This document shows, one piece after another, positions 1-41,117 of a DNA stretch of 41,117 bases. This DNA is from Candidatus Caldarchaeales archaeon (lineage in GTDB: Archaea > Thermoproteota > Nitrososphaeria_A > Caldarchaeales > Wolframiiraptoraceae). The notes beneath the pieces were generated by a model. The model ran no database searches. It was given only the letters and a program-made list of their open reading frames with translations, and was not told the DNA's origin. The position numbers and the translations under genes were made by a program. Positions within the stretch are counted from its first letter, which is position 1. Every line of letters begins with the position of its first letter. The stretch is from the NCBI GenBank assembly GCA_039630055.1, contig JBCNVN010000011.1, positions 1 to 41,117 of the forward strand, given 5' to 3'.

Positions 1-54
1 AATAGGAGATGCTAAATCTTAAAAGTTATATCTATGGATAGGAATAACATTATT

Positions 55-378
55 GGCGGCGGTAGGTAGGGCTGGGGAGCTAGCCCTTCCCTGTAACCTG
101 AAATGGGCTACATGCAGGGGCCAGAAAACCTGGAAGAGAGTAAGAGAAGTAGAAGTACAGTGCATAAGAGATGGATGAGTATGCGTCCACGTGGAGCTCC
201 GTAAGAAGCTGTCCCATCTGTAGGGATGGGCTCCAGCTTCTGAACACGTTAAACCGTGTTAGGCCCGGGAGGGAGCAGCACTAAGACGTGGCGGAGCTGC
301 TGCGTGGTAACGTATAGGACATATTCTTATGCATCAAGGCTTCTACTCTCTTACCATCTTTCAGGGGCTGCCGCCGCC
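55..378 (+). ncRNA. ffs: Archaeal signal recognition particle (7S/SRP) RNA
   Basis: 5' GGCGGCGGTAG pairs with 3' CTGCCGCCGCC (helix 1). Alu-domain CTGTAACC motif near 91. Helix 6 CCCATCT-GTAG-GGATGGG has a GNAR loop (213-230). Helix 8 is GTGTTAGGCCC-GGGA-GGGAGCAGCAC (256-281). Length is 324 nt, with an AT-rich TATA-like sequence at ~19-31. Confidence 0.95.
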
Positions 379-387
379 TCTAAATCT

Positions 388-1890
388 CTACCTAACTTTG
401 CTTAGGGTCTTCTTCTGATATAGTGTGATCGCTGCCGATGAGAGTAGGATGATTGTCGCGATGATGGTGGTGGCGACCATCACAGGTCTACTGAAGACTT
501 GATTTAGAGTTTCTCTAAATACTTCAAGGATCTTCTGGAGGACTGCAGTTATCTCTACCACGTATTCACTAAAGTGCGGTATATATAGGAGTATCTGGAC
601 TCCCTCGGCAGAGACTACGAATACATATGCTGGACGGTCATATGTTCCAGAAGCTAGATCTAGTAAGCTTGAGGCCATGATAGCCTCTTCACCATTTACA
701 GTTAGATTGAAACTCATAATATTCTGTAGATCTATCAGTTCGGGAGATATCTCGATTATGAAGAGCTTGCCTGGAAAGTTGTCTGGAGCTTTTAACCTAA
801 CCTTAACCTTGTTCCTTTCTGCTTGAATTATCTGAGCCTCGATAGCTTGATCCAGTCTAATAACTTCTGGCTCTCTTAGAGATATCTTGAAGAAGGCTCC
901 TAGGAGGCTCTGGTCTTGCTCAACCGATACTTGTCCGATGTTTATAGACCGATTCTCTCCCAGAAACAGCTCCTTACTGATAGATATCGTCGTCTTATTT
1001 CCTACAGCAACTATCTTCTCTCTAACGATTAGAAAAGTACCATTACCATAATCTATCAAGCGCTCTATCTGCTCCACGACAACTTTGAAGGATCCATCAC
1101 TCTTCTCCAACCCTACTTCTACTCTATCGATCGTCTTATTTTTCAGAGTTTTAAATGATGCCGTAGAAGTAAAGTTGTTTTCTAGGATAATATGCGGCTC
1201 TTCTAATGTTTGAGTACTAGATCTAACATCCTTCTTTGTATCTTTCATAGCTGATTGTGTCGTAGTTACGTGGACGTCTCCTCCTATAGCCTCCTCAATC
1301 TGTAATGCTAAGTTTCTAGCCTTCTCCATGATAGAATAAGCTGCACGAACATTCTTATCAATTAATTCTTTAGCTCTATTGATCAGGTCTTCCAACTGGA
1401 TAATCATGTCTTTTACGGATTCATTATAAACCCCTTGCTCTACTATCGACCTCAAGTATAGATACTTCTCCTCCAACATTCTAAGCTCATTCCTAAGCTC
1501 TTCTTCATCCTCGATCTGGACCACATCTACTGTTCCATGTAAAGCTCTGATAACTATCTGAACCCTAGTCTTAGCATACATTAAAGATGAGAAAGCTCTA
1601 TTGTAATCTCCTAACATATAGAGTTCCACCCCTTCTTCATATTTTGATAAACCGCTATCCAGGATCTCTCTATAGATCTGGACGTCTAGACCAGAATCCT
1701 CTACTTCTTCTAGAAGTTCTTCCGCTTGTTCAATAAGTCTCCCAACCTCTTTAATCAAATCTTCTATCCTCATTCTAAATTCTACGCTAGACTCTTCTTG
1801 GACGCTTTCATCAACATTCTTACTGGTTGCACTAACTAAGCCTATCGACATCAATAATAGGATAGATAAGATCAATGCCGAAGACTTCAT
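388..1890 (-). CDS. Secreted, C-terminally membrane-anchored hypothetical protein (helical/coiled-coil N-half, beta-rich C-half with YIPHFS motif)
   Basis: 500-aa ORF with an N-terminal signal peptide, acidic amphipathic helices, and a C-terminal TM helix followed by a basic tail (YQKKTLSKVR). Confidence 0.8.
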   Translation of the reverse strand: MKSSALILSILLLMSIGLVSATSKNVDESVQEESSVEFRMRIEDLIKEVGRLIEQAEELLEEVEDSGLDVQIYREILDSGLSKYEEGVELYMLGDYNRAFSSLMYAKTRVQIVIRALHGTVDVVQIEDEEELRNELRMLEEKYLYLRSIVEQGVYNESVKDMIIQLEDLINRAKELIDKNVRAAYSIMEKARNLALQIEEAIGGDVHVTTTQSAMKDTKKDVRSSTQTLEEPHIILENNFTSTASFKTLKNKTIDRVEVGLEKSDGSFKVVVEQIERLIDYGNGTFLIVREKIVAVGNKTTISISKELFLGENRSINIGQVSVEQDQSLLGAFFKISLREPEVIRLDQAIEAQIIQAERNKVKVRLKAPDNFPGKLFIIEISPELIDLQNIMSFNLTVNGEEAIMASSLLDLASGTYDRPAYVFVVSAEGVQILLYIPHFSEYVVEITAVLQKILEVFRETLNQVFSRPVMVATTIIATIILLSSAAITLYQKKTLSKVR

Positions 1891-2023
1891 CCTTTGTTTA
1901 TTATAGATATTAGAAATAACTTAATAATATTTCTTTCTCGATTTTTCTCGAAGACTCTTAACGCCTCCAGTCGAACCTAACAATATTGAAGGACACCCAT
2001 CTATTAAGTATGTATAATGTATT

Positions 2024-2054
2024 CTGAGAGAAATATATGAGGGAGTTCTCTCAG
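2024..2054. promoter_or_regulatory. 9-bp inverted repeat (CTGAGAGAA-N13-TTCTCTCAG), candidate operator or hairpin
   Basis: Perfect 9-bp arms at 2024-2032 and 2046-2054, lying between a TATA-like TATTAAGTA (~2002-2010) and the wHTH gene start. Confidence 0.4.
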
Positions 2055-2067
2055 TATCTCTAGAGGA

Positions 2068-2880
2068 TTGAAGGTAGAAGAAACCATAGATGGAGCAAGA
2101 ATCTATAATCTATTAAAGAATCCTCTGAGAAGAGAGATACTTACATTACTCTATACACGTGGAGAGATGAGCGCTACACAGCTTAAACTATTGTTAAGCA
2201 TAAGTTATGGGACACTCTATTATCATCTAGAGTTTCTTAAGCCTTTGATAAATCAGGTTAGGAGAGGTAGATATGTATTGAATGAGAAGGGTCTGCTTGT
2301 AGTAGAGAAGATGATGAGAGATGTGGGAGCTGAGCCTAAGCCTGCCTCTTCTACAACTATCATTAGAATCTTATCCATGGCCCCATTAATGGAGAGGGTT
2401 ACCTTCAAACCTTTAAAATATTCAGCCCTAAGCATACTTATCTTAGCCATCTATCTAGTATCAACATATCTTATACCTATTAAAACTGTAGTTCTCCACA
2501 TCTTCTTTCACCCTACCGGGGGAAACATACTAAACTCTATCATAAGTATCGGAATAGTAATAGGATATATCGTATTGTCTGGAGAGATTCTATCCCCCTA
2601 TAGTGGAGGGTTCGGTGGACTGATCACCTCGGCCATCATCTCCTACATGCCTATAGACCTATACCTAATATTCCTCCTAATCCTTCAGTATCTGAATATT
2701 CAGCTTACCTCCATAATCCTATTTCTCCAATCATTGTTCGTGGCCGCTCATATGATCCAGCTGGTTATTATTGCTTCAGCGCTTACCCATTCAAGAGGGG
2801 TTGGATGGGAGAAGAGCCTACCCGCCTCACTAGTCCTCTCCTATATTAGCATACTAGTCGCATACTATAATCTGATGTAA
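2068..2880 (+). CDS. ArsR-like winged-HTH protein fused to a multi-pass membrane domain
   Basis: N-terminal LKNPLRREIL...SATQL...ISYGTLYYHL...GRYVL wHTH signature followed by about 5-6 hydrophobic helices. Confidence 0.85.
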   Translation: MKVEETIDGARIYNLLKNPLRREILTLLYTRGEMSATQLKLLLSISYGTLYYHLEFLKPLINQVRRGRYVLNEKGLLVVEKMMRDVGAEPKPASSTTIIRILSMAPLMERVTFKPLKYSALSILILAIYLVSTYLIPIKTVVLHIFFHPTGGNILNSIISIGIVIGYIVLSGEILSPYSGGFGGLITSAIISYMPIDLYLIFLLILQYLNIQLTSIILFLQSLFVAAHMIQLVIIASALTHSRGVGWEKSLPASLVLSYISILVAYYNLM

Positions 2881-2927
2881 AATAATGAGCAATCTTAAAC
2901 TAGTAGTACATATCCAGATTTTATTGT

Positions 2928-3539
2928 ATGTTGACAGACCAAGAGCTTAAACGTATAAAGAGAGAAGCAGACCTATTTAGAGAGATCGACATTCTTGATT
3001 ATATTGATGAGATGATGCCTTGGAACAAGCACATCAACTATAGTATAAAACGTTTCTCTGAGCTAATGGATAAAACTGAAGCACCATACGCACTAATAGG
3101 CGAGTATGCATTAAACTTTTACCATGTCCCCAACTTTGTCGGTGAAATAGCATACTCTATTAAAGGTTTAGACCTAAAACAGCTTTCAGATAGTTTAGAG
3201 AGATCAGGGTTTAGAAGACTTGCATACAGTTCTGGTCGGCTAGCATTGCTCGACCTCCAAGTAAATATTCCCCTAACCATCTATAATGAACCTGAACCTC
3301 TTAGATGGGATGATGAGATGTCTAGTAGATTGATGAGAGCGAAGATCGGTACAAAACTTCTCTCTCCAGAAGACTACGCGATCTTCCTAATCCTCCGAAA
3401 TGGCTCAAGAGAGATTGAGCTAGCAGCAAAGATACTCTATCTAAATCTAGACGTGGTTGATAGAGACTATCTTATAAGAAGGAGTAGAGAGTACAATCTA
3501 TCCAAAGTAGTATCGGAATTACTTGGAAAAATCTCTTAA
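2928..3539 (+). CDS. Degenerate nucleotidyltransferase-fold protein (DUF6036/AbiEii-like)
   Basis: PYALIGEYALNFY...LLSPEDY...VDRDYL layout resembles archaeal NTase-fold proteins, but the catalytic acidic residues are not evident. Confidence 0.6.
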   Translation: MLTDQELKRIKREADLFREIDILDYIDEMMPWNKHINYSIKRFSELMDKTEAPYALIGEYALNFYHVPNFVGEIAYSIKGLDLKQLSDSLERSGFRRLAYSSGRLALLDLQVNIPLTIYNEPEPLRWDDEMSSRLMRAKIGTKLLSPEDYAIFLILRNGSREIELAAKILYLNLDVVDRDYLIRRSREYNLSKVVSELLGKIS

Positions 3540-4924
3540 TTTACCAGTAGGACATCTATCTTCTCTATACTTCTACCAAATATCATGTCTAGTTTCTTGA
3601 TAAATTCTTCTAATCCAGGATTCAGTCTTACCAGTAGAAGCAAGTCGAAACTTCCATAAACTTCTTCAATAATCTCTACCTCACTCCATCTAGACATCTC
3701 TTCAAAGAAATCATCTTTTGAAGACTCTAGACGGATCTTTAAAAGAAAGTATGCATATTCACTATCGAATAGTTTATTTAACTTATTTCTAGCAGTCGAA
3801 GTCATATTTTCCGATAACATTTGTTTAAGTCTTCTAACAGATAGTTTTCCTCCAGCTTTATAAGCTTCTGAACCTATAAGCTCGGTCAGCCTCTTGATCT
3901 CCCCAGCATCTAGATGAGAATCACCTAATACTTCTTCTATCAATCTCTTACTAATGTATGGTGTAATCTCGTATAGTGGAGAAGAGAAGTCATTCCGAAG
4001 CTTTCCATAAGGAATATATCCTTCAGGAGCTTTAATGGTCATAGATTGGTGGACTCCTGCTCTAATAGTTCTAGCCTCCCTACTTAATGGGTGTCTAGCA
4101 GGGATTCTTATCCCGGTTAACTTGCTAAAAGTAGAGTAAAGATCCTTTAATGACTCTCGTTTTATTCCAAGTTCTATTCTGTGGATATCTATTAGGGGTG
4201 CGACCACTTCATAGAGGTCTGCGATGCCATTCCTATCACCTATCCCCAGTATGCTGACATGAGCTTCATCTACCCCCGCTAAAATAGCCTCAATAGTGTT
4301 TGCAGATGCATATCCATAATCATTATGGAAGTGTGCTGATATCGGGAAACTTGTGCATCTCTTCAGATCTGTGATGAAGTCTCTCGCAATAGTCGGGGTC
4401 ATCAGCCCAGAGGTATCTGGAACGCTTACGATCGTGGCCCCTGCACCCCTTACAATGTTGATTGTCTCGACAAGCTCACTTAAGCCCTCTTCCAAGTATA
4501 TTCTAGATGCATCTTCTATAGTGGTTCTAATATAATTGAAGCCTGACTCTCTAGAAAACTCTACTACATCGATAAATCTCCTATACAATTCTTCACGCTC
4601 CTCTACTTTGAATTTGTGTCTTACATGGATTTTGCTCAGAGCCATGTATACCGCTATCCCCCATACATCATACTCGTTTACACTCTCTACATCTTCTCTG
4701 CATGCTCTACAATGTATTACTGTTTCAGCGCCATGATCATTCAATAAGGATACAAGCTTCTTCAAGTCTTCTGGTGAGGTTCTAGGAGGATAGGCCAGAG
4801 TTAGCTCGATCCTTCTTAAGCCGATATTGAGCAATGCCCTCGCTATCGAGATCTTTACTGGCAGTCTCAATACTCTATAAAGTTCTCCCTCCCTCAATGT
4901 AGTATCTAGCAAGGTAACGGTCAT
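3536..4924 (-). CDS. Homocitrate synthase (DRE-TIM/LeuA family) with C-terminal RAM (Lrp/AsnC ligand-binding) domain
   Basis: LLDTTLREGE, PDTSG, HFHNDYG, GIGDRNG and RAGVHQ motifs. C-terminal EEVYGSFDLLLLV is RAM-like, an architecture matching Sulfolobus-type homocitrate synthase. Confidence 0.8.
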   Translation of the reverse strand: MTVTLLDTTLREGELYRVLRLPVKISIARALLNIGLRRIELTLAYPPRTSPEDLKKLVSLLNDHGAETVIHCRACREDVESVNEYDVWGIAVYMALSKIHVRHKFKVEEREELYRRFIDVVEFSRESGFNYIRTTIEDASRIYLEEGLSELVETINIVRGAGATIVSVPDTSGLMTPTIARDFITDLKRCTSFPISAHFHNDYGYASANTIEAILAGVDEAHVSILGIGDRNGIADLYEVVAPLIDIHRIELGIKRESLKDLYSTFSKLTGIRIPARHPLSREARTIRAGVHQSMTIKAPEGYIPYGKLRNDFSSPLYEITPYISKRLIEEVLGDSHLDAGEIKRLTELIGSEAYKAGGKLSVRRLKQMLSENMTSTARNKLNKLFDSEYAYFLLKIRLESSKDDFFEEMSRWSEVEIIEEVYGSFDLLLLVRLNPGLEEFIKKLDMIFGRSIEKIDVLLVN

Positions 4925-5216
4925 ATCTTTATCTCTCAGATAAAAGATATCTCAACATAATAAATTTTCACATAAATCGTATAGCAATCGTCGTTTCTAA
5001 CAAAGATATCGAAAGATTATATACTGTTTATGAAAAATTTTATCGAATTTCGTATATAAAAACGAATTTAAAACAGAACTAGTAGTATTGATGAGATTTA
5101 CAACAAATAGCAAAGATCATAAAAGGTTCATCAAGTTTAAGATTGTAGCCTTAGTGAAATCTAGATTCTTTGTCTATTTTTCTTAAATCCTTATTAACCG
5201 GGAGAGATCGATCAAA

Positions 5217-5723
5217 TTGATGAAGGCTTTCATTTTGAGTATTATTAGTCCTAGGAGTGGGCTTGTCCAAGCTCTAAACGCTGTTAAAAGCTCGAAGATG
5301 GTTAAAGAAGCATACTTGATATATGGAACATATGATTTAATCTGTAAGGTAGAGTTCGATAGCTTATCTCAGATCGATATTTTCCTAGATATACTTCAAC
5401 AGCATGGTCTTCAAGATTCTAATACACTCATAGTTAAAGAGGGAGGATTAAGTTTTGAAAAAGAAAAAGCTGGTGAGATTGAGAAGTGTGCATATATTTT
5501 CGGAAAGATTAGAAGACCTTCTGTACCAAAGTTCTGGGAGGCACACCTCAAATCTATTGAACCAGTATTAGAAGCCCATGAACTTTATGGATTATACGAT
5601 GTAGTGATAAGCGTAAGAGAAGATGCTAGGACAGACTTCTATAATCAAGTCTTTAAACAATTATGGCTACTGACTGAAGTTAATCTTACCGCTACTCATA
5701 CTATGTTCACCGTTAAGCTGTAA
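5217..5723 (+). CDS. Stand-alone tandem Lrp/AsnC ligand-binding (RAM-RAM) protein without HTH
   Basis: Two copies of the EAxxxYGxYD motif (EAYLIYGTYDL and EAHELYGLYDV), each ending in a TxxV strand. Confidence 0.85.
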   Translation: MMKAFILSIISPRSGLVQALNAVKSSKMVKEAYLIYGTYDLICKVEFDSLSQIDIFLDILQQHGLQDSNTLIVKEGGLSFEKEKAGEIEKCAYIFGKIRRPSVPKFWEAHLKSIEPVLEAHELYGLYDVVISVREDARTDFYNQVFKQLWLLTEVNLTATHTMFTVKL

Positions 5724-6329
5724 GATCTTTCTAAGATACTCGAGATTAAACTTAGTGTTTGAGCAACCGTTCTTCAATAATGGGATCGCCTGAGCCGAAA
5801 CACCTTCATCAAGATATTTAGATGCAAGCTTAATCTCATCTCCACATGCTACTCCAACTATGCCATCATAATTGAACATCTTAATTATGTTAGGTATACA
5901 TGAACCTCCTGGAACAATATATACATCATATCCTATATCTTCAGCCATCTTTGAGGCTAGATTTATCTGGCAGTCAGGTGAGCATCTTCCACATATATAA
6001 GTGGGAACACGTGGATCGAATTCTGCCTTACATCTGTAGTCTACATATTTTCTAGCACAGTGAGGTAGGAATAAAGCCCTCCTCACACTCTTCTTAAACT
6101 TCTCCATGCAAGTCAAGTTCTTAATATGTATGTCCACTATATCTTCAATGATTTGAAGTATGTTTGATATCTCGAGACCTGTTATCTCTGAGAGCTTAAA
6201 TCTTTCAACTAGGCCCCTCAAGACTGTTCCAGCCTTCTTATGAAGATGTTTAGAATCAACTATAATCATCAATTCTTTGAAGAATTTTTTGGGAAGAACT
6301 GTAAGGTCGAATCTGTACCTATAGGGCAT
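5667..6329 (-). CDS. DUF116 family Cys-rich protein
   Basis: LFLPHC...C...CGRCSPDC...YIVPGGS...VGVAC...LLKNGC motif. Start moved to ATG 6329 (MPYRY) because the ORF extension to 6500 overlaps the next gene. Confidence 0.85.
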   Translation of the reverse strand: MPYRYRFDLTVLPKKFFKELMIIVDSKHLHKKAGTVLRGLVERFKLSEITGLEISNILQIIEDIVDIHIKNLTCMEKFKKSVRRALFLPHCARKYVDYRCKAEFDPRVPTYICGRCSPDCQINLASKMAEDIGYDVYIVPGGSCIPNIIKMFNYDGIVGVACGDEIKLASKYLDEGVSAQAIPLLKNGCSNTKFNLEYLRKILQLNGEHSMSSGKINFSQ

Positions 6330-6413
6330 AGGATAAATACCGGATAAGAACAATTTAAATAACATCATGCTTAAAAGAGTATAATATAATGTTTTTAGGT
6401 GGAGGTGGCAGTT

Positions 6414-6995
6414 ATGAAAACATCTCTTAGAAGAGTGGAGGTTGCCTACTTCGACCATCCAGGCATAGAGAATACTGAAGATACTCTTAGACTCGCACAT
6501 AAGAGAGCCTCGGAACTAGAGATAAGAGATGTAGTAGTTGCCTCAACGACGGGTGAGACTGGAGTAAAGGCTTGCCAAGTCTTTAAAGGATTCAACATCG
6601 TGATAGTTAGACATCATACAGGTTTTAGAAGACCGGGACAGCAAGAGATGAAGAAAGAGTATGAAGAAGAGATCTTGAAGCTGGGTGGAAGAATACTTAC
6701 AGCATCTCATGCTTTCTCAGGGGTTGAGAGAGGCATTAGAAACAAGCTTGGCACTATAGGTATGTTAACGATAGTGGCTGAGACATTGAGACTATTCGGT
6801 GAAGGGGTTAAAGTATGTGTTGAGATCTCGGTTATGGCTGCTGATGCTGGACTGATCCCTGTAGACCGTGAAGTGATATCGATAGCGGGGACAAATAGAG
6901 GAGCAGACACAGCTCTAATCATAAAGCCCTCAAATTCTAATGACTTCTTCAATCTAACCATAAAGGAGATTATAGCTAAACCAAGAGAAAGGTAG
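6414..6995 (+). CDS. Pyruvate kinase C-terminal-like alpha/beta domain protein (DUF1867/MTH1675 family)
   Basis: YFDHPGIENT, VVASTTGETG, HAFSGVER, GVKVCVEISVMAADAG and GADTA motifs. A GGAGGTGG SD sequence precedes ATG 6414. Confidence 0.88.
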   Translation: MKTSLRRVEVAYFDHPGIENTEDTLRLAHKRASELEIRDVVVASTTGETGVKACQVFKGFNIVIVRHHTGFRRPGQQEMKKEYEEEILKLGGRILTASHAFSGVERGIRNKLGTIGMLTIVAETLRLFGEGVKVCVEISVMAADAGLIPVDREVISIAGTNRGADTALIIKPSNSNDFFNLTIKEIIAKPRER

Positions 6996-7044
6996 CTAGA
7001 TAATGTTTATAGATGGATGATAAAAATTGGTATTAAAGGTGATA

Positions 7045-7326
7045 ATGATGGCGAACTTCCAGGTGGTTTTTAGCGGTAATGAAGATGAGCTATACAAGTT
7101 CGTGGTAACGTGGAAGATGCTTACAGAGCTTAAGAAATATGAAGAAAAGAAGAGGGAAGTAGAAGAGCTTGAAGAGAGGATTAGAGAGATGAGGGAGGAG
7201 GTCAACAAACTAGATAATATGAGAAGGATGCTGCAGAGGGAGGTAAACGAGTTAACAGCTAGAAGAGAAGCATTAAAGAGAGATCTGTTAAATCAGCAGA
7301 CATCCGATCTAAAACTTAGCCAGTAA
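7045..7326 (+). CDS. Small coiled-coil hypothetical protein
   Basis: Long E/K/R-rich heptad pattern. AGGTGA SD-like sequence upstream of ATG 7045/7048. Confidence 0.7.
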   Translation: MMANFQVVFSGNEDELYKFVVTWKMLTELKKYEEKKREVEELEERIREMREEVNKLDNMRRMLQREVNELTARREALKRDLLNQQTSDLKLSQ

Positions 7327-7408
7327 ATATAATACAGCAAACGAAGAATATAGACTTACAGTTATAGATAGAGGGATAATCTACTCCAATAATCATTCAC
7401 ATATTAAA

Positions 7409-9529
7409 TTATATGCTGGGGGTCCAGCGATTCAATAACATCGAGTTTAGTGTAACTGTTATAGATGAAGCGGCCATAGCTATAGCTGCGAATACTGGGT
7501 TGAGTAGTAGGCCTAGTGAAGGATAGAGGACTCCTGCAGCTATCGGGATGAGTATTACATTATATCCGAAAGCCCAGAAAAGGTTTTCTCTTATCTTCCT
7601 GAAAACCCTCCTACCCAACATCACTGCATTTACTACATCTGATAACTCATCTCTGATTAGTATGATTCCACCTGATTCTTTTGCAATATCTGTCCCGCTT
7701 CCGATGGCTATGCCTAGGTCAGCGGCCGCCAGTGCAGGAGCATCGTTAACTCCGTCTCCAACCATCGCTACAATCTTCCCTTCACGTTTAAGCTCTCTTA
7801 CAATCATAGCTTTATCTCTAGGAGATACTTCTGCAATAACCTTATCTATCTCTAATCTCCTAGCTACTGCTTGAGCGGTCCGTCTATTGTCTCCTGTAAG
7901 CATTACCACTTCCACACCTATAGACTGGAGCTTCTTGATAGCTGTTAGAGCTTCCTCCTTAATAGTATCCATTATCGCTATAACCCCTACCAATTTCTCA
8001 TCTAACGCTACTAGGACAACAGTCTTCCCATCTTCTTCAAGAATCCTTATCCTATCTTCAATATGATCGATAGATATTCCAAACAATTTCATCATTTCCC
8101 TGTTACCGACCAGAATAGTCTTACCCTTGTAAGATGCTTTTACTCCATGACCTGGAATCATCTCAAAGCCTTCAGGCTCATCCAACTCTAAATTCCTAAT
8201 CTTTGCACTCTCTACAATTGCTCCACCTATTGGATGCTCAGACCTTAATTCAGCTATAGCAGCAATTCTAAGAACCTCCGATTCACCGTCTCCGAAAGAT
8301 ATAATATCTGTTACTGAAGGCTTTCCTTTTGTAAGAGTCCCAGTTTTATCGAATACCATCAAGTTAACTTTATGAAGCTTCTCTAATGCTTCACCATTCT
8401 TTATGAGTATACCGTATCTAGCGCCTTTCGAGGCACCTATCATTATCGCGGCAGGTGTTGCTATTCCTAAAGCACATGGGCATGCTATTATGAGTACTGA
8501 GATCAAGATTGTGAATGCTGATGGGAAGGGCAGCCTCCATACAAGGTACCAGAAGAGGAATGCTCCTATACCTAAGACTATTATAGCTGGTACAAAGTAT
8601 GATGATACTTTGTCGGCTATCCTCTGTATCGGGGTCTGGGATAGTATAGATTCTTCAACCATCTTCACGATCTGAGATAGCATGGTATTAGAGCCTACTC
8701 TGGTAGCTTTAATCTTAAGGTAGCCAGACCTATTAACTGTGCCTCCTATTACTTCATCGTTGACCTTCTTCTCTACAGGCATACTCTCTCCAGTCACCAT
8801 AGATTCATCTACAGAAGAATAACCATCCAGCACGACTCCATCTACAGGTATCTTCTCGCCAGGTCTCACTATAACTACATCATCCACCTCCACCTTCTCA
8901 ATCGGCACCTCCACCTCTTCATCATTCTTAACAATCCTAGCAGATCTAGGCTGTAGATCTAGAAGCTTTATAACGGCCTCCGACGCTCTACCCTTAACCA
9001 TCTGCTCCATAGTCTTTCCAAGCATTATGAACCCTATTATCAATCCAGTCTCTGTAAAGTAGACGTTAGGCCCCTCGAAGGTGACAGTTGTAGGAAAGAT
9101 TTCTGGGAAGAAGGTGTAGAGGGTGCTATAGAGCCATGCAGCGGTGGTTCCGATAGCTATCAAGCTATCCATGTTGGCTTTTCCAGCCTTGATAGCGTCA
9201 AGGGTTCCTCTGTAAAATCTCCATCCACCGATAAACTGTATCGGGGTGGTGAATATGAAGAGCCAAATATAGTTTGGTAGTCCAAACCATGTAAAGTTAT
9301 GTTCGACTCTGAGGATATATGGGATAAGGTATTCGAAGATAGCTGTTACACTCCCTAGAACGAGGCTGAAAACCGCTAATATCTTAAACTTCTTGAACTC
9401 TCTCTCAGGTGCGAGAAACTCTTCTAGACATCCTTGACTGCAGAAGTAGTATACTGTACCTTTCCTCTCAACCTTAAAGGGTGTTCTATCCTCATCAACA
9501 TACATTCCACAGACGATATCTCTTGCCAT
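7409..9529 (-). CDS. copA: Copper-exporting P1B-type ATPase with N-terminal YHS/TRASH domain
   Basis: DIVCGM...YYFCSQGC (TRASH), [24 protein letters not shown] and MAASS motifs. Start at ATG 9529 with GGTG SD. Confidence 0.95.
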
Positions 9530-9541
9530 CCAGAACACCTT

Positions 9542-9772
9542 CTAGACAGTGTTTTCAGAGAAATCATATCCCACCTTCCTAATTTCAGGTAGAGATATTT
9601 CTTCTATATAATATTCTAAACATAACTTATCTATGACATGGTTTAAGCAAGCATCTGAGACTCTCCCGAGTCTATAGAGTTCTTTCCATGAATGCTTATC
9701 ACAAGCACTACATCCACAAATTATCATAGATATCTTGAAGATATCTATAGAGTTTTCTCCATCTTTCTGCAT
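9542..9772 (-). CDS. Divergent HMA/CopZ-like metal chaperone
   Basis: KISMIICGCSAC...LGRVSDACLN...LEY...ISLPEIRKVGY aligns by eye with the HMA fold. It lies directly upstream of copA on the same strand. Confidence 0.6.
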   Translation of the reverse strand: MQKDGENSIDIFKISMIICGCSACDKHSWKELYRLGRVSDACLNHVIDKLCLEYYIEEISLPEIRKVGYDFSENTV

Positions 9773-9922
9773 TGCCCTACTCTATATAGATAAACCGAGC
9801 AAGGATATATTTATGTGAGAAGAACCCTCTGTAACATTTTGTAGTAATATTGTAACAATCCACGGTTTTATCTGGTCCCATAACTTCTTCTACAATAACT
9901 TGACTTCTCTCCACTTCTTATT

Positions 9923-10945
9923 TTATTTCTTCTCTGTAAAGTTCTTGTAACGTGCTCCTAGATTGAGTGTTGCCTCACAGAGGTCGAAGCTGTATTCTGC
10001 GATCCTGTATATGTCCCGGGCCAGCATGTAGACTGCAGCATTTGTTTCACGCTCGATCCCCTCTCTCTGGATAATGTTAACCAGCATCTGTTCTAGAGCC
10101 TCTATCCTCTTCATAACCTGATTGGCTTTCGATAAATCTGTCTCCAATAGTGCTTTTTTTGCCTCGGTGAAGAGGCTTCCAGCCTCGTATCCAGCTTTTA
10201 TGAGATCTGGGGGCGGCGTCTTGGTATTCCCATTTCTAATAAGGAAGTTAGCGATTGATGTTGCATGGTCAGCCGCCCTCTCAATCGTTTTAGCGACTAT
10301 GATGTAGGAGAGACAGTCTTGGAGATTTCTAATGCCGAGGGTGGCGAGCTTTCGTGGACTTGAGACACCTATATTAAGCTGTCTAACAACAAAATGGTAA
10401 AACCTGTCTACATCATAATCTCTCTCTACTATATCACGGGCCAGAACTTCATCATTGTTCTCTATCGCGTATAGTGCATCTCTCTGCATGCTTGCAGCAA
10501 GATCGGCCATCCTCTCGATTACTTTTATAGGCTGCAAGCTGTCATGTGTTGGCAGGCATTGTGTTACTATTCCATGAAAGCTTTCACTTACAATCTCGAC
10601 CCCTACCAGCCATCTCCTTATCATCTCTTTCAACTCTTTTGTACGTCTATAGCCTGTCTCGCCAAACTCAAGTCTGATGATATTGAACCCTGTAATGTAC
10701 ATCGAGATATATAGGCGGAGTACTTCTTCAGGTTCAGCATCGGCTAGAACTCTGATCGTACCCTCTCCATAAGATTCTTGTTCCTCATAAACGGTAGGCC
10801 AGAGGATAAGTTCGCCACCCGACTCCTCCATCAAGCAGATCTCATCATGAGGTTTTAACCCAACGCGTCTCACCCACTCTTGCGGTAGTGATACTATAAG
10901 GGTTGTTCCACCTGTCTTCTGAACTCTTCTTGAATAGATCTGCAT
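9923..10945 (-). CDS. Phosphate uptake regulator, AbrB-like N-terminus plus PhoU domain
   Basis: RRVQKTGGTTLIVSLPQEW (AbrB-like) and DVDRFY...IERAADHA (PhoU). Divergent from pstS. Confidence 0.92.
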   Translation of the reverse strand: MQIYSRRVQKTGGTTLIVSLPQEWVRRVGLKPHDEICLMEESGGELILWPTVYEEQESYGEGTIRVLADAEPEEVLRLYISMYITGFNIIRLEFGETGYRRTKELKEMIRRWLVGVEIVSESFHGIVTQCLPTHDSLQPIKVIERMADLAASMQRDALYAIENNDEVLARDIVERDYDVDRFYHFVVRQLNIGVSSPRKLATLGIRNLQDCLSYIIVAKTIERAADHATSIANFLIRNGNTKTPPPDLIKAGYEAGSLFTEAKKALLETDLSKANQVMKRIEALEQMLVNIIQREGIERETNAAVYMLARDIYRIAEYSFDLCEATLNLGARYKNFTEKK

Positions 10946-11082
10946 AGGCTAGTCCTCCATATATTTATCATCGAAACAAATATATAACTATATTTTTATA
11001 TATTTATCTATATAGAAGTATAAGATTAAAATATTGAATATAGATATACCTTAAATAATTGATAGATAAGCTAGAGTCTGAG

Positions 11083-12258
11083 ATGAACATAAGTACCAAG
11101 ATGGTGGGGTTAATCCTAGCGTTTCTAATAGTAGGCGGTGTAATCGGATATGTAGGTGGATGGCTCGCATCAAGTGCATCTACACCTCAGCCTACACCTA
11201 CAACAGTGACTAAAACACAAGTGGTAACCGAGAAGACAACCGTTACCCTAGGACAAGGACAGACAGCGGTACAAACCGTTGAGAAGACGAAGACCGTGAC
11301 TGAAAGGATTACGACAACTATAGGACCACAGACGCTGACACCTGTACAGCTCGCTGGCGATATAATCATCGACGGGTCGAGCACGGTCTATCCGATAACA
11401 GAGGCTGCAGCCGAAGAGTTTATGAAGCTTCACCCTAATGTCAAGATATCGGTTGGGATATCTGGTACGGGAGGCGGGTTTAAGAGGTTCGTAGTAGGTG
11501 AGACAGATATCAATGATGCTTCTAGACCTATAACGAAGAGTGAAGCCGAGACAGCGCAGAAGAATGGGATCGAGTGGATCGAGATCCCGATTGCGATAGA
11601 TGGTCTTGCAGTAGTTGTGAATAGACAGAATGACTGGGTCGACTGCCTAACGATCTCAGAGCTAAAAAAGATCTGGGAGCCGGATAGCAAAGTCTCGAAG
11701 TGGAGCGATATAAGACCTGGATGGCCATCGGCCCCGATAATCCTTTATGGTCCAGGGCCAGATTCTGGTACATTCGACTACTTCACAGAGAGGGTTGTTG
11801 GAAAAGCTAAGTCTAGTAGAACAGACTATGTGGCCTCTGAAGATGATAACGTTCTCGTAGCAGGTGTAGAGGCAGAGAAATACGCTCTCGGCTATTTTGG
11901 ATATGCATATTATCCCCATGCTGCTGATAGGATTAGGGTAGTCCCGATAAAAGATGACAAGATAGCGGGCGCCGAGTGTATAACGCCGACGGACGATACA
12001 GTGAGAACATACAAGTATCCTCTCTCGAGACCGCTGTTCATCTACGTGAACAAGAAGGCTTGGATGGAGAAGCCAGCACTCAGGGAATTCGTAATCTTCT
12101 ACGTAGAGAAAGGAGATAGTCTAGTTAGGAAAGTTGGATACACGACGCTTGCATCCGAATACTATGTGGTTGCAGCACATCTCCTGAGAGTAGGCTTTCT
12201 AGACAAGCTATACACGATATCAGCCGTTCCAGAGTGGAGGAATGCAGGACCCCGCTAA
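11083..12258 (+). CDS. pstS: Phosphate ABC transporter substrate-binding protein
   Basis: IDGSSTVYP, SGTGGGF, DSGTFDYF and YPLSRPLFIY motifs. N-terminal TM plus Thr-rich linker. ATG 11083 preferred over TTG 11059. Confidence 0.96.
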   Translation: MNISTKMVGLILAFLIVGGVIGYVGGWLASSASTPQPTPTTVTKTQVVTEKTTVTLGQGQTAVQTVEKTKTVTERITTTIGPQTLTPVQLAGDIIIDGSSTVYPITEAAAEEFMKLHPNVKISVGISGTGGGFKRFVVGETDINDASRPITKSEAETAQKNGIEWIEIPIAIDGLAVVVNRQNDWVDCLTISELKKIWEPDSKVSKWSDIRPGWPSAPIILYGPGPDSGTFDYFTERVVGKAKSSRTDYVASEDDNVLVAGVEAEKYALGYFGYAYYPHAADRIRVVPIKDDKIAGAECITPTDDTVRTYKYPLSRPLFIYVNKKAWMEKPALREFVIFYVEKGDSLVRKVGYTTLASEYYVVAAHLLRVGFLDKLYTISAVPEWRNAGPR

Positions 12259-12282
12259 AGTTGGATAATAGGTGCATAGGGT

Positions 12283-13206
12283 GTGGTCGTGACGGCTAGG
12301 ATAGAAGAACTGAAGAGGCATATAGAGAGGAGAAAAAATATCAACAGACTTTTTCATCTTCTTTTTCTTTCTGCCACATTGGTTTCTACTATTTCTCTGG
12401 TAGTAATCTTCGTCACACTCGGGTATGAGTCATTCAACTTCTTCACAGAAGTATCTATAATCGAGTTTCTCACCAATACTAAGTGGACCGTACTCTTCGC
12501 TGAGAAATATTTCGGTGTCCTCCCCCTTCTCAACGCAACATTATTAACATCTGCCATAGCCATATCCGTGGCCGCTCCACTCGGTGTAATGATAGCTCTA
12601 TTCCTCAGCGAGTATGCATCCCGAAATCTTCGATCAATTATTAAGCCTGTTGTAGAGACGCTTGCAGGGATACCGACCGTGGTATACGGATATTTTGCAC
12701 TCTACTTCGTTACGCCGAATATTTTGAGAAACTTGTGGGAAGGGCTTCAGATCCATAATGCTCTGGCCGTAGGGCTCATGATCGGGATCTTGATAATACC
12801 TATAGTGGCATCGATAAGCGATGATGCAATGAATGCTGTTCCACTAGACCTTAGATATGCAGCCTACGCTCTAGGATCTAGGAAATCTGACGTGGCCCTC
12901 CGTGTAGTTCTGCCTGCCGCCCTCTCAGGCGTCTCGGCCTCGATAATCTTGGCATTTGCTAGGGCCATGGGAGAGACTATGATCGCAGCGATAGCCGGCG
13001 GGTTTAGAAGTATACTAACCTTCAACATAGGGGAGGCTATGGAGACCATGACAGCATATATTGCCCAAGTGGCCACGGGTGATGCACCACATGGTACAAT
13101 AGAGTACCAGTCGCTCTTCGCGGTAGGCCTCTTTCTATTGATCATCACGGCTGCGTTAAACTATGTTGGGATAAAGGTGGTGAGGAGATGGGCTATCCGG
13201 TATTGA
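12283..13206 (+). CDS. pstC: Phosphate ABC transporter permease
   Basis: LAGIPTVVYG and ARAMGETM motifs; position in the pst operon. Confidence 0.95.
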   Translation: MVVTARIEELKRHIERRKNINRLFHLLFLSATLVSTISLVVIFVTLGYESFNFFTEVSIIEFLTNTKWTVLFAEKYFGVLPLLNATLLTSAIAISVAAPLGVMIALFLSEYASRNLRSIIKPVVETLAGIPTVVYGYFALYFVTPNILRNLWEGLQIHNALAVGLMIGILIIPIVASISDDAMNAVPLDLRYAAYALGSRKSDVALRVVLPAALSGVSASIILAFARAMGETMIAAIAGGFRSILTFNIGEAMETMTAYIAQVATGDAPHGTIEYQSLFAVGLFLLIITAALNYVGIKVVRRWAIRY

Positions 13207-14078
13207 TCGGGGCTCAGAGGTCTAGGATGAGGTTCAAGAAGATCTTTGACAAGCTTTTACCGGTGATCTTGAGTATCGCCGTTTTCATAGCTGTTTTAAC
13301 CGTCGTCGCCCTCCTACTCACAGTCATAATATCTGGAGGTCATAGGCTCTCTCTAAACCTAATCGTAAACTTTCCTTCAGCCAACCCAGATGAGGCAGGT
13401 ATGAGGTCTGCCATCCTCGGAAGCATATATACAGTAGGTTTATCTGCTCTAATCTGTATCCCTATCAGCATCGCTACATCTCTATATCTGGTCGAATATT
13501 CGAGGGGTGGAAGACTATCATCTATTCTCAGCTATAATATCTCGAATCTAGCAGGTGTTCCATCGATAATCTTCGGCGTTGTAGGGCTAGGATTCCTAGC
13601 TTACTGGCTCGGTATGGGGAGGACCATAATCACCGGTGCATTTACACTTGCGATCTTGATACTTCCCCTCGTAACGGTCACCTCTGTAGAAGCCTTGAAA
13701 ACCATCCCCGACGACTTGAGACAGGGAGCCTATGCTCTAGGTGCAACAACATTCCAAGTTGTAAGATACGTTGTTCTTCCCAGGGCTCTTCCCATGATGT
13801 TGACCGGTGGGATACTGGGGATAAGTAGAGCCTTAGGTGAAGCAGCTCCAATACTTGTTGTGAGCGGTCTGCTCTTCATCAGAGAGGATCCTACATCACT
13901 TTTCAGCAGGTTCACAGTTATGCCACTCCAGCTCTACAACTGGATCAGCCGACCTCAGCCAGCCTTCATAGAACTATCATCCGCTGGGATAATCGTACTC
14001 CTACTGATACTTTTGGCCCTTAACGGTGTGGTCATAGGTTTGAGACAGTTTCTTATAAGGAGGATGGGACAGCTTTGA
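13188..14078 (+). CDS. pstA: Phosphate ABC transporter permease
   Basis: [11 protein letters not shown] and RALGEAAP motifs. The true start may lie slightly downstream (e.g. TTG 13203 or ATG 13227). Confidence 0.95.
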
Positions 14079-14923
14079 CGATAAAGTCATATAATCAATT
14101 GTTGTTGGAATATCTGGAGTCGGATAAAGAGGAAATGTATGATTCATCCGAGCCTGAAGTTGTAAGAGTAGAGAATCTAAGAGTAACATACGGTAATAAG
14201 ATAGCTATTGACGAGATAAGCCTCTCGTTCAAGAGGCGGAACATAACAGCGATAATCGGACCTTCAGGATGCGGTAAATCAACTCTTCTCAGATCTATAA
14301 ACAGGTTGAACGACCTTATCCCCGGCGCCAAAGTCTACGGTAAAGTCTACTTTAATGGTATCGATATCTACTCTAAAGATGTAGACCCGGTCTTCGTCCG
14401 CTCTAGGATCTCGATGGTCTTCCAGAGACCTAACCCTTTCCCCTTCAGCATATTCAATAACGTCGCATTCGGCTTAAGGGTGAACGGCTTCAAACTTACA
14501 AAGGATGAGCTTTATAACAAGGTTAAGGATGCGCTGGTTAAGGCTGCTCTCTGGGATGAGGTCAAGGATAGACTTGACAGCCACGCATATAGTCTGTCAG
14601 GTGGACAGCAGCAGAGACTCTGTATAGCACGCTCTCTCGCAGTAGACCCAGAGGTCTTGCTTCTCGACGAGCCTACGGTCTCCCTCGACCCTATATCGAC
14701 CGCTAGAATCGAATCCCTCCTCAGATCGATTAAAGATGAATACACGATAATTATCGTGACGCATAATATGCTTCAAGCAGCCCGAGTCTCTGATTACACG
14801 GTTGTAATGATGCCTGATGACCATATGGTTGGGAAGATTATAGAGTATGGAACTACGAAGGATATCTTCACCAATCCCAGAGACAAGAGGACTGAGGACT
14901 ATATAAGCGGACGTATAGGGTGA
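14075..14923 (+). CDS. pstB: Phosphate ABC transporter ATP-binding protein
   Basis: [27 protein letters not shown] and [10 protein letters not shown] motifs. Confidence 0.97.
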
Positions 14924-15564
14924 GCCTATCTATGAGTAGGGTACTTGACATGGGGCTCCAGCTATTATCTAGACGTATAGAGGAGATGTTTAACTTAGGG
15001 ATAGAATCTTTCCATAAGAGTGTTGAAGGTCTACTCCATTATAGAGATGTAAAGAGAGAATTGTATGAGTATGCGAAGAAGCTTAGAGAGCTATATGAAG
15101 AGGTAAACGATGTAGCCATCGAGCTGATAGCAAGATATCAACCAGTCGCCAGAGATCTAAGATACATTAGATCCTGTATTAATGTCTCATACGATATTCT
15201 GAGATTGGGAAGATACGCGCTTGAGATTACTAGGAGTAGCCAGATGCTCGGCTCTCTTCTCGAATGTGACTTAACACCTATCTCTGAGGCTAGCGATATC
15301 ATAGGACAGATGCTAGAGAATAGCCTTAAAGCTCTCCAGAGACTTGATGTTGAGATGGCTCGAAAAGTCAAGGAGATGGATGAGAAGATAGATGAGATCT
15401 ATAGAGATAAGTTGAGAGCGATTACGCTTGAGAGAGATGGATCGAGAGAATGCGATGTGGCCATAGTTCTCACGCTCAGGAATCTTGAGAGGATCGCCGA
15501 CCATGCAACCTACATCTGCGACTCTATAGAATACATCGTCTCAGGACACGTTAAACATCGATGA
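14920..15564 (+). CDS. phoU: Phosphate signalling protein PhoU
   Basis: [11 protein letters not shown] and NLERIADHA motifs; last gene of the pst operon. Confidence 0.93.
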
Positions 15565-15699
15565 ACCCCTCTCATATTCAGTAACCCGATAATCAGAATA
15601 GTTATTTTACCGGGGTTCTAGTTTGGACGTTTTGAGGTTTGGTGGCTGGTTACCTAAATTTATCTTCGTCTTTGTACCGTGTGGGAAAGATTTGGTGGC

Positions 15700-17193
15700 T
15701 TATGCTTGTTTTTTCCTGTAGAGTATGATTGTGACGATTAGCGCTGTGATGAAGAGGGCGATGAGGTTGAAGCCCTTGAGTGGATGGCCTGCGAACCATA
15801 GGGACCCTATGCCGTTAGGTATGCCTAGCCATGCGAGGAATCTTCCAAGCATGTTGAATGTCGGAGCCATCGGTATCGTCATAGCAAATAGGTAGAGCAG
15901 CCCAGGCCTATTCGCGCCAAACAGCGCAGCACCGAATACGGAGAGTATGAGAAGCCAGGTTACTCCTACATGATACCAGCTTGTCGGGCTTAGGTGGGCG
16001 TTCTCAAGCCCCCGCGGTGTCCCCTTCACAGACGCCGTGCCTAGGTATGTCGCTGGATACGGCCCTGGGTAAGACGCCCCTTCAGGTTGTTTGTAGGTTA
16101 CCGTGATGAAGGGGCTTGTATTCCATGTTAGTGCGATGTAGGCTCCTACCGCTATCAAGATTGCTAAGCCTGTGAAGCAGACTGTTAGGGCTATCCTATA
16201 AGCGGTTGAGTGGCCCTCTCCTGACATCCGCCCCTCTACCGAGCTGTGAGAATAGATGCCTAGGGCTGAGGGAATGGCGAGAAGTATCAGAAGATAGTAG
16301 ATTCCTGCAGGCACTACCCAGACGACGCTTGGAAGTTGGGCGAGGTTGAAGACCAGCAGGCCGACAACCGTCAGCGGAAGGCTAATCTGCATCAACCGGT
16401 ATGCGAGATTCTGAATCCTGGGTCTTACACGTAGAACACTCATCATGATGAGTATTAGCATGCTGCTCGTGGATAGGAGGGCTGCGTGGTCGTGTAGCTG
16501 GACTAATGCTGCAGGCGATATAGGTTGATGGACTAGTTTGAAGACGGCGTTAATTGCGAAGCCCACTATGACCGAAAAGGCTATGACGAGCGTCGGTATC
16601 AGGAATATTCTACGCGGTACCTCGACCTCGGAGAGAAGCTCGAGCCTCGACTTTGGCTGAGGCTCCCTAGCAGTTATCAGTGGAATGTTTATCCCCGCCG
16701 CTGAGAGGCCGACGATTCCCAGTCCAACGAAGCCGAGAAGCTCGAGCACGGCGGCTACGAGGCCGACTAGTGGTAGCTCATAGTATGTTCCCGGAGTCGT
16801 ATAGGACTCAAACCTCCAGATTGCGGGGCCTCCTATCTCGTAATACGTGGCCAGTACACCGACCCATAAAGTCGGGCCCACAAATGTGCCTGCGATGATT
16901 AACTTCTTCGCCCACGATTTGAGTTGAAGGTCTGGAAGCACCAGCGCAGCTATGAGTATGAGGACTGACCACCAAGCGGAATGGGCATGACCCAGTTTCT
17001 CCCACTCCGGCACTGGACGACCCCATGCTGCAGCCGTCCATATTCCCAGCATCCCGACAAATGTTCCAGTCGCGATGGCTATGGTGGCGGCGATAAACAT
17101 TGGGAGGTTGAGGCCAAGCCTTATCGTCTCCTTCAAGACCCTCCCCACAAAGCTACTTCTCTTTTCCACCTTATAAAAAGTTAGTATCGACAC
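15700..17193 (-). CDS. Multi-pass (~12 TM) membrane protein with three His-bearing repeats, possibly heme/metal-binding
   Basis: Long hydrophobic ORF with GHAH, LHDH and AHLS..WYH motifs. The start is uncertain; TTG 17136 after GGGGAGGG is plausible. Confidence 0.8.
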   Translation of the reverse strand: MSILTFYKVEKRSSFVGRVLKETIRLGLNLPMFIAATIAIATGTFVGMLGIWTAAAWGRPVPEWEKLGHAHSAWWSVLILIAALVLPDLQLKSWAKKLIIAGTFVGPTLWVGVLATYYEIGGPAIWRFESYTTPGTYYELPLVGLVAAVLELLGFVGLGIVGLSAAGINIPLITAREPQPKSRLELLSEVEVPRRIFLIPTLVIAFSVIVGFAINAVFKLVHQPISPAALVQLHDHAALLSTSSMLILIMMSVLRVRPRIQNLAYRLMQISLPLTVVGLLVFNLAQLPSVVWVVPAGIYYLLILLAIPSALGIYSHSSVEGRMSGEGHSTAYRIALTVCFTGLAILIAVGAYIALTWNTSPFITVTYKQPEGASYPGPYPATYLGTASVKGTPRGLENAHLSPTSWYHVGVTWLLILSVFGAALFGANRPGLLYLFAMTIPMAPTFNMLGRFLAWLGIPNGIGSLWFAGHPLKGFNLIALFITALIVTIILYRKKQA

Positions 17194-17523
17194 CTGATTG
17201 CGTATCTAAGATCTACAGAATCATGAAAACATATTATTCGTTGATCTGGTATTTCTTCTGCCTCGAGGATTTATGGCACTAATTACGAAGTTTTGGGGTT
17301 TAATAGAGTTTTATGAACTTGATGCCAAAACCCCATAGTTTTCGTCGGAGTTGGTTCTGAGCAAATATGTGAAGATCACCTCGACAAACCACTCCCTAAG
17401 ACGAGTAGGCTGGAACACGCCTGAAACGAAGAGAGAAGCTGTAGACACGGCCCCTGTATAATATAAATTAATCAAAATTATAATACTATGATCAAAATCC
17501 AGTTTCTGAAGTTTAAGTAGATG

Positions 17524-17617
17524 TGCTCCGGCCGGGATTTGAACCCGGGTCTCGGGCTCGAGAGGCCCGCATACTTGACCTGGCTATACTCGGTGCTTTT
17601 CTAAGCTCTACCGGAGC
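17524..17617 (-). tRNA. tRNA-Glu(CUC) with a 19-nt intron (17589-17607) at position 10/11; CCA not encoded
   Basis: Acceptor GCTCCGG/CCGGAGC-A, anticodon arm CGGGC-CTCTCGA-GCCCG, T arm CCGGG-TTCAAAT-CCCGG. The D stem GTAT/GTAT is restored only after removing AGCTTAGAAAAGCACCGAG. Confidence 0.95.
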
Positions 17618-17768
17618 CTCCCATCCGGAGCAATATTAAATTGTGCATGGCTCCATGAATACTCTTCGCTGGTCTAGATGAAGCCTTTGAGAAGGCATAA
17701 ATACTACCTTTACCTATTACTAGAAATTCTCTTTTTATGGATGTAATGTTATCTGGTCTGAAAGATTC

Positions 17769-19001
17769 TTAGACTGAGACTATCTTCTTAAGCTCTAGAA
17801 CTATATTTTGAAGGTCTGGCTCGGTCTCTAAGATTGTAAATGGTTTAAAAAGGTTTGGGTCAGGATCTTTGAGTAAATGTCCAGTACATATACATACAAC
17901 CTTTTCATCTTTGTCTATTGTACCATTCTCGATCAGCTTCTTTACCCCTGCTACAGATGCGGCTGATGCAGGCTCGACACCCAGACCCTCAAGCCTAGCT
18001 ATGGCCTTCTGAGCCTCTACTATCTCTCTATCAGAGACTATCTCGACGCCTCCCCCCGATTCTCTAATAGCTCTCAAAGCCTTCTTCCAGTTCACAGGTC
18101 TACCTATCCTTATAGCTGAAGCAATAGTCTTAGGATTCTCTACTGGCTCAAGCTTCTCACCATCGTCTCTGATCATCTTTGCGAATGGTGATGCACCCTC
18201 AGCTTGTACTCCGAACATTCTCGGCGACCAGTCTATCAAGCCTAGATGTTTAAGCTCGCTGAACCCTTTCCATATTGCTGCTATATTTCCACAGTTACCT
18301 ACGGGTACCGAGACAATGTATTCTCCATCCATCTCTTCAGCCAGCTCATATCCTAGAGTCTTCTGTCCTTCAAGCCTCCAAGCATTGATAGAGTTAAGAA
18401 CGTAGAAACCGAGCTCTCCCACGACCGACATAACAATCTCCAATGCTTGATCAAAACTTCCCTTGATCTTGACTAGGATAGCTCCATGGGCGATAGCTTG
18501 AAAGATCTTTCCAAGGGCGGCGCCCTCTGGCACCAATGTTATACAGGGTAGGCCTGCTCTAGCAGCATAAGCCGCTAGGGAGGCTGCGGTATTTCCAGTA
18601 GATGCACAGATAACTCCCTTCGCACCAAGTTCTACCGCTTTTGTTACCGCTACTGTCATGCCTCTATCCTTAAAGCTTCCAGTCGGATTAGCCCCCTCAA
18701 ATTTTAGGTAGATCTCTTCTACACCAGCCCACTCACTGAGACGTCTACAATCTATCAATGGCGTTCCACCTTCTCTGAGCGTTACCCTCTTAGAGAAGTC
18801 TACCGGTATCAGTTCACGATATCTCCAAACACCTTTAGATCTATCCTTGAATATGCTCCAACTCTGTACCTCTACCTTATCCAAATCTAGTACTATGTCT
18901 ATAAGATCTCCGCACTTCTCACATGTATACCCTCTATAATCAAGAGGATAAATACTACGGCAGTTAATACATTGAAGCCATGCATCTACTACCTGCTTCA
19001 A
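17769..19001 (-). CDS. thrC: Threonine synthase
   Basis: NPTGSFKDRG PLP-Lys motif, ASTGNT, PVGNCGN and EPASA; N-terminal CxxC...CxxC. Confidence 0.93.
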   Translation of the reverse strand: MKQVVDAWLQCINCRSIYPLDYRGYTCEKCGDLIDIVLDLDKVEVQSWSIFKDRSKGVWRYRELIPVDFSKRVTLREGGTPLIDCRRLSEWAGVEEIYLKFEGANPTGSFKDRGMTVAVTKAVELGAKGVICASTGNTAASLAAYAARAGLPCITLVPEGAALGKIFQAIAHGAILVKIKGSFDQALEIVMSVVGELGFYVLNSINAWRLEGQKTLGYELAEEMDGEYIVSVPVGNCGNIAAIWKGFSELKHLGLIDWSPRMFGVQAEGASPFAKMIRDDGEKLEPVENPKTIASAIRIGRPVNWKKALRAIRESGGGVEIVSDREIVEAQKAIARLEGLGVEPASAASVAGVKKLIENGTIDKDEKVVCICTGHLLKDPDPNLFKPFTILETEPDLQNIVLELKKIVSV

Positions 19002-19146
19002 AGCTCAGCCATGAAATAGATAATCCCCTATTTAACGATCTACACCAATATATTCATACAACTATATTCCTATAATAGTGTCTAGAAAGTAGAACGAGGC
19101 GTAACACTTAATAGAAATAATAGGGGCTTAAACTACCATATACTCG

Positions 19147-19908
19147 ATGAAGTTGAGAAGCGTAGTATTCGCAGCATCCACCGCCGCCCTGATCGTGGCT
19201 TTAGCCTTGCTCTCCAACGCTCTAATAACCTCGGGCAGTCAAGTTACAACGACGCAGACAGTTGAAGACTCCTCCTCAAAGACTACTCTGACAATAACTG
19301 GATACGGCTCTATAAGATACTCTCCAGATATGTTCGATATAACTCTAATCATGATCGGTCAAGATGAGTCAGCTCAGGAGGCTTTCGCAGAGTGTAATCA
19401 GAAGGTCACCGCGGTAATCGATGCACTGAAATCTCTAGGGATAACTGAAGAATACATGGAGACAAGATATGTATATCTGAATCCGCTATATGACTGGGAG
19501 CAGAAGCCTCCGAGAATAATAGGGTATGAAGCACAGTATGTATTAGGAGTAAAGATTAGAGATGCAGACAAGGTAGGTAGAGCCATAGATGAAGCGGTAA
19601 GAGCAGGTGCAGACAGACTTGATGGAATAGTGTATACCCTATCCCCTGGGAAGACGAATGAATTAAAGAATAATGCAATTAAAGCTGCAATAGAAGATGC
19701 TAAGACTAAAGCTAGCTTAATAGCTGAGACACTTGGATTAGAGGTTATAGGTATAGAATCTGTAGAAATATCTGAATTCATCCCTACACCGCCAATAGTA
19801 TATAGATATGATACAGCTGTAGCACAGCCATCGATACCGATCATTCCAGGAGAAGGAGAAGTAACAGCAACCGTAACGATAGTCTTCAGACTGGGGCCGG
19901 CGGCATAA
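19147..19908 (+). CDS. SIMPL (DUF541/YggE) domain exported protein
   Basis: Signal peptide, TLTITGYG...PD, AIEDAKTKA..IA..LG and PGEGEVTATVTIVF motifs. Confidence 0.9.
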   Translation: MKLRSVVFAASTAALIVALALLSNALITSGSQVTTTQTVEDSSSKTTLTITGYGSIRYSPDMFDITLIMIGQDESAQEAFAECNQKVTAVIDALKSLGITEEYMETRYVYLNPLYDWEQKPPRIIGYEAQYVLGVKIRDADKVGRAIDEAVRAGADRLDGIVYTLSPGKTNELKNNAIKAAIEDAKTKASLIAETLGLEVIGIESVEISEFIPTPPIVYRYDTAVAQPSIPIIPGEGEVTATVTIVFRLGPAA

Positions 19909-19920
19909 AACCCTACACCC

Positions 19921-19933
19921 CCTCTTTTTTCTT
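19921..19933 (+). terminator. Pyrimidine/oligo-T tract after the SIMPL gene
   Basis: CCTCTTTTTTCTT about 13 nt after the stop codon, typical of archaeal intrinsic terminators. Confidence 0.45.
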
Positions 19934-20012
19934 GAGGCTCCTCTAAACCTATGCTATGGTTGGAGATCAATGTCTAGTTTATTAATCTCGAATCCAATTC
20001 TCCTAGAGAGGG

Positions 20013-20555
20013 TTGTTGATAAAGAAGCTGAAGAACCCTTCTAAACTCTCTGGTGGAGCCGATAAAGCTGCGGTTGTAGTATTGTACTCGACTAGCTTCA
20101 GCCCTCCAGAGATACTCTTCGTAGTAAGAAAGATCTCTGAGAGAGATAGGTGGTCTGGTCAAGTCGCCTTCCCCGGAGGTAGATGGAACCCGATAGATAG
20201 AGACCTGCTTGATACTGCGAAGAGGGAGCTAATGGAGGAGACAGGGCTTAGACTCGATATAGATGTAGAGCTTGTCGATATTTTGAGCGAGGTCTCTCCA
20301 AGGAATATGCCTGAATTAAAAGTTACACCTTTCTTGGCTAGAACATCTTCTAAACCATCGATAAGATTGTCTGAAGAGCTCTCCGAATACTTCTGGGCTT
20401 CTCTAGAAGATCTAGAAAGAGTAGAGACGATAGTAGAGCTTCCCGACGGCTCTAAGAGGAATGTTCTAGGATTTAGAAGTGGTAGATGGATTATATGGGG
20501 TATGACTGCGAGGATACTTGAGCAGGCACTACCCCTAATCTACAAAGACATGTAA
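20013..20555 (+). CDS. Nudix hydrolase, CoA pyrophosphatase family
   Basis: SGQVAFPGG...TAKRELMEETG Nudix box and IWGMTA motif. Confidence 0.92.
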   Translation: MLIKKLKNPSKLSGGADKAAVVVLYSTSFSPPEILFVVRKISERDRWSGQVAFPGGRWNPIDRDLLDTAKRELMEETGLRLDIDVELVDILSEVSPRNMPELKVTPFLARTSSKPSIRLSEELSEYFWASLEDLERVETIVELPDGSKRNVLGFRSGRWIIWGMTARILEQALPLIYKDM

Positions 20556-20666
20556 TTCTCATAGATTATTCTAGAATCTACGAGAATAATTCTTGTTCTT
20601 TCTAGAAAGAGAACCGCTAAATCTATGCTTGAACATTTATTTTACGGCGTATGGAGGGTGACCTAC

Positions 20667-20759
20667 ATGTCCCATAGCTCTTTTAAACTAGTATTCCTCA
20701 TAGCTGTAGAGGCCGCTACGGTAGCGGCACTCGTGATAGTGGGGTTCTTTATATGGTGA
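20667..20759 (+). CDS. Small 30-aa single-TM peptide (MSHSSFKLVFLIAVEAATVAALVIVGFFIW), absent from the ORF track
   Basis: Strong SD-like GGAGGGTGA 5 nt before ATG 20667 and one hydrophobic helix. An in-frame upstream ATG at 20625 would give 44 aa. Confidence 0.5.
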   Translation: MSHSSFKLVFLIAVEAATVAALVIVGFFIW

Positions 20760-20929
20760 GAAATATCCATATGCTCTGCTCAGACCTCTAATTAAGACTT
20801 AACATAATTTACATCTACTTGAGGATGGAAGCGTTAAGGAGCTCTCAGTTTAAGATGGGTTCTACCCGATACGATGAATGAAAGAGTTTTATTGTTACAT
20901 GTTAGAGATGTATCAGGGGTATCTGATAG

Positions 20930-22258
20930 TTGGATAAGATAGAGTATGGTAGAGAGGTCTTCCAGAAGATCCTGGAATTGATGGAGAAGCATCATCAATG
21001 GTTCAGAGAATCTATACCTCTAATAGCTAGCGAGAACGTTCCCAGCCCAGCTGTTAGAGAAGCATTAGCCTCCGATTTCGGGAATAGGTATGCTGAGGGA
21101 TGGCCTGGCGAGAGGCTGTATGCTGGATGTAGATTCATCGACCAAGTAGAGCTTCTAGCAGCAGAACTAGGAAGGAAAGTATATGATGCAGAATTTGTAG
21201 ATGTCCGCCCAATATCAGGTGTAGCTGCAAACATATCAGCTTACACCGTGTTTACGAAGCCTGGAGACTTGATGGTGGCCTTACCTGTACCTCATGGAGG
21301 TCATATAAGCTTCGGCAAGCTGAAATGGGGTGGAACAGCAGGGGTTATAAGAAATCTAGATGTTGAGAGATACGAGTTTGATGAAGATAATTACATGATA
21401 GATGTGGATGGGACTAGAAGGAGGTTGGAGAAGGTTGAGAGAGAAGAAGGTAGGAAGCCTAGATTGTTTATGCTTGGCGCCAGCGTCTTCCTATTCCCCC
21501 ATCCTGTAAGAGAGATATCTGATCTTGCAGCAGAATATGATGCTAAAGTAGTCTATGATGCAGCTCATGTAGCAGGGTTGATCGCTGGTAAAATCTTCCA
21601 GGATCCACTTAGAGAAGGTGTAGATGCGGTAACCCTCAGCACTCATAAGACTCTAGCCGGTCCTCAGCATGGAATGGTCCTCTCATGGAACAAGTATGCT
21701 GAAGATTTTAAACGTGTAATCTTCCCTGGACTACACTCTAATCATCATCTACATGCAGTAGCAGGTGTGGCCATAGCTCTAGCTGAAGCATACGCTTTCT
21801 ACGAAGAATATGCACGTCAGATAGTTAGGAATGCTAAGGCTCTCGCAAGATATCTAGATGAAAGAGGTATCGAGGTATTGTATTCAAATAGAGGATATAC
21901 GGAGTCTCATACACTGGTAGCCGATGTAAGTAAGTTTATGGATGGTATGAAGGCTGAGAAGAAGCTTGAAGAAGCAAACATAATCTTGAATAGAAACTTG
22001 ATACCGAAAGACTATAAACTAAAGACAGATTATAGGAGTCCGAGCGGTATAAGGATGGGTACACAAGAGGTGACGAGGCTTGGGATGAAGGAGAAGGATA
22101 TGGAGGAGATCGCAGAGTTTATTAAGCTAGTCTTGATAGATGGTAGAGAGCCTAGAGAGGTAGCGGTCAAGGTTAGAGAGTTTAGGAAGATGTTCCAGCA
22201 TGTACACTACGCATTCAGTTCTCAGACCGAAGCTTACGAGTACATCAAGATAAGATAG
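20930..22258 (+). CDS. glyA: Serine hydroxymethyltransferase
   Basis: LIASEN, RYAEG, HGGHISF, YDAAH, STHKTL and PSGIRMGT motifs. Confidence 0.97.
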   Translation: MDKIEYGREVFQKILELMEKHHQWFRESIPLIASENVPSPAVREALASDFGNRYAEGWPGERLYAGCRFIDQVELLAAELGRKVYDAEFVDVRPISGVAANISAYTVFTKPGDLMVALPVPHGGHISFGKLKWGGTAGVIRNLDVERYEFDEDNYMIDVDGTRRRLEKVEREEGRKPRLFMLGASVFLFPHPVREISDLAAEYDAKVVYDAAHVAGLIAGKIFQDPLREGVDAVTLSTHKTLAGPQHGMVLSWNKYAEDFKRVIFPGLHSNHHLHAVAGVAIALAEAYAFYEEYARQIVRNAKALARYLDERGIEVLYSNRGYTESHTLVADVSKFMDGMKAEKKLEEANIILNRNLIPKDYKLKTDYRSPSGIRMGTQEVTRLGMKEKDMEEIAEFIKLVLIDGREPREVAVKVREFRKMFQHVHYAFSSQTEAYEYIKIR

Positions 22259-22457
22259 ACTCTAGAGAAGCATTGACCGCTCTACATACTTTACATTCTT
22301 TAAGATGGTTTAATGCTTGAAGGAATCCTAGAGGACTAAAGTTTGAATGGACATCCTCTCCTCCTCTACCTATCCTGTACACCCAGCCACCTACATGAGA
22401 ATGTAGATCTTGTTCAACAGCGATATTATAGCATAAGATATAGATCCTCTTCCTCAT
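22245..22457 (-). CDS. Possible small protein with HxxxCxxC motif
   Basis: 70-aa ATG ORF filling the glyA-ychF gap, with HLKECKVC and an AT-rich TATA-like sequence ~30 nt upstream. Confidence 0.35.
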   Translation of the reverse strand: MRKRIYILCYNIAVEQDLHSHVGGWVYRIGRGGEDVHSNFSPLGFLQALNHLKECKVCRAVNASLESILS

Positions 22458-22614
22458 GATTCTCTGAGAATAATTTAATCCATGTATAAGATAAAGATGT
22501 AGAATATACTAATAATAGAGAAGTTTATAAGAGAGGCTCCTGAGCTTGACATCGTCTTTTACATAAGTAATGCTTTTATCCAATCTTTGATAATATTTTA
22601 TTGAGCTGGTTAAA

Positions 22615-23832
22615 TTGGCAGCGGTTAAAGTTGGTTTGATTGGTAAGACGAATACTGGTAAGACAACCTTCTTCAATGCGGCCACACTCGAAGTAGCAGA
22701 AGTCTCAACATATCCATTCACGACAAAGCAGCCAAATTATGGAGAGGCAAATGTTACATCTCCATGTGTATGTCGTGAGTTCGAGGTAAAAGACAACCCA
22801 AGGAACTCTAAATGTATTGATGGCTGGAGATACATACCTATAGAGTTGATAGACTTGCCTGGTTTGATTAAAGGGGCTTGGGCGGGAAAGGGGCTTGGAA
22901 ACCAATTCTTATCAGTGGCTTCTCAATCAGATGTACTACTCCACGTAGTCGATGCGAGTGGATCCGTTGATGAAGAGGGTAGACTTACGGAGCCTGGGTC
23001 AGGTAATCCTATAGCAGACTATTATGATATAGAAGAAGAGCTGGTTATGTGGTTGATGAAGCTGATAGAGAAGAATGATGAAAAGATTATAAAGAATTTA
23101 AAGTCTGGGAAGAGTCTTCCTGAATCTATGGCTGAGATACTTAGAGGAGTAAAGATAACCGAACAGCATATTGCTACAGCACTTCAGATAAGCAACCTAG
23201 AGAATAGAGATTTCGAGAACTGGACACCTATGGAAGATAAGAAGTTTGCCCAGATACTGAGAGAAGTAGCTAAGCCTACGATAGTTGTGGCCAACAAGAT
23301 TGATCTAGATCCAGCTCCAAAGAACTTTGAGAAGCTGAGAGATCAGCTTCCAGATAAGATTGTAGTACCATGTAGTGCAGAGGCAGAGCTATCTCTAAGA
23401 AGAGCTGAACAGAAGGGGTTGATAAAATATATTCCGGGACATGAGACTTTTGAGATAATCAAGTCGAGTGGATTAACGGATAAGCAGCGGTGGGCTCTAG
23501 ACTTCATAGCGAAGAGGGTGCTGGGAGAATATATGAGAACAGGGGTACAATTTGCGATAAATGTAGCAGTATTCAAAGTTCTAAAGATGAATGCTATATA
23601 TCCTGTCTACGATCCTCAGAAACTGTCCGATAAACATGGGAACGTTCTTCCAGACGTCCTTCTAATGCCTGATGGCTCAACTGTTGAGAGCTTAGCGAAA
23701 GAGATCCATACAGAGCTAACCCATGGATTACTCTATGCTATAGATGCTAGAACAGGACTTAGACTACCTGTAAATTATAAGCTGAAAGATAGAGATGTGC
23801 TCTCGATATATTCAACGATGAGAAGAGGCTAG
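22615..23832 (+). CDS. ychF: Archaeal YchF/OLA1-family Obg-type NTPase with TGS domain
   Basis: GKTNTGKTT, YPFTT, DLPGL, ANKID and C-terminal TGS (IHTEL...DART) motifs. Confidence 0.93.
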   Translation: MAAVKVGLIGKTNTGKTTFFNAATLEVAEVSTYPFTTKQPNYGEANVTSPCVCREFEVKDNPRNSKCIDGWRYIPIELIDLPGLIKGAWAGKGLGNQFLSVASQSDVLLHVVDASGSVDEEGRLTEPGSGNPIADYYDIEEELVMWLMKLIEKNDEKIIKNLKSGKSLPESMAEILRGVKITEQHIATALQISNLENRDFENWTPMEDKKFAQILREVAKPTIVVANKIDLDPAPKNFEKLRDQLPDKIVVPCSAEAELSLRRAEQKGLIKYIPGHETFEIIKSSGLTDKQRWALDFIAKRVLGEYMRTGVQFAINVAVFKVLKMNAIYPVYDPQKLSDKHGNVLPDVLLMPDGSTVESLAKEIHTELTHGLLYAIDARTGLRLPVNYKLKDRDVLSIYSTMRRG

Positions 23833-23920
23833 GGTTCTAGCTAATCTCCATCACCCTATCAATATTTAAAGTCTAATGGATCATGTGTAATGTTTAAATT
23901 CTGTAAGAGCTTCTCTAGAT

Positions 23921-24364
23921 TTGATGTCTAAAGTTTTCAGAAGAGCTTTGAAGTACGTTAAAGATGAGATCTCATCTAGCGAGTCTGGGAAGGCTCTGCT
24001 CGAAATAGAGTTTCCAGAGTTTAGTGAAGGAGAATTTGTCATAAACTTCTACGTGGATTCCAATCCTCTCCTCCTAGGTAGAAAGTTTCCCGAATCAAAG
24101 ATAGATCTATCACCTGATAATATTAGACATATAATTAGGATAGGTCATCTACATGGATGCGTGGTGAATAGAGTGGGAGAAGAATTCTACTATCAGAGAG
24201 ATGGAGAAGTTGTAGCTATCATCGGTAAGAGATTTTATGCAGCATCCGAACCAAATCTATTCGAAGAGATAAGTAGAGAGATCTATGGACTGGGTAGAAG
24301 GATCGAGTTAGATAGACCGGTTGGATGGCTTAAAGCTTTTAAACTATTACTCTCCAGAAGCTAG
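23921..24364 (+). CDS. Hypothetical protein
   Basis: 147-aa ORF with typical amino-acid composition filling an intergenic space; no family recognised. Confidence 0.65.
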   Translation: MMSKVFRRALKYVKDEISSSESGKALLEIEFPEFSEGEFVINFYVDSNPLLLGRKFPESKIDLSPDNIRHIIRIGHLHGCVVNRVGEEFYYQRDGEVVAIIGKRFYAASEPNLFEEISREIYGLGRRIELDRPVGWLKAFKLLLSRS

Positions 24365-24387
24365 AACCTCGATAAACATCTATCCGT

Positions 24388-25845
24388 CTATAATGTTATC
24401 AGCTGTGAAGACCTGGCAATTATAGCCGTTATAGGATAGTTTAGGAAGCCTAGGACAACTACTAGCAGGATTAGTACGCTCATCGGTAACGCCATAGTCA
24501 ATGGAGCGTCATGAACTTTCGATAGATCATGTTTAGGCTGGAGAAAGAAGATGGCTCTAATCATCCTCAGATAGTATCCAACGGTTATCGCAGTGTTCGC
24601 GATAGCTATGGCAGTATAGACTGTTAGACCAGAGTTGAAACCTCCTCCAAAGATCATCCACTCGCTTGCAAATCCACCTAGGGGAGGTGTTCCAGCGATA
24701 GATAGCCCTCCCAGAAGCATGGCTATCGAGGTTAGAGGCATTCTAGAAGCCAGCCCACCAAGCTTATTCAGATCTCTCTCGTTCAAGATATGTATGAGGA
24801 CCCCTGAACACATGAAGAGCAGCCCCTTAGCAAATCCATGATTCAATACATGGAATATTCCTCCAGCGACACCTATAGAATCCAAGGTCGCCAATCCAAA
24901 TAGTATATATCCCATCTGGCTAATGCTACTATATGCTAGAAGTCTCTTAACATCTGTCTGTACCATGGCCATCAGACCACCCCAGACCATACTTATCAGG
25001 GAGAGTATGGCTAGTAGAGTAGTTACCATCGGCATTATAGATGAATACAAGCCTATGAGGATTCTGACTACAACGTATGCTCCGGTTTTTATCATTACGC
25101 CGCTTAGTAGAACGCTTATAGGTGTAGGTGCCTCTGCATGGGCATCTGGAAGCCATGTATGGAATGGGAAGATAGCCATCTTTACAGCTGCACCGATAAA
25201 GATTAAGATGAATATGTATAAGTTCTCAGGCCTATCTGATATGAGGGTTAGGAGCTGTGAGATCTCTAGAGAACCGTATAGAACGTATATCCAGATTATT
25301 CCGAATAGCATGACAAGGGCTCCCGCATGGGTGAAGATAAAATACTTGAATCCTATTATCCTCGGTCTACCCGTTCCCCAATATGCTATAAGAAAGTAGC
25401 TTGGAATAAGCATGAGCTCCCAGAATATGTATAGTAGAAATAGGTTCGTGGCCAATACCACGCCTATCATCCCCGAATTAAACATCAAGAGTAGAGACAT
25501 GTAGATGGAGTAGCCGGGTTCATGCTCCATATACTTGATAGAGTAGACTGTGGCCAAGAATCCCATCAGAGAGATCAGTAGAGCGAAAGGATAGCTGGTT
25601 GAATCTAGTAGAAGCCCCAGCCTAAGCCCGAATGCAGGGATCCACTGATACTCTTCATATACTGTTAGACCATTGTATATCGTGTTGAAGAAGTAGATTA
25701 TTATGATGAATGGTATAAGCGAGGTTGCTGAGGCTACCAGGTCTCCGAGAAACTTGGACTTCTTCAATGATAGGTAAACTACTGGGCTGAGCACTAGCTG
25801 GATGAAGACGGTGAGGCTCAGCAGGGGCAGCATACTCCCATCCAT
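24388..25845 (-). CDS. nuoM: NADH-quinone oxidoreductase subunit M-like antiporter subunit
   Basis: FWELMLIP, PFHTWLPDAHAEAPTP and LAYSSISQMG motifs. Start at ATG 25845, immediately after the nuoL stop. Confidence 0.88.
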   Translation of the reverse strand: MDGSMLPLLSLTVFIQLVLSPVVYLSLKKSKFLGDLVASATSLIPFIIIIYFFNTIYNGLTVYEEYQWIPAFGLRLGLLLDSTSYPFALLISLMGFLATVYSIKYMEHEPGYSIYMSLLLMFNSGMIGVVLATNLFLLYIFWELMLIPSYFLIAYWGTGRPRIIGFKYFIFTHAGALVMLFGIIWIYVLYGSLEISQLLTLISDRPENLYIFILIFIGAAVKMAIFPFHTWLPDAHAEAPTPISVLLSGVMIKTGAYVVVRILIGLYSSIMPMVTTLLAILSLISMVWGGLMAMVQTDVKRLLAYSSISQMGYILFGLATLDSIGVAGGIFHVLNHGFAKGLLFMCSGVLIHILNERDLNKLGGLASRMPLTSIAMLLGGLSIAGTPPLGGFASEWMIFGGGFNSGLTVYTAIAIANTAITVGYYLRMIRAIFFLQPKHDLSKVHDAPLTMALPMSVLILLVVVLGFLNYPITAIIARSSQLITL

Positions 25846-25846
25846 T

Positions 25847-27751
25847 CTAACCCAACCCTCCATAGAGCAATGTTAAGAATATCAGTATGAGAATGGTTAA
25901 GCCCAGTATGATCCCTCCAACATTTATATTACTACTTCCCGTCTGAATATTTCTAATAACATTTACGGTTCTCTTAACGCCATCGGCCACCACATAGTTA
26001 AACCTATCTATACCACCATCTTCAGCACCTCTCCTCAAAACGTTTGAAGAATCTACAAACCAGCCTACAAACCTATAGTATAAATCATCTACATAGTACC
26101 TGTTTACTAGAAGTTTATGGAGCCGATATCCTATCCCACTAGATCTAAATCTCTCCGGAGGCAGCCTCCCTCTAAAGTAGACTAGGTACGTCATAAATGC
26201 TCCGAACAATATGATTATAGAAGATGTAAGTAGGGTTATGTATCCTGTACCATGCTTCAGCTTTATACCGAGATAGTCTGTAAAGCCATGTGTGATCTCT
26301 AGGTATATTCCTGAGACCGTGGCCCCAGCCGCTAAAACTATCAACGGTATGGTCATGACAGGTGGAGACTCGTGTACATGATGTCCACCATTATGCTTCT
26401 GTGGAGAGAGAAAGATCTTATAGATCCATCTAAATATGTATATGAATGTCAGTATAGATGTAAATGTGATCAGTAGATAGATAGGTATACTTCCCACTTC
26501 TAGAGAAGCTTCAATTATCAAGTCTTTACTGAAGAATCCTGAGAAAGGTGGAACACCTGCCAACGCCAACCCTCCAATAAGAGATGTTGAGAATGTTATC
26601 GGCATGGCCCTAGCGAGACCACCCATCTCATCTATATTCGTCGTTCCCACAGCATGCATAACAGAGCCTGCAGCTAAAAACAGTAATGCTTTGAATATTG
26701 AGTGGTTGAGTATGTGGAAGGTGCTCGCCACCCATCCTAGCTCGGAAGCAAGCCCTAGAGATGCAAGCATTAGACCGAGCTGGCTGATGGTCGAGTAGGC
26801 TACAACCCTCTTGATATCGGTCATAACCAAGCCCATCGTTGCAGCGAAAAATGCTGTTACAGCACCGATATAGGCCACGATCGTATACCATTGATTGAGA
26901 AGGGTTGGTGGAAACTCTTCAAAAGGTATAATGCTCAAGGTTAAACGTGCGGTAAGATATATTCCAGCCTTAACCATGGTGGCTGCATGTATCAATGCGC
27001 TTACAGGAGTTGGGCCCTCCATAGCATCTGGAAGCCATACGTGTAAAGGTATCTGGGCAGATTTTCCAACAGCTCCACCGAACAATAGAATGAGTATCAA
27101 TGTTAGTAGAGGTAGGCTCAAGACGCCTTCTTCGAGACCGTGTGTGAGAGCACGGGTTATCTCAGAGTACTTGAATGTTCCGAATAGTGAGTATAGGATC
27201 ACTATGCCTATCAACATCAATACATCTCCTATCCTAGTGGTTACGAATGCTTTGATCCCTGCGTGGGCAGCCTCGGGCTTTCTATAGTAGAAGCCGATCA
27301 ACGCGTATGAGCAGAGCCCAACTATCTCCCAGAAGATGTATAGCTGGAGGAAGTTGTCCGCCATTACAAGCCCTGTCATGCCTCCTATGAAGAAGACCAT
27401 GAAGAAGTAGTATCTCGGTAAGCCTTCTTCATGAGCCATATATCCAACCGAGTAGAGCATTATCCAAGCACCGATGAAGGTTGCGATGCAGGCCATCATC
27501 ACTGAGAGAGGATCAACCATCACTCCTGCCTCGATAAATCCTCCCGGAATCGGTATCCATGGGATACTCTCCATCCATGATCTTCCATCCCAAACATCAG
27601 GGATCATGGAGAGGGAGAAGGCTGATGCGAGAAATACTATAGCTACAGAGTATACTTCACCGATACGTTTGCCGAGCTTGAAGAATAATGGGACGAAAAC
27701 ACTTCCAGCGAGAGGGATAATCCATGAAAGCCATGGAGAGTATGGAAGCAA
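25847..27751 (-). CDS. nuoL: NADH-quinone oxidoreductase subunit L
   Basis: GKSAQIPLHVWLPDAMEGPTPVSALIHAATMVKAG, GFFSKD and a C-terminal transverse helix (YYVDDLY...QTG). Confidence 0.93.
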   Translation of the reverse strand: MLPYSPWLSWIIPLAGSVFVPLFFKLGKRIGEVYSVAIVFLASAFSLSMIPDVWDGRSWMESIPWIPIPGGFIEAGVMVDPLSVMMACIATFIGAWIMLYSVGYMAHEEGLPRYYFFMVFFIGGMTGLVMADNFLQLYIFWEIVGLCSYALIGFYYRKPEAAHAGIKAFVTTRIGDVLMLIGIVILYSLFGTFKYSEITRALTHGLEEGVLSLPLLTLILILLFGGAVGKSAQIPLHVWLPDAMEGPTPVSALIHAATMVKAGIYLTARLTLSIIPFEEFPPTLLNQWYTIVAYIGAVTAFFAATMGLVMTDIKRVVAYSTISQLGLMLASLGLASELGWVASTFHILNHSIFKALLFLAAGSVMHAVGTTNIDEMGGLARAMPITFSTSLIGGLALAGVPPFSGFFSKDLIIEASLEVGSIPIYLLITFTSILTFIYIFRWIYKIFLSPQKHNGGHHVHESPPVMTIPLIVLAAGATVSGIYLEITHGFTDYLGIKLKHGTGYITLLTSSIIILFGAFMTYLVYFRGRLPPERFRSSGIGYRLHKLLVNRYYVDDLYYRFVGWFVDSSNVLRRGAEDGGIDRFNYVVADGVKRTVNVIRNIQTGSSNINVGGIILGLTILILIFLTLLYGGLG

Positions 27752-27883
27752 TAACCCCCACCTAACCTATATTCTAGATTCAGAGCATCATTTAGATATT
27801 TTCTTTAAGAAAATATATTGGAGCCTCAATCCTTCTAAAATTGTATATATGGTCTGAATGCTTGAGGATAACTTAGACCATCG

Positions 27884-28794
27884 ATGAGAAGAATAGAATT
27901 TAAAATATCGGATGTAATAGTATTCTACAAATTGAGGGATAGGTTCTTCTACATTCTTCAAGGTGGGATGGCTGGATTCTTCTTTGGTACATCGGCTATC
28001 TTCATCCGTTTTCTACCCGATATGGATTCTTTCATGATAGGTTTCTATAGACTCATATTAGCTACAGTATTCTTAACGATCTTCTCGATGATCTTGTTGA
28101 AGAAGGATCTTGTAGAGACTCTCAAACTACAAGGTGCAAAAGCATCGATACTAGGAATAATTATCGGTGGACATTTTGCAGCATATATAAACTCGGTCAA
28201 GCATACAACAGTTATGAATGCTACTGTTTTAACGAATACCACGCCTGTCTTCGCCTCACTACTATCATTATTCTTCTATAAGGTTAGACCGAGTGCTAGA
28301 GGCGGGTTAGGGATTCTAGCATCCCTCATTGGGATGTTGATAATCTTCTGGGGAACGAGAGGTGGAGAAGCAAGCATAATCGGAGATCTTGAAGCAGTAT
28401 TAGCAGCATCGTTATGGGCAATCTATCTAGTCTTCGGTAAGAATGTGAGGCTAGGATCAAACCCAATAACGGTCATGATACCGATATATCTCTCATCATC
28501 TATACTACTCTGTTTATCAGGCTTTATTGCTGGAAGCCCTAGACTACCATCCCTAGGTGAGGCTCCAGCAATCCTGGGATTGGCGCTTTTTCCAACAGCC
28601 CTCGGCCATACTCTATCTTTCAGCTCTCTAAAAGTCTCCAACCATATCAGACAGCAATATTATCATTGATTGAACCAGTGGTTGCCACTATTCTAGCCGT
28701 ATTCTTATTCGGTGAGATCCCTCCACCCAATGCACTCCTAGGCTCACTTTTAATCTTTGTAGGGATATACCTGGTTGTAAGCCTAGAACGTTAA
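27884..28794 (+). pseudogene. DMT/EamA family transporter with a 1-nt frameshift near 28630-28634
   Basis: The track ORF ends at 28669, but the -1 frame continues LQPYQTAILSLIEPVVATILAVFLFGE...GIYLVVSLER* to TAA 28792-28794, the canonical EamA C-terminus. Confidence 0.85.
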
Positions 28795-29765
28795 CGGTCT
28801 TGAAGTTCTCTGATATATCTAGTCAAGAGAGCATATGTGGCCGCATTGTCTTGTACCGCTAATCCAACACTCTTAAAGACTGTTATCTCCTCACTAGATG
28901 TTCTCCCAGGCTTAACCTTGGATACGATCTCTCCAAGCTCAGCATATATTCTATCCTCAGAGTATCTTCCCTCTCTTATCGGTATTATTATATCTCCCGC
29001 CTCTGATAATGCCGCCTCCTTCAAGTCAACAACCACCTTTGCATCTAGTATCGTCTCTGTATCCAGTTCTCTCATATCTGGAGTATATGCTCCTATAGCA
29101 TTTATATGGGCTCCAAGCTTGAGCCACTCTCTCTTGATTACAGGGGTCTTACTAGTGGTCGCTGTAACAATTATGTCTGCTCTCTCCACAGCCTCTCTAG
29201 ATGAATCGACTACTTCAACTTCTAAGCCAAGCCTATCTCTCATCTCTCCCGCAAACTTTACAGCTTTATCAGCTATGATATCATATGCATATATTTTCTC
29301 TATCTCTCTAACTTCCCTAATAGCTATGGCTTGGGTTCTAGCTTGATAGCCACATCCAATAACGGCCAAGATCTTTGAATCTTCTCTAGATAGATACTTT
29401 GATGCTACCCCGCTTACCCCTCCCGTTCTCAAAGCCGTTAGATAACCTGCCTCCACTATTCCTACTGGAACCCCTCTAACAGCATCTACAGCGATGATCA
29501 AAGCATGGATGGTTGGCAGACCTAGCTCTGAATTTCTCGGATAGACCGAGACAATCTTATTAGTATACAGTTTAAAGTCTTCTATTAGGCATGGCATAGA
29601 GAGTATGTCTCCATCATATGTTGAGCTTCTAATCCTAGTTCTCAAAGGTAGAACAGCTCTACCATTGGCAAGAGATCTAAAAGCTTCTTCAACGGCATCT
29701 ATAACATCTCTCATCTTTAGAATTCTTTCAACATCTCTCTCGGATAAATAGATCAAACCAACCAC
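28791..29765 (-). CDS. Ornithine cyclodeaminase/mu-crystallin family protein (possible archaeal alanine dehydrogenase)
   Basis: LTALRTG, GCGYQA, HINAIGA and FKSVGLAVQD motifs. Confidence 0.92.
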   Translation of the reverse strand: MVGLIYLSERDVERILKMRDVIDAVEEAFRSLANGRAVLPLRTRIRSSTYDGDILSMPCLIEDFKLYTNKIVSVYPRNSELGLPTIHALIIAVDAVRGVPVGIVEAGYLTALRTGGVSGVASKYLSREDSKILAVIGCGYQARTQAIAIREVREIEKIYAYDIIADKAVKFAGEMRDRLGLEVEVVDSSREAVERADIIVTATTSKTPVIKREWLKLGAHINAIGAYTPDMRELDTETILDAKVVVDLKEAALSEAGDIIIPIREGRYSEDRIYAELGEIVSKVKPGRTSSEEITVFKSVGLAVQDNAATYALLTRYIRELQDR

Positions 29766-30016
29766 CTCTATAGATTAAACTCCATGATCTATATAAAAAC
29801 GATAAAGATGATTATGCTTTAATCGAGAAAGCCTCGTCGAGAAGTTCTCATAAGCTTTTTATCTAGATAGTGTTACCAGACTATGGTCTGATTTACCTTT
29901 TATAGAAACATTTTCCTATGACAAGATGATTAAAGATGTTTATCCATGTGAAGATAATTTTTAGGATGGTTAAAGATAATAGGTAGCTATCGAAGGCTTT
30001 CCCTTAGAAAGATATT

Positions 30017-32287
30017 ATGATGTACGTCTTCTTGAAAAAGACCGCCACCTTCACATCAATATTAACAATGATAATTTTACTAGCATCTTACCCTCCACTG
30101 TACTCTCCGATGATAGGAGAAGAAGTACAGATAGATCTATCTAAGTATGATTTAGGCAGTCGAGAAGAGATTATTGAGAATTTAGGAGTACTCCGAGACC
30201 TAGAATATCTTAACTTTACTCCATCTAGAAGATATAAGATTCTGCTAGATGTGAGCGTTCCAGAGATCTATGCACCAGAGCTTTGGAGAATGAGAGATGA
30301 ATATGGTAGAAGCCTCAATGGATCTGGAGTAGCAGTAGGAATAATAGATACTGGAATAGATTATAAGCATCCAGACTTCTACTTTCCCAATGGTACATCC
30401 AAGATTCTAGCCATCTGGGATCATACCGTTGGTGGAAAGCCTCCTGAAGGCTTCAACTATGGATATGAATGTGATAGGAAGGAGATAGAAGAAGGTAGCT
30501 GTCCAGAGACAGATACAGTAGGCCACGGAACACATGTAGCATCTATAGCTGCAGGAACAGGTAGAGCGGGTCCATATATTGGGGTAGCTCCGGGAGCATA
30601 CCTGATAGTTGTAAAGACTGGTTATCCAGCATGTAATGGAACCGAGTGGTTTATCGATGAAGCTAAACTAGTGGATGGATTACGTTACCTAGTAGAGAAA
30701 GCTAGAAAACTTGGGGTTAGACTTGTCATAAATCTAAGCTTAGGATCGGATCTAGGTGGACATGATGGTTCTTCACCTCTTGAAAAACTCATAGAAAAGA
30801 TTATAGATGAAAATGTAATAGTTGTCGCAGCTGCTGGAAACTCTGCAGATGAGCAAGTACATGCGATGGGCTTTCTAGAAAAAGGAATTAGGGCTAGAGT
30901 TAGCTGGTACGTACCACCATTGACCAGAGGTCTAGCACTATCATTATGGCTAGACCATGGAGATGAGATAAACCTAATCCTTAGAACCCCTAATGGTGTA
31001 GAGCTTCAAGCACCCATATTCAATAGATTGGTGAATGGAACAAAGATAAACCTTGTTAAGAATGTTTATGATACAGGTGTAGAATGGTATCTGGAGATAG
31101 TGTCTAATCAGACTATTCAAGATGTTGGCTGGAGTATAGAGATTGAGAGTTTGAAGGTTGGGGGAAGTGGAGTATGGCATGCATGGATAGATAGTGATAC
31201 ATGTTCAGGGCTTGGAGAAAGATTTCTAGATGGAGAAGGCTACATCATCTCTTCGAACTATACTGTATCTATTCCTGCGACATCTAATAGGGTGATAGCT
31301 GTCGGTGGATATGTAACGAAGAATTCTTGGAAGAACTATGTTGGAGATGAGCTTAAGACACCATATAGATTAGGAGAGGTAGTAAGCTTTAGTGGTAGAG
31401 GTCCTACGAGGGATGGAAGAGTTAAGCCCGAGATCGTTGCACCAGGATCAGTTATAGCTGCGGCCAGACCAGTCTCTAAACAATATTCAAGATTAGATGT
31501 AGACCAATATTATACGATTAAACATGGTACGAGTATGTCTTCTCCACATGTAGCAGGCATAGTAGCCATAATCCTACAGGTTATGCCGAATGCATCTTAC
31601 GATGATGTTTTGGCTACTTTGAAGAATTCAGCTAGATGGAGTGACGAGTGGGGTGAGAGACCTAACAATCTATGGGGATGGGGAAAGCTGGATGCTAGAA
31701 TATTATATCAAATAGGGATCAGAGTAGAGGGGTTACCTGAAAATGTTTCGACGAAGATATACATAAACGGTACGGAGATGAATGCTACAGTAGATAAACC
31801 TATTGAGAAGTTCTTCTTGAAAGGTAGAGTTCAGAGTGTTCAAGCTCTAAAGATGGTGAAGGTCGGAGAGGATATTAGATACGTCGTCGAAAGAGAATCT
31901 TTCATCATAAATGATGAAGCAGACTTATCGATAAGATATTCTCCAGAATACTATCTAGAAGTAAGGTCAGAGATCGATAGAATACTTTCTAGCGGATGGT
32001 ATAAGCCGGGCATGATAGTAAGCCTTCCAGCTTTAAACTATGTATTTCCTGAAGGTTTAGAGATACTCTTCAAACCTATCTACAAGATGTATGGATGGGT
32101 TGATGAATATGGAAACACACTTGAAGATGATAAGATACTGATGAATAGACCTTATAGGATTAAAGCATTATACAGAGAAGACTATGGGCTTATGTATGCT
32201 GGATGGATCATTATCACCTCATCAATAATATTAACTGTAATAATTATTCTTAAGTGGAGAAGCTCTAATAAAGCTCATTATAGATGA
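30017..32287 (+). CDS. S8 subtilisin-like serine protease, CspA-type insertion, C-terminal membrane anchor
   Basis: Catalytic triad IIDTGID, GHGTHVA and GTSMSSPHVAG, plus oxyanion AAGNS. Also a signal peptide, a large beta-rich insert and a C-terminal TM. Confidence 0.93.
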   Translation: MMYVFLKKTATFTSILTMIILLASYPPLYSPMIGEEVQIDLSKYDLGSREEIIENLGVLRDLEYLNFTPSRRYKILLDVSVPEIYAPELWRMRDEYGRSLNGSGVAVGIIDTGIDYKHPDFYFPNGTSKILAIWDHTVGGKPPEGFNYGYECDRKEIEEGSCPETDTVGHGTHVASIAAGTGRAGPYIGVAPGAYLIVVKTGYPACNGTEWFIDEAKLVDGLRYLVEKARKLGVRLVINLSLGSDLGGHDGSSPLEKLIEKIIDENVIVVAAAGNSADEQVHAMGFLEKGIRARVSWYVPPLTRGLALSLWLDHGDEINLILRTPNGVELQAPIFNRLVNGTKINLVKNVYDTGVEWYLEIVSNQTIQDVGWSIEIESLKVGGSGVWHAWIDSDTCSGLGERFLDGEGYIISSNYTVSIPATSNRVIAVGGYVTKNSWKNYVGDELKTPYRLGEVVSFSGRGPTRDGRVKPEIVAPGSVIAAARPVSKQYSRLDVDQYYTIKHGTSMSSPHVAGIVAIILQVMPNASYDDVLATLKNSARWSDEWGERPNNLWGWGKLDARILYQIGIRVEGLPENVSTKIYINGTEMNATVDKPIEKFFLKGRVQSVQALKMVKVGEDIRYVVERESFIINDEADLSIRYSPEYYLEVRSEIDRILSSGWYKPGMIVSLPALNYVFPEGLEILFKPIYKMYGWVDEYGNTLEDDKILMNRPYRIKALYREDYGLMYAGWIIITSSIILTVIIILKWRSSNKAHYR

Positions 32288-32361
32288 TAATTAGTGAACA
32301 GACTACTTCTACTTCCATGACATATAAAAGTATGAGAGTACTTCATTCTGTTGGTTAGTTT

Positions 32362-32843
32362 ATGAAGCTTTGAGAGAACACCTTATGGGCCACGATATTT
32401 GCTGGAATAACGATCGCATTAACATCATTCCAATCCTCTTATCTATTCTAAAACATGCTTGGATAATAGATGTAAAAGATGAGGTTAGGGCTAGAGGGTT
32501 AAAGACTGGTAGCCTACCAAACAATATTGCAGAGAATATTTTAGAAGTCTATATTTCTCCTGGATATACAGTCTTCAAGATTATATCAGAAGATAAAGTT
32601 TTGATTTATGAAGATTCTTCAGGCGGTGTGCTGAATCTGACCATGCCTATAATAGAACCTAGAGAATACGTTTATCAGATAGTAAATAAAGGTGAGAACA
32701 TAGTATATTATGAGATTATAGTTAGGCTGAGGCCGTTCAAGATACTGCTTATCTTAGGAGCGGTAATAGCCATCTCAATGGCAACTATAGTAATAGCCGT
32801 AATAACATTATACGTTAAGAAAAGACGTGTAGGATGGTTATAA
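32362..32843 (+). pseudogene. Probable disrupted membrane protein (N-terminal and C-terminal TM helices)
   Basis: ATG 32362 reads MKL-TGA-ENTLWATIFAGITIAL, a hydrophobic helix that continues in another frame as IIPILLSILK of the 157-aa track ORF. Confidence 0.55.
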
Positions 32844-33207
32844 AAAATAGGGGTTAAAAATTAAAGGCACATGTGGCATATAATTTTCAAGTTATCGTTA
32901 GACCGTTAGGGGTTCAATATTCTCATTCGATAATCTGAGAAGAGAGATGTTGATATCCCTAAATAGAAGATAAAATATAGTAGTGCTTAAGTCAATGAAT
33001 TCGTGAACATATTGACGTAGGATGGATTAATGAAAATGGAATCGAAGATAATGAGATCCCGGTATAAATAAAGCGGAGGAGCTCGATGGTAAAAACTTAA
33101 AACCATTTTTAAGCTAGAATATTCTCCTCAGTTGCATCTATGACAGAACTTAAAAGCAGAAGCTATCATGCGTGTCTTAAAATTTATAGTTCGTAAGCCT
33201 CAGTTTT

Positions 33208-33255
33208 TATATAGAACCAAACGGTTTAATATATATAGAACTATATAGAACCAAA
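33208..33255. repeat. Three direct copies of TATATAGAAC(CAAA)
   Basis: Copies at 33208-33221, 33232-33241 and 33242-33255, just upstream of ORF 33269. Confidence 0.75.
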
Positions 33256-33268
33256 GAAATGTTAATAA

Positions 33269-33908
33269 TTGATGTTCTGTAAAACTCGAAAGGTAAAAAG
33301 TAAGAAAGAAAGTAAAGAGTATTTAGTATTATTAACGTCTGCTGTTACAGTAGTTCTTTTACTATGGTCTAAACATATTCTTGTTTGTCTAGGAGAGAAT
33401 ACTTGCGGTGGTATTAATTGGGCTCCTACGTTAGTGAGGTTTGGAATATACTATCGAGAATTAAATAGGATAGAGGCTTGGAAAGGAGAGTTCAAATGGT
33501 CTTCCAATGTATTTACGCAAAACGATTGGTTCGGCACTGAATATACCAGAACTGAGTCATGCACTTCTTCATGCTCAGATGATGTATACGATTTTCGTGA
33601 AGGTTTAAGAGGTTCTACATGGGATACAAACCTGCCAGGATATGTTACATACAGTCGTGAAGAGTATGTATGGCAAGATCCTTAATTGTTATATAAATAG
33701 ATGCAAAGCTGACCCTTACTGTGATGAAGAAGTCGAGATTCGTACTGAGAATGCTAAAGATATTATAGTTGGTCGAGTATACTATACTTGGGCAGAATTT
33801 CTAGTTAAGAAGTCTAATGATTATTTTGGTATGCGTTTTGAGGTGGAGGCTGAGAAAAGAAGTCAAGAATGTCAATTGACATGCGTCCACCATACAACAC
33901 CGAGTTGA
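33269..33908 (+). pseudogene. Cys/Trp-rich putative secreted protein split into two ORFs (33269-33685 and 33642-33908) at a +1 junction
   Basis: ...WQD-CCT-TAA; skipping one T continues NCYINRCKADPYCDEEVEIR..., giving ~212 aa with an N-terminal signal-like segment. Confidence 0.55.
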
Positions 33909-33919
33909 GGTGATCCAAA

Positions 33920-34837
33920 ATGTTTAAACATCCATCTTTCTATATTGTTTCCATTCTTATACTAACAGCAGTATTCTTAGGAGTTACTTTTTCATCTCAC
34001 GTTATAATACAACAAGATGCCTTAAACTCCATAAAAGCTAATGTCTTGATCGGTAAACTAATTTCGCATGAAAACTTCGCTGAATACTTTGATAAACTTC
34101 CAGAAAATGATAAAGCTGCGATAATGAATTGTATTAACGATCTCTCAAAGAAGTGGGAAACTGCTGGATATACTTCTACTTACGATCCTCCACCCGATGA
34201 AATAATCTATAAGAGTGGTGAACGTATTTCAATATGGGGTTGCCCAGATACATTTATAATGTTTAAGGTTGGAGGTCATCCTGAAACCTTAAACGATTTT
34301 AAAGATTTTATTAAGCGTCGTATTACTTTACTGAAGATCTTAGCTACTGAAGTACCAGACTATAAAATAGAAACATGGGTAAGCCCTGTAAAACCACTTA
34401 CATTACAAGAGTATGAAAGTCTCGTCTCACAATATAAATTAGAAATAATCTCAACCACTTTTAAATACATACGTAAAGATACTGGTGAATTGGTAGCTTC
34501 AGGTGGAAGATTAGGGCCTTGGTTAAGACCGCCAGAACATAGATTGGAAACAATTAAAGAAGAGCTTCTGCCTCCGGGCGTTGAGATAGATTATCGGATA
34601 GTAGCATTTGCAGTATCTTCTACAACAAGCTCTCTAATCAACTTACAGAAAGACCCTCTAATCTTAATAGTTGATATCGGTCCTCTGGATGTGCTATATC
34701 GTTATGCTAATTCAGGAGCATATATAGTGATGCGTTCACCTAAGTACTACGGTGGAGATCATCTATTGACAGCAGCGCTCCTCATAGGGTTTGATCCATA
34801 CGAATTGAAAGAATACGTGATGCAGAACATAAAGTAG
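33920..34837 (+). CDS. Hypothetical protein with N-terminal signal/TM anchor
   Basis: 305-aa ORF; GAGGTGA SD overlaps the upstream stop; hydrophobic N-terminus. Confidence 0.85.
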   Translation: MFKHPSFYIVSILILTAVFLGVTFSSHVIIQQDALNSIKANVLIGKLISHENFAEYFDKLPENDKAAIMNCINDLSKKWETAGYTSTYDPPPDEIIYKSGERISIWGCPDTFIMFKVGGHPETLNDFKDFIKRRITLLKILATEVPDYKIETWVSPVKPLTLQEYESLVSQYKLEIISTTFKYIRKDTGELVASGGRLGPWLRPPEHRLETIKEELLPPGVEIDYRIVAFAVSSTTSSLINLQKDPLILIVDIGPLDVLYRYANSGAYIVMRSPKYYGGDHLLTAALLIGFDPYELKEYVMQNIK

Positions 34838-35217
34838 AAAAACCTTTTGATCTTACTCCATTATCTATTAATTGGTAGTATCCAGTTTTAACTGCATTTA
34901 AGATTCTTTAAGATTCTTGATTATTTTAAGAAAGAGTTTTCTAGTATAGCTTAGGAGATTCTTGAAGGATAGTAAATGATTGGTGTACAAATGTTATAGA
35001 GATGGTGAGGATAGGATAAGCTTTCCAAAGCTCCTCGATCCTCTACTGTAAAGAGCTAGAACATGTATCATGACTAATGCTAAACTCTTGCATATCTCAA
35101 AGCTCAAACTCTAGTCCCATATACTTTATCCTAATTTTTCTAAGTATCACGGGCTATTGGACTTAACAAAAGATATAAAGTAGCATACCGAGACTTCGGT
35201 TAAGAGTGTAGAAGATA

Positions 35218-35469
35218 ATGGTCGAGGCAAAGTATTTTGTTAAGATAATAGAAGCTAAAAAATCTTTGAAAGTTAGTAAAGAAGTTTCAGAAATTGTGAA
35301 GAATGCTGTAGGAAGTAAGATGGTTCAAAGAATGAAGAAAGAGTATGTAGATTGCCCGGTAGCTAAGAAGCAGATACCTTTTATTGAATGCTTTTTATGT
35401 ATCTCATTTATAAGAAGGGTAAAAGGAGAGGTTCATTGTAGAGGAGAAGAATTCAGGATAAGAACATAG
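35218..35469 (+). CDS. Small basic four-Cys (putative zinc-binding) protein
   Basis: 83 aa with CP-x9-CxxC-x11-C spacing. It resembles, from memory, a conserved thaumarchaeal hypothetical protein. Confidence 0.8.
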   Translation: MVEAKYFVKIIEAKKSLKVSKEVSEIVKNAVGSKMVQRMKKEYVDCPVAKKQIPFIECFLCISFIRRVKGEVHCRGEEFRIRT

Positions 35470-35629
35470 AACTTCAATAGATTATTTAAAAGGTTAAAAT
35501 GTCTCAACATCTAATTAAGGATATCTATATTTGAAACTTTAAGATTAGAGGATAGTGTAAACCAAGTATTTAGGAGTATGAAAAGAGCTATATATAGTGT
35601 CTATTAAATAGATAATGAGGTAGCAGTGC

Positions 35630-36055
35630 TTGTCAGCGATAGCTTCTAAAAGATTTAGTGATGAGTTCTCATCACTATTGGATAAACAGATTAGAGTAAA
35701 CTTAATAAATGGTGGATCACTTGAGGGTAGGCTTTCAGCATACAATCCAACAGATTATAGCTTATGGCTCTCCGACGTAAAAGAAGTATCCGGAAAAATG
35801 ATGCCTAAAATATTCATCTCTGGAAGAAGTATAATGTCTATCGAGGTAATTGAGGCTGGTCCAAGCTTGGAGAGGCTCGCCGAGAAGATCAGTAAAATCT
35901 TCCCCAACATGGTGAGGTATATTCGTGAAGCAGACGTAATACTAGTAATGGATAGGATTAGAGTTACAAGAGATGGAGTAGTAGAGGGAAGCGGCCCGGC
36001 AGCTGAGAAGATCCAAAAGATCTATGAAGAATGGATAGCAGAGGAAAGAGTTTAA
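35630..36055 (+). CDS. Sm-like archaeal protein SmAP3 (Lsm + Lsm_C domain)
   Basis: Sm1/Sm2 motifs (LLDKQIRVNL..G..LEGRL, IFISGRSI) plus C-terminal FPNMV...VMDRIRV..GV.EGSGP.AE. Confidence 0.9.
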   Translation: MSAIASKRFSDEFSSLLDKQIRVNLINGGSLEGRLSAYNPTDYSLWLSDVKEVSGKMMPKIFISGRSIMSIEVIEAGPSLERLAEKISKIFPNMVRYIREADVILVMDRIRVTRDGVVEGSGPAAEKIQKIYEEWIAEERV

Positions 36056-36169
36056 AAGAGATGGGAGGCCTGGGACCTTGAGGGTTAGCTTGATCTATCA
36101 TAGAGCCTGTGAAGAATAAATCTTCTCTTAGATAGCTTTATGCCTCCACTATATTTCTTTGGAGAAAGA

Positions 36170-36460
36170 TTATTTTTTCTCTTCTTTTATCTTTTCAGCT
36201 TCTTCTGGAAGTAAAACTTGTACTACACCCTCTTTATTCTTTCTCATGATGACCTTCAATCTTCTCGGAGGCTTCTCTATCCCCCTACTCCATACAAGAC
36301 TATTTACTCCATTAGATATCTTGACTTCTTCTGCTTTCATATGTCTTACAGCAAATTCTCTTATTATATTTATGGCCCTCTTCGCCCTCCTACTTCTAGA
36401 AGCTTCATAGGCATCTCTTAGAGGAATTATATATGTTCTCTCTAGCTCTATCTCACTCAT
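36170..36460 (-). CDS. rpl31e: 50S ribosomal protein L31e
   Basis: ERTYIIPLR...RRAKRAI...RHMK...WSRGIEKPPRRL. ATG 36460 follows a GAGGTG SD. Confidence 0.96.
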   Translation of the reverse strand: MSEIELERTYIIPLRDAYEASRSRRAKRAINIIREFAVRHMKAEEVKISNGVNSLVWSRGIEKPPRRLKVIMRKNKEGVVQVLLPEEAEKIKEEKK

Positions 36461-36471
36461 ACAATACACCT

Positions 36472-36627
36472 CTATGTCTTGATCTTTCCACTCCTTCTCC
36501 AATGCCTCTGTTTACTATGTGTTCTAACTCTTCGACGGGTTTTAACTATCACCCATGCTGGAACAGGCCAAGCTCTCTTCAAAGCCTTCGCAAGCTTCTT
36601 CTTCAACACAAGAGTTCTAATAGTCAA
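36472..36627 (-). CDS. rpl39e: 50S ribosomal protein L39e (51 aa, missing from the ORF track)
   Basis: TTG start, [51 protein letters not shown]; canonical position upstream of rpl31e. Confidence 0.95.
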
Positions 36628-36736
36628 TTTTCTTCTAATTCTTTAGAGAAACCTATATATGAGTATAACTTCCAGCCAAGATGATAGATCCAGTCTAGAT
36701 ATAAACTCTAAATCTTTTCTTTTAAGTAGAATCCAG

Positions 36737-37060
36737 CTATTTTCTCACTATCCTTATCTCTCTTCTCCGCTCAGCATCCAGCTTACTAAGTATCTCTTTC
36801 AAAACATCATCTGTTATCGGAATACTTATTCTTCCAGATTGAGCTAACCTGATCAACTGTTCTTCCAGCTGCTCCACCAACTCAGGTCTTACAAGTCTGA
36901 GATTGGCAAGCCTCTGCCTAGCTTCTAGAGTAAGTATGATGCGTAGCGCAGACATCTTCTCCTGCTCTCTTCTCTTCCGTTCTTCTTCAGCAGCTTTCTG
37001 CTGTAGCTCTGCCATCTTCTTCATTCTAATCTTCTCTAACTCTTCCTCATCTATAGACAT
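36737..37060 (-). CDS. PDCD5-like DNA-binding protein
   Basis: [14 protein letters not shown]...[15 protein letters not shown]...[10 protein letters not shown]; syntenic with rps19e. Confidence 0.95.
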
Positions 37061-37170
37061 CGCTAACCCCTAGAAATAGATAAACATGGGATAGTTTAAA
37101 GATTATCCAAGCTCAAGTATCTGATAATAGATTTTTTATATGTTTAGCCTGGATTATGAGAGTGGATATA

Positions 37171-37608
37171 TTAAGTCTTCTTCATCTCTATCTTAAGAAT
37201 AGCTTTCGCAGCTTCATCTAATAGTTCTCTACCTTTATCAGTCAGTCTTCTACCCTTCTTATCAGTCTTCTCCACCAATCCAGCACTCTCTAATTGTTGC
37301 AAGATCTTTCTAATTATTGCTCCACTACCTTTAACGAATTTTGGAGGATGATGTCCAAGCCTCCGCTTTCCACCATAAATAGTCCTCAGTCTAGATACTC
37401 CGATAGGCTCCTTCAAGTATAGTCTTCTCATGATTGAAGCCGCTCTAACATACCACCAGTCAGGATCCTGTGGAGGTCTCTCTTTATGAACACCAGTCTT
37501 GACAAACTTGGCCCAGGATGGAGGCTCAATTATTCTGCTCTCTTTTAAATAGTTAGCAACCTTCTCTATCAGCTTCCAAGGATCGACAGCCAGCAAAGGC
37601 GACACCAT
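37171..37608 (-). CDS. rps19e: 30S ribosomal protein S19e
   Basis: WAKFVKTG.HKERPP..DWWYVRAAS and GSGAIIRKILQQLE motifs. Confidence 0.97.
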   Translation of the reverse strand: MVSPLLAVDPWKLIEKVANYLKESRIIEPPSWAKFVKTGVHKERPPQDPDWWYVRAASIMRRLYLKEPIGVSRLRTIYGGKRRLGHHPPKFVKGSGAIIRKILQQLESAGLVEKTDKKGRRLTDKGRELLDEAAKAILKIEMKKT

Positions 37609-38118
37609 CTAGGATGGAAGATACTACCTATTTATTATTAAGCATATCTCTATCTCTTCTATGAAATTTTAAAGAATTTTTATGGGATCCTTTACAGATA
37701 ACTCGATAATAGATCTTGAATAGTTTTCCTCAAATCTTTGCACCGTCAATCACTTAGATAAGATCTTCATGATCATTATTATAATTGTAGAATCTTTGTC
37801 AAGGATGGGATGGTAGAGCTTTAACATACTACATTCCTCCACAATATTTCTCTTCTCCATATTACCGATCTACCTAACACTATGATTGCTCCAATCTTCT
37901 ATCTTCTACTAGATCACTACTGGATCAGCTTTGCAACCTTATCCTTCAAGCACATCAGATAAAAGAGTATCAAGCTCTCTAAACCGACTCTCTATCACAT
38001 GTTAACGCTCTTCTCTATATAGTTGGAGAAGTAGCACATCGCTGCAAAGATCATATAGTAGAGCAATACGATTTCAGGTTACGTGAAGGTGAATCCTATA
38101 TTTTTATAGAAGAAGATT

Positions 38119-38427
38119 TCAAGTCTTCTCTATCGGTATTCTTTTTACGTATCCACATCTTGTACATCTTATCACTATATGTGTACTTCTTCTATCTCTT
38201 ACTCTTATCGTGAAAGAGCCTGGTGTCCAGAAGGATGACCCACATTTCCTACAGTACGTTCTCTTATATTTTCTAGGTATTCTTATCCTAGCTTTCTGTG
38301 CTATACGTCTGGCCTGTAGTATTGCCTGCCTAGCTATCTCTGGTCTCTCAACAGCATGCTTTTTAGCAAAATCCATAAGCCTATCGATTCTATCAAGAGC
38401 GATCTTCTTAAGCTCTCTAGAAACCAA
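38119..38427 (-). CDS. rnp4: Ribonuclease P protein component 4 (Rpp21)
   Basis: IALDRIDRL...KRTYCRKC...CTRCGYVKRIP zinc ribbon. Confidence 0.93.
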   Translation of the reverse strand: MVSRELKKIALDRIDRLMDFAKKHAVERPEIARQAILQARRIAQKARIRIPRKYKRTYCRKCGSSFWTPGSFTIRVRDRRSTHIVIRCTRCGYVKRIPIEKT

Positions 38428-38514
38428 TATCCCGACTACCTAATCTAACCTATTTCAAATTCTTCTTTAATAGTTTAGCATATATCTATCCTTTAATATT
38501 ATAGGGATGGGACT

Positions 38515-39201
38515 ATGCGTAAACTCTTCTTCATAATTGTTGAAACAGCTTTGGAACTTGTTCCAAAAGAGGTCTCAAATCATCCAGCTGTAGTATCTTA
38601 CGCGAAGAAGAGAGGTAAGAAGCCTACCGAAGTTTTACTAGACAGGTCTTATCATCATGCTGCTATGCTAAAGCTTAAAGAGTCATGGAAGAGGGGTAGG
38701 CCAGACATAGCCCACTTCACTCTACTAGAGGTTCTCGGCTCCCCTCTGAACAAGTCAAACTACGTTGAAACTTATGTCGAGACTCAGAGTGGCCACATCA
38801 TCTACATCAACTCGGAGACGAGGCTACCTAGAATATATGATAGATTTAAAGGTTTGATAGAGAAGCTCTACAAAGAGTCTGTGGTAAAGTCGGATGGAAA
38901 GATACTGTTAAAGTTGGAGGAAGGTGGAATTAGAGATATAGTGAATAGATTGAAGCCTGATATTAAGATATTGTTATCTGAAAAAGGTTTACAGATGAAG
39001 TGGAGTGATCTTGGAGAGAAGATAACAGGATACGATTATCCGATGTTAATGTTAGGCGGTTTTCCAAGAGGAGATTTTAGAGAAGAGACTAGGATGAATG
39101 CAGACTTAGAGATAAGTTTATGGGGTCAGCCTCTAGAAAGCTGGATAGTATCTTCTAGAATCTTCACAATACTAGAATATTCTATTCTTGGAGTAAGCTA
39201 G
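38515..39201 (+). CDS. nep1: Small-subunit rRNA pseudouridine methyltransferase Nep1/Emg1
   Basis: LLDRSYHH, RGRPDI.H, RLPR.Y.RF.GL and GGFPRGDF motifs. Confidence 0.95.
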   Translation: MRKLFFIIVETALELVPKEVSNHPAVVSYAKKRGKKPTEVLLDRSYHHAAMLKLKESWKRGRPDIAHFTLLEVLGSPLNKSNYVETYVETQSGHIIYINSETRLPRIYDRFKGLIEKLYKESVVKSDGKILLKLEEGGIRDIVNRLKPDIKILLSEKGLQMKWSDLGEKITGYDYPMLMLGGFPRGDFREETRMNADLEISLWGQPLESWIVSSRIFTILEYSILGVS

Positions 39202-39205
39202 TAAT

Positions 39206-39952
39206 CTAGTAGAAGATTAAGACTGTTCCTATCGAGACAAGTATGACCCCGATTATATTTCTTACACTCTCTTGGCTAAGCTTCCTAGAGCCTATATGTC
39301 CTCCTATAAGAGATATGGACACAACTAACGGAACCAATACAATCATTATCTGGTTCTCCAAGAGCGTTGACATCAATCTAGGTGTACGTGCAAGTAGTCC
39401 AGATAGAGAGTTCGAGAAGATGAATAAGGTTGTAGTAGCTGCTGTTGTCTTAGGCTCAGATATACCTCCCAGCAATAGTATTGGGGCTAGATAGACACCT
39501 CCACCTATACCTGTTAGACCTGCTAGAAAACCTATAAATCCACCGATAAGAACGATATGTAAGAAATTTACTTCAAGATCGGCTAACGGTTTTCTAGATA
39601 ATAATGTAATGAGACCTGAAATTACTATCACTAAACCCATTACTAGCTTCAGCATATACTCTGAGATGCTGAAAGATGTTATTCCTCCGATGAATGCGAG
39701 GGGTACGGAGCCTAATAAGAGTAGTAGAAACTTCTTTTCTAGATGGATTCGCCATAGAGTGGAGGATGTTCCCGTACTGAAGATGTTGAATAATAGGCTT
39801 CCGATAGCGGCTTGAGATGGAGGAATCCCTGAAAGTATCAGTATTGCTAGAAAGATTGAGCCTCCACCGAACCCACCCATCGTAAAGATCAAGACAGCTA
39901 CACATATAGCAACTGCTGTTAGAAATGTTTCTATAGAGAACATGTATTCCAC
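39206..39952 (-). CDS. TauE/SafE sulfite exporter family protein
   Basis: Twin GFGGGS and GIGGGV motifs; about 8 TM helices. Confidence 0.9.
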   Translation of the reverse strand: MEYMFSIETFLTAVAICVAVLIFTMGGFGGGSIFLAILILSGIPPSQAAIGSLLFNIFSTGTSSTLWRIHLEKKFLLLLLGSVPLAFIGGITSFSISEYMLKLVMGLVIVISGLITLLSRKPLADLEVNFLHIVLIGGFIGFLAGLTGIGGGVYLAPILLLGGISEPKTTAATTTLFIFSNSLSGLLARTPRLMSTLLENQIMIVLVPLVVSISLIGGHIGSRKLSQESVRNIIGVILVSIGTVLIFY

Positions 39953-40028
39953 CTAGTATACCTATCAAAAATTAGATTATCAAGGATATTAGCTTATGTA
40001 AACCGTGAAGAAAAAATTGGAGGATGTT

Positions 40029-40523
40029 TTATTTGCCTAATATTGTCTCGAAGAGGTCTTCATGCCTTACTTCTTCTTCAAGAATATGTCTGATTATGTG
40101 GAATGTAACAGGATCTGCTTTTACACCTGCCAAGTAATTAAGTATCTTATTATAAGCCTCGATAGCACATCTTTCAGCCTCTATAACAGATCTACATATT
40201 GCTTTCAAATCACTTAGATTCTCTGGTATAGTTACGTATGGACAGCCAGCTATCTTCACAAGGTCTTCAAACCTTCTTGGAGGTTCATCACCTAACTGTA
40301 TTATCCTATCAGCTAGTTCAGATTGATGTTCAAGTTCTTCTTTAGCCAGTTCTTCAAGCTTGCTTGCTATCGCGGGAGATTCAAGCCCCTCACTAATCTT
40401 AGCCAGTAAACTATAGTAATAGGTTGCTATCCACTCATCAGCATAGGCGCTCTTTAACATGTTAACGAGTGTATTGACATCTACGCCGGCTTTTTCTACT
40501 ATCTCACGCCCTTTCTTTCCCAT
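40029..40523 (-). CDS. DPS-like (DpsL) ferritin-superfamily protein
   Basis: ADEW..YYY, EELEH, ERCAI and EEVRHE diiron ligands plus the Cys pair (AGC...ERC). Confidence 0.88.
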   Translation of the reverse strand: MGKKGREIVEKAGVDVNTLVNMLKSAYADEWIATYYYSLLAKISEGLESPAIASKLEELAKEELEHQSELADRIIQLGDEPPRRFEDLVKIAGCPYVTIPENLSDLKAICRSVIEAERCAIEAYNKILNYLAGVKADPVTFHIIRHILEEEVRHEDLFETILGK

Positions 40524-40588
40524 ACATTGATCAACTAACTATCAATACTATATAAGATTAATTTATCAACAGAAACCTATTTATCTTC

Positions 40589-40605
40589 TTATAAGTTTCT
40601 TATAA
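40589..40605. promoter_or_regulatory. 7-3-7 palindrome TTATAAG-TTT-CTTATAA upstream of dpsL
   Basis: Perfect inverted arms ~35 nt upstream of the dpsL TATA-like TTATATA (40555-40549). Confidence 0.35.
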
Positions 40606-40853
40606 TAGGCTCAATCCTACTACTCTATCTCAAGTATAATAATTCATATAGCCATGCTTGAAGAACTTGTGATTCATGATTTATAGAACTATTCAAGACT
40701 ACTTGATAATGCTCCATAGCATGTTAATGATAGAGTTTATAAGAATGTATCCAATATTTTTCCGAAAAAGTTGATTCTAGATCTTCCATCGTTATCCAAT
40801 GATCTTGTATGCGTAAGGAGAGACTATCTCAATCTTTCAAGCATCATGTAGGT

Positions 40854-41108
40854 TTATTCAATTAGTGATGCAGATTTAAGCTTGGCTATTAGGTCTAGAA
40901 GTGGTGGTTTTACTTCTTCTACATCTATATCTCCTTGGCTGGCTAGGTCTACCGCTACTTCATTAAAGGTCTTATTGTCACATATACTCCAGATGTAGGC
41001 AACGATCTCATCGACTCTATATGCTTCATTTAACTCGTTAACTAGAAGTAGGTTTCCTTCATCATCCTTGACAAGCTCTCCTTTACGCTTAAGCTTAACC
41101 TCTTCCAT
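40854..41108 (-). CDS. PqqD family / RiPP recognition element-like protein
   Basis: LLLVN...AYRVDEIVAYIWSICD.KT..EV...L....LIE pattern, consistent with three strands plus three helices. Confidence 0.75.
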   Translation of the reverse strand: MEEVKLKRKGELVKDDEGNLLLVNELNEAYRVDEIVAYIWSICDNKTFNEVAVDLASQGDIDVEEVKPPLLDLIAKLKSASLIE

Positions 41109-41117
41109 TTAATTACC

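Follow-up and report, generated by a model that had tools for sequence, protein, structure and literature searches.

A minus-strand tRNA-Glu(CUC) gene in the stretch of DNA analysed here (41,117 nt in all; the window) raises the question of how a splice motif can form when some of its bases belong to the acceptor stem. The gene occupies positions 17524-17617 and is split by 19 nt between G10 and U11; the original prediction read this insert as an intron at a non-canonical position. It lies in a 575-nt gap between the minus-strand ORFs 15700-17193 and 17769-19001, has the CUC anticodon in a 7-nt loop and shares its body with the tRNA-Glu orthologues. Both exons are collinear within 94 nt of one strand, an arrangement distinct from that of split or permuted tRNA genes. 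It is the genome's sole detected tRNA-Glu(CUC) gene, in an assembly that is a MAG of 92% completeness, so that a second such gene is possible. Elsewhere in the window, positions 60-373 of the plus strand match the archaeal signal recognition particle RNA over its full length (Rfam RF01857, 150.8 bits). The layout of the tRNA locus, as predicted for the minus strand and given in the order of transcription, is as follows.

17654..17661, minus strand: TATA-like box TATTCATG, -30..-23 when counted from the copy's first G
17625..17631, minus strand: leader copy GCUCCGG, identical to acceptor positions 1-7
17618..17624, minus strand: spacer AUGGGAG, separating the copy from the true 5' end
17608..17617, minus strand: 5' exon GCUCCGGUAG, positions 1-10
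17617-17611, minus strand: G1-G7, the true 5' acceptor strand GCUCCGG
17613-17610, minus strand: C5-U8, 5' strand of the central helix H
17610-17608, minus strand: U8 A9 G10; the 5' bulge begins with A9 and G10
17589..17607, minus strand: predicted intron, 19 nt, A-GCUU-AGAA-AAGC-ACCG-AG
17607, minus strand: intron A, third base of the 5' bulge
17606-17603 / 17598-17595, minus strand: intron helix h' GCUU / AAGC, with the loop AGAA between
17594-17591, minus strand: intron ACCG, 3' strand of H, followed by AG, the first two bases of the 3' bulge
17524..17588, minus strand: 3' exon, positions 11-73, with U11 at 17588; CCA is not encoded
17562-17560, minus strand: anticodon CUC
17531-17525, minus strand: 3' acceptor strand CCGGAGC, perfect complement of GCUCCGG at 17617-17611
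17524, minus strand: discriminator A73

The insert as an intron and the site of cutting

The proposed motif is found on the minus strand at 17618-17582, with the 19-nt insert running exactly from A17607 to G17589, and both the layout and the relatives agree that the gene is a tRNA-Glu with the insert between G10 and U11. Folding of the local 40 nt (RNAfold) returned the helix CGGU/ACCG, a 3-nt AGA bulge, the hairpin GCUU/AAGC and the helix GGCU/AGCC, a structure weakly better than chance (z = -2.18; 7 of 200 shuffled sequences folded as well). The 4-bp central helix pairs C5 G6 G7 U8 with ACCG and thus borrows acceptor bases C5-G7 plus U8, as had been predicted, and the 3-nt 5' bulge A9 G10 A is closed by h' GCUU/AAGC, for which at least 2 bp were required. 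The outer helix GGCU/AGCC of the original prediction fared less well, as it does not directly close the 3' bulge: an exon-side helix h of at least 2 bp was looked for at this place and is lacking, since A12 and U13 face C4 and U3 and cannot pair. Pairing of G1-C2-U3 with A14-G15-C16, all of them invariant bases, is possible solely across an internal loop. Because its 3' bulge has no adjoining exon helix, the motif belongs to the relaxed HBh' class and is not a full hBHBh', a class still counted as BHB by the definition in the Methods of bioRxiv 10.64898/2026.10.13.758758. Removal of the 19 nt in silico restores the D stem, as had been claimed, and yields 75 nt that fold into a perfect cloverleaf (acceptor stem 7 bp, D stem 4 bp), a canonical tRNA equal to those encoded by the intron-less orthologues.

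Among 41 genomes, namely that of the window and those of 40 relatives, 30 orthologous loci were recovered, 25 of which are devoid of the insert and read GCYCCGGUAG joined directly to UAUAGYC, identical to the predicted spliced product apart from D-loop variants, while the other five carry an insert at the same place. A larger set pooled from all scans (L033-L194) held 121 matches, 97 distinct sequences and 87 distinct introns of 16 to 38 nt. The partner strand of C5-U8 was GCCG in 58 and ACCG in 29 of these 87 introns, and the base after G10, the third base of the 5' bulge, was A in all but two (85/87). An intron helix of at least three contiguous pairs abutting H was present in 77 of the 87, in the form of 45 distinct stems, compared with 3.8% of shuffled interiors. 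The RNAalifold consensus of 34 diverse precursors also contained the central helix, and each of its four h' pairs was backed by 11 to 16 double compensatory changes; these were 34 of 42 picked precursors, the others (L081, L106, L122, L125, L130, L146, L158 and L184) having been omitted as odd, near-duplicate or near contig ends.

It is this comparison, and not the local fold, that lifts the structure above chance, and conservation of the helices is strong evidence for a conserved RNA structure of BHB type. The insert is almost certainly a real protein-spliced intron of the archaeal BHB kind, of the relaxed HBh' class. That the gene might instead be a pseudogene, or that the insert might stay in the RNA, is extremely improbable: the modest score of the local fold by itself would be compatible with either, but no other tRNA-Glu(CUC) gene was detected in the assembly, the tRNA body is fully conserved, a retained insert would destroy the D stem and the helices are kept with compensatory changes across two classes.

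The window sequence by itself allows three registers of cutting, because the insert follows UAG and itself ends in AG; cuts at 8/9, 9/10 or 10/11 would all give an identical product. Archaeal splicing endonucleases cut a motif with a 4-bp central helix and 3-nt bulges at a fixed place, which falls here between G10 and U11. Among the 87 introns the last two bases were AA in 47, AG in 26, AC in 10 and AT in 4, that is, other than AG in 61. All 55 intron-less genes have G10, which pairs with U25. In the 47 introns ending in AA a shifted cut would leave A10, still able to pair with U25, and to that extent 8/9 or 9/10 would be tolerable; in the 14 introns ending in AC or AT, however, it would turn position 10 into C or U, with loss of the 10-25 pair, so that 10/11 alone keeps both G10 and the pair. 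We therefore regard a cut at 8/9 or 9/10 as very unlikely and place the intron, with high confidence on these sequence grounds, at 10/11.

The host encodes the enzymes that such a motif would call for. EndA alpha (184 aa, PF01974 plus the N domain PF02778) and EndA beta (139 aa, PF01974) are encoded by separate genes, located on contigs C21 and C5, a pair from which we infer a heterotetrameric (alpha-beta)2 endonuclease, predicted to cut relaxed motifs. It matches the broad-specificity type described for TACK archaea in passages of PMC7714728 and PMC4033280, and PMC3082918 reports a heterotetrameric EndA in Caldiarchaeum subterraneum. A full-length archaeal RNase P RNA is present (174 bits), and the window DNA occurs in hot-spring metagenomes (three DNA runs from one hot-spring study).

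The genome is rich in tRNA introns, ARAGORN reporting one in most of its 43 tRNA calls. Its tRNA-Glu(UUC), on the minus strand of contig C9 near 9176-9270, lacks both the 10/11 intron and the leader copy; compared with intron-less orthologues it is longer by about 20 nt, located at about 27/28 in the 5' strand of its anticodon stem, and it is called tRNA-Phe(AAA) by ARAGORN. On contig C31 (763-850) the same program calls a tRNA-Ile with anticodon UAU, a tRNA that the tRNAscan-SE 2.0 paper (PMC8450103) notes as unusual for Nanoarchaeum and Korarchaeum. A tRNA gene on C16 looks multiply interrupted, and more introns, non-canonical or several to a gene, are probably concealed in a number of ARAGORN calls with an improbable intron or anticodon, for example Asn(ATT) i(30,37), Met i(30,74), Val(CAC) i(32,84) and His i(29,26).

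The gene under study is itself miscalled, as had been anticipated for standard scanners. ARAGORN placed tRNA-Glu(CUC) at 17523-17596, and the Rfam tRNA model matched 17524-17596 with 39.4 bits, the lowest of the genome's 37 tRNA matches, compared with 60.4 and 62.7 bits for two intron-less orthologues. Both calls have a wrong 5' end, for which the intron's GCACCG, mismatched, was taken as the 5' acceptor strand.

Distribution of the intron and of a leader copy of the acceptor strand

The non-canonical 10/11 site is no rarity, as it recurs in tRNA-Glu of both Aigarchaeota and Bathyarchaeia. A pattern scan of the window's class found the 10/11 intron in 9 of 76 genomes, a tenth match being an intron-less gene with a partial upstream repeat. 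The scan of named MAGs returned 72 loci, roughly half of them true cases, from Aigarchaeota/Caldarchaeales and many Bathyarchaeia, the remainder being genes devoid of an intron in which GGUAG occurs upstream by chance, together with three bacterial matches likewise due to chance. In the metagenome scan 102 stretches matched, with 80 loci among the matches listed. Since the same gene structure recurs there, the tRNA sets of many Bathyarchaeia and Aigarchaeota MAGs are probably misannotated in the way described above.

In L036 / L061 (G063), an intron-less tRNA-Glu, GCCGGUAG stands 12 nt upstream as a partial copy of positions 3-10, which could be due to chance or be another relic. A group of intron-less tRNA-Glu loci of Bathyarchaeia, among them L045, L063, L075, L080 and L082, have a common leader with CUUACGGUAG about 18 nt before the gene; as the scan pattern required an upstream GGUAG, this is probably a selection effect within one clade. 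The tRNA-Glu(CUC) gene L037 (G002, same genus as the window) has, besides the 10/11 intron and the leader copy, a second insert, 23 nt long, within the anticodon (between C34 and U35). This insert is a clean insertion by comparison with orthologues, and inspection by eye suggests a central helix of 4 bp (GGCC/GGUC) and an intron helix of 5 bp.

The original prediction pointed out that the intron forces acceptor bases out of the cloverleaf but overlooked a second GCUCCGG at 17625-17631, upstream of the gene, which bears on precisely this point. All five intron-bearing orthologous loci have an exact second GCUCCGG a few bases upstream, and the intron-less ones have none. The census was extended to the distinct intron-bearing genes whose upstream sequence ran to 35 nt or more, 87 in number after 10 with shorter sequence had been set aside, and the copy was present in all 87, 0 to 18 nt upstream. 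It was an exact GCUCCGG in 67 genes, GCUCCGA in 13 and GCUUCGG in two, the last a C-to-U variant in which G-U pairing with the 3' strand would remain; the other five genes had six-nt, adjacent or extended copies (GCUCCG without a spacer in three, GCUCUG in one and GCUCCGGUAG plus 3 nt in one). The scan patterns started at CCGGUAG or GGUAG, so that the copy was not selected for; the intron-bearing sequences are related, and 87/87 does not stand for 87 independent events. None of 55 distinct intron-less genes for tRNA-Glu, drawn from the class and from the wider phylum, had a copy within 40 nt, a copy being defined as a 7-mer with at most one mismatch or an exact 6-mer. Within the window's genome one of 40 T-arm/acceptor candidates had a copy, namely tRNA-Glu(CUC).

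Positions 1-3 and 6 of the copy are invariant and variation is confined to positions 4, 5 and 7. In the 83 sequences with a spacer of 2 to 20 nt, as required for this comparison, the flanks had an entropy of 1.4 to 1.8 bits per position except at -1, and the spacers were purine-rich and of 61 distinct kinds. We consider the leader copy a new and strongly supported observation at the level of sequence. The possibility that the copy is the true 5' exon was rejected because the spacers do not supply U8 A9 G10.

Two named MAG records (L044 and L049) hold a tRNA with acceptor GCCCCGG and a 19-nt insert a few bases further into the D loop, with UAUAG repeated on either side. The central helix of that insert would mimic the D stem and leave acceptor bases unused, and there is no leader copy. 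These records, in effect one sequence, fit the copy being needed solely when acceptor bases are borrowed.

The position of the copy relative to promoter signals suggests that it is transcribed. When 81 distinct upstream regions were aligned on the copy, A+T content reached 0.96-0.99 at -30..-27 within a TATA-like peak at -31..-26, and position -1 was T in 66 and a pyrimidine in 77; the TATA-like TATTCATG of the window (17661-17654) lies at -30..-23. The archaeal TATA box is centred about 26-27 nt upstream of the start, which is a purine after a pyrimidine. From this spacing, the pyrimidine at -1 and these promoter rules the primary transcript is predicted to begin at the first G of the copy, which should then form its first 7 nt. 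An eighth pair between T at -1 and A73 was considered and dropped, as the promoter spacing favours an untranscribed initiator base.

A possible surrogate for the 5' acceptor strand

The effect of the leader on folding was modelled by nearest-neighbour calculations for 80 distinct full precursors at 37 C and 70 C. For precursors starting at G1, without a leader, the median probability of the central helix was 0.00 (37 C) and 0.03 (70 C), with the true acceptor stem at a median of 0.99 (37 C). With the natural leader and its copy it was 0.95 and 0.91, respectively, and pairing between the copy and the 3' strand reached a median of 1.00 at 37 C. Shuffling of the copy gave 0.54 and 0.55, an intermediate value (0.54) that is explained in part by the self-complementarity of CCGG. 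Compared precursor by precursor, the probability of the central helix with the copy exceeded the leaderless value in 79 of 80 cases and the shuffled-copy value in 76 of 80. The copy lay on the 3' strand in the minimum-energy folds of all nine precursors of the class, and in the RNAalifold consensus of the 34 precursors as well. The helix between copy and 3' strand showed no covariation, both sides being invariant in all sequences; likewise, the acceptor stems of all intron-bearing genes found are GCUCCGG, with no variant that could show the copy tracking the acceptor.

These models suggest a sequence of events in which the copy would stand in for the true strand. The central helix (C5-G7) would compete with a 7-bp, G+C-rich acceptor stem; pairing of the leader GCUCCGG with CCGGAGC would free the true 5' strand for the splice motif, and the copy would keep the 5' exon of 10 nt tethered to the tRNA body while the RNA is cut and ligated. 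The two-subunit EndA would cut and an RNA ligase would join the exons, after which the true strand would take over and RNase P would remove copy and spacer. When the precursors were spliced in silico with the leader kept, the copy remained on the 3' strand (median 1.00) and the true acceptor stem did not form (0.00), so that a strand swap before RNase P is left without support from secondary-structure energy and would then depend on tertiary structure, on modification or on kinetic capture by RNase P. On balance we favour the reading, suggested by the folding models, that the copy acts as a surrogate acceptor strand and exon tether. The wider generalization is one on which we are evenly divided: that acceptor-borrowing introns need a cis-acting surrogate strand, providing a fold switch, a tether for the 10-nt exon and splicing before RNase P, and that this arrangement is conserved in Bathyarchaeia and Aigarchaeota, perhaps predating their split.

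The copy might also be functional in some other way, as a promoter-proximal or initially transcribed DNA element, by delaying RNase P or by pairing with the CCGG of the true strand, which we consider unlikely. Its place exactly at the predicted transcription start, with T at -1, would suit a promoter element, but a general promoter role is hard to reconcile with its absence from the intron-less tRNA-Glu genes of these lineages, some of which share the upstream promoter motif. The palindromic CCGG does allow alternative pairings; positions 1-3 (GCU), however, lie outside the palindrome, are invariant and match only the AGC of the 3' strand or of the D loop. Persistence of the copy on the 3' strand in the post-splicing model would fit a block on timing, although such a block would use the same pairing as the surrogate strand.

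The other explanation accepts the intron as real and takes the copy for a functionless relic of the tandem duplication or recombination that created it. Traces of duplication are indeed present. The intron 3' end GCACCGAG (GCGCCGAC in relatives) resembles the 5' exon GCUCCGGUAG, a likeness that is due in part to the self-complementarity of CCGG, giving three tandem exon-like units in all; L081 repeats all 10 nt of GCUCCGGUAG with a 3-nt spacer; and a duplicated 5' tRNA fragment upstream of the tRNA-Thr of Caldiarchaeum subterraneum is described in PMC3293823. A neutral 7-mer, on the other hand, would not be expected to persist in 87 of 87 genes while the spacer and the upstream flank vary freely, and the copy decays where the intron is gone and is absent from all 55 intron-less genes. 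A duplication origin is, moreover, compatible with a present function, and we judge it improbable that the copy is a relic and nothing else.

The decay can be followed in one lineage. The intron-bearing metagenome gene L120 has clear upstream homology to the intron-less L008 and L009 of two same-genus genomes (G007 and G006). At the homologous places L008 and L009 have the degraded copies GCCCCAG and GACCATG, followed by the former 5' exon in degraded form (GCCUCAAAAG), the beginning of the intron and an intact GCUCCGGUAG joined directly to UAUAG. This arrangement suggests a recent loss of the intron by replacement near its 3' end, followed by decay of the copy, and fits selection on the copy solely while the intron is present, in one lineage and one alignment. 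Together, the three tandem exon-like units and the decaying trace suggest concretely how an intron of this type may come into being and disappear. For splice motifs that overlap essential tRNA helices, the duplicated leader strand is a candidate answer to the question of how they form.

Comparison with known introns and rearranged tRNA genes

Non-canonical BHB introns, relaxed motifs and their link to the two-subunit EndA are already well known. The window intron resembles the non-canonical introns of Crenarchaeota/Thermoproteales, as described in passages of PMC4090602 and of Fujishima and Kanai 2014 (PMC4033280), in being short, protein-spliced and outside 37/38, with a relaxed BHB, and in having a TACK host with a two-subunit EndA and a motif formed at the expense of the cloverleaf. 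It differs from them in that its central helix is made of acceptor-stem bases, and in its position: the examples given by Yoshihisa 2014 (PMC4090602) are 20/21, 22/23, 25/26, 29/30, 30/31, 45/46, 53/54, 56/57, 59/60, 'etc.', an open list in which 10/11 is not named, and a 3/4 intron is cited there as an 'extreme' position.

Literature searches retrieved no description of a leader copy of the acceptor strand, and none appears in the passages available of PMC4090602, PMC4033280, PMC8450103, PMC3218864, PMC3293823, PMC7714728 and the bioRxiv preprint. The D-arm intervening sequences of Asgard archaea, which that preprint (10.64898/2026.10.13.758758) reports as systematically missed by tRNAscan-SE, are similar in their length of about 20 nt and in being overlooked or miscalled by annotation; they were found by way of compact relatives, and relaxed motifs are common among them. 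The type seen in the window, by contrast, occurs in Aigarchaeota and Bathyarchaeia, and the passages of the preprint at hand mention no leader element.

Split and permuted tRNA genes (PMC4090602 and PMC3218864, in the sections consulted) offer a parallel in which sequence outside the mature tRNA helps to form the endonuclease substrate and holds the exons. Here, however, the exons are in order on one transcript, and the extra sequence is not part of the BHB itself; it resembles an exon strand and would pair with the partner of that strand. A precedent in the same archaeal group is tRNA-Thr(GGU) of Caldiarchaeum subterraneum (Sugahara et al. 2012, PMC3293823), which likewise has a duplicated 5' piece upstream of an intron-bearing copy. 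According to that paper, its duplication spans positions 1-27, is separated from the gene by a 1.9-kb mobile insertion and varies among strains, whereas the copy described here is 7 nt long, lies 0-18 nt upstream and is fixed across two classes.

Follow-up and report, generated by a model that had tools for sequence, protein, structure and literature searches.

Introns that lie near the ends of tRNA genes create a folding conflict, as the bases needed by the acceptor stem are claimed by the splice motif as well, and this conflict goes unaddressed in the available parts of the literature searched. How can a precursor of this kind fold for splicing and still yield a tRNA? The question is raised by the tRNA-Glu(CUC) gene on the minus strand of the window (the whole 41,117-nt stretch of DNA analysed here), which carries an intron after its tenth nucleotide and a repeat of its own 5' acceptor strand in front of its first. 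The original prediction had noticed a second acceptor strand 7 nt upstream of G1 that is complementary to the tRNA 3' end, and we confirm it: GCTCCGG at 17631-17625 repeats the acceptor strand at 17617-17611, and the minus strand reads T plus GCTCCGG (17632-17625), ATGGGAG (17624-17618) and GCTCCGG TAG (17617-17608), the last of these being G1-G10. A spare strand encoded in the leader would, if true, be a simple solution to the conflict. The locus is laid out as follows.

17662-17668, minus strand: BRE-like purine-rich element CGAAGAG, containing alignment columns -37 to -34 (counted from the first G of the copy)
17654-17661, minus strand: TATA-like box TATTCATG, -30 to -23 from the leader copy's first G
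17631, minus strand: predicted transcription start, the leader copy's first G, with a pyrimidine before it (inferred from the spacing between box and copy)
17625-17631, minus strand: GCTCCGG, the leader copy or 'decoy', which matches acceptor positions 1-7 exactly and is the complement of 66-72
17618-17624, minus strand: spacer ATGGGAG, 7 nt here, not conserved
17608-17617, minus strand: exon 1, G1-G10, GCTCCGGTAG, of which C5-U8 (17613-17610) are the 5' strand of the splice helix H
17589-17607, minus strand: the 10/11 intron, 19 nt, AGCTTAGAAAAGCACCGAG
17607, minus strand: first base of the intron, A, the third base of bulge 1
17606-17595, minus strand: intron hairpin h', GCTT-AGAA-AAGC
17594-17591, minus strand: 3' strand of H, ACCG
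17590-17589, minus strand: end of the intron, AG, the first two bases of bulge 2
17524-17588, minus strand: exon 2, U11-A73, starting TATAGCC, anticodon CUC
17531-17525, minus strand: 3' acceptor strand CCGGAGC, with A73 at 17524

The 10/11 intron and its splice motif

Joining 17608 to 17588 yields GCTCCGGTAG followed directly by TATAG, the same as in the uninterrupted tRNA-Glu(CUC) of relatives, indicating that the insert is an intron between G10 and U11. Exon 2 is 99% identical to the intronless tRNA-Glu genes of relatives, and removal of the 19-nt insert would restore a normal tRNA. ARAGORN and Rfam both set the 5' end at 17596, which lies inside the intron, so exon 1 is missed. For annotators, a spare strand in the leader would offer a signature of introns that standard tRNA finders overlook, as these two did in mis-setting this 5' end.

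The assembly comprises 1.54 Mb at 39% G+C with many tRNA introns, and tRNA-Glu(CUC) has a single match in it (the assembly is 91.9% complete). A full-length archaeal SRP RNA at positions 60-373 (plus strand, 150.8 bits) identifies the window as archaeal. DNA runs labelled hot springs metagenome contain the stretch (shares of 0.91 and 0.68), and RNA runs contain small shares of it; RNA contigs from four metatranscriptomes span 17524-17590 only, continuing as the intronless or spliced form of other organisms.

In the bulge-helix-bulge motif, as described in the available text of a preprint, the central helix has 4 bp and joins the four exon bases before the 5' bulge to the intron bases before the 3' bulge (10.64898/2026.10.13.758758). 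With a cut after G10, the exon bases of the central helix are C5-U8. The minimum-energy fold pairs C5-U8 with ACCG (17594-17591), followed by the bulge A9-G10-A and the hairpin GCTT/AAGC. The intron is probably a protein-spliced, bulge-helix-bulge intron of the HBh' type, a non-canonical form that Marck and Grosjean reportedly described for archaeal tRNA genes in 2003.

This anatomy is conserved among the 22 distinct intron-bearing genes compared here. The 3' strand of H is GCCG in 20 of the 22 and ACCG in the other 2. The first three pairs of h' are standard in 22, 21 and 21 of the 22 genes with changes on both sides, and the hairpin covaries (pair 2 is C-G in 16 and G-C in 5; pair 3 is C-G in 13, A-T in 4 and T-A in 3). 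On the 5' side, the bulge A9 G10 A fits exactly; on the 3' side, A-N-U11 sits inside a 1x5 internal loop, and the outer helix beside the 3' bulge is poor, with 3-4 displaced pairs. The genome encodes two EndA paralogues, on C21 and C5 (PF01974 matches one open frame of 185 aa and another of 151 aa), and a complete RNase P RNA (174 bits, C56:33356-33652). Since the central helix needs C5-U8, the splice-competent fold and the native 7-bp acceptor stem are mutually exclusive.

The leader copy and its link to the intron

To compare genes with and without the intron, tRNA-Glu genes were collected with search patterns that excluded the copy, and after removal of duplicates, the distinct genes that had the intron and 40 nt or more of sequence upstream were retained, giving the set of 22. 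They came from 61 relatives (6 of 30 loci contributed), from all 76 genomes of the class available (8 of 76 contributed), from metagenome contigs (24 loci, of which 19 were informative, 3 were chance matches and 2 ended at a contig edge upstream) and from a loose pattern scan of genome contigs, in which L043 and L083 were archaeal among the mostly chance bacterial matches listed. A 401-genome sample of the phylum gave 7 matches, every one within this class.

The link between copy and intron is strict. An exact GCTCCGG lies no more than 40 nt upstream in 22 of 22 distinct tRNA-Glu genes with the 10/11 intron, compared to 0 of 25 distinct intronless tRNA-Glu genes, whose best match is 4-5 of 7 positions; relatives with the same intron thus do have the duplicate, as the original prediction would have it. 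The spacers between copy and G1 are unrelated in sequence and 1-18 nt long (3-18 nt in the 22 genes, 1 nt in L083). A copy that is invariant while its spacers differ in both sequence and length points to selection; the copy is no chance occurrence and is selected along with the intron. The proposed 8-bp advantage of the copy over the real stem, from pairing of T17632 with A73, is not conserved: 12 of the 22 genes have T directly ahead of the copy, 8 have C and 2 have G. This base probably lies just before the transcription start.

Within the window, TGCTCCGG occurs three times (0.49 expected), two of these being the leader copy and the complement of the tRNA 3' end, and a count of 3 was reached in 1 of 100 shuffles. 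Across the genome, tRNA-Glu(CUC) is the sole gene without a D-arm directly after the acceptor strand and the sole tRNA with a doubled 5' strand (1 of 45 pattern matches, 2 of the 45 being spurious); no further doubled 5' strand was found among these matches. The tRNA-Glu(UUC) gene of the same genome has the same acceptor strand, an intron elsewhere and one copy only. Among the archaeal loci, 52 distinct tRNAs included 21 doubled strands, and all 21 belonged to this tRNA-Glu. The acceptor strand is GCTCCGG in every Glu example, even with the metagenome pattern that left positions 1-7 free, so there is no covariation within tRNA-Glu. Many of the Glu examples share descent, and 9 of 16 lineage representatives share one promoter type.

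A separate tRNA provides a comparison. In the Bathyarchaeia MAG that contains L083, tRNA-Lys(UUU) has a 9/10 intron whose central helix falls on C4-G7, and a near copy of GGGCCCG stands directly before its G1. GGG(C/T)C(T/A) adjoins G1 of the acceptor strand GGGCCCG in 5 of 5 Lys(UUU) genes of relatives with the 9/10 intron, versus a near copy in 0 of 11 Lys(UUU) genes without it. Five of the six differences between the Lys leader copies and the true strand are C-to-T changes, which keep a wobble pair with the 3' strand. The Lys case is an independent parallel with its own acceptor sequence.

The same MAG also has a tRNA-Asp gene (L204/L210, minus strand) with GCCTTGG 9 nt upstream of its acceptor strand GCCCTGG. 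This near copy would pair fully with the 3' strand, and the gene has no 5'-proximal intron. We set it aside as a further case because such a match is within chance expectation (an estimated ~1-2 over the genes scanned); it may be a relic.

The copy could instead be neutral, a relic of how the intron arose, be it through local duplication or through a mobile element that integrated. A single event could indeed be the ancestor of all Glu examples, and the copy stands where G1 usually stands relative to the promoter, as insertion downstream of the original 5' strand would leave it. A precedent is the tRNA-Thr of Caldiarchaeum, where, according to the portion of the report available, integration of a mobile element left a 5' tRNA fragment upstream, and this too is a partial 5' copy ahead of an intron-bearing copy of the same gene (PMC3293823). 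That fragment is separated from the gene by 1.8 kb that include a recombinase gene, and it is interpreted as a by-product (PMC3293823), whereas the Glu copy has a length of 7 nt, stands at a distance of 1-18 nt, falls within the predicted transcript and is conserved. Here, the spacer is 7 nt with no mobile-element gene between copy and gene, and the copy has stayed 7/7 in 22 of 22 genes while spacers and upstream DNA diverged. Its fate in intronless orthologues also argues against neutrality: L164, with intron and copy, occupies the same locus as the intronless L012 and L013 (flanks 89-91% identical over >1 kb), and where the copy would be these two have GCCCCAGG and GACCATGG, beside a promoter that has hardly changed. 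L012 and L013 carry a decayed copy. Together with the tRNA-Lys parallel, which has a different sequence, this makes a relic quite improbable.

Promoter spacing and predicted folding of the precursor

Whether the copy could act in the RNA depends on where transcription begins. We aligned 16 lineage representatives either at the copy's first G or at G1, and found that the BRE/TATA-like signal was sharp in the first alignment and smeared in the second. Counted from the copy's G, columns -37 to -34 are C in 11 of 15, G in 10 of 15, A in 14 of 15 and A in 12 of 15; T occupies -30 in 15 of 16, A/T occupies -28 and -27 in 16 of 16, and A at -25 and T at -24 each occur in 13 of 16. A pyrimidine precedes the copy in 14 of 16 representatives. 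Nine of the 16 representatives belong to the one promoter type and are not independent; in the remaining seven, the boxes differ but the spacing does not. In this genome's 42 other tRNA genes, an AT-rich box lies at -31 to -25 from G1, so the copy occupies the usual place of the mature 5' end relative to the promoter box.

In archaeal promoters, the distance from the centre of the TATA box to the start is ~26 nt. Given this rule and the fixed distance between box and copy, the start is expected at or within a few bases of 17631, and we predict it at or next to that position. Promoter geometry puts the predicted start at the copy or immediately ahead of it rather than downstream. The two promoter guesses in the original prediction, at 17640 and 17701, do not fit, as the conserved box lies at 17668-17654.

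Two observations concern leaders more generally. The box at -31 to -25 from G1 in most tRNA genes implies very short or absent 5' leaders, despite the full RNase P RNA in the genome. In addition, a conserved motif of one family, CGAA(A/G)(A/G)GTATTCAT, lies upstream of tRNA-Glu(CUC) in both intron-bearing and intronless genes (window 17654-17668, minus strand, and loci L002, L003, L009, L019, L023, L024, L026-L030, L154, L166, L176 and L180). In the intronless genes with this motif, hand counts place G1 at +40 to +51 from it, so their leaders are unusually long; these leaders often start with GC and may be decayed copies.

The fixed distance to the TATA-like box would also fit a copy that is a promoter-proximal or initiator DNA element with no role in the RNA. 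We find this scarcely credible, as the copy is absent from intronless genes with the same promoter motif and equals the tRNA's own acceptor strand in two tRNA species.

To model the precursor, 22 transcripts were folded from the copy onward at 37 C and 65 C, with controls in which the copy was removed or shuffled. With the copy, mean probabilities were 0.99 for the helix between the copy and the 3' strand, 0.01 for the native stem and 0.23 for H at 37 C (0.37 at 65 C). Removal of the copy put the native stem at 0.92-0.99 and H at 0.01-0.04 (about 0.02); with a shuffled copy, the native stem was 0.60 and H was 0.09. In about half of the genes, H stayed <0.1 at 37 C; a GCTC/GAGC hairpin competes there and often prevails. 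The order of copy, true strand, intron partner and 3' strand would give two nested helices, and pairing the other way would create a pseudoknot. The CCGG palindrome could also join the two copies in a hairpin, but spacers of 1-3 nt leave too little room for a loop, and this was rejected as an explanation for the genes in general. Of the idea that the leader copy captures the 3' strand and so frees the true strand, the capture stands as a folding prediction, and the topology requires C5-U8 for the motif; the freed strand is predicted to form H only in part.

The folded models do not predict the later step of that idea, re-formation of the cloverleaf once the intron is spliced out. In the RNA spliced in silico, energies of -4.4 kcal/mol at 37 C and -3.0 kcal/mol at 65 C remained in favour of the copy, the native stem had a probability of 0.01-0.03, and secondary-structure energies predicted no return to it. 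Since nearest-neighbour secondary structure keeps favouring the copy, a return switch would need tertiary folding, modification or capture by RNase P.

The same energies invite a reading in which the mature tRNA has the upstream copy as its real 5' acceptor strand, and the second copy is an extra loop at 7/8, or is removed in some other way, and serves only as a splice guide. The copy does stand at the G1 position relative to the promoter, and folding favours it even after splicing. However, U8-A9-G10 follow only the second copy, and the second copy is always perfect, whereas the Lys leader copies are imperfect. The reading also requires an insertion of 8-25 nt at the 7/8 corner, and we know of none in working tRNAs. 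As RNase P RNA is present as well, we regard this reading as very improbable.

The best-supported reading, which we consider reasonably probable from the conserved sequence and the folding models, is a strand swap in which the spare acceptor strand holds the 3' end and thereby enables the splice motif. The transcript would begin with the second copy of the acceptor 5' strand, and this copy would pair with the 3' acceptor strand (66-72). Two nested helices would result, the outer one between copy and 3' strand and the inner one between the true 5' strand and the intron, leaving the true 5' strand available for the splice motif. A precursor folded in this way would have no 5' overhang, so RNase P would find nothing to cut before intron removal. 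After cleavage and ligation, the true strand would displace the copy, and RNase P would act last, removing copy and spacer. If this is true, the order of processing would be set by RNA structure alone.

A functional copy tied to the intron could also have a role other than enabling the splice motif. It could form a leaderless acceptor-like helix on the T arm that protects the 3' end or allows 3' trimming and CCA addition, or it could block RNase P and aminoacylation until splicing is done. The predicted start at the copy, which would make a helix without overhang, is consistent with such roles, as are the high probability of the copy:3' helix (0.99) next to just 0.23-0.37 for H and the persistence of that helix after splicing. 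Still, they leave unexplained why the copy is confined to introns that draw the acceptor strand into their central helix, and they overlap with the strand swap rather than exclude it. We therefore hold a purely different role to be fairly unlikely.

Comparison with known systems and possible wider occurrence

In the accessible parts of the sources on HBh' introns, such introns share several features with this one: a short intron, a 4-bp exon-intron helix, h', and two EndA paralogues; the 3-nt bulges with the cut sites may be shared as well (PMC4090602, PMC4033280, 10.64898/2026.10.13.758758). They differ in that a leader element replacing the stem strand consumed by the motif is not described in those parts (PMC4090602, PMC4033280, 10.64898/2026.10.13.758758); the word 'leader' does not occur in the main text of the preprint, as available (10.64898/2026.10.13.758758). 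More broadly, no description of a leader copy of the acceptor strand was found in the available portions of the literature searched, whose supplement tables could list 10/11 introns.

For tRNA genes that are split or permuted (in Nanoarchaeum equitans, Thermofilum pendens and Cyanidioschyzon merolae), the portions available describe pairing between leader and trailer (PMC4090602, PMC3218864). As here, a flank outside the tRNA acts as a structural helper for processing by the splicing endonuclease, yet in those genes it is the flanks themselves that pair and make up the motif for splicing, and the endonuclease cuts them away (PMC4090602, PMC3218864). The Glu leader instead copies a mature strand and, in the folding models, would pair with 66-72 outside the motif and require removal by RNase P. 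Its motif is built from exon 1 and the intron, and folding places the copy on mature positions 66-72.

A more distant resemblance is to attenuators and the expression platforms of riboswitches, which use mutually exclusive helices and an extra complementary segment that decides which of them forms. The tRNA-Glu leader has neither a ligand nor a ribosome sensor; its trigger would be removal of the intron, and its output would be an order of processing rather than transcription or translation.

The tRNA-Glu and tRNA-Lys genes may belong to a general class of archaeal pre-tRNAs with a 'stand-in strand' in cis, found with introns that consume the acceptor strand. In this class, the transcript would start exactly with the spare strand wherever the central helix of a 5'-proximal intron uses the acceptor strand, and a leaderless pseudo-acceptor stem would occupy the 3' end, permit the motif and force splicing before RNase P. 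We offer this generalization tentatively and put its chances somewhat short of even. If true, the presence of a copy would predict hidden 5'-proximal introns and explain their persistence.

Three tRNA-Glu genes with intron and copy are unusual in other respects. In L177, the gene stops after the anticodon stem and AT-rich sequence follows, which could reflect an integration site or an assembly join, and in L181 the T-loop holds an extra insert. The gene in L083 (minus strand, ~4037 of the reverse complement) combines a copy 1 nt upstream and the 10/11 intron with additional inserts in the D-loop and anticodon arm, and its 3' acceptor region is interrupted, with GGAAACGA pairing with TCGTTTCC around AGC.
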